Part shown: piece by piece, positions 1 to 64,000 of the stretch
Layout of the letters: each line of letters opens with the position of its first letter
How positions within the stretch are numbered: position 1 is the first letter of the stretch
Source of the DNA: a virus
Taxonomy: Duplodnaviria; Caudoviricetes
IMG/VR virus record: IMGVR_UViG_3300029288_000144
Coordinates: 1 to 64,000 of that record
Direction: 5' to 3' (one strand)
Length of the DNA stretch: 64,000 nt
Translations under genes and position numbers: made by a program
The notes under the pieces: model-generated
Databases searched by the model: none
What the model was told of the DNA's origin: nothing
The model's input: only the letters and a program-made list of their open reading frames with translations

Positions 1-16
1 AAGATTTCTATTCATT

Positions 17-322
17 TCAAAAATTCCAATTTGGCGATTTGAAACCACACTTCTTAGCTTTCTTGAATTCTCGGTCTTCTTTTATGTAGAGTTCATTTTC
101 TTCAACATACTTAGGACATACAATCAATTCAATTTTAGTTGCTACAATTTCAATAGCGTCTGGATGGTTGCCAAGAACAGCCGCGACATTTGGCAATTCT
201 CTTCCATGGTCAACTACAAAAATTACTCTTTTGCCCTCCTTACGAAATCGTTCCTCCTCAAGAATGATTTCCGAAACCCTTGAATCAAAATCACTATCAA
301 CAATGTGAATTCCATCATTCAT
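17..322 (-). CDS. hypothetical early protein, 101 aa
   Basis: ATG ORF co-oriented and tightly packed with neighbours; no recognisable motif. Confidence 0.6.
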   Translation of the reverse strand: MNDGIHIVDSDFDSRVSEIILEEERFRKEGKRVIFVVDHGRELPNVAAVLGNHPDAIEIVATKIELIVCPKYVEENELYIKEDREFKKAKKCGFKSPNWNF

Positions 323-324
323 TT

Positions 325-603
325 TTAATTCGCCTCCAAAAACAAATTGACAAAATTAATAGTTTCTTTTGGAATTCCTTGCTTCTGTTCTCTTCCCATT
401 CCATCAACAAAAGCAACATATTCCGGAACGCGGCATTCTTCACAAGCGGAAAAATATTGGTTAATCTTGTTGTAAGTTTCAAAACAAATCTCATCCTGAA
501 CATACAACGACGCGATAGCAATTCCAAAACTAAATTCAGTGATACATCCGGCAGTCAAAAGACAAAACAAATTCTTCAACTTGTCAAATTCTTTTGTGTT
601 CAT
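325..603 (-). CDS. hypothetical early protein, 92 aa (MNTKEF...)
   Basis: ATG at 603 preceded by AAGGAAAC; stop 2 nt before next start. Confidence 0.65.
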   Translation of the reverse strand: MNTKEFDKLKNLFCLLTAGCITEFSFGIAIASLYVQDEICFETYNKINQYFSACEECRVPEYVAFVDGMGREQKQGIPKETINFVNLFLEAN

Positions 604-619
604 TTTTGTTTCCTTTTGA

Positions 620-832
620 TTAGATTTCAAACTCACAAACAAAATCGTTATTATCCCAAAAGTTAACAATAAACAACGAGGGATTCTTTAGAAAGAAAAT
701 CTGTTCTTTTTGAATAACTTGCCCAAACAAAATCAAACACGAAAGAAGCCTATCCGTATCCGATTCCTTATATTTTACATAAAACGAATAGGAATTGCCA
801 GAAATATTAAATACAATCTTTCGCATAAGCAT
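620..832 (-). CDS. hypothetical protein, 70 aa
   Basis: ATG ORF filling gap in co-oriented run. Confidence 0.5.
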   Translation of the reverse strand: MLMRKIVFNISGNSYSFYVKYKESDTDRLLSCLILFGQVIQKEQIFFLKNPSLFIVNFWDNNDFVCEFEI

Positions 833-844
833 TGTTAATTCCTT

Positions 845-1093
845 TCAATACTCCAAAACAATTTCAAGAATAGTCGCGGGTCTGTCTACATCCAAATGTT
901 CAATAGTTGTAGTGGACTGATTGAACTTGATACTATTCGGAATACACGTCGTATTCTTCCTAATATTTCTATAAACAATTCCCCTCAATTCGTCTTGTGT
1001 AAAAATAGAAAATTGTTGTTGTGGTAAAAGAATCGTAGTCTCTCCATTCTTTTGAGAAACTAAAGAAATCAAATACCTATTTGGTAGCACCAT
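845..1093 (-). CDS. hypothetical protein, 82 aa
   Basis: AAGGAGAAAAGAAA upstream of ATG. Confidence 0.7.
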   Translation of the reverse strand: MVLPNRYLISLVSQKNGETTILLPQQQFSIFTQDELRGIVYRNIRKNTTCIPNSIKFNQSTTTIEHLDVDRPATILEIVLEY

Positions 1094-1177
1094 TTTCTTT
1101 TCTCCTTTAGATGTTTTGTTTACTTGTTTCTATTCTCTCAAATTTATTCTAAGCCTGTTTGTGGCAATATTGCGGAA

Positions 1178-1426
1178 TTAGTCCACCCGATTCTTTTGGA
1201 ACCATTCAAACATATCCACAATTTCACAACCATGACCAACACTGTTTGTAATATATCTCAATGCCATTTCCGCTTCCTTGCTATCACTTTCCGTATACCT
1301 ATAGATAACAGGATGAAGCGAAACAGAATCAAAAGGAATGAACTTTGGATTCATTAACCCGGAAGTGTTATGACCAGAATATCCACAAAACACTTCATTA
1401 TTTTCGTTTACAATCATTTGAGGCAT
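1178..1426 (-). CDS. early IVNE-family paralog, 82 aa
   Basis: AGGAG RBS; MIVNENNEVF start and EW end shared with ORFs at 5960 and 6685. Confidence 0.75.
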   Translation of the reverse strand: MPQMIVNENNEVFCGYSGHNTSGLMNPKFIPFDSVSLHPVIYRYTESDSKEAEMALRYITNSVGHGCEIVDMFEWFQKNRVD

Positions 1427-1438
1427 TTTAATTTTCTC

Positions 1439-1738
1439 CTAAATCGGCATGAAAGTTTGAGCGTTCATTTCAAGGACTTCCGAAAGAATCCAACGGCGCA
1501 AATCCTTTGGAAGAGAATCAAACGAAACCTTTTCACCAAGATGATTTCCCATTGGACTTTCAATGTGTAGTCCAATTCCCTGCGGGTCAAACGGAAAACC
1601 ATTTGAAGACAAAGCGTAATGGAGAGTCATTCCCTGCGACTTCCGAGTTTCAATTCCCGGAAAAACAATTGTGTAACGGTCGCAAGTTTTTCCCTTGTTG
1701 TCGTAGCAAACAAACTTGATTTTATTGATTGTTTCCAT
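1439..1738 (-). CDS. conserved phage-type hypothetical protein, 99 aa
   Basis: YDNKGKTCDRYTIV...PFDPQGIG...HLGEKVSFDSLP matches a pattern I recall from phage early proteins of unknown function; family name not certain. Confidence 0.75.
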   Translation of the reverse strand: METINKIKFVCYDNKGKTCDRYTIVFPGIETRKSQGMTLHYALSSNGFPFDPQGIGLHIESPMGNHLGEKVSFDSLPKDLRRWILSEVLEMNAQTFMPI

Positions 1739-1741
1739 TGT

Positions 1742-1996
1742 TCAATCTTCCTTGTTAAACTTTTCCAAAAACGAAATTGGCTCAATCCGAATGTTAGTAA
1801 TGAAAACAGTTCTTTCAAGATTTGACAACGCTTCCAACTGTTCTTCCGCAACCTTCCAAAAAAAATAAATTTCAACTTTCTTTTGGAAAGTGTTCTTGGT
1901 GAAGAAATGGAAGATTGGGGCGTTTCTTGAATTGTAGTCTCCTGTGAAAACCCATTCAGTATTCGTTGAACTTCCATCAGCAACAATCACGAACAT
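1742..1996 (-). CDS. early IVNE-family-like protein, 84 aa (MFVIVADG...)
   Basis: AAGGAG RBS, directly below promoter copy 1. Confidence 0.75.
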   Translation of the reverse strand: MFVIVADGSSTNTEWVFTGDYNSRNAPIFHFFTKNTFQKKVEIYFFWKVAEEQLEALSNLERTVFITNIRIEPISFLEKFNKED

Positions 1997-2014
1997 TTTA
2001 GTTTCTCCTTTTGT

Positions 2015-2078
2015 TAGATAGAATATATGCGATTTTTCCATGGAAGTCAAGCTGGATTTTCTTTCGGTGTTTAATAGG
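2015..2078 (-). promoter_or_regulatory. conserved early promoter copy 1
   Basis: ACCGAAAGAAAATCCAGC-TTGACT-N17-TATATT; upstream hairpin AAAGCGCA/TGCGCTTT at about 2094-2121. Confidence 0.85.
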
Positions 2079-2135
2079 CAGAAATGTTAAAAGAAAGCGC
2101 AAACTTGAAAGAATGCGCTTTGAACTGATTAACTT

Positions 2136-2531
2136 TTACGCAAACATATACAGACAATCATACTCGCTGTTATACATTACTCCACAACGAGACAATTCCA
2201 AAACATGTTCAATGGTAATCACCTTTTCCAACTCTTTAATTTTCACACCAAGATAAATTTCGTCCTGTTCCGCATCCGAAACGATATCGGAATAAAGAAC
2301 AGGAATATATTTAGTTGGTCCTTCTATTGGAACGCTTGGGACCAACTTATCCAACAAAAGAAATGCGTGAAGGTCCGGGCGATTACTCAGCTTGTTTTCA
2401 ACCCAATAAAACTTTCCATATTCATCGCCGTCAAAAAACGAAAACATTTGAGCAATCTTGGAATCATCGGAATTTTCATCATAAACAAAATCCGAAAGAT
2501 TCTTTGGTGTCTTATAGTGTTCGGCTTCCAT
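2136..2531 (-). CDS. hypothetical acidic protein, 131 aa
   Basis: GAGGG RBS, ATG, ends just before terminator hairpin. Confidence 0.75.
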   Translation of the reverse strand: MEAEHYKTPKNLSDFVYDENSDDSKIAQMFSFFDGDEYGKFYWVENKLSNRPDLHAFLLLDKLVPSVPIEGPTKYIPVLYSDIVSDAEQDEIYLGVKIKELEKVITIEHVLELSRCGVMYNSEYDCLYMFA

Positions 2532-2534
2532 TTT

Positions 2535-2759
2535 CTATTCCTCCCTCAATTGTTCAATCTCTTTTTGAAATGTAATAGGTTGAAATGCTTGTTTACACTT
2601 ATACGAACGCAAACCATTTGGACATGTATCGCAAAACAAAATACACTTCTGTCTCTTTCCTGTTCCAATCAGATAAAGACATTCATTCGAACATTTATTA
2701 AAGTTTGTTGGTTCTGGAATACAAATCTCAACCGTGGATGTAAGAATATTTGTTGACAT
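2535..2759 (-). CDS. Cys-rich small protein, 74 aa (MSTNIL...), possible metal binding
   Basis: AAGGAG RBS; CxxxC, CxxxCxxC and C motifs. Confidence 0.65.
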   Translation of the reverse strand: MSTNILTSTVEICIPEPTNFNKCSNECLYLIGTGKRQKCILFCDTCPNGLRSYKCKQAFQPITFQKEIEQLREE

Positions 2760-2775
2760 TTCTTTCTCCTTTCTT

Positions 2776-3033
2776 TTACTCAAACCGAACAAATTCAAAT
2801 TCATATCCACAATCTTCCAACAAATCCCGAATCTGTTCAAAATCATCCGCAGGAAATTCCCAAAACCCTCGGTAATGAATAGAAGAAGTTTCCAGCCTTT
2901 GTTTTTCTTTTCCACCCAAATCCTTACAACGCGAAATTACTTGAAGGAAAAGAGACTGCTCGTTGTTTTCCAATTTCCGCTTGTTGATAGAAATGTCCAA
3001 AAATTTCCAATCAATTAGAGCAAGCATTTTCAT
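2776..3033 (-). CDS. hypothetical protein, 85 aa
   Basis: AAGGAG RBS, first gene below promoter copy 2. Confidence 0.75.
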   Translation of the reverse strand: MKMLALIDWKFLDISINKRKLENNEQSLFLQVISRCKDLGGKEKQRLETSSIHYRGFWEFPADDFEQIRDLLEDCGYEFEFVRFE

Positions 3034-3070
3034 TTTTCATCTCCTTTTTCCTTTTGTTGTCTCTTTCTTA

Positions 3071-3123
3071 CATATAGAAGATACAGTTTTTGGAAACAAT
3101 GTCAAGCTGGAATTTTCTTCGGC
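3071..3123 (-). promoter_or_regulatory. conserved early promoter copy 2
   Basis: GCCGAAGAAAATTCCAGC-TTGACA-N16-TATCTT-CTATATG. Confidence 0.8.
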
Positions 3124-3132
3124 AAATTATTC

Positions 3133-3381
3133 TCACTCCAAATTGATTGTGGAATATCCCATAACAAAATTTCCAGCATACACATTCCTAATTTCATAAA
3201 CATCAATTCCATCAATTTGCTTGAAATAAGAACACGACAAAACAATTCCTGGAATGTTGAATATCTTGGTTCCAATTTCCGCCAAAGATTTAACAGAGAA
3301 TCCCCGATTACTCTTTTTTCTCAAATCCCGAATTCTGAAATAAAACATATTATATATCCTTTTGTTATATTCAATTATCAA
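3133..3381 (-). CDS. hypothetical protein, 82 aa
   Basis: co-oriented ORF ending immediately before promoter copy 2. Confidence 0.6.
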   Translation of the reverse strand: MIIEYNKRIYNMFYFRIRDLRKKSNRGFSVKSLAEIGTKIFNIPGIVLSCSYFKQIDGIDVYEIRNVYAGNFVMGYSTINLE

Positions 3382-3426
3382 TCTGTTTCATCAATTTCCT
3401 AATAGCTAACTTGGAACGAATCATTG

Positions 3427-3711
3427 TTACAACAGTAAAACAAAATCGCGCCAAATCACACCGCCAAAAATATTGTAAAAATGAAACCGAGAAATGAAAA
3501 ATTCATGAGATTCAAATTCCTCCGATTTTTCCGGCACTTTCGTTTTAATGTCAAGCAAAATACGAACATTCCGCTTCTTTTGAATTGGATACAAAGGAAT
3601 GATGATGTTAACAGATTCAACAATGTCTTTGAAATGTTCCTCTTTATCTGTATCATCTACATTTGAATAAGGATTAACCATATATTCATTAATTAGACTG
3701 AATATATCCAA
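3427..3711 (-). CDS. hypothetical protein, 94 aa
   Basis: co-oriented ORF, protein-like composition. Confidence 0.55.
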   Translation of the reverse strand: MDIFSLINEYMVNPYSNVDDTDKEEHFKDIVESVNIIIPLYPIQKKRNVRILLDIKTKVPEKSEEFESHEFFISRFHFYNIFGGVIWRDFVLLL

Positions 3712-3799
3712 GAAAAAGTTTGAATCCCTTCCACAACAGCAAAATTGAAATGGGAAACAAACATCCTAGAAGAAAGAACAACATTTTCAAAACTTATTT

Positions 3800-3958
3800 T
3801 TAATGTCTAGGAAAAAGAAACGTGTCTCCTGAAATAACTTCATCCTCCAAAAGAATCTCAATCCGAATTCCAATTTCAGGACAAAAATCCGGATTGTGTT
3901 CCTTACAAACAATCCGCAAATTGTTCTTTAGAAAATCCCTCAACTCTTGTTCATTCAT
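3800..3958 (-). CDS. hypothetical protein, 52 aa (MNEQEL...)
   Basis: GAGGA RBS, first gene below promoter copy 3. Confidence 0.65.
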   Translation of the reverse strand: MNEQELRDFLKNNLRIVCKEHNPDFCPEIGIRIEILLEDEVISGDTFLFPRH

Positions 3959-3995
3959 TTTTCTTTTCCTCTGTTTAAGTTTTCTCTTTCCTACG

Positions 3996-4058
3996 AATAG
4001 AATATACACCAAAACAAAAACAAAGTCAAGCTGGATTTTCTTTCGGTTCTCAATAAGA
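3996..4058 (-). promoter_or_regulatory. conserved early promoter copy 3
   Basis: ACCGAAAGAAAATCCAGC-TTGACT-N17-TATATT. Confidence 0.85.
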
Positions 4059-4069
4059 GCAACACCATA

Positions 4070-4098
4070 AAAAGCGGAAATGTTCCATTCCGCTTTTT
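4070..4098. terminator. intrinsic terminator hairpin
   Basis: AAAAGCGGAA-ATGTTCCA-TTCCGCTTTT, between a gene end and promoter copy 3. Confidence 0.75.
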
Positions 4099-4108
4099 CC
4101 CAATCAAA

Positions 4109-4324
4109 TCAAAACCTATTCCACAAATAATCACCAAACCAACACCCAAAACGATAAACAAACAAAACTAAAAATACAATCAAAGCAATGGGAAGAAAAA
4201 GAAAAACTATTCCTCCCCAACCCCTAGAAACCGTAAATTCTTCAACCAAATATTGGGCAACAACAGCAAATACAAAAATATACAAAAGAACAAAAACAAA
4301 ACCAACCAAAATTGTAACAATCAT
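4109..4324 (-). CDS. small two-TM membrane protein, 71 aa
   Basis: two long hydrophobic stretches; GGAGG RBS; ATGA overlap. Confidence 0.7.
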   Translation of the reverse strand: MIVTILVGFVFVLLYIFVFAVVAQYLVEEFTVSRGWGGIVFLFLPIALIVFLVLFVYRFGCWFGDYLWNRF

Positions 4325-4617
4325 TCATCCACCTCCTTCAAATATTCTTGTCCAGCCAAAGTCAAATATCCATTCCCTATATAGTTCTTAATCTTCTGAT
4401 ATTCTCCATCTTTAGCGTAAACCGCAAGAATGTCCTCAAATACAACATCCTCCGTAGTAGAATGATGCCCATACAAAATGAAAATACAAATAGAATTCTC
4501 AGAAATTTGAATGATATGTCCGTCCCAAATAGAATTAGGCCCATCCCCATGATAACCATTCCATTTGAAAATTACATCGTCACCAATTTTCAAATCAGAC
4601 TTTGTGATTGTATTCAT
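4321..4617 (-). CDS. hypothetical protein, 98 aa (LKIGDDV SH3-like start)
   Basis: ATG ORF coupled to next gene. Confidence 0.7.
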   Translation of the reverse strand: MNTITKSDLKIGDDVIFKWNGYHGDGPNSIWDGHIIQISENSICIFILYGHHSTTEDVVFEDILAVYAKDGEYQKIKNYIGNGYLTLAGQEYLKEVDE

Positions 4618-4657
4618 TTTTATTCTTTCTTAATTGAAATGTGTGAAATGAATATTA

Positions 4658-4753
4658 TCACCAAAGATGAATATTGGCGTCAAAATAGAAAACTAAATAT
4701 GTAACTACCAATGCTAAAATCATCCAAACACTTGTATAGAACCATTTATTCAT
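4658..4753 (-). CDS. 31 aa single-TM micro-protein
   Basis: manual translation MNKWFYTSVWMILALVVTYLVFYFDANIHLW; AAGGA upstream. Confidence 0.5.
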   Translation of the reverse strand: MNKWFYTSVWMILALVVTYLVFYFDANIHLW

Positions 4754-4786
4754 TACATATTCCTTTTGAAAATCGTAGAAATAATC

Positions 4787-5056
4787 TCAAAGAATTGTTT
4801 TTAGATATGTATTCTTCAAACAAAATGTAGAATCAAAAACAGTTTTATACGAATCAACAAAAGACATAAAAATAAATTTGCCGTAGGATTTGTGGGACAT
4901 TGGGTTATTACCATACCAGAAACCACGATAAGCGTAAAACCCAGCAGAAGGATACCCGTTATTCTTAAAATATTTCTTATTCCGATAATGATTTTCTGTT
5001 ATTTCCAAAACAATCCAATGACATCCATCAATTTCAACAATCATGCCATTTTTCAT
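4787..5056 (-). CDS. hypothetical protein, 89 aa
   Basis: ATG ORF, aromatic-rich. Confidence 0.6.
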   Translation of the reverse strand: MKNGMIVEIDGCHWIVLEITENHYRNKKYFKNNGYPSAGFYAYRGFWYGNNPMSHKSYGKFIFMSFVDSYKTVFDSTFCLKNTYLKTIL

Positions 5057-5311
5057 AGCGTTTCCCGTTCTAGGTTAAGTGTAATTGAAATTCGAAACAG
5101 AAATAATAAAAATGAATACTTGAGATGTTTTCAAAAAAAATTATTTCTTCCCGACGGCCTATATATGGCTCGATTTTTATTTCCCCACTTTGAGATATTT
5201 CTTTTTTCTCTTTTCCTATTATCCCATTCTTTATATAGCCATTTTCTCAAAGGGCATTATTGCGGCATTTTCATTTCATCAAATCTAATCTTCATTCCCA
5301 TCCCTTTTCAG

Positions 5312-5488
5312 TCATTCTTTATTACACAACATTATCGCCTTTTGTAAATCTTCCGCCCGTTTAACATTAGCGCATTCGATAACAACAATATTATTTTCAT
5401 CTGTTACGAGAACGGAATATTTCTTTTTCCTTTTCCCCGCCCGTTCCAGATACGCTCCACAATTCTTATTCATTGTTACCGTTTTCAT
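5312..5488 (-). CDS. hypothetical basic protein, 58 aa
   Basis: manual translation MKTVTMNKNCGAYLERAGKRKKKYSVLVTDENNIVVIECANVKRAEDLQKAIMLCNKE; below ORF-track cutoff. Confidence 0.55.
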   Translation of the reverse strand: MKTVTMNKNCGAYLERAGKRKKKYSVLVTDENNIVVIECANVKRAEDLQKAIMLCNKE

Positions 5489-5599
5489 TCTTATTTAATT
5501 CACTCCAATTATTTGTAATTTATTTTAATGCGTTGTTTATTTCTTTTGAATCATTTTCCTTACGACACCCGAAACCTTGTTGAAACAAATTACAAATAA

Positions 5600-5797
5600 T
5601 TATTTCGTTATTCCATGGTAAGCGACTTGTCCTGCGGAGCAAATCATATTGACTTTGAATTCATTGTTTTCGAATTGAGTTGAATATCCGTTGGGCCATT
5701 TATCTCTGATTATTTTTATTGAATAGTTTTCTTTTTTGGATTCGTCAACAAGGTTGTGTCAGATTGAATATGCTTCTTGAGTAGTAATGGTTTTCAT
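5600..5797 (-). pseudogene. 65-codon early gene interrupted by in-frame TGA (codon 13)
   Basis: AAGGAC RBS and ATG below promoter copy 4; reads MKTITTQEAYSI*HNLVDESKKENYS...HGITK; TGA at 5759-5761. Confidence 0.6.
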
Positions 5798-5814
5798 TGG
5801 GGCGGTCCTTTTGT

Positions 5815-5878
5815 TAGATAGAAGATAAGGAAAACTGGAGGGAAAGTCAAGCTGGATTTTCTTTCGGTTTCCAAAAGG
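5815..5878 (-). promoter_or_regulatory. conserved early promoter copy 4
   Basis: GCCTTTT...ACCGAAAGAAAATCCAGC-TTGACT-N17-TATCTT; 43 bp identical to copy 9. Confidence 0.9.
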
Positions 5879-5959
5879 CAGAACGAGCAAAAGAAAAGTG
5901 AGAGTTATTTTTGAAATCTCACTTCTTTGCTTTTGTTCTCTATATGGGCGAAATTTTAT

Positions 5960-6202
5960 TTACTTTTCAATCCATTCGACAAGAGGAACGATTTTGAGAT
6001 TTTCGTTCTTATTGTTTTGGTTTCTATTGGAAAGAATGTTATTGATTGTCGATTGTGCGATTCCTTCGCTTGGATAGATTGTGACGTTGATTGGAAGGTT
6101 TTGATGGTAGTCGGGAAGATAAACCCAAACTTCCAAGAATGTTCCAAGGTTAGGAATGAATTGAGAAAATGCGCCGTTGTTTTCATTTACGATTACGAAC
6201 AT
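5960..6202 (-). CDS. early IVNE-family paralog, 80 aa
   Basis: AAGGAG RBS; MFVIVNENNGAF...IVPLVEW. Confidence 0.75.
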   Translation of the reverse strand: MFVIVNENNGAFSQFIPNLGTFLEVWVYLPDYHQNLPINVTIYPSEGIAQSTINNILSNRNQNNKNENLKIVPLVEWIEK

Positions 6203-6214
6203 TGAGATTCTCCT

Positions 6215-6409
6215 TTATTCTTCAATCATTTCAACGATTTTGTGGGAAAAATGGAAATAATCAATTCCGTGACGATTGAACCGATAAGGCGTTCCGTCAT
6301 TCACATCTTCAGCACAATAAGGAAAACCTGCGAACGCCAGACTAATTCGCGTAATCTTAACGATTTTGTCTTCGTTGGTTTTGTATTTCTTTCCTTCTAT
6401 GATGTCCAT
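6215..6409 (-). CDS. small phage protein, 64 aa (EGKKYKT...)
   Basis: AGGAG RBS below promoter copy 5. Confidence 0.75.
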   Translation of the reverse strand: MDIIEGKKYKTNEDKIVKITRISLAFAGFPYCAEDVNDGTPYRFNRHGIDYFHFSHKIVEMIEE

Positions 6410-6443
6410 TGTGTTTCTCCTGTGAAAGATTGATTTTCTCTGA

Positions 6444-6508
6444 CATATAGAAGATAAGGTATTTTAAGAAGAAAGTCAAGCTGGAAATTGTTTCGGTTCT
6501 TGAAAGGC
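6444..6508 (-). promoter_or_regulatory. conserved early promoter copy 5
   Basis: ACCGAAACAATTTCCAGC-TTGACT-N17-TATCTT-CTATATG; upstream hairpin ACGGCAGAA/TTCTGCCGT at about 6524-6554. Confidence 0.85.
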
Positions 6509-6684
6509 GTGATGTGAGAAAGAAACGGCAGAACTGAGCGAACAATTCTGCCGTCCTTTTTCTTCTGTAGTTGTCTGGTTAACTTAACTTTCATCCATCA
6601 TTCACCAACAAGGTAAACAGGCAATCGCTTTTATATCCGACAACGAGATTGAGCTTAATTGCTCTTTATACCTACAGAAAGAAT

Positions 6685-6891
6685 TTATTTGTTGTTTCCA
6701 ATCCAATCAATGAGAGGAAGTATATTGGTTTTGATTTTACATTTTGAAAGAATGTGTTGTTCTTTTAAGGCGTATTCTTGATTGTAAAAGATGGTTATTT
6801 GATTTCCTTCTTTATCATATTTCTGAAAATCTATTGAAGTTTCGGAAAATCCTTGGAATGCTTCATTCTTTTCGTTAACAAGAATCAACAT
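6685..6891 (-). CDS. early IVNE-family paralog, 68 aa
   Basis: MLILVNEKNEAF...ILPLIDW. Confidence 0.7.
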   Translation of the reverse strand: MLILVNEKNEAFQGFSETSIDFQKYDKEGNQITIFYNQEYALKEQHILSKCKIKTNILPLIDWIGNNK

Positions 6892-6898
6892 TTTTCAT

Positions 6899-7093
6899 TT
6901 ATCCAAAGAAAGATTGGAATGCTGGGATGATTTCTTTGCTTCGGAAAATCACAACATAAATCAGATAGAACCATCCGAAAAATGCGTGAAGAACACTCCA
7001 AAGAAATCCGTTGAGAACAAAGGAAACAAATCCCGAAAGAAAGAATCCGATTCCAACGCCTGTAGAAGTTGTATTTGACATTCTGTTCTCCAA
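6899..7093 (-). CDS. small two-TM membrane protein, 64 aa
   Basis: hydrophobic GVGIGFFLSGFVSFVLN and WSVLHAFFGWFYLIYVVIF. Confidence 0.7.
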   Translation of the reverse strand: MENRMSNTTSTGVGIGFFLSGFVSFVLNGFLWSVLHAFFGWFYLIYVVIFRSKEIIPAFQSFFG

Positions 7094-7109
7094 TGAAAAA
7101 AGAAGTGAA

Positions 7110-7183
7110 CTGGGGATTCAGGGCTCGAACCTGAGACATTCTGATTAACAGTCAGACGCAACTACCTACTGTGCTAATCCCCA
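7110..7183 (-). tRNA. trnN: tRNA-Asn (GUU), CCA not encoded
   Basis: acceptor TGGGGAT/ATCCCCA with U1-A72 and discriminator G; anticodon arm CTGA-CT-GTT-AA-TCAG; T arm TCAGG-TTCGAGC-CCTGA. Confidence 0.92.
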
Positions 7184-7184
7184 A

Positions 7185-7850
7185 AAATTAAAAAACCGTG
7201 GTGGGATTTAGCATTGTGTTACCCACATTTTTCCGAATGTCGTTCCCGCCAAGGACGCAAACAAACATTATTAACTTACACGGTTCTATTCAAAAGCAAA
7301 AAGAAGTTAGGTAATATCCAATCAAGCAAAGACGTCTAGAAAATCTTTATTGCTTCACTATGGAAAGTGTTGTGTAATGGAAGTTTATTTGACCACTACA
7401 CAAATGCCGTTATTTCTAACAAGCTACCAAGATTTAAGGGAAGGACAAAGAGCCGACGAGACGACGACCCATTCCGCAAAATTCTTTCGTTTACATATTC
7501 TTCATGTAATTGGGTGTAAAGCCATATGAAGAATACTTATTACCATTATGTTCTTCTGAATCTACCGTCGCAAATCCTCCAAACATAGAGATTATATTTC
7601 TACAATCTCACTCCTCTTATTGATGTCAAAGAAAACAAAGATTGCTTAGGGGAATCGGACCCCATTTCTACACTCGGCATTAGTTTGGCACGAAGACGCA
7701 AGCTAAATGTTGTTCCAAACGTAAAGAGCTAACCCAGAGAGCAATTTTTTCAATTGGTCATTCTTTTCTGTAGCCCCAAGAACTTACTAAACCAATCGCC
7801 CATGAGTTTCCGGAAGTCGCTTTGCTGGCTTGTTCCTTTCCCTCATGTCT
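7185..7850 (-). ncRNA. candidate large structured ncRNA / tRNA-operon leader
   Basis: about 670 nt from promoter copy 6 to tRNA-Asn with no ORF above about 31 aa; about 10 local hairpins. Confidence 0.45.
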
Positions 7851-7851
7851 T

Positions 7852-7909
7852 TAATATACGTTGGAAAAATAGGAAAGTCAAGCTGGGATTTCCTTCGGTC
7901 TACAAAAGG
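7852..7909 (-). promoter_or_regulatory. conserved early promoter copy 6 (drives ncRNA/tRNA)
   Basis: ACCGAAGGAAATCCCAGC-TTGACT-N17-TATATT. Confidence 0.85.
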
Positions 7910-7984
7910 TGGGAAGTGGAAAGAAAAGTGAGAACTATTTCTAATTCTCACTTCTTTGTTTTTGTTCTCTATATGGCCTCGGTT

Positions 7985-8245
7985 TTAGAAACTTCCGGAT
8001 TCAATAAATGTATTGTTGATTTCCTGAAGTTGTTCACTCATAGGAAGAACATATTTGTTGTATAAATCGAAATATTCCTCTTCCGTCAAATCATTTCTTA
8101 GGTTGCACATTGTAGATGACATCATTCCGAAAGTCACATTTCCGTTGATGAAGATTGTGCGTCCTTCCGGATTGTTCAAGATTGGAATTGCGGAAGTGAA
8201 TTGAGCGCACAACTTTTCGATAGCTTCTACTGCTGGATTCTTCAT
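7985..8245 (-). CDS. hypothetical protein, 86 aa
   Basis: AAGGA RBS, ATG. Confidence 0.7.
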   Translation of the reverse strand: MKNPAVEAIEKLCAQFTSAIPILNNPEGRTIFINGNVTFGMMSSTMCNLRNDLTEEEYFDLYNKYVLPMSEQLQEINNTFIESGSF

Positions 8246-8304
8246 TTTTATTTTTCCTTTTTAGTTTTGTTTAGAGGGGCATTATTGCGGATATTTGAAA
8301 AGAA

Positions 8305-8670
8305 TTAGAACGTTGCGAGTCCTGTGTTTCCCATGACTTCCACAACCGAATTTCCAAAGAAAGCCGTTGCGTTGTTCTTGAAAAACTCACGAAGAGAATT
8401 CAATTCATCTTCAGTCAGTTGGTCCTTGACGGCAGTTTGGCAACGACACTCGGAAATCAATCCAGCCGAAGTCGGATAGTTGACATTCTTGGATGTGAGA
8501 AGAAGACGACCAGACTTGTCAATGAATCCAAACCTACCGTCAGACTGAATCTTGATGTATTGGTCGGATTCGGAAACAGGGTAAATGACGAAATTCTGTT
8601 CCTTTCTCATGTTGGCGAACTTTCCGTCAAACGAGAAACAGAGAGACGATTTCTTGAGATTGTGAAGCAT
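8305..8670 (-). CDS. hypothetical phage protein, 121 aa
   Basis: first gene below promoter copy 7; FDGKFANMRKEQNFVIYP...IQSD segment looks conserved. Confidence 0.75.
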   Translation of the reverse strand: MLHNLKKSSLCFSFDGKFANMRKEQNFVIYPVSESDQYIKIQSDGRFGFIDKSGRLLLTSKNVNYPTSAGLISECRCQTAVKDQLTEDELNSLREFFKNNATAFFGNSVVEVMGNTGLATF

Positions 8671-8707
8671 TTGTTTGTTTACTTTGAAATGGGTGTCTCT
8701 TCCTTAC

Positions 8708-8770
8708 ACATAGAAGATAAGGTATTTTATGGAGAAAGTCAAGCTGGAGTTTCTTTCGGTTATTAAAAGG
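8708..8770 (-). promoter_or_regulatory. conserved early promoter copy 7
   Basis: CCTTTT...ACCGAAAGAAACTCCAGC-TTGACT-N17-TATCTT. Confidence 0.85.
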
Positions 8771-8826
8771 TGGAATTAGAAAGAAAAATTCCCGACTCAA
8801 TTAAGAATCAGGAATTACTTTTGGTT

Positions 8827-9045
8827 TTATTCCGGAGAATTAAAATCGAGAATGAACTTTCCAATCTTTTCGCCAAATTCAACAAAAACTCGGCAAAGAA
8901 TCAGAAATGTTCCAATCGGACCTAAAATGAAAAATATGGCTTTCAAATCAAGTTTTGGTTCAAGAACCGTTATTACTCCGTTATTAAAAGATCCTAAAAG
9001 AGCCCACCCAATACAAGCCAGAATGATGATGGAAGCAATCAACAT
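8827..9045 (-). CDS. small two-TM membrane protein, 72 aa
   Basis: two hydrophobic segments. Confidence 0.7.
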   Translation of the reverse strand: MLIASIIILACIGWALLGSFNNGVITVLEPKLDLKAIFFILGPIGTFLILCRVFVEFGEKIGKFILDFNSPE

Positions 9046-9116
9046 TTTCTTTTCTTTCTTTTGAATTGAAAAAGACGGAAACTATTTCTAATTCCCGTCT
9101 ACGTTTTTGGAAAGAA

Positions 9117-9392
9117 TCAGAAACCAATTCCAAGATTGATTTCGTTGTATTCCTCGCGCATGAGACGATTGTTTTCCCAGGCAACCGTCACGAAGGGCGT
9201 TTCCATGGTTTCCACTGCCTTGATTTCCAGTTCCTTCTTTTCGGGAGCCACGACCGGAACCTCGGCACGAACCAAGTCATGCGAAGGAATGGTAAACTGA
9301 GGAAGAGCCATTTCCGGAGCACGGTCATCGTTCTTGGTCTCGGCAAAGGAAGTGACTGCGAGAAGGGCGATGATGGTGAAGAGCTTGTTCAT
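9117..9392 (-). CDS. secreted protein with Sec signal peptide, 91 aa
   Basis: MNKLFTIIALLAVTSFA (SFA cleavage motif); C-terminal INLGIGF; visibly higher GC. Confidence 0.75.
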   Translation of the reverse strand: MNKLFTIIALLAVTSFAETKNDDRAPEMALPQFTIPSHDLVRAEVPVVAPEKKELEIKAVETMETPFVTVAWENNRLMREEYNEINLGIGF

Positions 9393-9448
9393 TTTCTTTT
9401 CTTTCTTTTTTGAATTTTGTGGAGAGCTTTTCTTGTTCTCTCCTTCCG

Positions 9449-9512
9449 ACATATAGAATATAGGCCGAAACGAAAGGAAAGTCAAGCTGGATTTTCTTTC
9501 GGTTTTCAAAAG
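9449..9512 (-). promoter_or_regulatory. conserved early promoter copy 8
   Basis: CCTTTT...ACCGAAAGAAAATCCAGC-TTGACT-N17-TATATT-CTATATG. Confidence 0.9.
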
Positions 9513-9560
9513 GAGTGAAAAAATAACGAAAGGTTTTAATCTTTCGTAGTTTTCTGAATT

Positions 9561-9914
9561 TCAAAACTCAGGATTTCGTCTTTCGCAAAAACCCTTTTTC
9601 CATTGAAAACCAGACTTAGGATTGTCACGGTTTACGAAATATGTCTTCTTGTTATTCTGAATGATTTCCTCAGAACAATGCTCATACCTTTCCAGATTGT
9701 TCTGAATAAATTCCAAAACAACTTCAGGAGAAACCAAACATTCATTTGCCGAGCCACAAGCGAACATATCATACTTGGGAATGAATTGCGAAGGAACCCC
9801 CACAACTTTTGCGACTTGACGACCACGATACACCGAAACCGAAAGAACGATATTTGCGTATGAATCACCATTGAAATAATTGCTGACGAAATCTCCAACT
9901 TTCAACGTTTCCAT
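9561..9914 (-). CDS. hypothetical protein, 117 aa (LKVGD SH3-like start)
   Basis: AAGGAG RBS below promoter copy 9. Confidence 0.75.
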   Translation of the reverse strand: METLKVGDFVSNYFNGDSYANIVLSVSVYRGRQVAKVVGVPSQFIPKYDMFACGSANECLVSPEVVLEFIQNNLERYEHCSEEIIQNNKKTYFVNRDNPKSGFQWKKGFCERRNPEF

Positions 9915-9948
9915 TTTCGTTCTCCTTGATTTGGTGGTCTCTTCCTGA

Positions 9949-10012
9949 CATATAGAAGATAAGGAAAACTGGAGGGAAAGTCAAGCTGGATTTTCCTTCG
10001 GTCTTCAAAAGG
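9949..10012 (-). promoter_or_regulatory. conserved early promoter copy 9
   Basis: GCCTTTT...ACCGAAGGAAAATCCAGC-TTGACT-N17-TATCTT-CTATATG. Confidence 0.9.
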
Positions 10013-10024
10013 CAGCAACCAGCA

Positions 10025-10215
10025 ACAAAAACACATTCTAAAAAGAAATGCGTTAAATAAATCAAAATTTCATTCTCTAACCTTTCGCTCCGATTCTATC
10101 TCTGTCTATTCTCTTCTTTTCGTGTGGCAACCGAATTTGAATCCGAAGATATTTCAGTCTCCCGAAGGACTCTAACACTACTCAAAAGATACTAAAACAA
10201 ATCAATCCTCTTCAC
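10025..10215 (-). ncRNA. candidate late small RNA
   Basis: TATAAATA at about 10221-10228, two C(UUCG)G hairpins, terminator hairpin plus U tract at about 10025-10053; no convincing ORF. Confidence 0.35.
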
Positions 10216-10526
10216 AATAGTATTTATAAGTTTGTTAATTTTTCTTTTTCCTTTTACTTTTTTGAAATATTAGAAGAAAATAAGAGAAAATATGGTGTTT
10301 TTTGTGACAAAATCTGACAAATTGAAGGTAAAATATCGATGCTCAAAATGGCCCACAAGCCGCATGAATAAAGGGCTGAAGGGAAATTAAAGAAAAGTAA
10401 AAACGAAATTTACTGCTTGGGACTAAGGGGTAAATGAATAAAAGATAAAAACGAAAAAGCCCCAATTTCTGAGAGCTTTTCAAATATTATTTTTCTATTT
10501 TTATTCTCTCTATATGGGCCTCGATT

Positions 10527-10892
10527 TCAAACATTCTTTTTGAAACCATAACCCCAATCTTCAGAAATCCAAGCTTCAGTCGTCGCCCACATGAACAATT
10601 CACAAAAAGTAAACTTGATTTGATTTTGAAGAATCAATTCCTTTCCAGTTTCTTCCGCATATAATTCTTCCAAGTGTTTCCAATCAACAAGTCCAATCAA
10701 CTTCTCGGAATGATACCTATGAGTTTCCATCCTCGTAGAAATCCCAACACGAACATTCCTATCCGAATATTGACGGATGTTCTCGTTCCCATGAAGAGCC
10801 GCGAACAAAACATCCGTCAAGTTTTCCCAGAAAGGAATTCCAAAACCAAGAATCATGGTATCGATGAGATTGTAGTGGGTATTGGAAATCAT
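10527..10892 (-). CDS. hypothetical protein, 121 aa
   Basis: AGGAG RBS below promoter copy 10. Confidence 0.75.
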   Translation of the reverse strand: MISNTHYNLIDTMILGFGIPFWENLTDVLFAALHGNENIRQYSDRNVRVGISTRMETHRYHSEKLIGLVDWKHLEELYAEETGKELILQNQIKFTFCELFMWATTEAWISEDWGYGFKKNV

Positions 10893-10926
10893 CGTGCGTT
10901 CTCCTGTTTGAGGTTATTGTCTCTGA

Positions 10927-10991
10927 CATATAGAAGATACAGCATTCCACGACCAAAGTCAAGCTGGAAATTGTTTCGGTTGTTAAAAAGG
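10927..10991 (-). promoter_or_regulatory. conserved early promoter copy 10
   Basis: GCCTTTT...ACCGAAACAATTTCCAGC-TTGACT-N17-TATCTT-CTATATG. Confidence 0.85.
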
Positions 10992-11074
10992 CGGAATGCT
11001 GTAAAGAAAAGTTAGAACTTATTTGAAAATGTTCTCACTTGAAATATGTCTCTATATGGCTCGATTTCATTTTC

Positions 11075-11332
11075 CTATTCCTTTGTTCCAGTTATATATT
11101 TCCTGTGCCGCCAATGCTTAGGATTGTTAATGATTTTCAAACACAATTTACAATCAACATCCGAAACAACCGAAGTTGAATTTGTTCCGTCTTCAGAATC
11201 AGAATGTTCACATCCACAAACCGTTCCAGTTGTGAATCCACCATATTTGTTTTTAACTTCAAAATTCAAATGAGTAACCATTTCTTTTCGCCTACTTCCT
11301 AATGTTAAAATAAATCCGCGAATCAAAGTCAA
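11075..11332 (-). CDS. small Zn-finger-like protein (true start may be MVTHL)
   Basis: VCGCEH...VDCKLC motif. Confidence 0.6.
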   Translation of the reverse strand: MTLIRGFILTLGSRRKEMVTHLNFEVKNKYGGFTTGTVCGCEHSDSEDGTNSTSVVSDVDCKLCLKIINNPKHWRHRKYITGTKE

Positions 11333-11579
11333 TTATTTCAAAATCTTCCTTTTTGTGTGTTTTGTAAATCCATTCACTATCCAACATTGTAGGAAGTCGC
11401 AAATCCGAAAATGGAATCAATCCAGCCGAAACTCCACGAACAAACAACTGATTCTGAAAAATGTCAAAAAAAATTTCTTCAGGAAAAATCAATTGCTCTC
11501 CATGAATCGTCCCGTCGTCTTTCTTGATTTCTAAAACAAACACAGGAAATTTGTTGTATGCCAAAACTTGAAGTTTCAT
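11292..11579 (-). CDS. hypothetical protein, 95 aa
   Basis: GGGGAC RBS below promoter copy 11. Confidence 0.7.
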   Translation of the reverse strand: MKLQVLAYNKFPVFVLEIKKDDGTIHGEQLIFPEEIFFDIFQNQLFVRGVSAGLIPFSDLRLPTMLDSEWIYKTHKKEDFEIIDFDSRIYFNIRK

Positions 11580-11592
11580 TTTCGTCCCCCAT

Positions 11593-11656
11593 TAAATAGA
11601 AGATACTCCATTTCCAAACCAAAGTCAAGCTGGAGTTTCCTTCGGTTCTCAAAAGG
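11593..11656 (-). promoter_or_regulatory. conserved early promoter copy 11
   Basis: GCCTTTT...ACCGAAGGAAACTCCAGC-TTGACT-N17-TATCTT. Confidence 0.85.
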
Positions 11657-12092
11657 CTAACCTCAAAACATTTTCTCATCTTTTCTTTTCCAAACCTATT
11701 GACTTTCACTACAACAAACACTATATTCAGTAAACATCCAGAACATCACCCCAAGGAAACCACCTAATCTTGATACCATTTTCACATTCATTCCAAATAA
11801 TAGCCAATACGTTTCATATAATTCAAAAGAAAGAATCTAAAATGAAGTGAAAAGAAAAAGAAGAAACTATTTGAAATTAGATTGAAAGGAAAAAAGAAAA
11901 ACGATAGATGAAGAAAGAGAAAAGAAAATGAAAGGAGTGAACATGAAGTGGCGTCGTTGAAAGAAAATGAGAGAATGTTAAGAAAATAAAAAAGAAATAC
12001 ATGAAAAATAAAATAATGAAGTGAGAAGAAAAAGAAATAAAAGAAGAATAAGAAAGGAATTAAATATGCGGTAAAGATATAAGGAACTCTGG

Positions 12093-12150
12093 GAATATAG
12101 CCTATATGAGCCATATAACCAAGCTGGAGTTTCCTTCGGGCTTCAAAAGG
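12093..12150 (-). promoter_or_regulatory. variant early promoter copy 12 (-35 TTGGTT, palindromic spacer)
   Basis: GCCTTTT...CCCGAAGGAAACTCCAGC-TTGGTT-ATATGGCTCATATAGGC-TATATT. Confidence 0.7.
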
Positions 12151-12177
12151 CGCGGGTTGGGCTGACTTGAGATGGCA

Positions 12178-12226
12178 CCACCGAAGAAATATCCAGCTTG
12201 ACTTTCGGATGTTTTGGAAGTATATT
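12178..12226 (+). promoter_or_regulatory. conserved early promoter copy 13 (rightward)
   Basis: ACCGAAGAAATATCCAGC-TTGACT-N17-TATATT. Confidence 0.85.
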
Positions 12227-12659
12227 ACTCTATGAAGAAGTGTGGGATGAAATAAACGAAGATGGAAATAGATGAATAAGTTTGGAAAAATGTGGAGGAG
12301 CGTGGGTGGGAATAAATGGGAATGAAGAAAAATGAAAATGAATAGGAGGAAATGAAAAATGTAAAATAAGAAAATGAAAAATGGAAAAGTAGAGGGTAAT
12401 ACGGAGGAACCCGGATTTAGCTATATTTTTGGCATTTTTTGGTATACCGTATATTGGGGGTGTTAAATTGCTGAGATTTTTAACGACATTTTTATTTTAC
12501 ATTATATTTGATGAGTGATTTATTTTTATCTATTTCTTATTTTGTTGTTTTTGTTTATAGTGTTTAATTAGTTTAACAAAGGAGAACAGAATGAATAATT
12601 AAAGTATCTTCGTGTGTAGTTTATTTAAAAACGAAAATCAACTTAAAAAGGATAAAACA

Positions 12660-12896
12660 ATGAGATTAATGATTTTGATTATTGGACTATTTGGTAGCAT
12701 TTCTCTGGCCGAATTTTACAAACTATCAAATGTAAAACGAATTGACCAGAACCTATACAAATACGATGGTGGATATATTGCCACGAAATATTGTTATGAA
12801 TATACATATGGCGTAACGGTTATATACAACGATAACACCAGGGAAATAATTTTTGATAGTGGTAACAAATGTTCCGTTGATAAATTTTTTCAATAA
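12660..12896 (+). CDS. small secreted protein, 78 aa
   Basis: signal peptide MRLMILIIGLFGSISLA; mature part with YCYEY and C-terminal Cys. Confidence 0.75.
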   Translation: MRLMILIIGLFGSISLAEFYKLSNVKRIDQNLYKYDGGYIATKYCYEYTYGVTVIYNDNTREIIFDSGNKCSVDKFFQ

Positions 12897-12899
12897 AGT

Positions 12900-12932
12900 A
12901 TATCTACCTACGGAATTATTCTATAGGTAGAT
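12900..12932 (+). terminator. intrinsic terminator
   Basis: ATCTACCTA...TAGGTAGAT followed by TT. Confidence 0.6.
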
Positions 12933-12968
12933 TTCTGAATTTTTCATAGTGGATTTTAAGGAGACGGT

Positions 12969-13214
12969 ATGAACATTTTAATTTTGATATTTTCTATGTA
13001 TTTTTCATTTGATTATTCTTTTATGATGGAGCGTCATAGATATTTTCAAGGCAAGTCTGAGACTTATTGGTCGTTAGTTGTTGGGAAAAATTATGGTGAT
13101 TATGATATTAGCTGTAGCTTTATGAATGATAATCCTATGTTTAGTTGTAATTATACAGACAGAGTAATAGAAACAAAATCATACGAAGCGGAACTATGTA
13201 AGGAAGGTATTTGA
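12969..13214 (+). CDS. possible exported beta-rich small protein, 81 aa
   Basis: AAGGAG RBS; hydrophobic N-terminus. Confidence 0.65.
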   Translation: MNILILIFSMYFSFDYSFMMERHRYFQGKSETYWSLVVGKNYGDYDISCSFMNDNPMFSCNYTDRVIETKSYEAELCKEGI

Positions 13215-14134
13215 TGATTGTTGAAACTATTTTATTTTTAGGATTGAGTTGGATGATTGGTTTTTATGGTAGTATTGGTTATAATGTCCTAAAGAATTCA
13301 AATATTTCAAGATATGTTTATATTGGATTATCAACATTTCTGGCGTGTATTGGTTATAGTTATTATTTTCACACGCTAGAGTTTTGGAGTTTGATTCTTA
13401 CAATATGTTTAGGATATATTTCTATTATTATAAGTAGTAGGTATTCGGTTATTTTTGATAAAGAATTGTTTATTGAATACATAATAGGATATTTAAATTT
13501 TCATTATAACTATTCGACGGACAAATATTTTATTTTCAATTTTTGTGGGATTGCTCAAAATAACCAATCAAACAGGGCTTTGTGTGATAGCATAGAACGT
13601 AATTGTGTTAATAATTCATATTTTATTCCTGAAAAATCAACGCGAAAAGAATTGCTGGTTGAATTGCTCATGTTGGATTTTTTTGGAAGATTGAAATGTG
13701 TTAGTGATAAAAATAAATGTGTGAAAGATATATGTGAAGAAATAGTTTTAAAATATGTTGTGTTTCATGGAAAGAAAGGAAATGAATATAAAAATTTTCG
13801 AGAATTCGATCAACAAAGAATGAAGTATATGTTAGATGGTAATTGTATGAAAAGGACGCCGAGCGAATCGTTTAATAAGTTTGGAAAAATAAGATATAAT
13901 AAAATTGTTCAAGACTGTCACCATCTTTTACAACAGCGGTGTTTATATCTATACGACCCCACAAATTACGAATTTCATATTAGACACCAAGATGAATATG
14001 ATAATTGTTCGGATGATGAAATTGATTTTTGGAGTTGGTTTAATAAAGAGTATAAAAAATTAGGAACGGCTATTGATAAAAAAGTATTGATAGAAAAAAT
14101 GATGAATGTTGGTTTAATTGTTAAGAAAAATTAA
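13214..14134 (+). CDS. membrane protein (about 3 N-terminal TM) with soluble C-terminal domain
   Basis: hydrophobic segments in first 75 aa; TGATG coupling. Confidence 0.75.
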   Translation: MIVETILFLGLSWMIGFYGSIGYNVLKNSNISRYVYIGLSTFLACIGYSYYFHTLEFWSLILTICLGYISIIISSRYSVIFDKELFIEYIIGYLNFHYNYSTDKYFIFNFCGIAQNNQSNRALCDSIERNCVNNSYFIPEKSTRKELLVELLMLDFFGRLKCVSDKNKCVKDICEEIVLKYVVFHGKKGNEYKNFREFDQQRMKYMLDGNCMKRTPSESFNKFGKIRYNKIVQDCHHLLQQRCLYLYDPTNYEFHIRHQDEYDNCSDDEIDFWSWFNKEYKKLGTAIDKKVLIEKMMNVGLIVKKN

Positions 14135-14174
14135 GATGATGAAGATTTAAGACGATGATAAAAGGAGAAGAGAG

Positions 14175-14888
14175 ATGAAAAATACAACATCACTCGAGAA
14201 CGCTTTGAGATTTAAGATTGAGATGGGGAAGATTTACATTTCGGGGATTTTGGAGTTTAGCGGTGGCGAATATATTGTTCTCGATAATTGTGTTTATAAG
14301 GTATCTGAGATAGATTGGAGAAACGGAATTTTGTTATTTAATGTTGGTGGGATTATTGATGTTCGGTGTCATTTGTATTCATGGGAGGATGTTGAAAAGG
14401 ATATTGGTGAGATTTCTGTTATGAACAAGATGCTGTATATTGCTGATTGTTTGAATTATGATGATTTGAAATCTAATTTGAAATTGAAGCATTTTGTTTT
14501 AGATTCTTTGTTTAGGGATATTGTTTTTTCTGAAATTTTTGGGAATCATGTTAGGAGTGTTTCAAGAGATTGTGTTGTTATTAAGAGTGTGACTGGAAAG
14601 GACTTAGAGATTTATTTAGATTCTGTTTGTATGAGAAATATGGGAGAGGTTGAAGAGAAGATTTTGTTTGGTTGTGATAAAGAATGTGTGATGGCGAAAG
14701 TTAAAGAAATGTGGAATAGAAGATTTGAAAAATTTAATAAATGGAGAATGATTGGTAAAGATTATATATGTCCTTGGCTTGCTGGAGGAATTTATAGTTA
14801 TGATATTTTAACCGATGAGATTTTTGTATTCTTACACCCAAATAAAAATAGATTCAAAAGATATTGGAAGATTTTTCGTGAAGATTGA
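14175..14888 (+). CDS. hypothetical protein, 237 aa
   Basis: AAGGAG RBS. Confidence 0.8.
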   Translation: MKNTTSLENALRFKIEMGKIYISGILEFSGGEYIVLDNCVYKVSEIDWRNGILLFNVGGIIDVRCHLYSWEDVEKDIGEISVMNKMLYIADCLNYDDLKSNLKLKHFVLDSLFRDIVFSEIFGNHVRSVSRDCVVIKSVTGKDLEIYLDSVCMRNMGEVEEKILFGCDKECVMAKVKEMWNRRFEKFNKWRMIGKDYICPWLAGGIYSYDILTDEIFVFLHPNKNRFKRYWKIFRED

Positions 14889-16051
14889 ACTTAATGTACT
14901 AACTTACAGCGTTTACTTTCATTGTTGTTTTGTGCTGAAATATAAAGGACAATACGAACTAATTATCAGCATTTATCATATTGATAAAAAACAAATAGAC
15001 ATTGGACATCGCACCAACAAAAGAAGAATGGAAAAGTTTAAATGAAAATCAATTTAGAAATAAGAAAATCCGGACTATTTGAACCTGTAAGAACTGCGTG
15101 GTTTTACAGAACTATTATACTCGTTGAATATATTTGGAAAGATAGAATAGAAACTGTTGGTGCTAAATGTAATCCGAAAAGACTTACAAAGATTGTTAAT
15201 CGCTGGAATGACAACGGAAATGAAAAATTATGAAAATAGAATTATTTTGCGAACATTATTTGGGGGCAAGAGAATACTGTCTCTTTAGAAAATACAAAAA
15301 AGAGAACAAGTTAATTGATAGAATATACTGGTACGAAAAATATAATTTTAATGAAGACCGAGTTGTATTTGAACTAGTTAATCAAAAAAGATTCGGAAAA
15401 TATGGCAAAGTAATGGTTATAAAATGAAGATTAGAGCGTATTTCACATATAACAACTCCCCTTCACAAGCCTTAATGGTTAGAAAGTATAAAAACGATAC
15501 GCATATACATGACCGAATTATGTATGGGTTTTTTCTACTTGATTTCAATTGTTATGATTATTCGGTTTATGGAAATGTTTGTTTGAGAAGATTTAGGAAA
15601 TTTCAAAAAAATTGCGAGAAAATAAAATGGAAATAAAAACATTCATTTGGAATAAGAATGTAATAGGGCAAGTTGATTTTTACATTTGTCGTAGAGTCTA
15701 TGATATTGGTTCGGTCTATTATATTACCAATAAAGATGAAATGGTTACATATTACAAAAATAACAAAGGTGTTGGTTATTTGAATAAGAATGTTAGTGGT
15801 AGATTGATTAAAAGATTCGAGAGTACCTTTGTATGAAAATTAAAGCAACAGTACAAGTAAACATCAGTCGTTTTGTTTTTGAAACTGATAGACTCTGGTT
15901 TGAATGGTTCTACTATGTTCGCGACAAACCAGATTATGAATTGTGTGTTTTATATTTCTTTGATTCCGGCACCATCCAAACAGCATTGAAAAGATTAGAA
16001 AATTCAAAAATTATCAAAGTTCATCATTGGGAATATGCGGCGGATAGTTAG
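14878..16051 (+). CDS. MKI micro-protein array block 1a: six ORFs (14878-15045, 15042-15233, 15230-15427, 15424-15636, 15627-15836, 15833-16051)
   Basis: 55-72 aa each; starts MKI/MEI; R(F/L/M)xK near C-terminus; ATGA overlaps. Confidence 0.75.
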
Positions 16052-16071
16052 ATTATTTTTCTAAAAACGTG

Positions 16072-16100
16072 TTGCCTTGTGAAAAATAAAAGAGTATATT
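16072..16100 (+). promoter_or_regulatory. TTGCCT-class promoter
   Basis: TTGCCT-TGTGAAAAATAAAAGAG-TATATT, near-identical to 33928-33956. Confidence 0.7.
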
Positions 16101-16134
16101 AAATAATGCGGAAATTCAATAGTTATTGGAAAGT

Positions 16135-16311
16135 TTGAAAACGTATGTATATCTGGTTCGGAAAAATAGTTGGGACTCCGATGCTGATGAAATAAAAGCG
16201 GCGTATCTTGATTATGATTTGTTGATGAATGAAACAAAATGGTAGCGAGAACATAAAGAAGGATATATAAGAACCGCTTGGTATGTTGAAAAAATTGAGG
16301 TTAATAAATGA
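16135..16311 (+). pseudogene. small phage protein interrupted by in-frame TAG
   Basis: TTG start; KTYVYLVRKNSWDSDADEIKAAYLDYDLLMNETKW*REHKEGYIRTAWYVEKIEVNK; TAG at 16243-16245; ends in ATGA overlap with next gene. Confidence 0.55.
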
Positions 16312-17459
16312 AAATAAATCTATATGTAAAAGATTATGGTGGTGGTGTTGTTTTTTCTCAAAAGCCATGGGGAATTAAAATGAGGATAATATTACAGGCA
16401 TATTATGAGGGTCGTTATTGTTCAGATTATATCAACGCAAATACAAAACGACTAAAGATAGATAGGTTTACGTGAAAATAAAAATATTTGTTGCTGATTA
16501 CAAAAAATGTGTAGCTGCGGCTCATATTAGAAGAGAAAATGAATATTTAGTTTTCGGAAATGTAGATTATAATTCAATTTACATTGTTGTGTTTCAAAAA
16601 CCAAAAGAATACTGGATTTCAAATAAGACAAATGTAGACAGATTTAAAAAAATATATGATTGTGTGAACACCAATGAAAATACAATTAACCGTTGATAAT
16701 GGGATATATAACCAAACCGATTTTGTTAGATTCCACACTAAAGAATCTAAACATTGTTTTTGTTCACATACGTTATATGAAATGTTCTTCACGTCTTTAC
16801 TACCATTTAACAAATCCGTCAGAAATCTTAAAAAAGACCGATTTCAAAAAATAGGAGTAAAACTGTGAAAATATCGTTATATGTTTATGATGATGACCAA
16901 TATACTTATGCTCATTTTTCAAAATCCAAATTATATCCAAAAATTGATAACTATGCGGACTTTATAGTTGCGTTTTGTGATTATCCGTGTCTAAGCTTAT
17001 GTAATGTTGAAAGATTCAAGAAAATTTATCCAACAGCAGAACTCTACGAGGATTAAATATGAAAATCTATCTTACATTTGATAATACCAAATTATACAAA
17101 AACTCTGTTCGTTTACATGCTAACAAAGTATTAAATTATTCGTATGGTCTTGGATACAACGAGGCTTTGGGTTTTATTGGTTATTTGGGTGATTATGTTT
17201 GTGTGTCTAATTGCGGAAGAAAATTAAATGTTACAAGGTTAAATAAACTAAAATGAAACTATCAACATATTTAATAACCGACGATGGTAATATACACTTA
17301 GCTAGAGATAAAAAAGAAACGCTTAATTATGGCGAAACGGAAAGTAACAATAGGTATTTCATAGTTGTTTTTATGGAATTTAATGAATTTTGGATTTCTA
17401 AACTGTGTAAGGTTCCTCGTTTTATGAAGTGGTTTACGGGACACAATTATAACGACTGA
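16308..17459 (+). CDS. MKI micro-protein array block 1b: six ORFs (16308-16475, 16472-16696, 16674-16868, 16865-17056, 17059-17256, 17253-17459)
   Basis: 55-74 aa; MKI/MKL starts; KRLK/DRFKK/DRFQK/ERFKK/TRLNK/PRFMK near C-termini; ATGA/GTGA overlaps. Confidence 0.75.
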
Positions 17460-17616
17460 AAATAAATTTATTTCTTAAAGATTGTTGTTTTTCTCATTAT
17501 AAGACAGGAACCAATATGTTTATAATACATATGTTGACCTCCATCAGTAGAATCCCAGCATACTCGCCGTATATAGAGACATTAAACGTAAGAAGAATCA
17601 AGAAAATTCAAAAGGA

Positions 17617-18621
17617 GTGGAAATCATGAACAGATGTATTTTGATGCGTGGATATCCTGGTTGTGGAAAATCTACAAGAGCCAAAGAACTATCAGATGAG
17701 TTTGGAAACTGTTCAATCGTATCGGCTGATAACTATTGGATTGATTCAAACGGTTTTTACAAATTTGATGTTTCTAAATTAAAATTAGCCCACGAATATT
17801 GTTACAATGAGTTTAAGAAAGCCATTGCTGCAGGACGAAATGTGATTGTTGACAATACGAATCTCAAATTTGAAGATTGTAAGAAATATTTCGATTATAT
17901 TTTGAAGAACAATAATGTAGGAACTCATCGTTACGCAATCGATATTTGTGAAGTTTCTTACAACGATTTAGATACAGCGATTTCTCTTAGAAGCAATCGC
18001 GAAGATGGAAAGAATATTCCATCTGAAAAGATTCGCGGAATGTATGATATCTTCCGGAAAATCAATTGTGTTTCGTTGATGCTTTCGAATTACACCAACA
18101 AGATTGATTTTGTTTTTCCGAAAGATGTAGTAGAATATAATTGGTTAGAGAATTCTTCAACAGATAAAACCAAAAAAGATTGTGTGATTTGTGACCTTGA
18201 TGGAACTCTATCTATTTTCAAACTTGCGGATGGCACGCTGTTACGAAATGCTTTTGATGCTTCTACTTGCGAATCGGATTTGATAAACGTTGCTGTAGCT
18301 AAAGCTATTTCAGCATTTGAGCTTGTAGGAAACGAAATCATTTTTCTTTCTGGAAGAGAGAACAAATACAGAAAAGAAACCGAAGCATTTTTGAATAGAG
18401 TTTCGGAAAAATATGGATTGAATAAAAATCACAAACTATACATGAGAGCTGCTGGAGATTTTCGTTCTGATGATATTGTAAAATCTGAAATCTTTTCAAA
18501 CAACATCAAAGACAAATATAATGTAGTTTGTGTTTTTGATGACCGACCAAAAGTTGTTCGTCTGTGGCGTTCTTTGGGGTTGTTTGTTTTTGATTGTAAT
18601 TACCGTGGAGAGGAATTCTAA
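17617..18621 (+). CDS. pseT: polynucleotide 5'-kinase / 3'-phosphatase (T4 PseT-like)
   Basis: P-loop GYPGCGKST in N-terminal kinase; HAD motifs DLDGT, LSGR, FDDRPKV in C-terminal domain. Confidence 0.9.
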   Translation: MEIMNRCILMRGYPGCGKSTRAKELSDEFGNCSIVSADNYWIDSNGFYKFDVSKLKLAHEYCYNEFKKAIAAGRNVIVDNTNLKFEDCKKYFDYILKNNNVGTHRYAIDICEVSYNDLDTAISLRSNREDGKNIPSEKIRGMYDIFRKINCVSLMLSNYTNKIDFVFPKDVVEYNWLENSSTDKTKKDCVICDLDGTLSIFKLADGTLLRNAFDASTCESDLINVAVAKAISAFELVGNEIIFLSGRENKYRKETEAFLNRVSEKYGLNKNHKLYMRAAGDFRSDDIVKSEIFSNNIKDKYNVVCVFDDRPKVVRLWRSLGLFVFDCNYRGEEF

Positions 18622-19799
18622 TGGAAACTTTTACTCTTAGAGAATATTTGAATCAGAACTATCTTAACGACGATTCGGTTGTAGCCGATTTTCATTCCAA
18701 GTTTGGTGTGAACGTTTCTAAGTTTGAAAATTATTTCCTTTTCAAATACGACCAAATTCTCGCTAATTGGAATGACCCGATTGTAAAAGAATGTCGTGGA
18801 ACCATTCTTCAGAAAAATGAAACGTGGGAATATGTTTCTATTCCGTTTAGCAAATTCTTCAATCTACAAGAAGGACGATGCGAAATCTTTTCTTTTGTTG
18901 AATTGAAGTTGGTTGAAAAGATCGACGGTTCGTGTATTCAAGTTTGGTTTGATGGAAATAATTGGAGAGCATCTACGCTTGGGAGCATTCAAACCGCGAA
19001 TGTTTTTGATTGGCAGTTTACGTTTTCTGAGTTGTTCTGGAAAATATTCAACAACTCAGGTTTGAAAAAAGAAATGTTGATTCCTGGATATACTTACATT
19101 TTTGAACTGTGGAGCAAATACAATCAGGTTGTTACTCGTTACAGTGAAGAAAAGATTGTTTTGCTGGCTATTAGAAACAACAAGACTTTTTCTTTGACAG
19201 ATTTTTCTAATGAACAAATTCAAAAAATGTTTGGGTTTGTTCATCGTCCAATCTTTCTTGAAAACAAAGTTGGCTCTAAAGAAGAGTTGATTTCTCTGGT
19301 TGAGGAATTAGCAAAAGACGAAGTCCGTTTTGGAAAGATTCCCGAAGGTTTTGTTGGTTATGTTTCGGGAAGACCCGTGTGTAAAATCAAAAATGAGAAG
19401 TACTGTCAGACTCATAGAATTCTAACTGGAGATAAAGCATTCGTTTTGAAGAATGTGGTTGCTTCCGTTTTTTGTGGAAATGTTGATGACATCTACGGAG
19501 ATTTGACCGACGAACTAAAAGAATTCGTTGATAGATTGAAAGAAAAGATTAGACAAATTATTGACCAGTTGAACGGGGTTTCATATCAATTATTTTTGAT
19601 GGATAACAAATTCAATGCGAAAGAATATGCTCTCAAAGTTCAAGAATTAACAAATAACGAACTGTTAATGTTTCGTGGATTTCTGTTTGATAAGAAAAAA
19701 GAAATATGTGAAACAGGAAACATGCGAGATTTGTTTCTTCCGTGGATTGTTAATGGAAACAGATACGAAAAGAATTTGGATTTTTGGAGAAATGTATGA
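18621..19799 (+). CDS. rnlA: RNA ligase 1 (T4 RnlA-like)
   Basis: ECRGTIL, PFSKFFN, motif I EKIDGS, YIFEL, PEGFV, KIKNEKY. Confidence 0.85.
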   Translation: METFTLREYLNQNYLNDDSVVADFHSKFGVNVSKFENYFLFKYDQILANWNDPIVKECRGTILQKNETWEYVSIPFSKFFNLQEGRCEIFSFVELKLVEKIDGSCIQVWFDGNNWRASTLGSIQTANVFDWQFTFSELFWKIFNNSGLKKEMLIPGYTYIFELWSKYNQVVTRYSEEKIVLLAIRNNKTFSLTDFSNEQIQKMFGFVHRPIFLENKVGSKEELISLVEELAKDEVRFGKIPEGFVGYVSGRPVCKIKNEKYCQTHRILTGDKAFVLKNVVASVFCGNVDDIYGDLTDELKEFVDRLKEKIRQIIDQLNGVSYQLFLMDNKFNAKEYALKVQELTNNELLMFRGFLFDKKKEICETGNMRDLFLPWIVNGNRYEKNLDFWRNV

Positions 19800-20431
19800 A
19801 TGAAGTAAAATACCCAAGAACATATCACCTTCCTTATTCTCCCGGAAGCACTAATGATGATAAAAAGTTTCCAAACGATTCTCACCTAATCGAAAAAGAA
19901 ATTGTTCTAACTTTAAAATTAGATGGCGAAAATTGTTCGTTGACCAAAAATAAAATTTGGGCTAGGAGCTTAGATTCTCAAAACCACCCAAGTAGAAATT
20001 GGGTCAAGAATTTTTGGGAAAACATTCGTTATGATATTCCGGATGATTTAAGAATTTGCGGCGAAAATTTATACGCAAAGCATTCAATCTATTATGATGA
20101 ACTACCAAGTTATTTCATATGTTTTAATATTTGGCGCGGCGATGAATGTTTAAGCTGGAAAGAAACAGAAGAATGGTGCAGTTTGATAGGATTAGAAATA
20201 GTTCCGGTTGTTTATCGCGGAATCTATTCAAAAGAGATAATATTAAAAGAAGCTACGAGTTCTGAGAAAATATTTGGCGGCGAACGCGAAGGAATTGTCG
20301 GAAGAAATCCTGAAAGTTTCAACTACGAAAATTTCAAAGAAAATACATTTAAATGGGTTAGAAAAGGACATGTCCAAACAACTCAACACTGGATGTATGA
20401 CAAAATCATTCCCAACAAGTTGAAAATATGA
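19784..20431 (+). CDS. second ATP-dependent RNA ligase (Rnl2-family-like nucleotidyltransferase); start probably 19796
   Basis: KYPRTYHLPYSPG, KLDGEN, ICGENLYAKHSIYY, EREGIV, KWVRKGHVQT. Confidence 0.85.
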   Translation: MEKCMNEVKYPRTYHLPYSPGSTNDDKKFPNDSHLIEKEIVLTLKLDGENCSLTKNKIWARSLDSQNHPSRNWVKNFWENIRYDIPDDLRICGENLYAKHSIYYDELPSYFICFNIWRGDECLSWKETEEWCSLIGLEIVPVVYRGIYSKEIILKEATSSEKIFGGEREGIVGRNPESFNYENFKENTFKWVRKGHVQTTQHWMYDKIIPNKLKI

Positions 20432-20742
20432 AAATACATCTGAAAGTTGAAGTATCAAAATATGTAGGAAAACGAAGAGTGTATAATCATTTTTTAGATT
20501 TAGGAGATTTTGAAATAGTTTACGTCTTTGAAACCGATGACTATTTTGAAGATACTGTATCTGATTATATTTCAAACTGGAAAAGATTAGAAATAAGTAA
20601 AACAAAACCAAAAATTGTTACGTGGATAACTCCTTTCACAAATGAGGTGTTCACAAGTTTCAATTCAACTGATGACAACAACGATTACATTACAACATAT
20701 ATGGAAGATAACAAAAGAATGATGAAATGGAAAACAAGATGA
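20428..20742 (+). CDS. MKI-family protein (long variant), 104 aa
   Basis: MKIHLKV start, KRMMK end, ATGA overlap. Confidence 0.7.
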   Translation: MKIHLKVEVSKYVGKRRVYNHFLDLGDFEIVYVFETDDYFEDTVSDYISNWKRLEISKTKPKIVTWITPFTNEVFTSFNSTDDNNDYITTYMEDNKRMMKWKTR

Positions 20743-20937
20743 AAACACTTAGGGGTTAACAACATTTTTCTAACATCTCGCAGAAGGGTGCTGTTACCTA
20801 TTTTTCCAACGTTTTAACGAACAGTAATAGATAAAGACATATTGTATTTCTTTAATGTTTAAGATATGTTAAAGTCCGATAGAATATGGGTTTGAAGAAC
20901 AAAAATTAAGTTAAAAATGATAACAAATATGTCGTAA
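20739..20937 (+). pseudogene. decayed MKI-family gene
   Basis: ATGA-coupled ATG AAA stops after 6 codons; shifted frame reads KHLGVNNIFL...RTKIKLK with three internal stops. Confidence 0.45.
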
Positions 20938-21021
20938 AAATCTAAACATTGTTGAAATAGAAAGAACTGCTTGAAATATTTTTGCGACAGATTAAAATAG
21001 AAGAAGAAAGAATAAAGCGAC

Positions 21022-21393
21022 ATGAAAATAACTTTGAAATATAATGGAATGTTTGGAACGTGGAATAGAATTTTAAAACAAGATAACCCCGATTCTTTAA
21101 TTTTTCAGTCTGGATATAAACACTCAGACTTGATGGCATGGAATCGTATAAACAGACCTTTTGCTAAACGTTTTATAAAATGGCTGTGAGATATGAAATG
21201 CGAATTAAAATTAGATAAAACCTCGTGGAGTTTTTCGCCAAAATACAATACCAAAAACGGAAATGGAATATCCGTTGGTTTTATTTCCGGCAATCCATAC
21301 GCATATTGGAGCAATCAAAATTCTCCATTCGCAATTCTAAAACGATTAAAGATAAAATACGAGTACAAAGGAATAATATGCCATACAAACTAA
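21022..21393 (+). CDS. two MKI-family ORFs (21022-21189, 21193-21393)
   Basis: MKITLKY...KRFIKWL; MKCELKL...KRLKI. Confidence 0.7.
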
Positions 21394-21680
21394 AACATAG
21401 AGAAACGGGATTGTATTGGAAAGGCTCGTCTCAAAAGCCTCTTGAAAAAGGGGAGATGAATAAATTGTGCTGGAGCAAGAACGGGAAGTCTTGGAATCAA
21501 AAAGGTCATTTAAGTTCTGCTTTAACAAATGTGCTTCGGCCAGAATATATTAGAGGAACTAGTTTCGAAGATTATTCCAAGAGTGAAGTATTGTATGGTT
21601 GGTTTGAAGAAAACTGCGTTGTTGAATATTATGAAACTCCAAAAGAAATCAATTTCTCAGATTTTAAGAAATTGGATTGA
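21378..21680 (+). CDS. hypothetical phage protein, 100 aa (MPYKLKHRETGLYW...)
   Basis: AAGGA RBS; YKLKH.ETGLYW...WSKNGKSW...GHL pattern typical of small phage proteins. Confidence 0.7.
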   Translation: MPYKLKHRETGLYWKGSSQKPLEKGEMNKLCWSKNGKSWNQKGHLSSALTNVLRPEYIRGTSFEDYSKSEVLYGWFEENCVVEYYETPKEINFSDFKKLD

Positions 21681-21681
21681 T

Positions 21682-22854
21682 ATGAAAATTAAACTTTGGG
21701 TTGTGGACCGAAATAGATATCACAACATTCATTTTGGAACCGATATGTATTATTCGGCAGGATATTACGATTATTTAGATTTTGGTGGAGTTTTTGTTTT
21801 CAACCCTAAGAAATATGAAAATTTACTATATAGGCTAGACAAATATTTTCCCGAAAGTAATATTAAAAAATATGAAAATTTACTTAAAAATAAGTAGACG
21901 ATATCATGAAACCGCTTTTATTTTCAACAAGAGAATAAATCTTTCAAAACATTTGACCGTAATTTATGATTCGGTTGGAAAAGTTTTCGCTTCAAATTTA
22001 TCAAACTACAAAAATTACAAAAGAAGGTTGAAACTTAAATGAAAATATTATTAAAAGTAAATAAAGAATATTCAGAATATGAATTTGTATTGTATCGTAA
22101 ATATACAAAACGAAAACCAAAATTTATTATTCGCTATTTTGCTAACGAAATAGAAAATCTTCATCTTATGATACCTTACGACAAATACAACATCTACAAA
22201 AACAGATACAGAAATATAGAAAGAAGATTAAATTTGGAGATTCATAAAGTATGAAGTTACTAATTCGATTTGAAAACCGTTATTCCGATCCTTATTGTTG
22301 TTGGTGCCGATGCTGGTTTTTGTTTGATAGAAGAATAATACGTTCGGATTTGGCGCAAAACCCAATCAGAATTCTTACCACCCAACAATACAATGGAGAA
22401 AAAATTAAAAAATATACAAACAAAAGGATTCGGTTATGAAGATAAAATTGCGGTGTTTGGGTAATTTGCGTGGTTACTCGTTCGCTCTATATAACCAAGA
22501 AAGAGTCGTATTACAATATTTTGCGTCCAAATTAAAACCAATATATTTGGTTTATGTCATGTCACAACGTCACAAAAAAGAGATAAAACACGCTGCATTT
22601 CTCCGTCGAATGAAAACAACAATCCAATCACAATTATAAAAATAACATTTAGAATATTTTTAAACAACGAGAATAACTTTTTGTATTTTAATTTTGGAAA
22701 GAGTTATGATAGATCGAATGTTGTATTCCTTCCATATCCCGAATTAAACCAAAAATCTTGTAACCTGAACGGAATTAACGATTTGGATTTTACGAAAACA
22801 AAAAGCCGCTACATTAGGTTATGTAAGCGGCTTAAGATAAAAATAATTGATTGA
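21682..22854 (+). CDS. MKI array block 2: six ORFs (21682-21897, 21872-22042, 22039-22254, 22251-22439, 22436-22639, 22636-22854 with ATA start)
   Basis: 56-72 aa; MKI/MKL starts; RRL/KRI/RRM/KRL ends; ATGA overlaps, last junction ATAA. Confidence 0.7.
22803..22833. terminator. hairpin at convergence of plus and minus operons
   Basis: AAGCCGCT-ACAT-TAGGTT-ATGT-A-AGCGGCTT. Confidence 0.6.
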
Positions 22855-22863
22855 ATTGATATT

Positions 22864-23283
22864 TTATCTAACCGGAACTATCAATTCTTTATCAACTGCC
22901 TGTTTATACTCTTTACTATCTTTTTTCAAATTAAACAAATCGATAAACGATAATTTTTCTTTACCTGGTTTTCTCAATTGAGCGATGTCTAAACCAAGTA
23001 ACGAATCTATTTTCTTTCTATAAGCTCGGTAATTTGCGTCTGGTTCGGCAGATGCGCTCGGTTTCCATCGTTTCATTACTTCTTTCTGATGAGGTTCTTG
23101 TTTCGTAGTGTCATCAATTGCTAAGAAAAATGCCAATTTGATTTCGTCAAGAGTGTATTTAGTCAAATCAATTCCTACTTTCTCCAAATCTTTCATAGTT
23201 TTTTCAATAGCATCAAAATTGATAACATCTGTCCGACGAGCCATCTCATTTAATTCTGTATCAACCCATTCACGCAAGTTCAT
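22864..23283 (-). CDS. putative internal head protein, type A copy 2
   Basis: MNLREWVDTELNE N-terminus (CTS-like); paralog of 23564-24043. Confidence 0.75.
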   Translation of the reverse strand: MNLREWVDTELNEMARRTDVINFDAIEKTMKDLEKVGIDLTKYTLDEIKLAFFLAIDDTTKQEPHQKEVMKRWKPSASAEPDANYRAYRKKIDSLLGLDIAQLRKPGKEKLSFIDLFNLKKDSKEYKQAVDKELIVPVR

Positions 23284-23567
23284 TTGTATCTCCAAAATTT
23301 ATAAGGAATGTTATAATCAACCAAAGCATTTCTCTTGTCATTTGTGTGTAATGTCCATTTAGATACGTTTAGTGTTCTTGCTGCTTGTGATGCATCACCT
23401 TCCGCAGAATTAAGATGAACAATATACGCTAAAACTTTTGCCCCATCTTCAAACAGATTATCAAGATTTATATTCTTATGTTTCAAAGCCGCCGCCAAAT
23501 CAAATGTTTTTGTGACATCAACAACCGCTTCATTTAATTGCTGTTCTGTATATTCTTTGAAATTCAT
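23280..23567 (-). CDS. putative internal head protein with Fis-type HTH, type B copy 2
   Basis: MNFKEYTEQQLNE; GDASQAARTLNVSKWTLH. Confidence 0.75.
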   Translation of the reverse strand: MNFKEYTEQQLNEAVVDVTKTFDLAAALKHKNINLDNLFEDGAKVLAYIVHLNSAEGDASQAARTLNVSKWTLHTNDKRNALVDYNIPYKFWRYK

Positions 23568-24043
23568 TCTTCTTCTCCAGCCATTTTGACACGACCTTGT
23601 TTCTGTTCTTTTTCAAACTTTGTTCCTGGCTGGATTCCTTTTAGAGATGAGAACGAAGTGTTAACTCTATGCGGACGTTCTCCAGCAATTGGATTAGGAA
23701 CCAAAATCTTGTTAATTTCTTCGACATTCAATTTCAGAAGTTTCATCAACTTGTCTCTGTAAGCACGATAGTTAGCATCCGGTTCCGATTTAGAGCTTGG
23801 TTTCCAATACTTCATAACTTCGGCTTGATGTTTTGGAGACTCCCCACGGACAATTTCATCAAGATAGAAAAAGAAAGCGGATGTAATTTCATCAAAAGAA
23901 TATTTACTCAAATCAATTCCTGCGGATTCAAGTTCGCTCATTGTCTTTTTAATGGCGTCCAAATCAACTAAATCTTTTCTAAGAGCCATTTCATTCAGCA
24001 TCTTCTCTTCAACTTCTTTATCAATTAGTTTTACCAAATTCAT
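23564..24043 (-). CDS. putative internal head protein, type A copy 1
   Basis: KMLNE site; shares GIDLSKY, HQ.EVMK.WKPS..SEPDANYRAYR with 22864-23283. Confidence 0.75.
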   Translation of the reverse strand: MNLVKLIDKEVEEKMLNEMALRKDLVDLDAIKKTMSELESAGIDLSKYSFDEITSAFFFYLDEIVRGESPKHQAEVMKYWKPSSKSEPDANYRAYRDKLMKLLKLNVEEINKILVPNPIAGERPHRVNTSFSSLKGIQPGTKFEKEQKQGRVKMAGEEE

Positions 24044-24339
24044 TCTTTAATCCTCCACAACTCTTCTGGAATTTCAAGAGCAACCAACGGATTCTTCTTT
24101 GGGTCTTTAGAATGAAGAGTAGCTCTATCTTTTCCTAACGAATCTGCGGCTTTTGCTAAATTTCCTTCAAACGCTTTGATGTGCGAAAGATACGCTAAAA
24201 CTTTTACACTATCTTCGCTCAAACGCTTTGACAATTTAGCTTCAACTAATTTGTCTCTTAATCCTAAAGCCTTGTTAACATTGATGGTTGCTTCTGATAA
24301 AACACCAATTTCTTTTTCAATAAACTCTTTTAAGTCCAT
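24040..24339 (-). CDS. putative internal head protein with Fis-type HTH, type B copy 1
   Basis: MDLKEFIEKEIGVLSE; GNLAKAADSLGKDRATLH; GAGG RBS; TAAATAG late promoter at 24357-24362. Confidence 0.75.
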   Translation of the reverse strand: MDLKEFIEKEIGVLSEATINVNKALGLRDKLVEAKLSKRLSEDSVKVLAYLSHIKAFEGNLAKAADSLGKDRATLHSKDPKKNPLVALEIPEELWRIKE

Positions 24340-24375
24340 AATAACCTCTTTAGAACTATTTAGGAACAAAATCAA

Positions 24376-24573
24376 ATGAAAATAAATATGACAGTTGAAA
24401 AAGAACAGGAAAATTATTGGATTGTTAGATTTTTTTTGCCCATCATCCAATCAGATAGAACTTGTTTAGTTGGGCAATGGTTTCCAAGAGAAGTTGGTTA
24501 TTTTATTCCCAAAATTGGCCGATACATATTTACAAAGTCAGCTAAAGACATGAGAATTTCCAATCATAAATAG
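24376..24573 (+). CDS. solitary MKI-family ORF, 65 aa
   Basis: MKINMTV start; lies between two divergent late promoters. Confidence 0.6.
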   Translation: MKINMTVEKEQENYWIVRFFLPIIQSDRTCLVGQWFPREVGYFIPKIGRYIFTKSAKDMRISNHK

Positions 24574-24594
24574 TTCTAAAAGAGGTTAACTACT

Positions 24595-25437
24595 ATGGGA
24601 TTTAAGGATTGGTTAAATGAAGAAGTTGATGTTGCTTCTGCTCTAAAAGAGAAGGCTGAAAAAGGTCTAAACATCAAGACTAAGTTCGGAACATTCAAGT
24701 TTGACAAGATGGACAAGAAGAAGTATGTCTTTGTTCTTGATGGAGATGATAAAGACATTTCTGTTGTTGTTGCCGAAAAACCCAATGAGAAATATCTTGA
24801 CCTAACAATTTCTGTTTTCAAAAAGGATTCGCTTGTCGGAAAACGCAAATCTGCTCCGGATGACGATTCCGAAACACAATATCTAAAAACAGATATTACT
24901 CGTAAGGCTGCAAAAGATATTAAGAAAGCTGTTGAAGAAATTCTCGGTTCACTTAATGAAGATGAACTAATCACGCTCGATGAAGATTTTGGAGCAACCG
25001 CACTTGCCGCAGCTCTAATTCCCCTTGTCATTGGTTCTATTCCAGTTCTGAACAAAGCAGCTCACGAATATAATTGGTTCGGAATTGCTAATGAAAAAGA
25101 ATCTAAAATCAAAACTATCGATGACATTAAAGAAAAGATTCAGAAGTTCTCACTCAAACAGATTCAAGAAATTCTAAAAGACGAAAAGAAAGCAGATGCG
25201 ATTGTTGATGAGCTTTTAGATACAATTAAGAAAGAATCTCCAAGGTTTATTGTTAATCCTAGAACCAAGGCAGAAATCTATGACCAAGTTCTTTTCTATC
25301 TTAGGAGAAGTGCAGAAGCTAAGAGCAAAGAACCCGTTGCTAAAGGAATGACTCCTGTAAAAGATGCCGCGAAAGATGCTCTCGCTCGGTCGTCTGGTTA
25401 CAAGAAAGGCGGCGTTTGGTTCGGAACTCAAAATTAA
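24595..25437 (+). CDS. putative internal head (poly)protein, 280 aa
   Basis: ATAAATAGTT late promoter at about 24566-24575; GAGG RBS; MGFKDWLNE and internal SLNE/TLDE sites. Confidence 0.75.
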   Translation: MGFKDWLNEEVDVASALKEKAEKGLNIKTKFGTFKFDKMDKKKYVFVLDGDDKDISVVVAEKPNEKYLDLTISVFKKDSLVGKRKSAPDDDSETQYLKTDITRKAAKDIKKAVEEILGSLNEDELITLDEDFGATALAAALIPLVIGSIPVLNKAAHEYNWFGIANEKESKIKTIDDIKEKIQKFSLKQIQEILKDEKKADAIVDELLDTIKKESPRFIVNPRTKAEIYDQVLFYLRRSAEAKSKEPVAKGMTPVKDAAKDALARSSGYKKGGVWFGTQN

Positions 25438-25455
25438 GTTAGGCAAAAACATCTA

Positions 25456-25498
25456 TTGACAATGAAGCCTTCCGGTGGTATATTCAATCGGAAGGCTT
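25456..25498 (+). promoter_or_regulatory. sigma70-like promoter overlapping a terminator hairpin
   Basis: TTGACA-N17-TATATT; 10 bp stem AAGCCTTCCG/CGGAAGGCTT followed by T tract. Confidence 0.7.
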
Positions 25499-25620
25499 TC
25501 TTTTAGACTCTCTTTGGAATAAATCATTGAAATATTGAACAACTGAAAAATTAGAAAGATTTATTAGGACTGGACATTTAAGCCACGATAAAATAAAGGT
25601 AACCAAGAGAGGTGGCACAT

Positions 25621-26034
25621 ATGAAGTTAAACACAGAGTATTCAGGAACAATTGCAAAGCATTCGTCGGCAACAAGAACCATTGTCAATTCCGACCCAAA
25701 GGAAGTGGTTCGCGTTTCGCAGATTAAGGTAAAGATTGATTATCAGCCGGGAATGCTTGATGATATTCTTGTTGGAGATGACCAAACAATTGCAGATGCT
25801 AATACTTACAAAACTTGTTCGTGGGACCAGCGAGTCGGAAGTTATGAATTAGAAATTAACGAAACGGCTCTTTGTGTTGTCATTAACAAGATTGACAGAA
25901 AGAATAAAGACGAAATGACCCAGGAATTGTATATTACCTTTGAAACAGCGGATGTTGAAAAGGCAGGATTCGTTGGGCATTATCTTCGTGACAAAGACAA
26001 TCCAGCAAAACTTACTCTCAAAAATCTGGAATGA
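25621..26034 (+). CDS. hypothetical protein, 137 aa
   Basis: GAGGT RBS. Confidence 0.75.
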   Translation: MKLNTEYSGTIAKHSSATRTIVNSDPKEVVRVSQIKVKIDYQPGMLDDILVGDDQTIADANTYKTCSWDQRVGSYELEINETALCVVINKIDRKNKDEMTQELYITFETADVEKAGFVGHYLRDKDNPAKLTLKNLE

Positions 26035-26594
26035 ACCAAAAAATAATTGATAAAACATTAGAGTTAAATCTATTCAAACCGAGCAAGAAAGTAAGCAATT
26101 ACTTTCTTGTTTATCAGGGCAATCCATTCTCTACATCGTATTATTTCACCGAATCAATCCCGTTTCATTACTTCCAACATATTTGTTTGGCGTTGACATA
26201 TTCAGAAACATTTATGGAACTGTGTGAATTCCGAGAAACAATTAAAAACTTATCATGTCCAATGGTTGTTTCAAACAAAAACAAAATCCATCTTGATAAT
26301 TTTTCTATTCTAAATTGTCAAAAAGATTGCGAGTGTGGAGCGTTCTCTCGTTTTTGGATTCGAACTAAGATTGAGAAAAATCTTATAATTTCTCATAGTT
26401 CACACTTTTCAAGAATGTTAAACGAATTGACCCCAAGTAAACAAACGTTGCTTATTAGAACCAATACATATAATAACAAATTCAAATATTTCGAATGTAG
26501 TAAACCATGTTGTTATGACTTTGAGATGAACAACTTCCAAGAAAATATTCAATTGCTTATTGAATTCACTAAACTATTCCTGGTAAAGAAATGA
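26031..26594 (+). CDS. hypothetical protein, 187 aa
   Basis: ATGA coupling on both sides. Confidence 0.7.
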   Translation: MNQKIIDKTLELNLFKPSKKVSNYFLVYQGNPFSTSYYFTESIPFHYFQHICLALTYSETFMELCEFRETIKNLSCPMVVSNKNKIHLDNFSILNCQKDCECGAFSRFWIRTKIEKNLIISHSSHFSRMLNELTPSKQTLLIRTNTYNNKFKYFECSKPCCYDFEMNNFQENIQLLIEFTKLFLVKK

Positions 26595-27203
26595 AAATAT
26601 TCTTACACATTACAGATTCTTATCAATTTGTTTTTCACAATCATCCAAAATTTAATGACCGCGATCGCCGATATTCCATAACAAATTGCCTATGGATAAC
26701 TTCCGAAGAGCTTGATTTGGAAGAAGAATTTTGGTATCTACCTAACGAAACAAATCAAAATCTGAACCACGGATATGAAACTTTCAAACGAAGAATGAAA
26801 TTGAAATGAAAATAAATTTATACATAAAAAACGATAATTTCTTTTTTGGAAAACCTTTTAGTATGCGTGAAGTTTTACGAATTGATTCCGGGGAAATTAC
26901 AGAGAATAAATTATATATTCCCAAAACATGCGACTATTATATTTCCGATGAATTAATTGAAGTGTATCATAACTTTGCTAAAAGAATGAAAATGAAAGTT
27001 CACTGATGAAAATAATATTAAAACAACATAGAGGTAATTTTTGGTTTGGAAAATCGCCCAAGCTTAATAGAGTTTTAATTGTAGACAACGGCGAAATTTC
27101 AAAAAATAGTTTTTACATTCCATATGAATCCGAATGTTTTCCAATTCTAACTTCTTACATCAAATTCACCAAAAGAATGAAACTAAAAACAAGAGGTGTC
27201 TAA
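26591..27203 (+). CDS. MKI array block 3: three ORFs (26591-26809, 26806-27006, 27006-27203)
   Basis: MKIFLH/MKINLY/MKIILK starts; RRMKLK/KRMKMK/KRMKLK ends; the last two are clearly similar. Confidence 0.75.
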
Positions 27204-27207
27204 AACG

Positions 27208-27692
27208 ATGAAAAAAAAATTAAATTTGTAGTAGAATCATACAAGAAGATTGAATCAGACTTAGGATTTTCTGTCCAAGCTGTTATGAATATGGTTCAGT
27301 CAGGAATTCAACAAGCAACTGGGTCACAAAAATCCGGAGATGTTTATGAATTCAAACTTCTATTCCCATATCATCAAAACGAACAAGTGACAAAAATGGT
27401 GAAAGAATTCAAAGATGTTTTCATCACCAATTCAAAACAATATCAATTTGATGATAATACCGGAGTTCTTGTTATTCATACAATTCCTTCCGAAGAAAAA
27501 GAAAAAGCTTGTAAGAAATTGATTCAACAGATTCTTGATAAAAATGATTTACAAGCTCTTTTGTTGATTAAACATCCGGATGATTTTGTTGCTAAACTCG
27601 CAGGAATGAAAATTAAGTATTTTGACAAGCAAGAATTCCAGACGGTAGAATCTTTGTTTCAAAACGACATGCTGGATTTATATGAAGATTGA
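27208..27692 (+). CDS. hypothetical protein with A9 tract frameshift right after the start codon
   Basis: GAGGT RBS, ATG-A9-TTAAATTTGTAG stops in frame 0; shifted frame IKFVVESYKKIESD... runs into ORF 27285-27692. Confidence 0.6.
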
Positions 27693-28020
27693 TTTGTTAT
27701 CTTTCAATGAGACAAATGTTGGTTTAGCAGCAATTGCCTACAAATGGGATATTTTGTTGTCAAATAAAGAATACTACGAAGTCAAAAAGAAACTTCCGGA
27801 ATATTTTCAAAATGGAGTTTCTTATTTGTTCGTAAAAGATACATTCAAAGATATGTATGTTCTAAGAGTTCACGCATATTTTGAAATCACTCCATTCAAT
27901 TCAAAAGAACATGCTGAGAAATATATGTCGGATGATAATGTTTTTCTGCTGTATTCTAAACATCCTATGATGGCTGAGTTGAATGATATTCGCTATACAT
28001 TGATTCAAGTAGGAGAATAG
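27682..28020 (+). CDS. hypothetical protein, 112 aa
   Basis: overlap-coupled ORF. Confidence 0.7.
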   Translation: MKIDLLSFNETNVGLAAIAYKWDILLSNKEYYEVKKKLPEYFQNGVSYLFVKDTFKDMYVLRVHAYFEITPFNSKEHAEKYMSDDNVFLLYSKHPMMAELNDIRYTLIQVGE

Positions 28021-28023
28021 ACA

Positions 28024-28722
28024 ATGAAGAAATTCAAAAGGTATACAGAAACGGGTTTGGGAATCTCCAACAACGGAAGACTTCTTTATCCAAATGAGAA
28101 TCAATTCACCCACATGTCCGCTGTGAATATTGGAGATTGTATTTTCACAGGAATTTCACCATATCAACCACCGTATATTTCTTTAGATTATGTGTGGATT
28201 GTAGAATCTCTTCCAATTATTAAAGGGGATGTGTGTTGTTTTGATGTTAAAAATATTAAAACCAACAAAACAAGTAAAATGTTTACAACCGATTTTAATT
28301 ATCATATTGCTAATTCTCCGATACAACCAACTAAAGAATATTTGAGTTACAACAAATTAACGCATGAACAAGTTGAAGAAATACTACAAGAAAAAACATA
28401 TGATAAAATCAAGAAAGAATATAAAGAACTTCCAAAAAGTAGTTTGAAAGATTTCCCTGATTTTGGTTATTATTTTTATGAACATACTAGCAAATACTAC
28501 AAAGAAAAACACTGTATACACGTATCAAAATTCGGAATCTTTGAATACGCACATCAAGTTGACTTAATTTCAAACAAAGTATTAAAAGGTAGTTGGAAGA
28601 AAAAATCAAATACATTGTTTACATATTTTACAAATACCAAATTCGAATTTTTCCGCAATTATGATAATTTGACATTTTCATATGATGTGTTTCCTAAATG
28701 TATTGTTGATAAGGTAGAATAA
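28024..28722 (+). CDS. hypothetical protein, 232 aa
   Basis: AGGAG RBS. Confidence 0.75.
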   Translation: MKKFKRYTETGLGISNNGRLLYPNENQFTHMSAVNIGDCIFTGISPYQPPYISLDYVWIVESLPIIKGDVCCFDVKNIKTNKTSKMFTTDFNYHIANSPIQPTKEYLSYNKLTHEQVEEILQEKTYDKIKKEYKELPKSSLKDFPDFGYYFYEHTSKYYKEKHCIHVSKFGIFEYAHQVDLISNKVLKGSWKKKSNTLFTYFTNTKFEFFRNYDNLTFSYDVFPKCIVDKVE

Positions 28723-28725
28723 ACA

Positions 28726-28998
28726 ATGGATTTTGACTTTATAAAACCCGACGGACCACTAGACAAATATGCGACACTATTAGCAAATCAGCAACACGAG
28801 GAGAACACAATGAGAAATCTTTGCGAAACAGAAGACAACAAATATAGACAAATGAAAGTTAAAGATTTGAAGAAGTTCTTAAAAAAGTTTGATGATGATA
28901 CTGAAATTCTTGTTGTTGATGGGGCGTGTTCTGGACAAGCACACCCATTATCTAATAGCAGCATTGATTATGACAACAACAAAATAATCATTAACTAA
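28726..28998 (+). CDS. hypothetical protein, 90 aa
   Basis: internal MKVKDLKKFLKKFDDDTEI pattern common in small phage proteins. Confidence 0.7.
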   Translation: MDFDFIKPDGPLDKYATLLANQQHEENTMRNLCETEDNKYRQMKVKDLKKFLKKFDDDTEILVVDGACSGQAHPLSNSSIDYDNNKIIIN

Positions 28999-29010
28999 GG
29001 ATTAGAAATC

Positions 29011-29544
29011 ATGGGCTACCATCTTCGTCTCGCAAAAATTGAAAAAACTATGAAATCTCATTGTTCTGGTTTCAAAACATACAAACAAGTAATGAAACGT
29101 TTTATGATAGAGGATTTCTATGACCTTCCTACATATGAAGAACTAATTTATCTTGGAGATGTTACCGTCAACGAGAAAGAAAATTTCTTTGCTTTTGACA
29201 TTAAAAAATATGGTTATGATTTTCATATCATCTCCGAAAAAGAACTCGAAAATATCATCGAACAATACTATCAGCATGTTAGAAAATATTACAATAAACT
29301 TTATGACGAAGTTTCAAAAATGGCGAAAGACGAACCATTTAACCAAGGAGTAATCGGCTCTCATATGCTTTCAATGAGAAATAATTGGTGTGACGATATT
29401 TGTAACTGGCGACCTTACAATCTGAATAGAGACAAGGAAAACATCGTAAGTAGTGACAGATATGAATATGATGTTTTTGAACTTGTTCGGATTTTGAAAA
29501 CATTCGATTTTAAAAACAACTATCTCATTTTGTCGGGATGGTGA
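29011..29544 (+). CDS. hypothetical protein, 177 aa
   Basis: AAGGA RBS. Confidence 0.75.
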   Translation: MGYHLRLAKIEKTMKSHCSGFKTYKQVMKRFMIEDFYDLPTYEELIYLGDVTVNEKENFFAFDIKKYGYDFHIISEKELENIIEQYYQHVRKYYNKLYDEVSKMAKDEPFNQGVIGSHMLSMRNNWCDDICNWRPYNLNRDKENIVSSDRYEYDVFELVRILKTFDFKNNYLILSGW

Positions 29545-29851
29545 AAATATTATTTGCCCAATTTGCGAAAATCTTGTTAAAAAACACACAAACAAATATT
29601 GGTGTGATATTTGTAATATAAAGTTTCCTTTAGATTTACAAAATAGAACATATTTTCGAACCAACACGGATAATCACCGAACAAAATTAAAAATAATTAT
29701 AAATCCGATACTAAGAAAAATACAATTCTGGACAGATAGACCGTTTGTTATTTCTTCTATTTGTCAATTGATTTTTCAAAATAATGATGAAAAAGTATAT
29801 GAATTTATAAGATACAAAATACAGCGCGTGAGATATATAAAGGAGAAAACT
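29541..29851 (+). pseudogene. Zn-ribbon ORF lacking an in-frame start
   Basis: open frame ENIICPICENLVKKHTNKYWCDICNIKF; GTG start is one frame off; frame runs without stop into 29852. Confidence 0.45.
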
Positions 29852-30061
29852 ATGAGTCTCATATTAAACCAAAAAGAAATAGACGAATGGAAGAAAAACC
29901 CTATTGGAAAACCACCAGCTCCAATTCTATCTGAACGTCCAGGAATAACATATCGGGAAGAAGGTTTTTTATGTTTCAACCCAAAAACGATTCACACAAA
30001 ACAAGTATTTGAAAATGGTGTTTGGGTAGAATACGACAAAGAAACAGGAGAAAAACTATGA
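29852..30061 (+). CDS. hypothetical protein, 69 aa
   Basis: AAGGAG RBS. Confidence 0.7.
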   Translation: MSLILNQKEIDEWKKNPIGKPPAPILSERPGITYREEGFLCFNPKTIHTKQVFENGVWVEYDKETGEKL

Positions 30062-30555
30062 TTGCTGAAAGATACATTGAAGTAAAAGTTGGAGTTTTCG
30101 AAGATAAAATATTTCCTTACAACGAATTAACTTTTGTTGAAGATGATTATTTTGGGAATCATTATAAATTTCCTGATGCTTCACATTCCGAGAAAATACA
30201 CAAGCTGACAACAATGGTTTGGGATTTGAAAAAGAAATGCTTCAAACCAACCACTGTTCTTTCTTATAACAATCCAAGCGCCGACAAGTATCAAATTGGT
30301 AAGAATTATCTAATCGAAACAAAACACGGACATTACAAAATTGATGAACTTGTTGATATTAAATTTGAATCTTACGACACTTCTTTTAAAAAATTCAAAG
30401 ATGTTGATGATTGGGAAAAGAAATATATTGGAGAAATTCCTCCGTTAGATAAAAACGAAATTGTTGAGATTCGCACGAATAAACCAACATTTGTTTTCAA
30501 AAATGGAAAAGAAACTGAATGGGAACATGAAATTAACTTTTTGGATGAGGATTGA
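30058..30555 (+). CDS. hypothetical protein, 165 aa
   Basis: AGGAG RBS, ATGA overlap. Confidence 0.75.
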   Translation: MIAERYIEVKVGVFEDKIFPYNELTFVEDDYFGNHYKFPDASHSEKIHKLTTMVWDLKKKCFKPTTVLSYNNPSADKYQIGKNYLIETKHGHYKIDELVDIKFESYDTSFKKFKDVDDWEKKYIGEIPPLDKNEIVEIRTNKPTFVFKNGKETEWEHEINFLDED

Positions 30556-30558
30556 TAC

Positions 30559-30948
30559 ATGCTAAAACAACTAACAAAAATGTCAATGCTTGATAGAGAA
30601 TTATACGTTCTTCAAGTTCTGATGTATCACTGCGAAAAAGAAATTGTGAAGTATGATTACCAGCTACCTTCATCAGAAACATTTAAGAAAAATAAAAACA
30701 ACGCCGAAGAAATTGTTAACATGATTCTTTATCGTTATGATTTATCGGAAATAAAATCTTCTAACAAATGTTTCAGAGAATTTGTTTATTTAATCGAAAA
30801 GTGTGATTTTGATTTGGATGAATACTTTGAAAATTATTGTAAACTAAAAGGAAGATTGCCATTGAACGAAATTTCACTTGGTTATAAAAAGCCATGGTGG
30901 AAAATGAGTCTAACGGAGTTGTTTCATTATATAACCAAAGGAAAATAA
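30559..30948 (+). CDS. hypothetical protein, 129 aa
   Basis: GAGGA RBS. Confidence 0.7.
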   Translation: MLKQLTKMSMLDRELYVLQVLMYHCEKEIVKYDYQLPSSETFKKNKNNAEEIVNMILYRYDLSEIKSSNKCFREFVYLIEKCDFDLDEYFENYCKLKGRLPLNEISLGYKKPWWKMSLTELFHYITKGK

Positions 30949-30955
30949 CAAACGA

Positions 30956-31138
30956 ATGTCGATCATATTAAAAGAATACATTAACAAAATAGAATATAAA
31001 ATGACTATTGAAGATACGATAACCAGTTTGGAAAGAATAATAAAAAGAGAACGCGCAAAATTAAAGAGAATACAAGATAAATGTGAGCATAAAAATATAA
31101 GAAAGGAATACAACAAATCAAAGAAAAAGATTAGCTAA
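30956..31138 (+). CDS. small coiled-coil protein, 60 aa
   Basis: AAGGA RBS; CEH motif. Confidence 0.5.
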   Translation: MSIILKEYINKIEYKMTIEDTITSLERIIKRERAKLKRIQDKCEHKNIRKEYNKSKKKIS

Positions 31139-32074
31139 ATCAACAGCTTCGTTAATCTTTTTCTCCATTTCTTTTTTCAATTCTTGTTTCACTTCTTGTG
31201 TTGATGGAAGCTTTTTGTTTCCGGCTTTGATTGGATCGAAAGCCCTCAACATCAACGCTTTAGCTTTCGGTGTTAACTTTCCATCTTTGTCTTTATAACC
31301 ACCGATATTTTCACGCACTCTGGCGATGAACCTTATCGACCTTGAAACACATTCGCGTTCAGATTGTGTGAGGTTTTTTGGAGCTTTTCCATTTGATATG
31401 TTTGAAGAATATTTAGATAAAATGTTTATCAACTCTTTAGCATTTTCTCTTCCGGTAGTAGCTGCTAATGATTCTTTGTTTCTCTCTTCATCAGTCCAGC
31501 CGGATTCTTTTCCATCTTCTGAATTATAAAAAGACCGTAATTGTGCCGAAGTCATGTTCACCATTTCCGAAAACTTAGCCCACAAAATTTCAATATCACT
31601 CGGAACTGTTGAAACGCGTTCTTTCTTTTCATCGGATTCGGATAAGTTGTTTTGTGTATTCAATGTTTGTTCCTCATCATTATTTATCTCTGATTCATTC
31701 ATTTTCTTTCGCGGGTCGTGTCCCCAAACAAGTAGAGATAATAATTTACGAGTCTTTCTTCCTTTATCATCTAATAGCTGGCCAGGATTCGCTTTCATGC
31801 GCGAGATGAAAGAAATTTGCGCTTTCATCCAGTCCAAATCATTCTCAGTCCAATCTTCAAACTTTTTCCCAAGCATTCGAATGATTGCTCTTGCCGAATC
31901 TCTTCCGCTTGTGATTTTTCCGCCACCAGCTCCAGCCGTCGCCGCTTCTTTTCTACTCAATCCAGCTTCTTTTCCTTCATCGGAATCCAGAAACTTTTGA
32001 ATTTCGTTAGCTGACATGTTAATCAGCTTTTTCCAAGTTTTATATTGCTCTTTAGTTTTTATGTCGTGTTCCAT
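31118..32074 (-). CDS. late protein with two DUF3140-like domains, 318 aa
   Basis: WKKLINMSANEIQKFL...GRDSARAII...SLLVWGHDP repeated as FSEMVNMTSAQLRSF...GRENAKELI...AFDP; TAAATA at 32080-32085. Confidence 0.75.
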   Translation of the reverse strand: MEHDIKTKEQYKTWKKLINMSANEIQKFLDSDEGKEAGLSRKEAATAGAGGGKITSGRDSARAIIRMLGKKFEDWTENDLDWMKAQISFISRMKANPGQLLDDKGRKTRKLLSLLVWGHDPRKKMNESEINNDEEQTLNTQNNLSESDEKKERVSTVPSDIEILWAKFSEMVNMTSAQLRSFYNSEDGKESGWTDEERNKESLAATTGRENAKELINILSKYSSNISNGKAPKNLTQSERECVSRSIRFIARVRENIGGYKDKDGKLTPKAKALMLRAFDPIKAGNKKLPSTQEVKQELKKEMEKKINEAVDLANLFL

Positions 32075-32100
32075 AACTATATTTATCAAAAGGAGATAAA

Positions 32101-33924
32101 ATGTCAGAATCAAGAATTAAACACTTAGTTGAGAAAATCACCGAATGGTCTACCGCCTATTACGAATCAGGAGAGTCGTTAGTTTCCGATTTAATTTACG
32201 ATGCTCATTTTGAAGAACTCAAGCAACTCGATCCTGATAATGATATTTTTAAGTCATGTGGAAAAGGATATGTTGTTGAAGTTTCTGAAAAAGAGAAATT
32301 CACACATCCTATTGAAGTTGGAAGTATTGAAAAATACCGTGACTTCAACAAGCTATTGGAAAAACTTGACAAAAACGCAACGTGGAGTTTTAAGCTTGAT
32401 GGAAATAGTTTTGTGGATTATTTCGCTTATGGTAAATTGGAGAACGTTGTTAGTCGTGGTTCAAACAACATTGGAATTATTAGAACTAATCGGTTTGTTG
32501 AATATGTGAATACACCAACAAAAATAGATTTTATTAAAGACAGAAAGCTTGTTGCTGTTCGGGGAGAAGTCGTAATTCCTAAGAACAAATATACAGAAGA
32601 GAATGGTTTTGATATTTCCAAATCAAGTAGGAATGCCGTTGCTGGTCTAACATCAAGAAAGACCGATTATTCCGAACTAAAACATGTAGATTCTGTTAAG
32701 TATACTTTTGTTGATTGTGAGACAGGTGAAGAACTTAATGATTTGAATTGGGAGAAATATTACAAAGTTGAAAAGCAGAAGCCTGTATATGTAGGCGGAA
32801 AAGCAATTACCGAAGAAGAACTAAAAGAATTGATGACAAACCATGAATATGAATGTGATGGAGTTGTTTTCAAAAATTCCGATGGCGAATTGTTTGCTTA
32901 CAAGTTTGAAGATGAAGAAGTTGTAACAAAATGTGTTGGTATTGAAATTACAATCGGGAGTGCTAACCGACTAACTCCCGTAGCATTACTTGAACCTGTG
33001 AATCTTAGTGGTTCAATTATTTCCAAAGCATCCCTGGGTTCAATGAAGGTCGCAGAAACACTTGGAGTCTTCCCACTCAAATCTGAGACATTTGTAGCCG
33101 TGGTTAGAAGCGGGGAAATCATCCCTTACATCACGCGGTTGGTTTCGTCTGAGGGTGAGGTTATCCAAAATGAAATTCGTTGTCCAGTGTGTGATTCTGT
33201 TGGCGAATACGACGGAGCACACATGTTCTGTAAAAATGAAGAATGTCCAAATATTGAAAGAGAGTATTTGTTTAAGTTCTGTTCTTTTATATCTCCAGAA
33301 GGGTTGAAGGAAAAGACTTTGGAGAAAATCTTTGACCATTATGATATCACATCTGTTTTAGAATTGGTTGAAAGCGAAGCTGGGGTTTGGGATATCACCG
33401 AAGTTGATGGAATTGGAGAATCAACGGCGGAATTGTTTGATGAAATGATTAACAATATGAATGGAGAACTTGATTCGAAAATCATCTACCAAACATTCAT
33501 CAACGGCTGTGGAAAAAGAGCATCCAAAGCAATTGTTAATTCCGGATTCTCATTTGAAGAATATGTTTCTGGTAATTATTCTTTAGAAAAACTTTACACA
33601 CTACCAAACTTCAATTCAAACATTATTGAAGAACTAGAAGATAAACAAGAAATGATTTCGGAAGTTTGTCAATATGGTTCGTATTTTGATGATGTTGAAA
33701 TTGTTGGTGAAAAGAAATTCTGTATCACGGGAGTTAGATTGTCAAAAGAACAATCTGAACAAGCTAAGAAAGCTGGATGGGATGAGAAATCTGTAGTAAG
33801 TAAGAATCTTGATGTTCTTGTTGTCAAAAACAAAACCTCAGCTTCTTCAAAAACAGAAAAAGCGAAGAGCCTTGGAGTCAAGATTGTTTCTCTGGATGAA
33901 TTTTTGAAAATGATTGAAAAATAA
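32101..33924 (+). CDS. ligA: NAD-dependent DNA ligase
   Basis: AYYESGESLVSDLIYD (domain Ia), KLDG, VRGEV, DGVV, RLTPVALLEPV, SGEIIP, C4 Zn finger, C-terminal BRCT (FCITG...SKTEKAKSLG). Confidence 0.93.
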   Translation: MSESRIKHLVEKITEWSTAYYESGESLVSDLIYDAHFEELKQLDPDNDIFKSCGKGYVVEVSEKEKFTHPIEVGSIEKYRDFNKLLEKLDKNATWSFKLDGNSFVDYFAYGKLENVVSRGSNNIGIIRTNRFVEYVNTPTKIDFIKDRKLVAVRGEVVIPKNKYTEENGFDISKSSRNAVAGLTSRKTDYSELKHVDSVKYTFVDCETGEELNDLNWEKYYKVEKQKPVYVGGKAITEEELKELMTNHEYECDGVVFKNSDGELFAYKFEDEEVVTKCVGIEITIGSANRLTPVALLEPVNLSGSIISKASLGSMKVAETLGVFPLKSETFVAVVRSGEIIPYITRLVSSEGEVIQNEIRCPVCDSVGEYDGAHMFCKNEECPNIEREYLFKFCSFISPEGLKEKTLEKIFDHYDITSVLELVESEAGVWDITEVDGIGESTAELFDEMINNMNGELDSKIIYQTFINGCGKRASKAIVNSGFSFEEYVSGNYSLEKLYTLPNFNSNIIEELEDKQEMISEVCQYGSYFDDVEIVGEKKFCITGVRLSKEQSEQAKKAGWDEKSVVSKNLDVLVVKNKTSASSKTEKAKSLGVKIVSLDEFLKMIEK

Positions 33925-33927
33925 CGC

Positions 33928-33956
33928 TTGCCTTGGAAAAAAGAATAGAGTATATT
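33928..33956 (+). promoter_or_regulatory. TTGCCT-class promoter
   Basis: TTGCCT-TGGAAAAAAGAATAGAG-TATATT. Confidence 0.7.
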
Positions 33957-34001
33957 ACAGCTAACCAAAGCCCTCTTCATTTGATCCAAAGGAAATCCAC
34001 A

Positions 34002-34274
34002 ATGAACAACCTTGGTGAAGCCGACCCCGTTCCTCCAGCAGAATGTGTCACGTTTAAGCCTGTTGGTATTTTTGGATGGGTCCGAAATGAGCACGGACAT
34101 TATCTGCTTGTCGAAACCTACGCCAGTTCTGTGTTGATTAAAATCATTCAGGATGACAAGGTTACTGCTTTTCAGATTTCTCCGGAGAAGATGCTTAAGA
34201 CCGTTGAAGATATTAAGGATGCTCTCGATTCTTGTTGTGATAGAACGAGAAACGATTATGCTATTCCGACCTAA
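34002..34274 (+). CDS. hypothetical protein, 90 aa
   Basis: AAGGA RBS below TTGCCT promoter. Confidence 0.7.
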   Translation: MNNLGEADPVPPAECVTFKPVGIFGWVRNEHGHYLLVETYASSVLIKIIQDDKVTAFQISPEKMLKTVEDIKDALDSCCDRTRNDYAIPT

Positions 34275-34897
34275 GTGTTCATTTTAAAATAAGGTTCAAA
34301 CGCTAATGGTAGGTGATAGTAATCATCTACCATTTTTGTTTTTGGCAACCGAGAAAAAAGATATTCATTTCGGGTGCTTCCTGTTTCACTATACCAAACT
34401 CTATATTTCTTAGCATATTGAAAGAACAAGAGATACGAGTTGGATGATAAAACATATTCTTCTAAATTTACAGGAAGATTATATTCTTTTATCATCTCTA
34501 TTGTATTACATTCACACTCATGCTCCACGTCCTGAATTTTTCTAACAACTCGTTCTACTGTGTTTGTATCAAGTTCAATGCTTTTATCAATCCAATCCCA
34601 AAATAATTCATACGCATTTTTATCATCAAAATCCAAATCTTTCCATTTCTTTGAATTATTTTGTTTTTGTAGAAAGTGGTTAAATTCGTGAGCAAGTGTC
34701 GAAACCCAATCTGTTTTATCAACGACGACCGCTAATTCTTTATCTGGTTCAGAATAATAACCTTCTACTTTGGAACCACCAATATATAAATCCTGTCCGA
34801 CAAACAATTTAAGATTGTGTCGCGCTGCTTTTAATTTCTTGTCAACATGTGCGACAAAATCATCTACATATTCATTTCCGGTCTCTATTTTTATCAT
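34271..34897 (-). CDS. putative zinc metallopeptidase-like protein
   Basis: TLAHEFNH (HExxH) plus downstream EHECE. Confidence 0.65.
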   Translation of the reverse strand: MIKIETGNEYVDDFVAHVDKKLKAARHNLKLFVGQDLYIGGSKVEGYYSEPDKELAVVVDKTDWVSTLAHEFNHFLQKQNNSKKWKDLDFDDKNAYELFWDWIDKSIELDTNTVERVVRKIQDVEHECECNTIEMIKEYNLPVNLEEYVLSSNSYLLFFQYAKKYRVWYSETGSTRNEYLFSRLPKTKMVDDYYHLPLAFEPYFKMNT

Positions 34898-35892
34898 TCC
34901 TCAAATGCCTTAATTATATCGCCAACAATTTTAGCTCTCTGAATGTCACTTTCCGTCATCTTAACAAAACCAATTTCTTGAATATCTTTTAAGTAATTTA
35001 TAGCACATTCTAATCCCGACATTTGGTCTTTCTGTATTTTCATGTCCGATTGGCTCAAATCCCCCGTTATTATTATCTTAGAAGTTCCTATCCTCGTTAA
35101 GAAACTAAGAATTTCGTGCTTTGTGGTATTTTGAGATTCATCGAGAATGATTATCGAATTGTTGAATGTAGCTCCACGAATAAGCGCCAAACTTTCAAAA
35201 CAAATACGATTAGTTTTTACCAGATTCTCATATTCTTTTTCGCCTATATAATCCAAAAACAATTGAACAATCGCATTTGAATATGGTCCGGTTTTTTCTC
35301 CAATATCTCCAGGAAGATAACCAAGTGAGTTCTTTCCATTACCATCAACGGTTGTCATTGGTCTTACGACAACAATCTTATCGTATCGATTATATTCAAG
35401 AAGTTTTAGAGCCATAGCTATCGCCATCGCGGTCTTTCCTGTTCCCGCACAACCATGGAGAATTGTTATTTGCTTGTGTTGAATTGTTTTCAAAATTAGC
35501 TCTTGATTTTTTGTTCTCGGACTAATTTCTTTTCCATCATAAGTTGTATAAAATGAACGAAATTTAGTTTCAGAATAAGGTTTTGGCAACATGTCTGATA
35601 TAATATTGTCAATATCTTCATCTGTAATAATATATTCGCTATCAAACCAATCAAAAATTCTTTCAAGAACATAAGCAGCACTACGACAATGACCAACTTC
35701 TCCAGAAATATTAAAAACATTTCCTTTCAAATCAATATCAACACCAAATGATTTTTTTATCTTTATTAAATCAGATGGACATATTTCTTTTACCAATTGA
35801 ACATCTGCAACGAATTTAACAATCTTTTCATCCTGTTCGTCTTGAGTTGTTTGGGTTTTGATTTTCCCACGCTTAACAGTAGCCTTGGTCAT
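34894..35892 (-). CDS. phoH: PhoH-family ATPase with N-terminal extension
   Basis: GCAGTGKT, VRP, LGYLPGD, IRGATF, ILDESQN, TRIG, GDLSQSD. Confidence 0.92.
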   Translation of the reverse strand: MTKATVKRGKIKTQTTQDEQDEKIVKFVADVQLVKEICPSDLIKIKKSFGVDIDLKGNVFNISGEVGHCRSAAYVLERIFDWFDSEYIITDEDIDNIISDMLPKPYSETKFRSFYTTYDGKEISPRTKNQELILKTIQHKQITILHGCAGTGKTAMAIAMALKLLEYNRYDKIVVVRPMTTVDGNGKNSLGYLPGDIGEKTGPYSNAIVQLFLDYIGEKEYENLVKTNRICFESLALIRGATFNNSIIILDESQNTTKHEILSFLTRIGTSKIIITGDLSQSDMKIQKDQMSGLECAINYLKDIQEIGFVKMTESDIQRAKIVGDIIKAFEE

Positions 35893-35982
35893 AATTCTCC
35901 TTTTTGGCTGAAATAATAAACAAAAAAGAAACTGGCAAATTAACCAATTTCCTTTTTTGTGTTTTCAATATCATAGTCTCTC

Positions 35983-36147
35983 TTAAAAAAAATCTTGTTG
36001 AAAATCTTCAGGGTCGTCAAGGAATGTGTATTTTGGAACGTCTTCTTGATAATCATCTATTGACCGCCATGGCGAAACTTTGTCAAATGGCGAGTCAAAC
36101 CCATTCTCATCTTCTTGTGAGAATGTTTGAAAATACATGTCATCCAT
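35983..36147 (-). CDS. highly acidic 54 aa micro-protein
   Basis: manual translation MDDMYFQTFSQEDENGFDSPFDKVSPWRSIDDYQEDVPKYTFLDDPEDFQQDFF; GAGGAAGGG RBS; terminator hairpin downstream. Confidence 0.6.
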   Translation of the reverse strand: MDDMYFQTFSQEDENGFDSPFDKVSPWRSIDDYQEDVPKYTFLDDPEDFQQDFF

Positions 36148-36202
36148 GTGTCCCTTCCTCTATTCTACGTTGTTTTATTATAATTTTAACACTCATTTTC
36201 TA

Positions 36203-36739
36203 TTATTTAGCAATCATCACAAATGTTATTGCTGCGATTAAACACGTAACAATTCCCCCGAATATTCCGTGTTTCAATCCTTGTTTGTATTTTTTATCAC
36301 TCTCTGTTAAAGATTTAATAACAACCGAATCGGCTTTTTCTACGATTCGTCCCAATTGTTCATTACAAGAATCTCTATCTTCTGTCATTATTTGTAACGA
36401 AGCTGAATCTCTTTCGTAGCTAAATTTATATTCCAAACATTTCTTAAGTTGTTCGGTTGAATCTGATGAGTCTGTTTTTGGTATTTCGTTATCAAACAAT
36501 TTGACAACCTGACTATCTGTTAATTGTTTTAGATTAGTTATACGTCTAGTTGAATTTTTTTTAATAGTATCTATCTTCTTGTCGGTTTCCCTTGTTTGAA
36601 TGATTCTGGTTGAATGTATTCTGTGAATTTCTTTCCTCAACTCAACTATTTTCTCAGTTGGTTTAGTATTGAAGAAAAAAATAAAAATCAAAGAGCAAAT
36701 AAAAAGAACATATCCGAAAATTCCATATTTTAACGGCAT
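36203..36739 (-). CDS. membrane-anchored coiled-coil protein (TM at both ends), possibly lysis-related
   Basis: N- and C-terminal hydrophobic helices, coiled middle with two Cys. Confidence 0.65.
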   Translation of the reverse strand: MPLKYGIFGYVLFICSLIFIFFFNTKPTEKIVELRKEIHRIHSTRIIQTRETDKKIDTIKKNSTRRITNLKQLTDSQVVKLFDNEIPKTDSSDSTEQLKKCLEYKFSYERDSASLQIMTEDRDSCNEQLGRIVEKADSVVIKSLTESDKKYKQGLKHGIFGGIVTCLIAAITFVMIAK

Positions 36740-37263
36740 TCTGTAATAAACTCCACCGAATAGTCTTCAATCTTAAAAGAGACATCAAATGTTATTTCGT
36801 TAGCGGAACCAAACTCTAATGAAATATTACTCAGATTTGTAATAAAGCAATTTGTGAATATGTATTTAATCTTTTCTCTTTTCTCATTGTCTAGAAAAAT
36901 AACTTTAATATCATTTACAAAGTTCAATCTAAAAAACTTTTTATTATCTGTATTCTTTTGGTTTCTTAAGTCTCGCATCCAATTGTATAGATAGTAATAA
37001 TTCAACATATCTTCAGACATTTTGAAAGTGATAGTCAAATCAACCAAGTCTTGATTGATTCTTGAAATAGGATGATTGATATGATAATTTACAAAATCAG
37101 ATTCAATATAAGAAACATCAAGACTTGGAAAATTTACACTTTTAATATACAATTCATACAGGTCAAAGTTTAGAAAATTATTAAGATTGTTAGGCGTAAA
37201 TCCTGGGATGTTACTAAAAATAACTCTAAATTTGTCTGAAAATTGTGTATTAGGTAATGCCAT
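36730..37263 (-). CDS. gp3: tail completion / tube terminator (T4 gp3-like)
   Basis: SVNFPSL, LTITFKMSEDMLNYYYLYNWM, FTNCFITNLS pattern. Confidence 0.7.
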   Translation of the reverse strand: MALPNTQFSDKFRVIFSNIPGFTPNNLNNFLNFDLYELYIKSVNFPSLDVSYIESDFVNYHINHPISRINQDLVDLTITFKMSEDMLNYYYLYNWMRDLRNQKNTDNKKFFRLNFVNDIKVIFLDNEKREKIKYIFTNCFITNLSNISLEFGSANEITFDVSFKIEDYSVEFITECR

Positions 37264-37754
37264 TATTCCTCAACAGCCTCAGTATCATCTATTAGTTTCA
37301 TAAAAACATAAAAATCTTCGGGAGCTAGTTTTTCAGGAAGATATTTGAATTTTGTTTTAGTGATATTCACATCAATCTGTTCCGAAACAAAACCTTTGTA
37401 TTCCGAAACCATTTGTTCATGTTTCTTGATGTCTTCCGAGAATACTTGTTTTAGTTTTTCAATATCACCTTCAAGAATAAGTCTATTCTCGTCCGAAAGC
37501 TTATATCTGTTGGCTTCAATGATTGGAGAACCATCTACATTTTTTTCAGCCAACTGTTCCAGAAGCGATAGTCTGGCTTTTTCAAAATTAACCAAAATTG
37601 AATTTAATTCCATTTCTTTTTGAAGAACATCATCAAAAATCTTTTTTAATTCTTCCTTGGTTTTTGCCAACGCGAACAAAAGAAATTTATTGAGTTCACA
37701 AGATGTAATCCCCGTTAGTTTGTTATACAGTTCTATTGCTTCAATGCGTGTCAT
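37263..37754 (-). CDS. helical protein following tail fibre (DUF1617-like, possible chaperone)
   Basis: R..LLEQLAEKNVDGSPI...Y pattern; position after fibre gene. Confidence 0.6.
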   Translation of the reverse strand: MTRIEAIELYNKLTGITSCELNKFLLFALAKTKEELKKIFDDVLQKEMELNSILVNFEKARLSLLEQLAEKNVDGSPIIEANRYKLSDENRLILEGDIEKLKQVFSEDIKKHEQMVSEYKGFVSEQIDVNITKTKFKYLPEKLAPEDFYVFMKLIDDTEAVEE

Positions 37755-37764
37755 GGTTGCCTTT

Positions 37765-38214
37765 CTATTTAATTATTAACATCAACGTATCAATCTCTTC
37801 TGAACTTAGATTGTTAAATACGTCATCAGGTAGCTCATCTATATTTATAAACCTACTAGGCGAATAATTTGTTTTTAGATATTCTTTTAATTTCATATAA
37901 TTGACAAATTCGGGCGCGGTGTTCATCTTATCCAAAGTTTCAACAATAATAGGAGCATCCGACGGATTTACATTCACTCCAAGAATATCAATACCTTTTT
38001 CAGAACTATCGAATTGTTTAACATAGTTTAGTTTTTCGCGTTCTAACGTTATTAGTTCATCGGTATAATAGGTTTTCTTTAATTTTTCTACAACTTCCAA
38101 TTCTGTTTCTAATTCCACGGTAATCTCCAAAAGTTTTCGACGTGATTTTGGAGAAGACGGTAACCTAATCTTTTTTAATATATCTATGGTAGTTTGTATA
38201 TCGCTCAGTTTCAT
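37765..38214 (-). CDS. helical protein, paralog-like to 37263-37754
   Basis: LKKIRLPSSPKSRRKLL; similar length and organisation. Confidence 0.55.
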   Translation of the reverse strand: MKLSDIQTTIDILKKIRLPSSPKSRRKLLEITVELETELEVVEKLKKTYYTDELITLEREKLNYVKQFDSSEKGIDILGVNVNPSDAPIIVETLDKMNTAPEFVNYMKLKEYLKTNYSPSRFINIDELPDDVFNNLSSEEIDTLMLIIK

Positions 38215-38215
38215 A

Positions 38216-41200
38216 TTAGTATCTAAGCACACTTAATGAATCGTCCGATGAAACATTTGTGGTATACGGACCAATACCAAAAGACCTTCCTATAATTCCA
38301 TTAAAACATGAGAATTCTTTTCCTCGGCCAGTAACAGTCTCTCCATAGTTACTGGCCGAAATTGTTGAATTTAGTCTATCGACAAATTTTATTTTTGAAT
38401 CGGTTTCTCCCGAACCAACTCTACCCTGAGCCAAGATGTTAAATTGATTATTTGTTATTGTTGAAGTAAATGTTTGTTCATCATATCCAGGATAATTGCC
38501 GTGAATTGTATCATCAGAAGGGGTTGGTTCATCATTTGAAGTTGTATATATATCTATTTTGTTTATATCGTTAAACAAATAATAATCTGCCGACATTTGT
38601 CTACACAGCCCTTCTATTGTATATGATGGCGTTCTACTAACAGCTATCATACGATATCCATTTGCTATGTAAGTGTTAACATTTGCGTAATCTGCTGCAT
38701 CGCCGTATAAAAATTTCATAGTTATTGGATTAAACATGACAAACTGAATTAGTTTAGTTATAATTGTTTTTACCGTTGTGTTTGTTTCTACCGTTTTTAT
38801 TGAACCATCTCTTGAAGAACTTGCCTTAAAAGACACAGAATCAATTTTGCCGGAATACGAATCGCATCTGGCTCTGAATATTTTTATAACTATATACGAA
38901 TCGTTTGTATTGGACCCGTTGTTATCATAACGAACTCGGTGTATGAAAAGGGAATACTTGTAACGCTCGATGTTTCCGGTATATCCTTCAAGTTCAATTT
39001 CGTCGGCTTTTAGTGAAATTTTTGTTCTTGTGTTGTTTGTTGAGCAAGCTTTGGCATCCAATACAATGTTTTTAGCCACTAACGAAGCACTTGTTAACCA
39101 ACATGACCCAATTTGAACCGTCTCAGATGAATTTACAGAAGCGCCATAACCGATAGCTACTGAATTTGTAGCATTCGTAATACTTGTTGAATTTCCAATG
39201 CTATAAGAATTTACCGAATTAAAAATACTATTGTTATTTCCAAAAGCTACAACATAGGTGCCAACAATTGTGTTATTATTTCCAAAAATTGAAGAATTAA
39301 CACTTGAATTAACACCATTTCGATTTCCAAAAACATTTGTTTGATTTGAACTTATGATATTGTTATCTGAACCGCAGACTTTCGTTTCTGGTGCCGCGCT
39401 TATTGTATTGTTTATTCCTGTAACAAATGAATATGTTGATGTGGTTGTGACATTATTATAAATTCCTTTTATATAAGACGATTCTGAACTGTTGATATTG
39501 TTGAAGAAGCCAATAGCAGTTGAGAAATTTGACGAAATAATTGAATTATTTCCACCAACAACACTCGAGGAAGCTGAACCGGTTTGAACAGTGTTTTTAT
39601 TTCCAAGTATTGTAGACCCCTGGGAATATGTAATGTTGTTTATACCTGCTATAAATGACTGAATCGCTCCAGAGTAAACTGTCGTCCCTTGACCAAAAAC
39701 AAATGACCCCATACCATCATTATATGTTTTTGTATACTGCCCAATATTATCCCAGGACGAACTTACAGGTATTTGCTGCTCAGATGAACCATCCCATATC
39801 TTTTTTACATACCCCGGAAAATATATTGTTGTTGAACCAACTCCACCACCATAAAGATAAGGCGATCCAAATGTGAACGAACCATGAGCATTTACATCCG
39901 CTTGGGCATATCCACCAAACACATATGACAAAATCGCATTAGCCGATGTGTGCTGACCATGCGATTGTGACAAAATACCATCGGCAAGTGTGCTTAATCC
40001 TGTAGCAATTGTTAAAATTCCAAGCGCGGAAGTGCTCATTCCAAACGAATTATTGCCAGTTCCGTATGAAATTGTGTTTATATTAAATGCGGTGTTGCCA
40101 TTTCCTTTTGCCAGGGTTTGAATGTTCGTAGCAAAATTACCGCCTGTAATAAGTAATCCAGCAAACCAATTCTGAAGGGAAGATGGGCTATATCCTCCTG
40201 GAAACAACCCGCTATCAACATCCGAAATAGCTGAAGTTTTAAAACCATAAGCTAGATTCATACCTTCCGATGGAGAACCATAATAGGTGGTGTCCATCCC
40301 TTCTGAAGATGCTACTGATTGATAGCCACCAGCCAATGAGCCAAATCCAATAGCCGAAGTCCTATATCCAAAGGTTGTTGAAATTAAACCCTGGGCTAAT
40401 GTTTCAACACCCGTTGCTAAAGTGTACCCTCCGCGTTCTGTCGTATATAACTCATATATGCTTGGATTCGTGTCTCCGTAATTTGACGAACCGCTGTTGG
40501 CGTATCCTGTAGCAGAACAATAACAACCCATAGCAATTGATTTTATTCCCGTAGCAACGCAATTATAACCAAGTTGTAAAATAGCATCATCAGGGCAGCT
40601 CGTATCGATATCAAAAACCGCCATATCCGCCCAATCCGGATAATTATCATATGGCTTAAATCTGGTTGTCTTAATATTTGTGAATCGCATATCATCATAT
40701 GCTAACCGAACTTGGTCTTTTTCCGGGTCTGTTATTGTGAGTTTTGCTCTCGGAACCCACGAACCCGGAGAAGCTGATGAAGAAATAACAACATCTCCAT
40801 CATAATTCAAAGCATACGCAGATGTTGTGTTTGATGTTGGAATTCTTGTGAAATAATCGGTATTTATATAAACTGGCGACGCCGCTGAAGATGCGAGAGA
40901 AAACTGTAATTCAATATTAGCTTCAAACGCATTTAAACTTCCAGCCGTATCTGATTTAATTTGGGGGGTGTCAAAAACAACAACAGCAAACAAAGTTGGA
41001 TTGTATGGAGAACCAACAACACCAGGGTCCGCATAACCATACTGATTTACTCTAGTAGCATAAATAGCAAGCATATTAAACTTGAACGATCCGGTTCCCG
41101 CTGGTATGCGACATTTATAGTTCCCAGAAGCAACTCCCGATGTTGATTGATTAGGCGAATACGAAGTTACTCTAAAAAGATTCTGATAATTCCAGTTAGT

Positions 41201-41698
41201 AGAAGATGCCGACAATGGATTCCAAGTGTTTACAGATGCTCCATTTAATGTTGTGTATGTCCCAACTGCCGAAAGTTGCCCAGCCGCAACATTAACAAAA
41301 CGTGTTGCTGATGTTTGTGTCTGAAGGACTCGGTTGTTTAAAACGTTTACAACACTATCACCATTTCTCTGACGGGTTCCTGTGAATAGTGGTCCGGTTC
41401 CCGAAGTTCCCCGCGAATACATTGTGTTGAAATTTTTGATATCATAAGACCCCTGACCAAAAAGTTCTGGGTTATTATAAATTATTTCATACGCTGATAA
41501 AGAAGTGTGGGTTGCTGTTGAATAATTAAGTGAACTTATACTCAAAGCCGAAGTATCACAAATAGTTTTATCTACTCTGAAATCGTAAATAGGTAGAAAA
41601 TAAGTCAAAGCGAAATAAGGACCTAATGCTCCTGCGGATGTTACAGAAGATAGACCAGCCGAGCAAATATAAGTTACACCATTTAGACTTGACATCAA
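38216..41698 (-). CDS. tail fibre with YadA-head-like beta-roll repeats, 1160 aa
   Basis: repeats of the type ATG..T.A.G..S.AFG and NSVAIGYGASV; N-terminal attachment-type domain; TAAATA upstream. Confidence 0.75.
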   Translation of the reverse strand: MMSSLNGVTYICSAGLSSVTSAGALGPYFALTYFLPIYDFRVDKTICDTSALSISSLNYSTATHTSLSAYEIIYNNPELFGQGSYDIKNFNTMYSRGTSGTGPLFTGTRQRNGDSVVNVLNNRVLQTQTSATRFVNVAAGQLSAVGTYTTLNGASVNTWNPLSASSTNWNYQNLFRVTSYSPNQSTSGVASGNYKCRIPAGTGSFKFNMLAIYATRVNQYGYADPGVVGSPYNPTLFAVVVFDTPQIKSDTAGSLNAFEANIELQFSLASSAASPVYINTDYFTRIPTSNTTSAYALNYDGDVVISSSASPGSWVPRAKLTITDPEKDQVRLAYDDMRFTNIKTTRFKPYDNYPDWADMAVFDIDTSCPDDAILQLGYNCVATGIKSIAMGCYCSATGYANSGSSNYGDTNPSIYELYTTERGGYTLATGVETLAQGLISTTFGYRTSAIGFGSLAGGYQSVASSEGMDTTYYGSPSEGMNLAYGFKTSAISDVDSGLFPGGYSPSSLQNWFAGLLITGGNFATNIQTLAKGNGNTAFNINTISYGTGNNSFGMSTSALGILTIATGLSTLADGILSQSHGQHTSANAILSYVFGGYAQADVNAHGSFTFGSPYLYGGGVGSTTIYFPGYVKKIWDGSSEQQIPVSSSWDNIGQYTKTYNDGMGSFVFGQGTTVYSGAIQSFIAGINNITYSQGSTILGNKNTVQTGSASSSVVGGNNSIISSNFSTAIGFFNNINSSESSYIKGIYNNVTTTSTYSFVTGINNTISAAPETKVCGSDNNIISSNQTNVFGNRNGVNSSVNSSIFGNNNTIVGTYVVAFGNNNSIFNSVNSYSIGNSTSITNATNSVAIGYGASVNSSETVQIGSCWLTSASLVAKNIVLDAKACSTNNTRTKISLKADEIELEGYTGNIERYKYSLFIHRVRYDNNGSNTNDSYIVIKIFRARCDSYSGKIDSVSFKASSSRDGSIKTVETNTTVKTIITKLIQFVMFNPITMKFLYGDAADYANVNTYIANGYRMIAVSRTPSYTIEGLCRQMSADYYLFNDINKIDIYTTSNDEPTPSDDTIHGNYPGYDEQTFTSTITNNQFNILAQGRVGSGETDSKIKFVDRLNSTISASNYGETVTGRGKEFSCFNGIIGRSFGIGPYTTNVSSDDSLSVLRY

Positions 41699-41723
41699 TG
41701 CCTCATTTATGTTACAAAACTAT

Positions 41724-44700
41724 TTATGAAATTGTTTTGTTTATAAACAGATTACCTTCAAGTTGATATCTGCCCGAAACATAAATTTCCGGGGATTCTG
41801 TTTTGAACTGTCCAACTAATCCTTCAAAAACAACATTAGCTGGACGAATTGCCTCAAAACTCTTATAGACAGATGTCAACATTTGCTCGCTTCCATAAAT
41901 GTTTTCGAGTGACGTGTTGTTTATATCAATAGACACATACATGTGAGGTGTCGGGAATCTATCATTTGTCATTTCTGGAGATACGTATGTTCCGGGAGGA
42001 ATATTGTTTATAACCCAATCAGAAACATAATCATTCGTATACACTTCTAATAAATCTCCAAAAATTCCAAAAGACAAAAGTAGAGTTTTAATAGCATTTC
42101 TTGTTGTTTTTATTGAATACCAGTTTGGTAAATTCCTAACAACAAATCTCAGGGCTTTCTTTTGATATTCAATAAAAACCTCATTGTTATCTGGACCATC
42201 GTTATAAGCCGAACTATTTGGACTTGATATGAAACCTCCGAGTTCGCTCTTATTAACATCTACATTGTAACCCAGATAATTAGCAAAAAATTGAATATAA
42301 TCTAATTCCATGGTATCTGGGTCATGTAGATTTCTAAGCCGATTTGTTTTTTCAAGAACCCCCAGAGAACATGGTTGGTCGAGATTTTGATACAGTGTGT
42401 TTAGATATCCTTCAAAAAACGAGGTTAGAGTTATATATTCAGATTCTTGTCCATTGTTATCAAAAGCGAGATGATTTGGAACATAATTGGTTAGATTTAT
42501 TTTCCTACCATCACAAGCAAAAACACAATTGTTCATTGTAAAAGTTGCAGAATTTGATAACTGATTCATAGCCGAAATTGTTACATTTCCCGAAGCCGAA
42601 ATTTCAACAGCAACATCATATATTTTGTTAGAATTTACCGAAACTAACGAAGAAATGTTTCCACCAACAACGCCAATAGTTGCTGATAATATTCCATACG
42701 CCATATCACTTATGCGGAAATTAGAAGTTATTGTTTTTCCATACTCTTCAACTAATGATTCGGGGACAGAGTTTATGTGTATTATGGTTGGATAAGAAAT
42801 TAAACCAACGGTTGTTACAATTATTGTTATTGGTTCAGAATAAGAATATGCTCCAAGATTATCAGTTGTTTTTGATATTAACGTATGACTTCCTGGCGTT
42901 AATAACGACGCAGGAATTGTTAACGTTCCATTTGTAGTGGTTCCAACATAAATCAACTGGCCATTAACAATTTCATAAACCTCTGTTGAAACTATGGTTG
43001 CTGAATTCGGTGTTGTTCCTGTAGCACTAATTGTTATGTTAGCCGAAACAGAATATGAAGAAGTTGTTGTTGAAATTGTAGATATCGTTTCTTCTATCAT
43101 ATTAACATTTACTATTGGAGATAACGCGGTTAATCCCGTAGTATCGTAAATTTTAGCAACAAGTGACGACACATTCGAATTATTTGTTATTCTCCAAACA
43201 TTATTACTTATTTCTGAGGAATTGCCAATTAAAGTGACACCATCGTATACTTCAACTGCCGAAATCTGTCCAAACGAACTTGGCGAGACTAATGTATCAA
43301 TATTAAAAGGAGTTCCTGACATAATATAAGAATTATTAACAGGGTTCGTTATAAATGCGACCGGATAACTTATAACAGTAGATGATACTTTTGTGGAATA
43401 CGAATAACATCCATTTGTCGTTGTTGTTTTAGCGTAGAATTCTATTATTCCCGGAACAGTTACCAACGCAGAATTGCCATTAACTAATTGGTTATTCATA
43501 TAATATTGTATTTCTGATATGTTTGTATTAGATGAACTTACCGAAAAATCCACATACGACATCAATGGATAATATAATCCTGATGTCGGACTAGTCAATA
43601 CCGAAGTAGTTGCTTCTTGAATAGGATGCGTGTTTTTGTTTTTCATATCAACACCAAAAAGCGTTGAGCTTGTATAAAGTGTAAAAGCCGAAGTTCCAAC
43701 AACTGGGTAATAATCAAAATCAAACGTAACAAAATCATTATTACTCAAAGCACTTATTTCCGAAATAGTATACACCGGTGTTTCAAAGTTATCGTAAACA
43801 ACAGCTGAAGTTATAGTTTCTGTTGAGAACAAATAGGGATTCCCGGATGTTCCGTATGATGAAATAAATTGCGCTTTTGCTACAATCCCCGAAATGTGTA
43901 GTTTATCTCCTGCACAATTAGACGACTCAATAGTTCCAATATTTGACAAGAAGGCGGTCCTTATCAAAGTTATGTATTCTGAATATACCTCACATCCGCC
44001 GTTTGTAATGACTTTAGATTTAATATTGTAAATTTTATCTTTAATTATACTAAACGAAATTGTGTTTGTTGATGAATACAAAACTTCAATAGAATCATCG
44101 GTTTCAATTATAAACTGTGTCTCTTTAACATCAAAAACATCCATTGACGACGAAATAGTTATATTTGTTGCTGATACGGGAACAATATATATACCTGATA
44201 CATTGTGTGAATAATTTGTTGGAAAAATTACATTCTTCACATCACCCGTTGTTAAAGATGATATTGGATAATTATAAATAAAATTTCCATATTCATTCAC
44301 GCAAATAAAGTTAAGATTTGTAGTCCCATCAATAGGATTTGACCAGAGATAATTAAAAGCATACGAATCATTTGTTTGACTTAGAGACAAGTCGGTCACA
44401 TACGTATTATCTGCATATAATTTAGCTATAAATGTATTGTCAATATATGGATTGCTACCAGAAACTCCATCGAAGAATAAAGACCCATTTATTCTTATAG
44501 TGCTACCACAATTAGAAAAGTTTGAAAGTTCAACAGTTGGCCCAAGAACATAGAATGCTAAGATTTCGTAATCCAAGCACCCACCTATTGTTCTGGTTTC
44601 TATTAAAATATATTTAAGCGTTCCGGTATATTCTGTTGGTATATACGCCGAATTATTTGGAACGGATGCCGAAATTAAAGACAATTTGTTTCCATATTCA

Positions 44701-47700
44701 TCACTGTTCCAAATATCCATATACGTTACTTCAGAAGATATAACCGACGCCGATACAAGAACATTCCCAGCACTAACAACATTTATTTTAGGAGTTATTA
44801 CAGTCCCCGTTTTTTTACCAAAGGGGAAGTTGTTTATTACATTTAGAATTGGTGTGGTGCCAGCTGATATAACAAATGGGGTTATCGAGAAATCTGTTGC
44901 TGATACAGCATCATAAACAACTGCGGATAGGTTGTGAATTCCAGATGGAGGAGAATTCCAATTCCAAATAAAACTACCATCAACACTAATAGCTGATGTT
45001 ATTACCTCGTTTGCCGAAACTATTTTCACAACGCAATTTGAATTTCCATCAGCATCCAAAACTAATCCAGTTACAGGTATAGTTCCATCATGACAAGCTG
45101 GACCCATGGGATTTGTTAATGTAAACGTTGGGATATTATTAGCTGATATTGAATGTAAATTTGAAGTTGCTGAAGAACCATATACATCTGTTGCCGTTAA
45201 GAAAATATCATAAACCCCCCCAACATTGTTAAATATTTCCAGTTCGGCTGATACATTTATTGTTTTGCTCCAAACATCACCTATATTTGTTCCTACTCCA
45301 ACACTCGTTGTAACTACGCCATTCGTTATGAAGAATTCCGCTGAAGGAACAGCTGATGAATTTGTAATATTTCCAATAAGCGTTATGTTTGTATTTTGTA
45401 ACGAATACATTCCCTCGGCTGGAGGGGTTATCAGCGTTACTTCGGGGGCTTTTCTAACAGCCGATGCCAAAATTGTTGATGTTGTTGAGCTTCCACCAAA
45501 TGAATCAAACACTGTTGCTGAAATAACACTTGTTCCGGACATTGGATTCTGCCACACATATTCCCACGAACCTGATGTAAAATTTTGATAAGTTTTTATT
45601 GTTCCTAGTCCTATTGTTGTTGAACTGGTATATGCTGAAATTGTGGTTACGTAATCGTTCACATCGGTCCCAAAATCTGGTTCGTAAAATCTACCAAAAA
45701 TAGTTAAAGGCGATGTATTTGAATACGGCGCAGGAGATACAAACAATGAGACATTCGGAGTCTGGTTTCCATACGCCATATAAATTTCGGACTCTGCCGA
45801 ACAACCTTTTGAAGTGGTAACCGATAGTTTATAGTAAATCCTCTGCCCCATTTGAAGAGAATCATAAACTTCAACATTCTTTACGACTTCCGAAACTTCA
45901 ACCAAATTCCAGGTAACACTGTCAATTGATTTGTATAGCGAATAAGTTGCCGTGTCACCATGATAAAAATCAACACCCCCAATATCAAATTCAAATAACT
46001 TAGTAACCTCTCGGGTGTTTATTACCGAAATATTATTTGATGGGTGTGTTTTTGTAATCACCGGTTTTCTGCTCGAAACAACATAGAAATCTGCCGAAAC
46101 ACTATCATATTCGTAGTCAAATTTTGCTATGTATCTAGCGTTTTCGTTAAATGGTAAATTTGAATAATTGCTTGTCCAAACATCACCAACTGTTATATTT
46201 GAATCAATATAATTGTAATTATAAGAACCCCAATTAGCGCCATTATATTTACTCATTCCTGATTGTGTGGCCACCCATATGTTACTGTTAGTTTTTAGGA
46301 TACATTTAATATTATCATCTGGAAATGATTTATATGTTTTAGTATCATATACAACCCAATTTGCAGAAACTTGCGATGCAGAAAAATCAATTCCTGTAAA
46401 TTTTAACAGACCGCCATTAAACGCACCATTGACGCCTTTCCCGAATCCAAAATATTTGTCCGACCCATCAGCAAACACATATGAACATTGTAAATTCTTT
46501 AATGCGGTGGATGATGAATTTAATCCATTTGGCCAAGAAGGAGTATTATCAGGATTTGCGTATTGCCATGCAGAGGTCGTTGTGTTATAATATCCAAGGC
46601 CGCTAGTAGAACCAACATAAATATTTCCGTAAACATCAACATCAACATCAACTACATCCGGAATCGTTGGTGTAGGAACCTTTACGAATTCATCAGTAGC
46701 GCTTGAGTAAATACAAACATTCAACTCTGTTCCAACAACAAGGTTTGAATTATTGTGCTTTAATGATGTTATATATTCGTTAACCGGTGTCGAATAACTT
46801 GTAACGAATGGGTCGTTGAAATTATTTCCTACAATTTTAAGAATATTGTTAGCTGCACTCCACGACAAACTAAACCACATATTATCATTATCGTCTACAG
46901 CAATATTATTTACTTCTACACCTTCTCCAAAATTAGAAAATATCGAGTTTGTTGTGTTGTAGTAAATCCAATCATTTGACGACACCGAATTCCACTTTGT
47001 TGTATCAAAACGAATTAGCCCAGACCAATATCTATTGCTTAGACCTATAAAAGCCATGCCGTTAGAGTTCATTCCTAAACATGTTAGATTTTTATAAGGG
47101 ATGTCTTGAAAATAAGATTTCCAAATATTTGTGGTCGAATCAAATCTCCAAAGTCCATCATTTTCCGTAGCAACCCACAAAACATCCGAATTATTAACAT
47201 CTTCGACCATATCAACAACAACCGCCGATATTGGCAAAAATGTCCCAGAAACTGTTATTTTTCCTGTGGCCGATGTGTTTGAAACAGTTCCAGCAAATGT
47301 TACAACCCCGTCGTTACAAACAATTCCGGATGTTGTTATTGTTAGAGTTGGCGCATCAACAAGAACTATTGTTACCAACTCACTGAAACCGTAAACTCCT
47401 TGGTCCGATTCAGCTTTCGCGAAAAATTGAATAATGTTGCTTCCTGATGGGAATGTTATCGACCCGGACCACAAATCTCCATTATTTGTTAAATTACCAG
47501 CAAAAACATCTTGGCTATTGTTCTTGTAATAAACTTCAACATCCGTTATACTTCCTCCAGATACTGATGATTCGGCATTTACTACAACTGTGTTTGAAAA
47601 TAAATTAGAATTTTCTAGAGGTTTCTTAATTTCGATGTTTGGAACTGGACCAATCGGATTTGCTACATTATACGCAATTAGAAGTTGAGGCTTTCCAGTT

Positions 47701-49139
47701 GGTGTTCCTGATGAAGAAAACCTGGAGGAATTCATTTTATAAACAATTGGAGCAACGCTGGTCTCGTTAGAGCTTGGATGGAGTTTTATTAAAAATCCAT
47801 GGTTTTCTGTAGGATTCAATCGCCAATATTCAACAATATCTGACACATTAACATCAATCCAAAAGTGTTTATTATTCTGTGCGGATGTAAAATTTTCATT
47901 AAGATTTACATTTCCAAGCCAAACGTGTGCCTCGGAATCATAATCTCCACCGACCGAGCTCCAAGTTGTTGAACTTGTAGCGTTTGACCAAGTTGCTTGA
48001 GATTCCTCCCACGCCTTTGTTATTCTGTGAACCGACACATGTCCGTCGTTAGCAGAATAATTCCAGGCTCCCGATGTCTCTAAAACATTCAATCTTAAAA
48101 TGGCATTACGAATACTTGTGGCTGAAGTTGGTATTCCCCCAAGGTCAAATTTCAAAAGAGACCGGGTTGTAGTTGAAGACGAACTTTTAATCTGGAGTAG
48201 ATTTTTATCAACAGAATTAACGGCGACAGGATTGCTCTCTCCATCAGAGATATACACGCCTTGATTAGCACCACTTGTTGAAGTAGGCTCTAATTTGATT
48301 TGATTAACTATGTTTGGGTGATATCCAGGCATTCCCCTTCCAACATCCGTTTCTTCATTAACATCTACCCAAGCACCATCAACAAATTCTTGTAGAACAA
48401 AGTGTAAATTATTATCCAAGGCAGACTCGAGCTTAGAATACCAATATTCCGATGGTTTTGATGAACTATTAAAATAACCGGATGTAGGGGATATAAAAAT
48501 TTCAGTCCCTGAAAGACCGCAATTTGACGGAATCGAAAGTGACGAATTCCAAGAAATTATAAATTTTGTATCGCAACGCCGAGAATCAACTCGCACATAT
48601 TCAGCTGCTGATAAAAACGATAATGCTGGAGCGGGAGCAGCGGTTGTTGAACCTGAATACACCTCTTGCGTATACGGTATAAACCACGTAACCGAATAAC
48701 CAACATTTGGCGGCAACTCTGTCAAAACAATATCGAAGTAATAATCTGTTCGGTTTATTATAGAAATAGGAGCTATGTAAGAATTATTCGATGGTATGTT
48801 TAGGGTAATTATTGGTGCTAGTTTTGAACTATCTATTACTTCGTGATTAACTCTATAAACATATGAAGATGTGTTAAGATTAACAATACCAGTTTGCCCG
48901 ACACCCGAATAATTTGGATTCGGCATAATTGTAAATGGTTGTATTGTTCCGTTACCCACACCACCACTAACGATAGTTTCGGATGCCAGTCTCGACTGGC
49001 TCCATAAATATCCGACAACCCGAACGGCTGACAATGAAACAGAATTAGTATCAGTATTAGTAATTTGAAGATTTACAGAATATTTTGAATTATCATCATA
49101 ACCAGCGCCGCGACAAACTTTCAAATCCAATTTAGACAT
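41724..49139 (-). CDS. giant baseplate wedge gp7-like / adhesin, 2471 aa
   Basis: follows gp6; C-terminal LHDPDTMELDYIQFFANYLGY...WYSIKTT tail-protein domain; DNRLRE-like domain, beta-propeller repeats, many Ig-like repeats. Confidence 0.8.
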   Translation of the reverse strand: MSKLDLKVCRGAGYDDNSKYSVNLQITNTDTNSVSLSAVRVVGYLWSQSRLASETIVSGGVGNGTIQPFTIMPNPNYSGVGQTGIVNLNTSSYVYRVNHEVIDSSKLAPIITLNIPSNNSYIAPISIINRTDYYFDIVLTELPPNVGYSVTWFIPYTQEVYSGSTTAAPAPALSFLSAAEYVRVDSRRCDTKFIISWNSSLSIPSNCGLSGTEIFISPTSGYFNSSSKPSEYWYSKLESALDNNLHFVLQEFVDGAWVDVNEETDVGRGMPGYHPNIVNQIKLEPTSTSGANQGVYISDGESNPVAVNSVDKNLLQIKSSSSTTTRSLLKFDLGGIPTSATSIRNAILRLNVLETSGAWNYSANDGHVSVHRITKAWEESQATWSNATSSTTWSSVGGDYDSEAHVWLGNVNLNENFTSAQNNKHFWIDVNVSDIVEYWRLNPTENHGFLIKLHPSSNETSVAPIVYKMNSSRFSSSGTPTGKPQLLIAYNVANPIGPVPNIEIKKPLENSNLFSNTVVVNAESSVSGGSITDVEVYYKNNSQDVFAGNLTNNGDLWSGSITFPSGSNIIQFFAKAESDQGVYGFSELVTIVLVDAPTLTITTSGIVCNDGVVTFAGTVSNTSATGKITVSGTFLPISAVVVDMVEDVNNSDVLWVATENDGLWRFDSTTNIWKSYFQDIPYKNLTCLGMNSNGMAFIGLSNRYWSGLIRFDTTKWNSVSSNDWIYYNTTNSIFSNFGEGVEVNNIAVDDNDNMWFSLSWSAANNILKIVGNNFNDPFVTSYSTPVNEYITSLKHNNSNLVVGTELNVCIYSSATDEFVKVPTPTIPDVVDVDVDVYGNIYVGSTSGLGYYNTTTSAWQYANPDNTPSWPNGLNSSSTALKNLQCSYVFADGSDKYFGFGKGVNGAFNGGLLKFTGIDFSASQVSANWVVYDTKTYKSFPDDNIKCILKTNSNIWVATQSGMSKYNGANWGSYNYNYIDSNITVGDVWTSNYSNLPFNENARYIAKFDYEYDSVSADFYVVSSRKPVITKTHPSNNISVINTREVTKLFEFDIGGVDFYHGDTATYSLYKSIDSVTWNLVEVSEVVKNVEVYDSLQMGQRIYYKLSVTTSKGCSAESEIYMAYGNQTPNVSLFVSPAPYSNTSPLTIFGRFYEPDFGTDVNDYVTTISAYTSSTTIGLGTIKTYQNFTSGSWEYVWQNPMSGTSVISATVFDSFGGSSTTSTILASAVRKAPEVTLITPPAEGMYSLQNTNITLIGNITNSSAVPSAEFFITNGVVTTSVGVGTNIGDVWSKTINVSAELEIFNNVGGVYDIFLTATDVYGSSATSNLHSISANNIPTFTLTNPMGPACHDGTIPVTGLVLDADGNSNCVVKIVSANEVITSAISVDGSFIWNWNSPPSGIHNLSAVVYDAVSATDFSITPFVISAGTTPILNVINNFPFGKKTGTVITPKINVVSAGNVLVSASVISSEVTYMDIWNSDEYGNKLSLISASVPNNSAYIPTEYTGTLKYILIETRTIGGCLDYEILAFYVLGPTVELSNFSNCGSTIRINGSLFFDGVSGSNPYIDNTFIAKLYADNTYVTDLSLSQTNDSYAFNYLWSNPIDGTTNLNFICVNEYGNFIYNYPISSLTTGDVKNVIFPTNYSHNVSGIYIVPVSATNITISSSMDVFDVKETQFIIETDDSIEVLYSSTNTISFSIIKDKIYNIKSKVITNGGCEVYSEYITLIRTAFLSNIGTIESSNCAGDKLHISGIVAKAQFISSYGTSGNPYLFSTETITSAVVYDNFETPVYTISEISALSNNDFVTFDFDYYPVVGTSAFTLYTSSTLFGVDMKNKNTHPIQEATTSVLTSPTSGLYYPLMSYVDFSVSSSNTNISEIQYYMNNQLVNGNSALVTVPGIIEFYAKTTTTNGCYSYSTKVSSTVISYPVAFITNPVNNSYIMSGTPFNIDTLVSPSSFGQISAVEVYDGVTLIGNSSEISNNVWRITNNSNVSSLVAKIYDTTGLTALSPIVNVNMIEETISTISTTTSSYSVSANITISATGTTPNSATIVSTEVYEIVNGQLIYVGTTTNGTLTIPASLLTPGSHTLISKTTDNLGAYSYSEPITIIVTTVGLISYPTIIHINSVPESLVEEYGKTITSNFRISDMAYGILSATIGVVGGNISSLVSVNSNKIYDVAVEISASGNVTISAMNQLSNSATFTMNNCVFACDGRKINLTNYVPNHLAFDNNGQESEYITLTSFFEGYLNTLYQNLDQPCSLGVLEKTNRLRNLHDPDTMELDYIQFFANYLGYNVDVNKSELGGFISSPNSSAYNDGPDNNEVFIEYQKKALRFVVRNLPNWYSIKTTRNAIKTLLLSFGIFGDLLEVYTNDYVSDWVINNIPPGTYVSPEMTNDRFPTPHMYVSIDINNTSLENIYGSEQMLTSVYKSFEAIRPANVVFEGLVGQFKTESPEIYVSGRYQLEGNLFINKTIS

Positions 49140-49167
49140 TAACCACCTCGTTAAAACTATTTAGTTA

Positions 49168-51768
49168 TTAACGATAGTAAACATATTGAGAAAGTTCCGG
49201 AGCCTTTATTCTTACTATCTCATTCTTTATAGTATAATTTACAGCATTTGTATATTCATCCATCACACTATTCTGTAAATCGTTTATGAAAGAGTTTCTA
49301 AAAATATCAACAACCAGTGAGAATTTTGTATTTAGAAAATCTGCAACTTCAATAGGGTTAGCTTTGGAGATTAGACGAATATCTTTTCCAAAAATAGAGT
49401 CAAACGAATTTGTATTAACTGAATTTGTATTAAGTTGTCTTAGCGAACACCCAACACAACTATCCTTGTTGGAAATATAACCCTGAACATAATGAAGAAT
49501 TGAAGAATTTGCTTTGTTGTCTGTCGCGATAAGTTTTAACTTATTGTAAACACAATTCATCATTCCAATATAGAAATTTCTCTCACTTGGCTTAAAGTCA
49601 TAGATTAAATCTTGCTCACTATCACCATCAATAAAAACCCTACAGTATCTCTTGTTCCAAATATTTTTAGACGGCCACACAATATCCGTAACAACAAATT
49701 TCTGATTTGAATAGATGTTTGGGTCAACTTTATATGTTACAGTCTCAAGTTGAGGCAAAACCATCAATATCGCTTGTTTAGTATCATTTGAATACGATGA
49801 AAGTATTTCGGAAAGAGTCCAAGAATATATATCATAACTGTTATAAAGATATGGTTCCGAAATACTTCTTATATTATCAGTTTGATTATATATTTTACCA
49901 ATTGGGTCAGAATCGTATGTTGCTGAGACTACTCCAAATCCTGTTGCGCTCGTAAAACGACTATTTGTTAATGCGTCTTCGTAAAATTCATTATTCGATA
50001 AAAGTTTTATATCTGCGTGATGAACTTCTGGGAAGCTTTCAATTATCTCCAGCAAGTTTGAAATATAAACAGGAACGTCAAAATCAGCATTATTGTCAAG
50101 GTATTCATAAATGGCGTTTTTAATTTTGTTATTTGTATTTATCCTATCTGCTAATGCGTTAAGATAAACATACCCCCCGATTTTCAAATCTTTTATTATT
50201 GGCGAAATATATACATTCTTTACCGTAACCTGCGAACGATTCTTTAATTTATCATAAACTAATCCAACATCATCAAGCTCTCCAGATGATTCGAATTTTT
50301 CATCTTTGAGTGGAGTTGTTGAATCGCCTACTACTAATAAATCAAACCAATTATTATCTGCCAACAATCTATAAAAATCTTCATCTGTAGCAATGGAATC
50401 ATAGGTATTAACACCATTTGTCACTGTTTTATGATACATGCTTCCAAGAATTGAAAAAAGAACAACATTAAACATTTTAATATTAGGAACAATTTTATCA
50501 ACCGTCTCTTCTTGTTCACCCCAAGCAATAGCATTTTTAACAGTTATCGGCGAAGTTAATGTTTTCAAAAAGTTCACATAATCTTTTGAAGAAACGCATC
50601 TGTCTAAAGAATAGAAAATACCAGGAGCATTTACTTTCATAGATTCGATAGATTCAATATCAGCGCCGCCAGTTATGTTCTTTCTTAAATAGAAATCGAC
50701 ATCCCCGCTTTGGAAAGAACCAAAAGATGAATTTTGACAAAATACTAGTTTACCAACAACTCCGATTTGATTAGCTAAGGACCCAGCCGTGGATAGATAT
50801 TTAACATAAAGATGTTGATTAAATGATGGGCCAATTTTACCTATATTATCATCCGCGAACAACACCTCAACCGCGTCATCCATAGCCGTTCGTATCACAC
50901 AATATTTTGAAGACTTTCCAGTATCTCTTGCAGATAAGGACGAATATGTAGCATCGTTTAAGAAAGAACGACGGTCAATATAAAACTCTCCGGAGTTATC
51001 AAAATTATTCATGTCTGGAGCAAACGCGGTAACTTCCGTTTCAGCAACACCAATCCTTGTAAAATTATGTGTTACATCAATAACACCCGTTGATGAGTTA
51101 TAACCATAATCTTCTGAACCATATAAATTTGAAAACCCCTTATCGGATATTTTATAAATTTGATATCTTGTATTTATTTGTGGATTGTCTGTTGGAGCTA
51201 AATCATAAGCCAACAAATCTCCCTGAATTAAAGTTATTGGCGTTTTATTATTGTCAGTAATTTGTTCATTTGGTTTAAGAACCCCAACGTCTGTTTTGTC
51301 GTAAAAATCTAATGTAATTGAATAATTCGGGTCTGTAGCAAAATTGTTTATATCTGTCTGTGTTAATGTGTAGCTTATAGAATCCTTAAGAACGTAATTA
51401 TACCCATTGAATGAAAAAACTGTTCCTTTGTTTAGAATAAATGTGTTTGGTGAGGTTCCGGCGGATTTTATCTTAATTCGTATCGAAGTTGTTGCTGGAA
51501 TTGGTCTCTGAACAACATATCCAAGCATTTTAGACAACATGATAACCGAACTTCTTAATTTTGCCGAATCTAAGAAGGATTCTTCCGCACGTCTTCCGAT
51601 ATAATAATTTGTAAAATCTGTCGTTGCTGCAAAAATTTCAACAAGAACGGAATATAACTGAGATTCTGTAAAATTAGAAAACCTCGGGTCTTTTGACATT
51701 CGCGATATTATGCTCTGTTTTATTTCGCCATAAGAAAGATTTGCGTAATTTAGAAAGTTAGATTCCAA
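49168..51768 (-). CDS. gp6: baseplate wedge protein (T4 gp6-like)
   Basis: RAEESFLDSAKLRSSVIMLSKMLGYVVQRP, VLFADDNIGK, TGGADIESIESMKVNAP...RCVSSKDY. Confidence 0.88.
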   Translation of the reverse strand: MESNFLNYANLSYGEIKQSIISRMSKDPRFSNFTESQLYSVLVEIFAATTDFTNYYIGRRAEESFLDSAKLRSSVIMLSKMLGYVVQRPIPATTSIRIKIKSAGTSPNTFILNKGTVFSFNGYNYVLKDSISYTLTQTDINNFATDPNYSITLDFYDKTDVGVLKPNEQITDNNKTPITLIQGDLLAYDLAPTDNPQINTRYQIYKISDKGFSNLYGSEDYGYNSSTGVIDVTHNFTRIGVAETEVTAFAPDMNNFDNSGEFYIDRRSFLNDATYSSLSARDTGKSSKYCVIRTAMDDAVEVLFADDNIGKIGPSFNQHLYVKYLSTAGSLANQIGVVGKLVFCQNSSFGSFQSGDVDFYLRKNITGGADIESIESMKVNAPGIFYSLDRCVSSKDYVNFLKTLTSPITVKNAIAWGEQEETVDKIVPNIKMFNVVLFSILGSMYHKTVTNGVNTYDSIATDEDFYRLLADNNWFDLLVVGDSTTPLKDEKFESSGELDDVGLVYDKLKNRSQVTVKNVYISPIIKDLKIGGYVYLNALADRINTNNKIKNAIYEYLDNNADFDVPVYISNLLEIIESFPEVHHADIKLLSNNEFYEDALTNSRFTSATGFGVVSATYDSDPIGKIYNQTDNIRSISEPYLYNSYDIYSWTLSEILSSYSNDTKQAILMVLPQLETVTYKVDPNIYSNQKFVVTDIVWPSKNIWNKRYCRVFIDGDSEQDLIYDFKPSERNFYIGMMNCVYNKLKLIATDNKANSSILHYVQGYISNKDSCVGCSLRQLNTNSVNTNSFDSIFGKDIRLISKANPIEVADFLNTKFSLVVDIFRNSFINDLQNSVMDEYTNAVNYTIKNEIVRIKAPELSQYVYYR

Positions 51769-51770
51769 TG

Positions 51771-52970
51771 TTATATCCTCTTTGAACTATTTAGCATTCC
51801 TTCTATCGAACCATCGTTTATTGATTTGTGATAATACGGCATCCGTTCAAATTCAACAGTATTTCTCTTCAAATAAATTTTAGCAAATGTAAGATAATCA
51901 TAAATCTTTTGAATTCTATCATTTACATCCGATAAAGATGGGTTATTTTCAACCGTGTTCACTATGACTACATTTCTTGCTAAAATATATTTACATATCA
52001 AAATATCTCGGTCGTCCATAGTAAATGGAAATTGTATTTTTTCTATAAGCCCAGAGATGAGAACATCATCTTTTTGTATTTTTTTCAAGTTATTTAATTC
52101 TCGACCAAAAGATTTATCAAAACTTATATTTCTATTCTTTTCAAAAATTATAAAGTCGCCAACAATATCTCCATTTAATATCTTTGTTTTTAATATTGCC
52201 GACAACTTTTGGCAGATTTGCCTTTTTGTTTGAACATCTTTTTTATCAGCTGGTTTGTGCCAAACATGGTCAACATAACATTGTTTTGCCGCCATAAGAA
52301 TATTATTACCCGTTCTATATAAACAATCCGAAATAAAATTATCTTCACCACCCCAAGAACCATCAAATTCCGGGTTAAATACTCTTGGCATTCCCGATAT
52401 TTGATAATTTATTTTTTTACATAATTCGATTGCTTGTTTGTTAAAAGCCAAGTTACAAGAATATGTAAAAATTGATTCTAATGTGACTCTACTTGAAATT
52501 AACAGTCTGGCGTTCTTATCAGTAAACGAATAATCATTACCCCACATGTTATTGATTCTCTCATCTTCTTCTCGTTCTCCGGCTTCCGTCAGCATTACCC
52601 GACGACCACATGAAACCGCTGGGATTGATGATTGATATAAACACTCGTCATGTAGTTCTACTAACTTATTCCCCGGAAGACAGTCCCCATCTGTAAAAAT
52701 TATATTATTGTAATCTGGATAATTTTCAACAACATAATTGATACCAAAATCCCTAGTCATCCCTGCTGAAAAGTTAACTCCTTCGTTTTTTATCAAGCAT
52801 CTGATGTTTAAATCTGTTTTTGATGATAAGAATATAGCTCTTGAATCATCTGAACATCTATCAAAAACAAATAACAACAAATCCGGTCGTTTAGTTTGTT
52901 TTTCATAGCAGCTTATAATTTTTAAAATATTTTTACCTTGATTGTGCGACGGAACAATAACAATATTCAT
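51771..52970 (-). CDS. glycosyltransferase family 2
   Basis: IVIVPSHNQ, DRCSDDS, FTDGDCLP (DxD), SCNLAF, WGGED, DHVWH. Confidence 0.85.
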   Translation of the reverse strand: MNIVIVPSHNQGKNILKIISCYEKQTKRPDLLLFVFDRCSDDSRAIFLSSKTDLNIRCLIKNEGVNFSAGMTRDFGINYVVENYPDYNNIIFTDGDCLPGNKLVELHDECLYQSSIPAVSCGRRVMLTEAGEREEDERINNMWGNDYSFTDKNARLLISSRVTLESIFTYSCNLAFNKQAIELCKKINYQISGMPRVFNPEFDGSWGGEDNFISDCLYRTGNNILMAAKQCYVDHVWHKPADKKDVQTKRQICQKLSAILKTKILNGDIVGDFIIFEKNRNISFDKSFGRELNNLKKIQKDDVLISGLIEKIQFPFTMDDRDILICKYILARNVVIVNTVENNPSLSDVNDRIQKIYDYLTFAKIYLKRNTVEFERMPYYHKSINDGSIEGMLNSSKRI

Positions 52971-52982
52971 AAAACCTTTCTA

Positions 52983-53366
52983 TCATATTGATATTTTTTT
53001 GTTATAACTAACTTTGATTTTGGCTTTGTTTATTATAAACGGAACGCTCAAAGATAATGAATGCTCTCGTGTGTTTATATTCAACCGGCAATCTTTAGAA
53101 ATCACTGTTATCCTTGGTTCAAATTTATTCAAGGACGCTATTAAAGAATCGAGAAGACGTTCCCCATTTTGTGTTGTGATATTACGAAAAACCGTCGCCA
53201 TTAAAATTGAACCAAACTCCGGCTCAAACACTCTTTCTCCAGGAACCGTTAACAAAATGTTTTCAACAGATTGCAGAATTGCTTTCGAATCATAAACATC
53301 AGATTGAGTTAATGAGTCTTTTGACAAATCAATAGCATAATCCGATATTTCAAACCTATTAAGCAT
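52983..53366 (-). CDS. gp25: baseplate wedge subunit (gp25-like)
   Basis: AILQSVENILLTVPGERVFEPEFGS...FEPRI. Confidence 0.9.
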   Translation of the reverse strand: MLNRFEISDYAIDLSKDSLTQSDVYDSKAILQSVENILLTVPGERVFEPEFGSILMATVFRNITTQNGERLLDSLIASLNKFEPRITVISKDCRLNINTREHSLSLSVPFIINKAKIKVSYNKKISI

Positions 53367-54381
53367 TTTGGAAATCCTCAGTGTAAAATACCGTCACTTT
53401 TCGTGTGTTTTTATTTTCTTCTGGTTTCGTTACATTTGTCGTATCAATCGGTGTGTTGTTGGAGATTTGAAAATTAGTATTGTCTTTTTTTATTTCGGAT
53501 TTTACAGAATTAAATTTTTCTTTAGAGTCGTTAGCATCATCCGATAATTGTTTGAAAATATCTTTTGTGTTGTCTAAAGTTGTTGTTAACGAATTTAATA
53601 TCTTTTCTTTTGATACTGCCCACGTTGAAGACAAAGATGTTAACGACGGTCTTGGCTTTCTTTCACAATCCATTTTCTGACCAAAATCATCTAAAAAGTT
53701 TTTTGTAGATACCGAAAAATCACAAGCAGCGAACGCACAATCCATAAAAGGCTCAACATCCTCATTGATTATTTTCAAAATCTGCGACATTAAGGCTTCG
53801 TATTCGGCAATTTTTCTTTTAATCAACCGTCCAATGTAATGAGCATTTAACCAGTAATCAGCATCTAAATATTTTTCAAACTGCTGAAGATATGCTAATA
53901 ATGAATTTATAATGTTGTCTATGTAATTATTCAATAGTGTCGTTGTTGACAATCTACAAGCAATATATTCAAATAAATCATAGTTACTGTTTATTGTAAC
54001 TCCATAAATTCCCAAAGATTCTAATGTTTGTTGTTTAATCGGATTTGGTCCGAATATTTCATTAGCTACCGATTCAGGAATAACACCGAATTCTATCAAC
54101 TTTTTAATAGCTGGTAAACAAGAATATAACAATGAACAAAAAGATTTCCGGGCTTTAGAAGCATCCGTGTTTCTCATTGTAAGATAAGATTTTATTAGGT
54201 CGGAGATTTCTTTTGCGTATTTAACAAGAACGTCATTTATTATATTTTTTAATTTTTGAACAAGCTGTCGTATCTGGTCTAATATTTTTTTGGGTATGTC
54301 TTTCAGATTATTCAGTAATGTTATTAAAGAAAACCAGGTGTCTCTTAAGATGTCACAAACATTTTTCTCAGCATTACTCAT
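53359..54381 (-). CDS. hypothetical helical virion-associated protein, 340 aa
   Basis: long ORF in structural operon. Confidence 0.7.
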   Translation of the reverse strand: MSNAEKNVCDILRDTWFSLITLLNNLKDIPKKILDQIRQLVQKLKNIINDVLVKYAKEISDLIKSYLTMRNTDASKARKSFCSLLYSCLPAIKKLIEFGVIPESVANEIFGPNPIKQQTLESLGIYGVTINSNYDLFEYIACRLSTTTLLNNYIDNIINSLLAYLQQFEKYLDADYWLNAHYIGRLIKRKIAEYEALMSQILKIINEDVEPFMDCAFAACDFSVSTKNFLDDFGQKMDCERKPRPSLTSLSSTWAVSKEKILNSLTTTLDNTKDIFKQLSDDANDSKEKFNSVKSEIKKDNTNFQISNNTPIDTTNVTKPEENKNTRKVTVFYTEDFQNA

Positions 54382-54389
54382 ACTGTTAT

Positions 54390-54884
54390 TTAGAGTCTGA
54401 ACTTAGTTTCGTCTTCAATTTCCGTTTTTGAATTGGTTGTTGCTAACCCTGAAGAAAAAGCAGGTTCTCCAATAAGCGACGATAACGTAGTTCTCAACAA
54501 AGCAATTTCATTAGCAAGACGAACAATTGCCGAATGAACATTATCTACACCATTAAGATTCGTGTTTGTTGATGTGTTTTGAAAATTAACATTAACTGCC
54601 GAATCAACTGAACCGGAGAATCCATCTCTCAAATTTGTCAGAACTGATTTTGTTATAGAATCAACAATGACTTCGATTGGAACTGCCGAATTAGGAACTT
54701 CTAAACCGTTTTTGTATTGGAGAATATTTCCTGGAACTGTTGGATTTACCGCATCGCTTGTTGAAAGTGCGGACGTATACAATCCAGAATCAACAAGATT
54801 TGATATCGCGTCTGCATAAACTGGATTTGTTGGGGTGGCTCCATAATATCTAGCAACTACTTTTTTAACATCTACCGACATCAT
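54390..54884 (-). CDS. hypothetical virion-associated protein, 164 aa
   Basis: GGAGG RBS, ATGA coupling to gp5. Confidence 0.7.
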   Translation of the reverse strand: MMSVDVKKVVARYYGATPTNPVYADAISNLVDSGLYTSALSTSDAVNPTVPGNILQYKNGLEVPNSAVPIEVIVDSITKSVLTNLRDGFSGSVDSAVNVNFQNTSTNTNLNGVDNVHSAIVRLANEIALLRTTLSSLIGEPAFSSGLATTNSKTEIEDETKFRL

Positions 54885-56344
54885 TCCTCCAAAATATTGT
54901 TAAAACCGCCGGACGGACCTATTAAATCAAAATATGTTGTTTTATTGGTTGGATCGAGTAATGCTTGAGCTTCGGCTGTTGGTATTTTAAGGGTATGTAA
55001 ATTGGATTTTCCTTGTGGGGAATTTAAGTCTAAAATTGTTCCAAATACTGGACTCTTAAGATGTTCTCCGTAAAGAGTAACGACATCTTCTATCTTTTTA
55101 TCATAAACAACATTTATGCTATCTATAGATTCTTTGATTTCCTGAGCCATTTTTTGCTGAGTAAACGCAACAGCAGCAGGACCAGCGACCGCCATCTTCG
55201 TCTTTTCTGTAACCGAATTATATTTCTTTGTTATTTCTATTATTGAATCGGAAATAGCTTTGCCCCGTTCGGTTTCTATAATCGTTTTCATACGAGTAAC
55301 TTCCGCCGTCTTAATAACATCTGTTGTTTTTATTGCTGATTTTCCTGTTACTTTTCGCCCTTGGTGTAAAGCTCCAGTAAGCGGGTCGAATGTTATGGAA
55401 TTGAAAGGGCCACCAAGAATAGACGGTTCTACAGTCATCAACGGAACACCAAACTCGCTTCCAACAGTCATTTCAAAATTTTTTGCTTTTTCCATCGCGT
55501 CCGTATCAGGAACTCCGCTAATATTAACTATATTAGTTGGTCCTGTAGCAATATCAAAATTTATTTCATTAGCCAAAACATCACACGATAAAGTTTCAAT
55601 TGAACATTTATCTTTTGCTGAAATCTTTGTTTCTCCACCAGCGATAATATCACAATTGCCATTTACCGCAATTTCTGCATTTTTCAAACTTTGTATCTTT
55701 GTTGAACCATTGTTTGTAATGTTCATGTCACCAAATCCCGAAAGATTAAAGTTGTTTGTGAAAATGTTTATATTCCCATAAGGATTTGTGATATTGAAAT
55801 TTCCTCTAAGATTCAAAGTTAAATCACCAACATCTGTAGAGTCTGTTGTTACTTCTATAATTCCACTTTCGAATATTTTAACAAAAACTCCATTATGCGT
55901 CTTTAATGAATATTCTCCTTTAGCTCTGTTAAATTTAGAAAAATCACCTTGTTCTGTTTCCCAAAAAATCATACTGTTTGGGTAATCTTCATTCTTATCG
56001 GATTCAAAATTCTGATTAGATAAATCCATCGTTTTTGAATAATATCTTGGTTGGTAAATATCCCCATCATCAAAATAAACATTAACAACCGTCTTCTCTT
56101 CCGGGACAATAAACGAACCTTTCGCGCTTCCGCAAAAATTAAAATCTGGGAGCGACCACGGCAACAATTCTGTTTCTATTCCATCATACAGTCCCATTAC
56201 ACGAATACGACATCTACCGTTTCTTTCCGGGTCGTTATTATCTTCTACAACTCCATTATATCTTTGACTGTATCTATTTGCAGGCCCATCATCAACGAAG
56301 TCTCTTAATTTTTTAATAAGTGTTTGTGGTAATGTCTCTTTCAT
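54881..56344 (-). CDS. gp5: baseplate hub spike (gp5/VgrG OB-fold), no lysozyme domain visible
   Basis: GVVEDNNDPERNGRCRIRV...LPWSLP...VPEEKTVVNVYFDDGDIYQPRY. Confidence 0.85.
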   Translation of the reverse strand: MKETLPQTLIKKLRDFVDDGPANRYSQRYNGVVEDNNDPERNGRCRIRVMGLYDGIETELLPWSLPDFNFCGSAKGSFIVPEEKTVVNVYFDDGDIYQPRYYSKTMDLSNQNFESDKNEDYPNSMIFWETEQGDFSKFNRAKGEYSLKTHNGVFVKIFESGIIEVTTDSTDVGDLTLNLRGNFNITNPYGNINIFTNNFNLSGFGDMNITNNGSTKIQSLKNAEIAVNGNCDIIAGGETKISAKDKCSIETLSCDVLANEINFDIATGPTNIVNISGVPDTDAMEKAKNFEMTVGSEFGVPLMTVEPSILGGPFNSITFDPLTGALHQGRKVTGKSAIKTTDVIKTAEVTRMKTIIETERGKAISDSIIEITKKYNSVTEKTKMAVAGPAAVAFTQQKMAQEIKESIDSINVVYDKKIEDVVTLYGEHLKSPVFGTILDLNSPQGKSNLHTLKIPTAEAQALLDPTNKTTYFDLIGPSGGFNNILEE

Positions 56345-57594
56345 TTTTTAACTCTTTTCAAATCTTTTTGTATCATCTCGTCATTTTTTATGTTGAACCC
56401 ATTCCGAAACAAAACTAAAACCATTGTATACAAACCACCATTGTATATGTTGTGATAAATTCCACCAACTAGATATTCTCCCGAGTGAATTTCGTCTATT
56501 CCAACTTTTCCAGTTTCTATATCAAATTGTTTTATAAACGACACGTCAATTTTATCCATTAGTTGTATTTTTAGATTTGGAGAAACTGTTATTGTTGTAT
56601 AATACGAAAACATCATTTTTTTAAGATACTTGTTTTGATTATAGGCTAACAAATAATTATCATGAACATTGGAATTCTGCATGTTGTAGTTTATACTATC
56701 ATACATTTTTCCTTTTTGATTTCTCTTGTTAATCATGTTTGTAAATGGAGCATAATTAAATGTTAAATAGTGGTCATAAAAATCAGTTCCATCAAAATAT
56801 GTAAAATCAAAACCATAACCACCCGTTCTATTTTCAATTGGCATATAATCATTAAACGTATAATCACTCTTGAAATACAAAACTTCGTCTCGTTTAGTTT
56901 CGCCTATCAAATCTTGTATAACTTTATCTTGATTTCCAGCATCAATCGACAACATATCATTATTAAATGCTTTGAACTTTGTCTTCTGAGAACATTTTGT
57001 TTTTAATGTAGTATAATGAAAAGTATTATCTTTTGTTGAATAAAATATAGGAATGTCTTTTTCTTGGTAATAAGCTCTTTCTAAAACATGTTTAATAAAA
57101 TTAGAATCGTTCACACTTATCTGATACCAAATCTGAGAATCATTTGATATTACATCTTCAACATAAGTTAATTGCTTGTTCTTTGAAACAACCTCACCAA
57201 TAACTTGAGAAGAAGGACCAACATAAGCTGTCTGGTCAACTTCTCCAAACATATAATCCGTTTTTTGAATAGCTACCAAACTAACAAAATACATGGCATT
57301 CCCAGCGGTGTTCTTCTTTGCGACCTTGCTGCTTAAAATATCAAATTCGATTTCTACAGGATTCTCTTCTTTATCTTTAGCTAAAATTAGTTTGAGATAC
57401 GAACCATCAACTATTGGAGAAATTTCAACAAAGGTTCCATTATCAACAAAATCCAAATCCAATTCAACCGCTGTGTCGAAGATAAACTCTCTCAAAGAAA
57501 GAGATTGAATCATTTTAGATAATAACTCAACACCATCGATCATCACCCGACAATAATACTGCGAACCTTCAATGTTGGTGTCTTGACGAATCAT
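56341..57594 (-). CDS. baseplate hub protein (gp27 / late control D-like)
   Basis: position between gp53 and gp5; SGEYLVGGIYH C-terminal motif. Confidence 0.65.
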   Translation of the reverse strand: MIRQDTNIEGSQYYCRVMIDGVELLSKMIQSLSLREFIFDTAVELDLDFVDNGTFVEISPIVDGSYLKLILAKDKEENPVEIEFDILSSKVAKKNTAGNAMYFVSLVAIQKTDYMFGEVDQTAYVGPSSQVIGEVVSKNKQLTYVEDVISNDSQIWYQISVNDSNFIKHVLERAYYQEKDIPIFYSTKDNTFHYTTLKTKCSQKTKFKAFNNDMLSIDAGNQDKVIQDLIGETKRDEVLYFKSDYTFNDYMPIENRTGGYGFDFTYFDGTDFYDHYLTFNYAPFTNMINKRNQKGKMYDSINYNMQNSNVHDNYLLAYNQNKYLKKMMFSYYTTITVSPNLKIQLMDKIDVSFIKQFDIETGKVGIDEIHSGEYLVGGIYHNIYNGGLYTMVLVLFRNGFNIKNDEMIQKDLKRVKK

Positions 57595-57953
57595 TTATTA
57601 AAATTCCTAGCAAAACTAAAAAACTCATCAATGTCTTGTTTGCTAGGAATATTTATATACTCTGAAATCTTAACCGCGTCAGGATATTGTGTTTCTTGTT
57701 CATCATCAACAGCAACATCATTCCAGATGTCTTCTATTTCTGGATTACATTTTAAGATAATCCACCAATAATCTGAAACTCCGAAGAACTTATATGAGAT
57801 TTTATCTGGACGCATATAGTCATCATATTGAAGTTTGTATTGGGTAAATTCATCCTTGAAAACATATGAAGAAAATGCGCTGTTAACTAAATCCCTTTCC
57901 ATAAGAGAATCTATTACTTCTGGTTGAAAATAATTTGTTCTTGAGTATTTCAT
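57591..57953 (-). CDS. gp53: baseplate wedge gp53-like (LysM-like)
   Basis: RPDKISYKFFGVSDYWWIILKCN...INIP. Confidence 0.8.
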   Translation of the reverse strand: MKYSRTNYFQPEVIDSLMERDLVNSAFSSYVFKDEFTQYKLQYDDYMRPDKISYKFFGVSDYWWIILKCNPEIEDIWNDVAVDDEQETQYPDAVKISEYINIPSKQDIDEFFSFARNFNK

Positions 57954-58903
57954 GGGGATTGTGCTATTCCCGCTGCTTTTTTAGCAGCATCCCAAACAGT
58001 TTTTGCCTCGTTAGTTGAAGCATATCGTATAGCAATATCAGTTTCTTGGTCTATAACAACGCGACTTCCTTGATATTTGTTTACAAGAAACCCAGGTCCA
58101 AATATTTCAATTTGTTGATTGGCTGAATCCTCTGGAAGATACATTGCTAAAGAAGAATATAGACTTTCAACACCCAAATCAAAATCAACATATGTCGGAT
58201 ATTTATTATTACCCGACTTTGTAAATTCTTTAGAAAATGTAAAATCTACACTTGTTAAAACCATTTCTGCTTTCTTAAAATACGAGCCAATACTAACTTT
58301 TAGATGCGGTGGCATTTTTGTTGTAGTATTGTCTGTAATACTTTTTAATGTATTTAATCCAACATCTCCTACATTCGTCACATCTTCTGCTATTTCTGCC
58401 GCCCCTTCTCCAATAATTTTACTACCTTCTCTAAACAAAGCACCAATAATAGCTAACGGGTTGTCCTGAAGCATAACATTATTTCTGGCAATTATTGGAA
58501 GGCAACACTTTGTCAACAAGTCGCACCTCGCAATAACATTTGGGTCATCATACGCTCGAAATTTTAAATTCAAAGAAACATACGATTTTCCCGGATTAAA
58601 CATTCTCTTTGAACCATAGCCAGAATAAAATCCCGTATTCCTTTGAGTTAGGTCTTTGAACACATTAAATGCCAACATATCCGGGTCGCTCCAAGAAAGA
58701 ATATTATTGTATTCCGCTTTAACAGAATAAGTAAAAGCATCTTTCATAAATCCTTCAATTGTCGCTAACGGTTTTCCATCTATATTGTTTGGTGGCATTA
58801 TATCTATAACAATTTTGTGTTCCTGAGCAGCTGCCAACTGTTCCGGCGACCGAACAGGCCCCGTTCCATCAGTTCCTTCGTGTCTGTAAATACTCCAACT
58901 CAT
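57950..58903 (-). CDS. tail tube initiator / baseplate junction protein (gp48/gp54-like)
   Basis: PPHLKVSIGSYF..MVLTSVDFTF...YPTYVDFDLGV pattern; position. Confidence 0.6.
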   Translation of the reverse strand: MSWSIYRHEGTDGTGPVRSPEQLAAAQEHKIVIDIMPPNNIDGKPLATIEGFMKDAFTYSVKAEYNNILSWSDPDMLAFNVFKDLTQRNTGFYSGYGSKRMFNPGKSYVSLNLKFRAYDDPNVIARCDLLTKCCLPIIARNNVMLQDNPLAIIGALFREGSKIIGEGAAEIAEDVTNVGDVGLNTLKSITDNTTTKMPPHLKVSIGSYFKKAEMVLTSVDFTFSKEFTKSGNNKYPTYVDFDLGVESLYSSLAMYLPEDSANQQIEIFGPGFLVNKYQGSRVVIDQETDIAIRYASTNEAKTVWDAAKKAAGIAQSP

Positions 58904-61359
58904 TCGTCACCACCAAATTCCATTTTAACTACATTGGCTAAAGCTGGCATGAAAGTATTTATCCAAAAATTAGAGTCCGAATAAATATCATATTCTTCAA
59001 TTATTTCTGGAGTTGTAGTTTTTATATTTCCTGATTTTGCTTCAGCACGTATCTTATTTGCGTAATACTCAGGCATAATGATTTCGCCCTTGTGAACAAA
59101 CGCATCTTGGTCTTTATCAACATTCCAAGCACCAACCGAATACGAATTCATATAAGAAACATCAACATTCATTTTTTTGCTTGCCCATTGATAAATATCC
59201 GAAACGGTTTTCGCTATACCATTGGAATAAAATACATCGGGATTACTTGCTGCGGATTCGGGCAATATATCAGCAGCAATAGTATCTGGAGAAGATAACG
59301 CAGTTTTAATAAGTTTTGGACCACCACCAGGCCCAAGAAAATGTAATAAGTAAATATGCGGTTCTGTTATAGACAACCCACGGCGCTTAAGAGTATCCAT
59401 ATTATCTTTTATATAAGTAGCCCCCATTATAGCGTTTGCTTGTGGGTCCGTTCGTTCGGCTTTATCGGTCAACCCAAATTGTTCTCCATATTTCTTTAAC
59501 TGCCCACGCCACGTTCTTCCTGTGAATTGAAATAACCCCGTAGCCGAAGAGGTTTTGGCTTTTACTCCTGTTTGGAAACTTGATTCAACATGAGCAAATT
59601 TAACAAGCGTTTCTAAAGGGATCCCGGTTTTTTGAGAAGCTTCTAAAAGATGATTTTTAACGGAGGAATATCTGGCACCGATTTCTGTTTTTTGAATAGA
59701 AGACAATATGTTCGCGGTTTTATATTCTTTTCCGGGGGCGATTGTTCCAGCAGTATTAAAAGTATTATCAGATGGTGCAGAATTAGAACCTCGCCTATCA
59801 ACTCCAGAACTAACAGAAAAAATACTTCTGATTTCTTTTATATCAGCTAGAAAACTCTTAAATCTATTATCTATTAACGATTCTTCTCTTCGTCCTTGTT
59901 TTTTTAATTCGGCTTTAGCATCTTTTATTTTTTGTTCTTTTTTTCTATTATTTTTAGAATTAGGAACATATGTTTCGGCTTGATGCTCACCAACCACATA
60001 GGTTTTGTTTTTTACAACAGGACCACCACTTCTTCTTGTTGAAATATTAACTTTTCCAACATTCGGAACAACCATGAAAAGTCTACCATTATCCATGACG
60101 ATTTCTCGAATTCCATGTTTTGTGTTTAATTTGTATGTTTGTATTCCCGGAAGTTTTGGGTCAGTAGATCGAATGATAGGATTTTTATTCCCCATTGCCG
60201 ACAAATATTTTCCAGTTGACGAATCTACAATAGGCTTCCATTCATTTCCTGTATTATATTCCCAATAGATATTTTTATAATCTTTGAAGTTTGGGCGAAG
60301 TTGAACAAGCGTCCCTTTTTGTTTTTCTGTATCAATTAAATGTTCTGTCTTTGCTACCTTTTCTCTAGCTTCTCCGACATATCCACTCGTTCTCCCTTTT
60401 GTTTCTCTCATCGAATCTGAAACCATTGTCATTGATGTTCCAAGAGCAAATAAAGCAATTCCTAATGGTCCAGGTAAAAACGAACCAACAACATTGATTG
60501 TATTTCCAAAAACATTCATCAGAGTAGAAGAAATCGCACTCTGAGCACCTAGTTTATCACCGGCATCATTAAACTTTTTATAATGAGAAATTCCTGTTTT
60601 GATAGATTTGACCATATCATAAATTGAATAAACAGCACCAACAATAGGTAATGCTTTTGTTCCTACTTTACCAACACCTTTTACAATTTTTGCTATTCCG
60701 CCAAGTTTTCCAATTCCTGGAAGTTTTAGTTTCTTTAATAAAGACGCGATTGCTCCACCGCCAAGAAATGACCCAATTATACCTTTTATATTTCCAAAGA
60801 ATCCACCACCCGATTTATCTTCTTTGACATCTTTCGTTTCAAAATTTGGACTATTTGAAAGATTTCTATCAATTCGCTTCAAAATAGCTATCTTTTCTTC
60901 AAACATATTACTAACGTCATCAGTTCTGTAAAAATCTTGTGACGATTGATGTGAAGTTTGTTTCTTAACATTTTCAGGAAGATTGATGTTCTTGAATGAA
61001 GCGTTTTGAATTGTTAGATGAGGAAATAACAATTTTGTAGATGCGATTTTTATAGAAGATGTCTTTTTGTCTTCTGTAACTATTTCTTTTTTTGGTTTTG
61101 ACGAATGAACTAAATTTGTTATTGATTTTACAAGTTTAGTTTGAATAGATTTTAATTTGGTTGATTCTTTTTTGCTTGTTTCTTTTTTGCTTGTTTCTTT
61201 TTTTCTTCCAAGAACACCACGAAGAATCAAATTCAACTTTTCGAATTCATCTATCTGAGAATCAACTATCTTGTTGGTCTTTTCTAATTCAGTAAACACC
61301 TGTTTGTTAGCTGTCTGAAGCCTAGAAAATTCCGCGTTGAAAAATGTTCTTATATCCAT
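58900..61359 (-). CDS. tape-measure/hub-like protein with soluble lytic transglycosylase domain, 819 aa
   Basis: AHVESSF...SSATGLFQF..RTW...DPQANA..GA.Y...YLLHFLGPGG; GGPV...YVVGE and HKGEII motifs. Confidence 0.8.
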   Translation of the reverse strand: MDIRTFFNAEFSRLQTANKQVFTELEKTNKIVDSQIDEFEKLNLILRGVLGRKKETSKKETSKKESTKLKSIQTKLVKSITNLVHSSKPKKEIVTEDKKTSSIKIASTKLLFPHLTIQNASFKNINLPENVKKQTSHQSSQDFYRTDDVSNMFEEKIAILKRIDRNLSNSPNFETKDVKEDKSGGGFFGNIKGIIGSFLGGGAIASLLKKLKLPGIGKLGGIAKIVKGVGKVGTKALPIVGAVYSIYDMVKSIKTGISHYKKFNDAGDKLGAQSAISSTLMNVFGNTINVVGSFLPGPLGIALFALGTSMTMVSDSMRETKGRTSGYVGEAREKVAKTEHLIDTEKQKGTLVQLRPNFKDYKNIYWEYNTGNEWKPIVDSSTGKYLSAMGNKNPIIRSTDPKLPGIQTYKLNTKHGIREIVMDNGRLFMVVPNVGKVNISTRRSGGPVVKNKTYVVGEHQAETYVPNSKNNRKKEQKIKDAKAELKKQGRREESLIDNRFKSFLADIKEIRSIFSVSSGVDRRGSNSAPSDNTFNTAGTIAPGKEYKTANILSSIQKTEIGARYSSVKNHLLEASQKTGIPLETLVKFAHVESSFQTGVKAKTSSATGLFQFTGRTWRGQLKKYGEQFGLTDKAERTDPQANAIMGATYIKDNMDTLKRRGLSITEPHIYLLHFLGPGGGPKLIKTALSSPDTIAADILPESAASNPDVFYSNGIAKTVSDIYQWASKKMNVDVSYMNSYSVGAWNVDKDQDAFVHKGEIIMPEYYANKIRAEAKSGNIKTTTPEIIEEYDIYSDSNFWINTFMPALANVVKMEFGGDE

Positions 61360-62978
61360 TAACCAACTCCAAAGACGTTGCCAATGTTGTAACTCATAAT
61401 ATTTTCACTAGTTTTTTCTGTTTTAATCATAGACGCAAACTTAGGAACAAATTCATCAAGCCAAAATTCTTTTCCTAATTGATTTCTAGAAACATATTGT
61501 GGAGTTTGAGAATAAGAAACTGGTTGGTTTTGTAATTTAGAAATAGCTCTCAACGCTTCCGATTGTGCCGCAGGAATCACCATCTCATTTTTGTGTAAAG
61601 AAACCTTCATGTCTCTTGGAACATTCTTGTCACCAATTCGTCTAGCAGGTCCGGGGGCTTCTTTTGGTGGTTCTTGAACTTTTGGAATTTGTAGAATATT
61701 GTTTAACCCTAAGAACGAAAGCCCTTTATTAGCAACATCAGCACCCTTGTTGAAAATCATAGAAGCTGTTTCTTTAACAACGGTTATCGCCGGGGCAATC
61801 TTGTCCTTCGCCAAATCTATTAAATTACCAATTCCGCGCTTTATCATAGCTATCAAGTTCTTCGGCTTAAAAAACTCTAAAACCTTCTCAAATGAATCAG
61901 AAAAATAGTTAAATCTATTTGTTACCATTTTATTCTGGTCTTTAATCAATTCCAACACACTATCAAAAATCTTGTCGTCGTTTCCATATTTTTCGTTGTG
62001 AGAAATTAACTTGTTGTTTGGAATGATTCGGCCTGTCTCTCTTGGTGTGAAAAGCTCCGGGCCTTTCTCACCAACAATATATGGTTTTCCAGAAATGACA
62101 GACCCACCTTTTTCTCTCGGTTCTGCGTTTCCAACTTCATCAAAATCTTTTGTGAATAATCCCGCTTTTATAGAATCATAAATTGTGTAACCAGCGCCCG
62201 CTAAAGCTAAACCAATTAACAATTTTGGATTCTTTAATAATTTGCCCGAATCTTTTAATAAGGTTGATGGTTTTAATTTTGAAAGCGGCTTAAATAAGGA
62301 ACCTAACTTTTTGAATTTAGATAATCCAAACATTCCTCCGACAACTCCACCAACTCCCGCTTCGGCAGCACCCGCAAACATTTTTGATAAACTCCCAATA
62401 CCCGCAAACAAGCTATCAAATAGGCTTGCTCCAGAACCACCTGAGAAATTTAATTTGTTTTCAATACTCTTTAATAACTCAATCTCATCACCAAAATAAT
62501 TAGAAGCATCGTCGGTTCTGTAAAAGTCTTGGCCTGATTGTTTTTCTTTTGATGAGATGTCTATGGGGAATTTGAAGTTCTTGGAATTGATTATTAAATT
62601 CCCTCGGACTGTTAAATTTGAATTGGTTATTGAAACCTTCTCAAGAGATGGGTTTTTAATCTTTGGCTTTTTAATTGTTTCTTTTACAACTTTTGATTTT
62701 GCTGCTTTTTCAATTGACAGTGTTGTAGATTTAAGAAAAGATTGTATTGTATTGTCTTTTTTATTTGTTTGTTTCTTTTCTTCTGTCTTTTCACGAAACA
62801 AGTCAAGCTGGTCAATAGATGTTCTTAAAGTCTTTACTAATTTTTTGCTTTTATCTGTTAGCTTAGTTTGAACTTCATTTGTATTTTTAATAGACTCTAA
62901 CTGCGAGGACGCAATCTTGTTGCTCGCAGCTAAAGCCTCGTTTAATAAATTTGTAATATCGGATGGATTACCTGCCAT
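61359..62978 (-). CDS. tape-measure-like paralog, 539 aa
   Basis: REKGGSVISGKPYIVGEKGPELFTP, LHKNEMVIP; shares QDFYRTDD.SN.F with neighbour; TAAATA at 62984-62989. Confidence 0.75.
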   Translation of the reverse strand: MAGNPSDITNLLNEALAASNKIASSQLESIKNTNEVQTKLTDKSKKLVKTLRTSIDQLDLFREKTEEKKQTNKKDNTIQSFLKSTTLSIEKAAKSKVVKETIKKPKIKNPSLEKVSITNSNLTVRGNLIINSKNFKFPIDISSKEKQSGQDFYRTDDASNYFGDEIELLKSIENKLNFSGGSGASLFDSLFAGIGSLSKMFAGAAEAGVGGVVGGMFGLSKFKKLGSLFKPLSKLKPSTLLKDSGKLLKNPKLLIGLALAGAGYTIYDSIKAGLFTKDFDEVGNAEPREKGGSVISGKPYIVGEKGPELFTPRETGRIIPNNKLISHNEKYGNDDKIFDSVLELIKDQNKMVTNRFNYFSDSFEKVLEFFKPKNLIAMIKRGIGNLIDLAKDKIAPAITVVKETASMIFNKGADVANKGLSFLGLNNILQIPKVQEPPKEAPGPARRIGDKNVPRDMKVSLHKNEMVIPAAQSEALRAISKLQNQPVSYSQTPQYVSRNQLGKEFWLDEFVPKFASMIKTEKTSENIMSYNIGNVFGVG

Positions 62979-63002
62979 GTAAGTATTTAGATTTTGCTAG
63001 AA

Positions 63003-63977
63003 TTAAACAGCAGAATCTATTAGAGATGTTAATGTTGGTTCTATAAGAGTTGCCCATTGGTCATATCCACTTGAAGAAAAGTGACCACCATCACCAAACG
63101 AATAATCTAACAACCATTCGAGTGTAGAAGAATTCCAAATACCACCGTCGGATTCTGATAATATAGAATTAACATATATTGTTTTTAATGTATCTACAGC
63201 TGCCCGGTAATTTGCTTTTTTTGCTTGGTCAGATGAAATCATTGTCCAAGTTCCTGGAATTATAACCCAAAATGGTTGTGCTGGCATAATAGATTTCGCA
63301 AGAGCGGTATCAGATAACGCCTGTCCTCCTTGGTCAGGATAACCATAACCATCATTATAGTTGTTTATAGAAATTCCTTCATAAACAACACACCTCAAAT
63401 CCAAAACCGATGCTATTTTTTGCCACATCGTTAAAATTGACGGAGTTGGTAGCCCTTGAATACCTAACTGTAATGGAATATATGGTTTATTATTAGTAAT
63501 CCAAATTTCTTCAAGTCGGGTTGCTAGGCCACGACGACCGTTTATCCCACCATCATCTCCGAAGGTCTGAATATGAGAATCGCCTATTAACGGAATTGTT
63601 ACCACGGGCGTTCCTAAACCAGAAAAACCAAACAACAAATTAGGCATTGTGCCGAACGACTGCGAAGTCCCTGTAAGAGTAAATGAAGAAGACGGAAGAG
63701 TTGAAAGAATTTGCTCATCGCCATTAGGTTCCCAGCCTGTTGATTCATATGGAACGCCCCACAATCTCTGTTCAGCACCCGCAGATAACTCAACAACAAC
63801 TCTGCATGAATTTACCAGCGTTGTTTGTAATTGAAACCCACCGGCAGGAGTTACTTTAGTAAACCCTGGGTTTGTTTCTGTTCCGGCGGAAACTGTTCGT
63901 GTGTTATTAAAAATAGTCACAAATCCAGTTGATATGTTCTCTGTTAACTCGGTCGCTGTTGAATTTCCAACATACAT
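63003..63977 (-). CDS. virion-associated SGNH/GDSL esterase-domain protein, 324 aa
   Basis: LIGDSH, GRRG, GISIN, DGGHFSSSGY blocks; AGGA before ATG. Confidence 0.7.
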   Translation of the reverse strand: MYVGNSTATELTENISTGFVTIFNNTRTVSAGTETNPGFTKVTPAGGFQLQTTLVNSCRVVVELSAGAEQRLWGVPYESTGWEPNGDEQILSTLPSSSFTLTGTSQSFGTMPNLLFGFSGLGTPVVTIPLIGDSHIQTFGDDGGINGRRGLATRLEEIWITNNKPYIPLQLGIQGLPTPSILTMWQKIASVLDLRCVVYEGISINNYNDGYGYPDQGGQALSDTALAKSIMPAQPFWVIIPGTWTMISSDQAKKANYRAAVDTLKTIYVNSILSESDGGIWNSSTLEWLLDYSFGDGGHFSSSGYDQWATLIEPTLTSLIDSAV

Positions 63978-64000
63978 TCCTACAATTTTATAAGAGATGG

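Follow-up and report, generated by a model that had tools for sequence, protein, structure and literature searches.

Known host take-over and anti-defence factors are drawn mainly from among small phage proteins. In large eukaryotic DNA viruses, tandem paralogs whose copy number varies among strains and is linked to host range and immune evasion make up the ASFV families MGF100/110/360/505 and the poxvirus "genomic accordions." [quoted passage not shown] 2017, PMC5646251), and T4-type phages have hyperplastic regions in which small orphan early genes are shuffled via promoter/stem-loop (PeSL) cassettes (PMC2839356, PMC4122927). crAss-like phages contain blocks of short orphan genes with no homologs beyond the lineage, for which an anti-defence role is no more than suspected (PMC7886860). 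The published model of T4 TifA (gp61.4) comprises a three-stranded sheet at the N terminus, a loop that varies, and a conserved, basic C-terminal helix that binds RNA (PMC10853763), and the dmd-tifA locus is reported to amplify in tandem under defence pressure (PMC9391042). We present here another example of the jumbo-phage tandem families of which G and 121Q are published cases. The sequence-only reading of this DNA had ranked it as the strongest candidate for an undescribed system, an overstatement given that tandem small-gene arrays in jumbo phages are already in print (PMC5646251). On balance, and with modest confidence, we interpret the arrays as a lineage-specific multigene family under birth-and-death evolution, whose translationally coupled genes encode small basic accessory proteins that are presumably host directed.

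The window is the whole 64,000-nucleotide stretch that was analyzed, and its DNA was also found on a 305,169-bp contig. The host phage is an uncultured, T4-like jumbo phage from landfill; CheckV completeness is 32% for the 77-kb record. The family has 26 members, all on the + strand: 13 at 14878-17629, 9 at 20428-22854, 1 at 24376, and 3 at 26591-27203 (Table 1). Most are 55 to 75 aa long, several are shorter than 60 aa, and member 14 reaches 104 aa. Two gene chains, one running from the ORF at 14175 through the polynucleotide kinase-phosphatase (PNK) and RNA ligase genes to 22854 and the other at 25621-27203, contain 18 4-nt overlaps, and a family member lies downstream in 15 of the 18. Junctions between members inside the arrays are overlaps (4 nt upward; 1 nt at member 26) or 1- to 3-nt spacings, and the 8.7-kb chain is broken by just two intergenic gaps (256 and 279 nt). 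Promoter-like and terminator-like sites at the arrays were not above shuffles.

Most of the layout given in the sequence-only reading held. At least 15 junctions with 4-nt overlaps had been claimed, and 15 members begin in one; the short members listed at 14878, 16308, 21022, and 21872 are present (55, 55, 55, and 56 aa); and the arrays do bracket the RNA-repair genes. The 12 ORFs at 14878-17459 stand, but a 13th member with a CTG start at 17456 had been missed, and array 2 is placed correctly but comprises 9 members, not 10. The copy regarded as decayed (from TTG 22681) is a full-length member when read from ATA 22636.

Table 1. Coordinates of family members and of features among them; members are cited in the text by number or by start position.
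Feature	Position	Strand	Length	Start and junction	Remarks
Member 1	14878..15045	+	55 aa	GTG start; overlaps 237-aa ORF upstream by 11 nt	
Member 2	15042..15233	+	63 aa	ATGA overlap	
Member 3	15230..15427	+	65 aa	ATGA overlap	
Member 4	15424..15636	+	70 aa	ATGA overlap	
Member 5	15627..15836	+	69 aa		Begins MEI; weak profile support
Member 6	15833..16051	+	72 aa	ATGA overlap	
Array 1 gap	16052..16307	+	256 nt		Weak sigma-70-like sites
Frame in array 1 gap	16126-16245		39 aa		Possible remnant of a member
Member 7	16308..16475	+	55 aa		
Member 8	16472..16696	+	74 aa	GTG start; GTGA overlap	WISNK..NV.RF.K subfamily
Member 9	16674..16868	+	64 aa	23-nt overlap	
Member 10	16865..17056	+	63 aa	GTG start; GTGA overlap	
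Member 11	17059..17256	+	65 aa		
Member 12	17253..17459	+	68 aa	ATGA overlap	
Member 13	17456..17629	+	57 aa	CTG start in CTGA stop/start overlap	Reads KINLFLKD...NVRRIKKIQKEWKS
PNK	17626..18621	+		ATGA-coupled to member 13	AAA_33 + HAD_PNKP
T4 RnlA-type RNA ligase	18621..19799	+			PF09511
Second RNA ligase	19796..20431	+			PF09414
Member 14	20428..20742	+	104 aa	ATGA overlap with RNA ligase	Long form
Array 2 gap	20743..21021	+	279 nt		Noncoding; weak promoter-like sites; poorly conserved in relative
Member 15	21022..21189	+	55 aa		Weak profile support
Member 16	21193..21393	+	66 aa		Begins MKC; weak profile support
100-aa ORF	21378..21680	+	100 aa		Within array 2, outside the family
Member 17	21682..21897	+	71 aa		
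Member 18	21872..22042	+	56 aa	26-nt overlap	
Member 19	22039..22254	+	71 aa	ATGA overlap	In-frame 9-nt indel polymorphism at 22065 in the sample
Member 20	22251..22439	+	62 aa	ATGA overlap	
Member 21	22436..22639	+	67 aa	ATGA overlap	
Member 22	22636..22854	+	72 aa	ATA start in ATAA overlap	
Member 23	24376..24573	+	65 aa		Isolated, after minus-strand block
Member 24	26591..26809	+	72 aa	ATGA overlap with upstream 187-aa ORF	
Member 25	26806..27006	+	66 aa	ATGA overlap	Best AlphaFold2 model
Member 26	27006..27203	+	65 aa	1-nt overlap	

Codon usage and motif statistics argue that the members are real coding genes. In all 26 members, codon usage favors the annotated frame over the other five. 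Among ORFs of 45 to 110 aa, 18 begin with MK[ILV]x[hydrophobic] and also have [KR][FLMI]x[KR] toward the end, 17 of them inside the arrays, compared with 0.35 ± 0.65 (maximum, 3) in 60 Markov-1 simulations; the terminal motifs are far above chance. Of 21 occurrences of a stricter tail motif across 78,647 six-frame residues, 13 fall within members and 1 in the ORF immediately upstream of them. The parts that selection appears to have kept across members are only the N-terminal strand (M-K-I-x-L-x-V, then h-F-x-F) and the C-terminal motif (N-x-[KR]-R-[FLM]-x-K-h, predicted to lie in a basic helix). Codons vary for the hydrophobic residues at positions 5 and 7 and likewise in the tail motif, which lies 4 to 18 residues before the stop and so is not tied to the junction. 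Ile at codon 3 is ATA in 16 of 23 cases, versus 35% genome-wide; this over-use of ATG-AAA-ATA at the nucleotide level means that part of the MKI signal may serve initiation, not the protein. The two members with near-cognate starts (CTG and ATA) may be dying copies; the counterpart of the CTG-start member in a related phage begins with ATG.

Several pairs are clearly paralogous, with phmmer E values (computed for a 27-sequence set) of 4e-12 for 26806 and 27006, 3e-8 for 17253 and 16472, 6e-5 for 16865 and 16472, 1e-4 for 15424 and 15230, and 2e-4 for 21682 and 16865; most of the best-scoring pairs sit side by side or close together, as expected of local duplication. Once the first 8 residues and the tail motif are left out, cores are barely above shuffles (mean pairwise score, 21.2 versus 20.4 ± 0.3), and only the top pairs stand out (maximum, 83 versus 41). 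This is in keeping with the earlier description of hyper-diverged proteins with fixed ends and a variable middle. The mean column identity of the family alignment is ~17%. Leave-one-out hidden Markov models (HMMs) recover most members: the omitted member ranked at or next to the top of ~1,200 nonmember six-frame pieces in 18 of 25 cases in one run and first in 15 of 26 in another (24376 had ranks of 1 and 0). Members 15627, 21022, 21193, and 22251 were recovered in neither run, and 15424 and 22636 were not recovered in the second. Pairwise support exists for 15424 (phmmer) and 22251 (reciprocal best match in the relative; E value, 4e-7); none was found for 15627, 21022, or 21193, with 21022 showing only a by-eye N-terminal likeness to L007 8892.

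The related phage, represented by strains L004 and L007 (99.6% identical), has arrays in the same place, around PNK and RNA-ligase genes: at least 12 members precede PNK, and 6 follow Rnl1 and TnpB. The proposed copy-number comparison yields a difference, with 9 members in array 2 of the window versus 6 in the relative. The seven flanking genes are 64 to 79% identical between the two phages (PNK, 79%; PF09414 ligase, 77%; Rnl1, 64%; four minus-strand genes, 70 to 79%), versus 26 to 47% over partial lengths for the best family matches, few of which are reciprocal best; counterparts include a positional one for member 14 (32% over 56 aa) and one for member 20 (37% over 51 aa). By this comparison, the rate at which the family evolves or turns over is well above that of each of the seven flanking genes. 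With TnpB excluded, 15 of 15 substitutions between L004 and L007 fall in family genes, and PNK and the ligases (2.8 kb) have 0. Thirteen of the 15 lie in codons 14 to 70 of one member, 12 nonsynonymous and 1 synonymous; against the ~3:1 expected without selection, this is not significant (binomial estimate, p ~0.16); relaxed constraint and positive selection would explain it equally well. What is new is a second phage with arrays around the same RNA-repair genes, in which members have diverged and copy number has changed.

Under our preferred explanation, repeated tandem duplication would have expanded a lineage-specific family of small, mostly basic, Tyr/Phe/Lys/Arg-rich proteins in a variable region around PNK and two RNA ligases, with copies born and lost and cores changing fast. 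Along a few long early-type transcripts, translation would most likely proceed from gene to gene by termination-reinitiation. The conserved ends may form a minimal scaffold, perhaps with a nucleic-acid-binding helix, and the fast-changing middle would carry specificity. Members would act on shifting host targets, in take-over or counter-defence, like small early T4 proteins. Genomic context and evolutionary rate are what suggest the putative anti-defence binder repertoire of the sequence-only reading.

An unlikely alternative is that the ends are kept because they hold coupled-translation signals (a start region rich in A and, close to the stop of the gene upstream, a purine-rich site), cores drift almost freely, and the copies are mostly near-neutral by-products of duplication that do little. 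Cores near shuffle level, the over-used ATG-AAA-ATA, a 12:1 ratio compatible with weak constraint, low AlphaFold and ESM confidence, and possible decay (CTG and ATA starts, the frame at 16126, and a 47-aa truncated copy in the relative) all agree with it. Yet 26 frames of 55 to 104 codons stay open where a chance stop is estimated about every 12 codons, codon usage picks the right frame throughout, the tail motif sits off the stop with varied codons, and the arrays persist in the relative despite 21 to 36% divergence of flanking genes.

The predicted chemistry and structure bear on the preferred reading as well as on the others. The pI is at least 9.3 in 20 of 26 members, with six neutral or acidic, and compared with large proteins of the same phage, the members are rich in K, R, Y, F, C, and H. 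AlphaFold2 gave a pLDDT of 45.7 for 16472 and a weak model of 26806 (mean pLDDT, 65.0; pTM, 0.41) with strands at 4-8, 11-15, and 23-26 and a helix at 48-60; both models place a hairpin at the N terminus and a helix at the C terminus. A fold search with the predicted models returned no match. The fixed scaffold asserted in the sequence-only reading is not borne out at these confidence levels, and a common scaffold stays a candidate. Its statement that no named family is recognizable agrees with the searches: nothing above cut-off in Pfam, single weak matches in PHROGs, one PADLOC match (E value, 0.006), and E values of 1.7 or higher for PDB sequences. Apart from the RNA-repair enzymes, neighboring genes have no Pfam or PHROG match.

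A more specific version of the preferred explanation, which we consider quite unlikely, is a TifA/Dmd-like library whose members would bind RNA and inhibit defence toxins of the RNase type (toxin-antitoxin RNases, anticodon nucleases, and HEPN effectors), diversified per host toxin and encoded beside RNA-repair enzymes. TifA is an 85-aa early protein that inhibits ToxN (PMC10853763), and tandem dmd-tifA amplification reportedly lets T4 escape toxIN (PMC9391042). The high pI, the sheet, variable middle, and conserved basic helix of the weak 26806 model, and adjacency to PNK and two RNA ligases in two phages are comparable. Homology was not detected by hhalign for T4 gp61.4 (alignment A2; probability, 0.4% over 13 columns) or T4 Dmd (0.1%), and the Pro-Thr helix cap conserved in TifA homologs (PMC10853763) is absent from alignments A1 and A2, where the conserved block is instead N-x-[KR]-R-[FLM]-x-K. 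Confidence in the structural models is low, and adjacency to repair genes may reflect no more than a variable region. We think it decidedly improbable that the whole locus is an "RNA-damage counter-defence island," in which repair enzymes would mend cut tRNA or mRNA while TifA-like, RNA-assisted inhibitors, one per host RNase toxin, are renewed by duplication and core change.

Equally improbable, in our view, are general nucleic-acid-binding proteins (RNA chaperones or DNA coating) made in bulk early, with copies kept for dosage over specificity. Small, basic, aromatic-rich proteins with strands and a basic C-terminal helix, as weakly modeled here, recall small chromatin or RNA-binding proteins in general. 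Dosage would favor similar copies, in conflict with the low column identity; six members are not basic, and no nucleic-acid-binding family or fold was matched. Virion-packaged or injected proteins with a common N-terminal address tag, like T4 internal proteins, would account for the shared N terminus and are very improbable: no consistent protease-type cleavage motif follows the tag, the genes lie in an early-type codirectional chain with PNK and the ligases, and of 5 TATAAATA late-promoter matches in the window, 0 fall within 14-28 kb. Precursors of RiPP-like modified peptides, with prochlorosin-type sets as the likeness, are scarcely credible: conserved recognition ends, a Cys/aromatic-rich core that varies, and numerous copies in tandem are shared, but no modifying enzyme was recognized among the neighboring genes by Pfam or PHROG match, known leaders are far longer than the conserved parts here, and Cys is not conserved.

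Families of such micro-genes are invisible to annotation, given their short members and the two CTG and ATA starts. This one offers measurable features in its fixed ends and fast core, its placement by RNA-repair genes in two phages, and the 12:1 burst. Should members prove to inhibit specific targets, the array would serve as a natural library for discovering new defence systems along with inhibitors of them; otherwise, it documents jumbo-phage genome growth via duplication.

Compared with known systems, the arrays resemble the ASFV and poxvirus families in tandem paralogs with varying copy number, but those belong to another virus realm and have larger, nonhomologous proteins. Short genes without homologs outside the lineage are shared with crAss-like blocks, which are not described as one paralogous family and occur in a different phage group. 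TifA and Dmd are small early proteins, with a sheet, variable loop, and conserved basic C-terminal helix that the weak 26806 model may resemble, and their locus amplifies in tandem when under defence pressure; unlike the arrays, TifA is a single-copy gene in nature. As in T4-type hyperplastic regions, small codirectional orphans lie amid conserved genes of a T4-like phage, and content varies among relatives. ORFs there are mostly mutually unrelated, with promoter/stem-loop cassettes between them, whereas the arrays are one paralogous family; a PeSL cassette bounding each member was sought at the array junctions and not found, as members joined by 4-nt overlaps leave no room outside the 256- and 279-nt gaps. 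A family profile (A3) gave 15 matches in the window's own record as a positive control and no match at an E value of ≤1 in the G and 121Q genomes (KM507819 and JN638751). With no known relatives and faster evolution than their neighbors, the arrays are a functionally unexplained case of jumbo-phage tandem micro-gene families. Like the arrays of G and 121Q, they line up many related genes in tandem in a phage genome of more than 200 kb, read as tandem duplication, and they differ from those arrays in how far their members have diverged.

The window carries a family of small basic proteins that has grown by tandem duplication and evolves fast; its genes are translationally chained, its members are conserved at both ends, and in two phages it lies around RNA-repair genes. 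Runs of the micro-protein genes flank all three repair genes (see table), the bracketing that the sequence-only reading had described, and, repair enzymes aside, the neighboring genes are orphans too. The virus record is 77,463 bp long, with a CheckV completeness of 32%, and the window is its first 64 kb. Over the 20 kb compared, the window DNA is identical at every base to a 305,169-bp contig from an ENA landfill metagenome (ERZ27247363, k141_806084); the source is therefore a jumbo phage. Every gene from about 12.6 to 22.85 kb is on the + strand. Unusually high GC skew (+0.36 to +0.41) marks 12001-16000, the start of the + strand block, which includes the first array (14878-17629). A single tRNA-Asn(GUU) gene is located at 7109-7184 on the minus strand, and the same phage encodes tRNA-repair-type enzymes. 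A search of Rfam with 12-29 kb gave no score near the gathering threshold. Neither the promoter nor the terminator scan rose above shuffles, which also held for the promoter scan of the two gaps in the gene chain, and TATAAATA has five matches in the window, none of them inside the array region.

RNA-repair genes of the window and their coordinates
Feature	Coordinates	Strand	Description
Polynucleotide kinase-phosphatase (PNK)	17626-18621	+	RNA-repair gene
T4 RnlA-type ligase (Rnl1)	18621-19799	+	RNA-repair gene
PF09414 RNA ligase	19796-20431	+	RNA-repair gene

The ORF listing contains runs of 55- to 75-codon frames that open with M-K-I-x-L-x-V and have N-x-[KR]-R-[FLM]-x-K toward the end, as first noticed by eye. 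An earlier total of about 26 was borne out (26 in the window), with a split of 13 in the first array, 9 in the second (20428-22854), 1 at 24376, and 3 at 26591-27203 replacing the original 12 + 10 + 1 + 3. At least 15 junctions had been read as four-nucleotide overlaps; the two chains contain 18, with a member as the downstream gene in 15, and the 8.7-kb chain is broken by two gaps only (256 and 279 nt). Member 17456 (members are named by start coordinate) is full length from a CTG in a CTGA overlap at the stop of member 17253, and its frame opens K-I-N-L-F-L-K-D and closes N-V-R-R-I-K-K-I-Q-K. The copy previously called decayed, from a TTG at 22681, is likewise full length when read from an ATA at 22636 in an ATAA overlap. 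In a related phage known from two strains, L004 and L007, the nearest counterparts of both members (CTG, 17456-17458; ATA, 22636-22638) have ATG starts, so the near-cognate starts are derived. Either reinitiating ribosomes still use them, or they mark the onset of decay.

The 100-aa ORF at 21378-21680 was considered and is not a family member. The first array is headed by an orphan ORF (14175-14888, 237 aa) that may consist of fused family modules, since tail motifs like those of the family occur in it twice (NRRFEKF and NKNRFKRYW). One contig from the source run lacks 9 nt at 22065, an in-frame 3-codon indel inside member 22039. The junction at 26774-26820 is matched, with 3 mismatches, by an 86-kb contig of similar depth from the same landfill run, and the remaining 224 kb of the genome may thus hold further members.

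Both end motifs occur together in 18 ORFs of the window, 17 of them within the arrays, against 0.35 ± 0.65 in first-order Markov simulations. The strict tail motif occurs 21 times in 78,647 six-frame residues of the contig, including 13 times in members and once in the 237-aa ORF directly upstream. Codon usage, trained on the long ORFs of the phage, favors the annotated frame in all 26 members. The open frames are maintained, since random DNA of the same composition would, by our estimate, meet a stop about every 12 codons. The distance between the tail motif and the stop varies from 4 to 18 residues, and hydrophobic positions 5 and 7 use many different codons; the ends are therefore conserved as protein sequence. 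There is also a component at the nucleotide level: codon 3 is ATA for 16 of 23 Ile residues, versus 35% ATA genome-wide, and this excess fits selection for an A-rich initiation region. The main rival explanation, in which coupled translation is the chief reason for the conserved ends and many copies drift, is in our judgment unlikely.

Relatedness among the small proteins with two conserved ends was examined with phmmer on a 27-sequence set, which paired 26806 with 27006 (E value, 4e-12), 17253 with 16472 (3e-8), 16865 with 16472 (6e-5), and 15424 with 15230 (1e-4). Clear links mostly join neighbors; some span arrays, such as 21682 with 16865 (2e-4). With leave-one-out profiles, the omitted member ranked top or next to top among about 1,200 non-member six-frame pieces in 18 of 25 cases, and it ranked first in 15 of 26 once members from the related phage were added; these and the pairwise tests are partly circular because members were chosen by their ends. 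Both runs were failed by 15627, 21022, 21193, and 22251, and the second also by 15424 and 22636. Pairwise support is present for 15424 and 22251 and absent for 15627, 21022, and 21193, except for an N-terminal likeness of 21022 to L007 8892. With the ends removed, the cores scored only slightly above shuffles (mean pairwise score, 21.2 versus 20.4 ± 0.3; maximum, 83 versus 41), and the earlier description "hyper-diverged" is accurate. What holds the family together is a transitive chain of pairs and the shared ends.

L004 is an 8.7-kb contig, found by scanning JGI metagenomes with Rnl1, whose own Rnl1 is 64% identical to that of the window; L007 is a 12.6-kb ENA contig, 99.6% identical to L004, found by word search with the enlarged alignment. 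This relative shares the layout of the window: at least 12 MKI-type members, PNK, PF09414 ligase, Rnl1, a TnpB insertion, six further members, and the four-gene minus-strand block that the window also has. Seven non-family genes share 64 to 79% identity with those of the window, whereas the best identities of family members are 26 to 47%, over part of their length only and with few reciprocal best hits, and the second array has nine members in the window versus six in the relative. The family thus changes or turns over far faster than all genes around it, with the arrays persisting in the same place.

The ligase order is swapped between the phages, being PNK-Rnl1-PF09414 in the window (18621-20431) and PNK-PF09414-Rnl1 in the relative (L004 4165-6013). 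TnpB (OrfB_IS605/Cas12f-like; L004 6153-7406, L007 6152-7405) lies between Rnl1 and the second array and is absent from the window. The minus-strand block (window 22864-24339) keeps 70 to 79% identity in the relative, quite unlike the adjoining family genes. A 159-aa ORF at L004 7565-8044 is member-like over its first ~75 residues (MVINIQII ... ARRMKL), and its C-terminal part is unrelated.

Outside TnpB, all 15 substitutions between L004 and L007 are in family genes, and 13 fall in codons 14-70 of one member (12 non-synonymous, 1 synonymous). In this member, residues 1-13 and 54-69 are the same in both strains, and the final change brings the stop forward by two codons. PNK and the ligases have no substitutions in 2.8 kb. 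The clustering in one member is extreme; the ratio of non-synonymous to synonymous changes alone is no proof of positive selection (p ~0.16 versus a neutral 3.3:1, our estimate). For gene conversion as its source, no donor was found among the paralogs examined, and DGR-type mutagenesis was rejected, as the changes are not adenine-specific. Within TnpB there are 17 differences (9 non-synonymous, 8 synonymous), 15 of them in codons 333-376, which look recombination-like, as if between TnpB copies. A second landfill run contained low-depth, near-identical fragments only, and the public runs listed as containing the sequence include none of RNA.

Sequence searches of Pfam, PHROGs, PADLOC, and PDB were empty, in agreement with the initial impression that no named family is involved. 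Word-indexed searches of 5.8 billion proteins with three family alignments (A1, A2, and A3) returned only proteins of the window and of L004/L007, and all 13 matches from an exhaustive HMM search of 1.84 billion representatives were the window's own. No match was found in 50,697 phage records by megablast (region) or tblastn (member 16472), and IMG/VR, queried with Rnl1 and with an alignment of PNK, yielded no relative; the family alignment is too divergent for such a pattern scan. Profile searches over the complete records of T4, LR756508.1, 121Q, and phage G gave nothing at an E value of <0.01; LR756508.1 has one place at 0.027, with an internal stop, and no family members in the flank of its best Rnl1 match.

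The pI is ≥9.3 in 20 of 26 members, and K, R, Y, F, C, and H are enriched. AlphaFold2, with paralogs as the input alignment, predicted five strands and a short helix for 16472 (pLDDT, 45.7) and, for 26806 (pLDDT, 65.0; pTM, 0.41), a hairpin (4-8/11-15), a strand (23-26), and a helix (48-60) over the conserved motif. The models concur only on the N-terminal hairpin and C-terminal helix. Foldseek gave no match in PDB or BFVD at an E value of <0.3, the best Z score of a wide VIA-align search was 3.0, and ESM Atlas gave no usable match, its own model having a pLDDT of 0.45.

The ends would serve as a minimal scaffold or as a basic helix that binds nucleic acid, specificity would reside in the middle, and the products may act early in infection, on host targets that vary. 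Among known proteins, the closest analogue in function is T4 TifA, which inhibits ToxN and combines a sheet and a variable loop with a conserved basic helix that binds RNA (PMC10853763); tandem amplification of its locus under selection is described in PMC9391042. A test for homology of the family to TifA and to Dmd found none. That the family might work like TifA is a lead of low probability, not a statement of membership.

Tandem arrays of related genes are in print for jumbo phages G and 121Q (PMC5646251); they are unrelated to this family, as the profile search was empty and a positive control on the window's own record worked. Short orphan genes arranged in blocks are known from crAss-like phages (PMC7886860) and from the hyperplastic regions of T4-type phages (PMC2839356, PMC4122927). 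Given these precedents, tandem small-gene arrays are a kind already in print, and this family belongs among them; its useful particulars are the fixed ends with a fast core, the conserved linkage to RNA-repair genes, and the near-cognate starts at stop/start overlaps.
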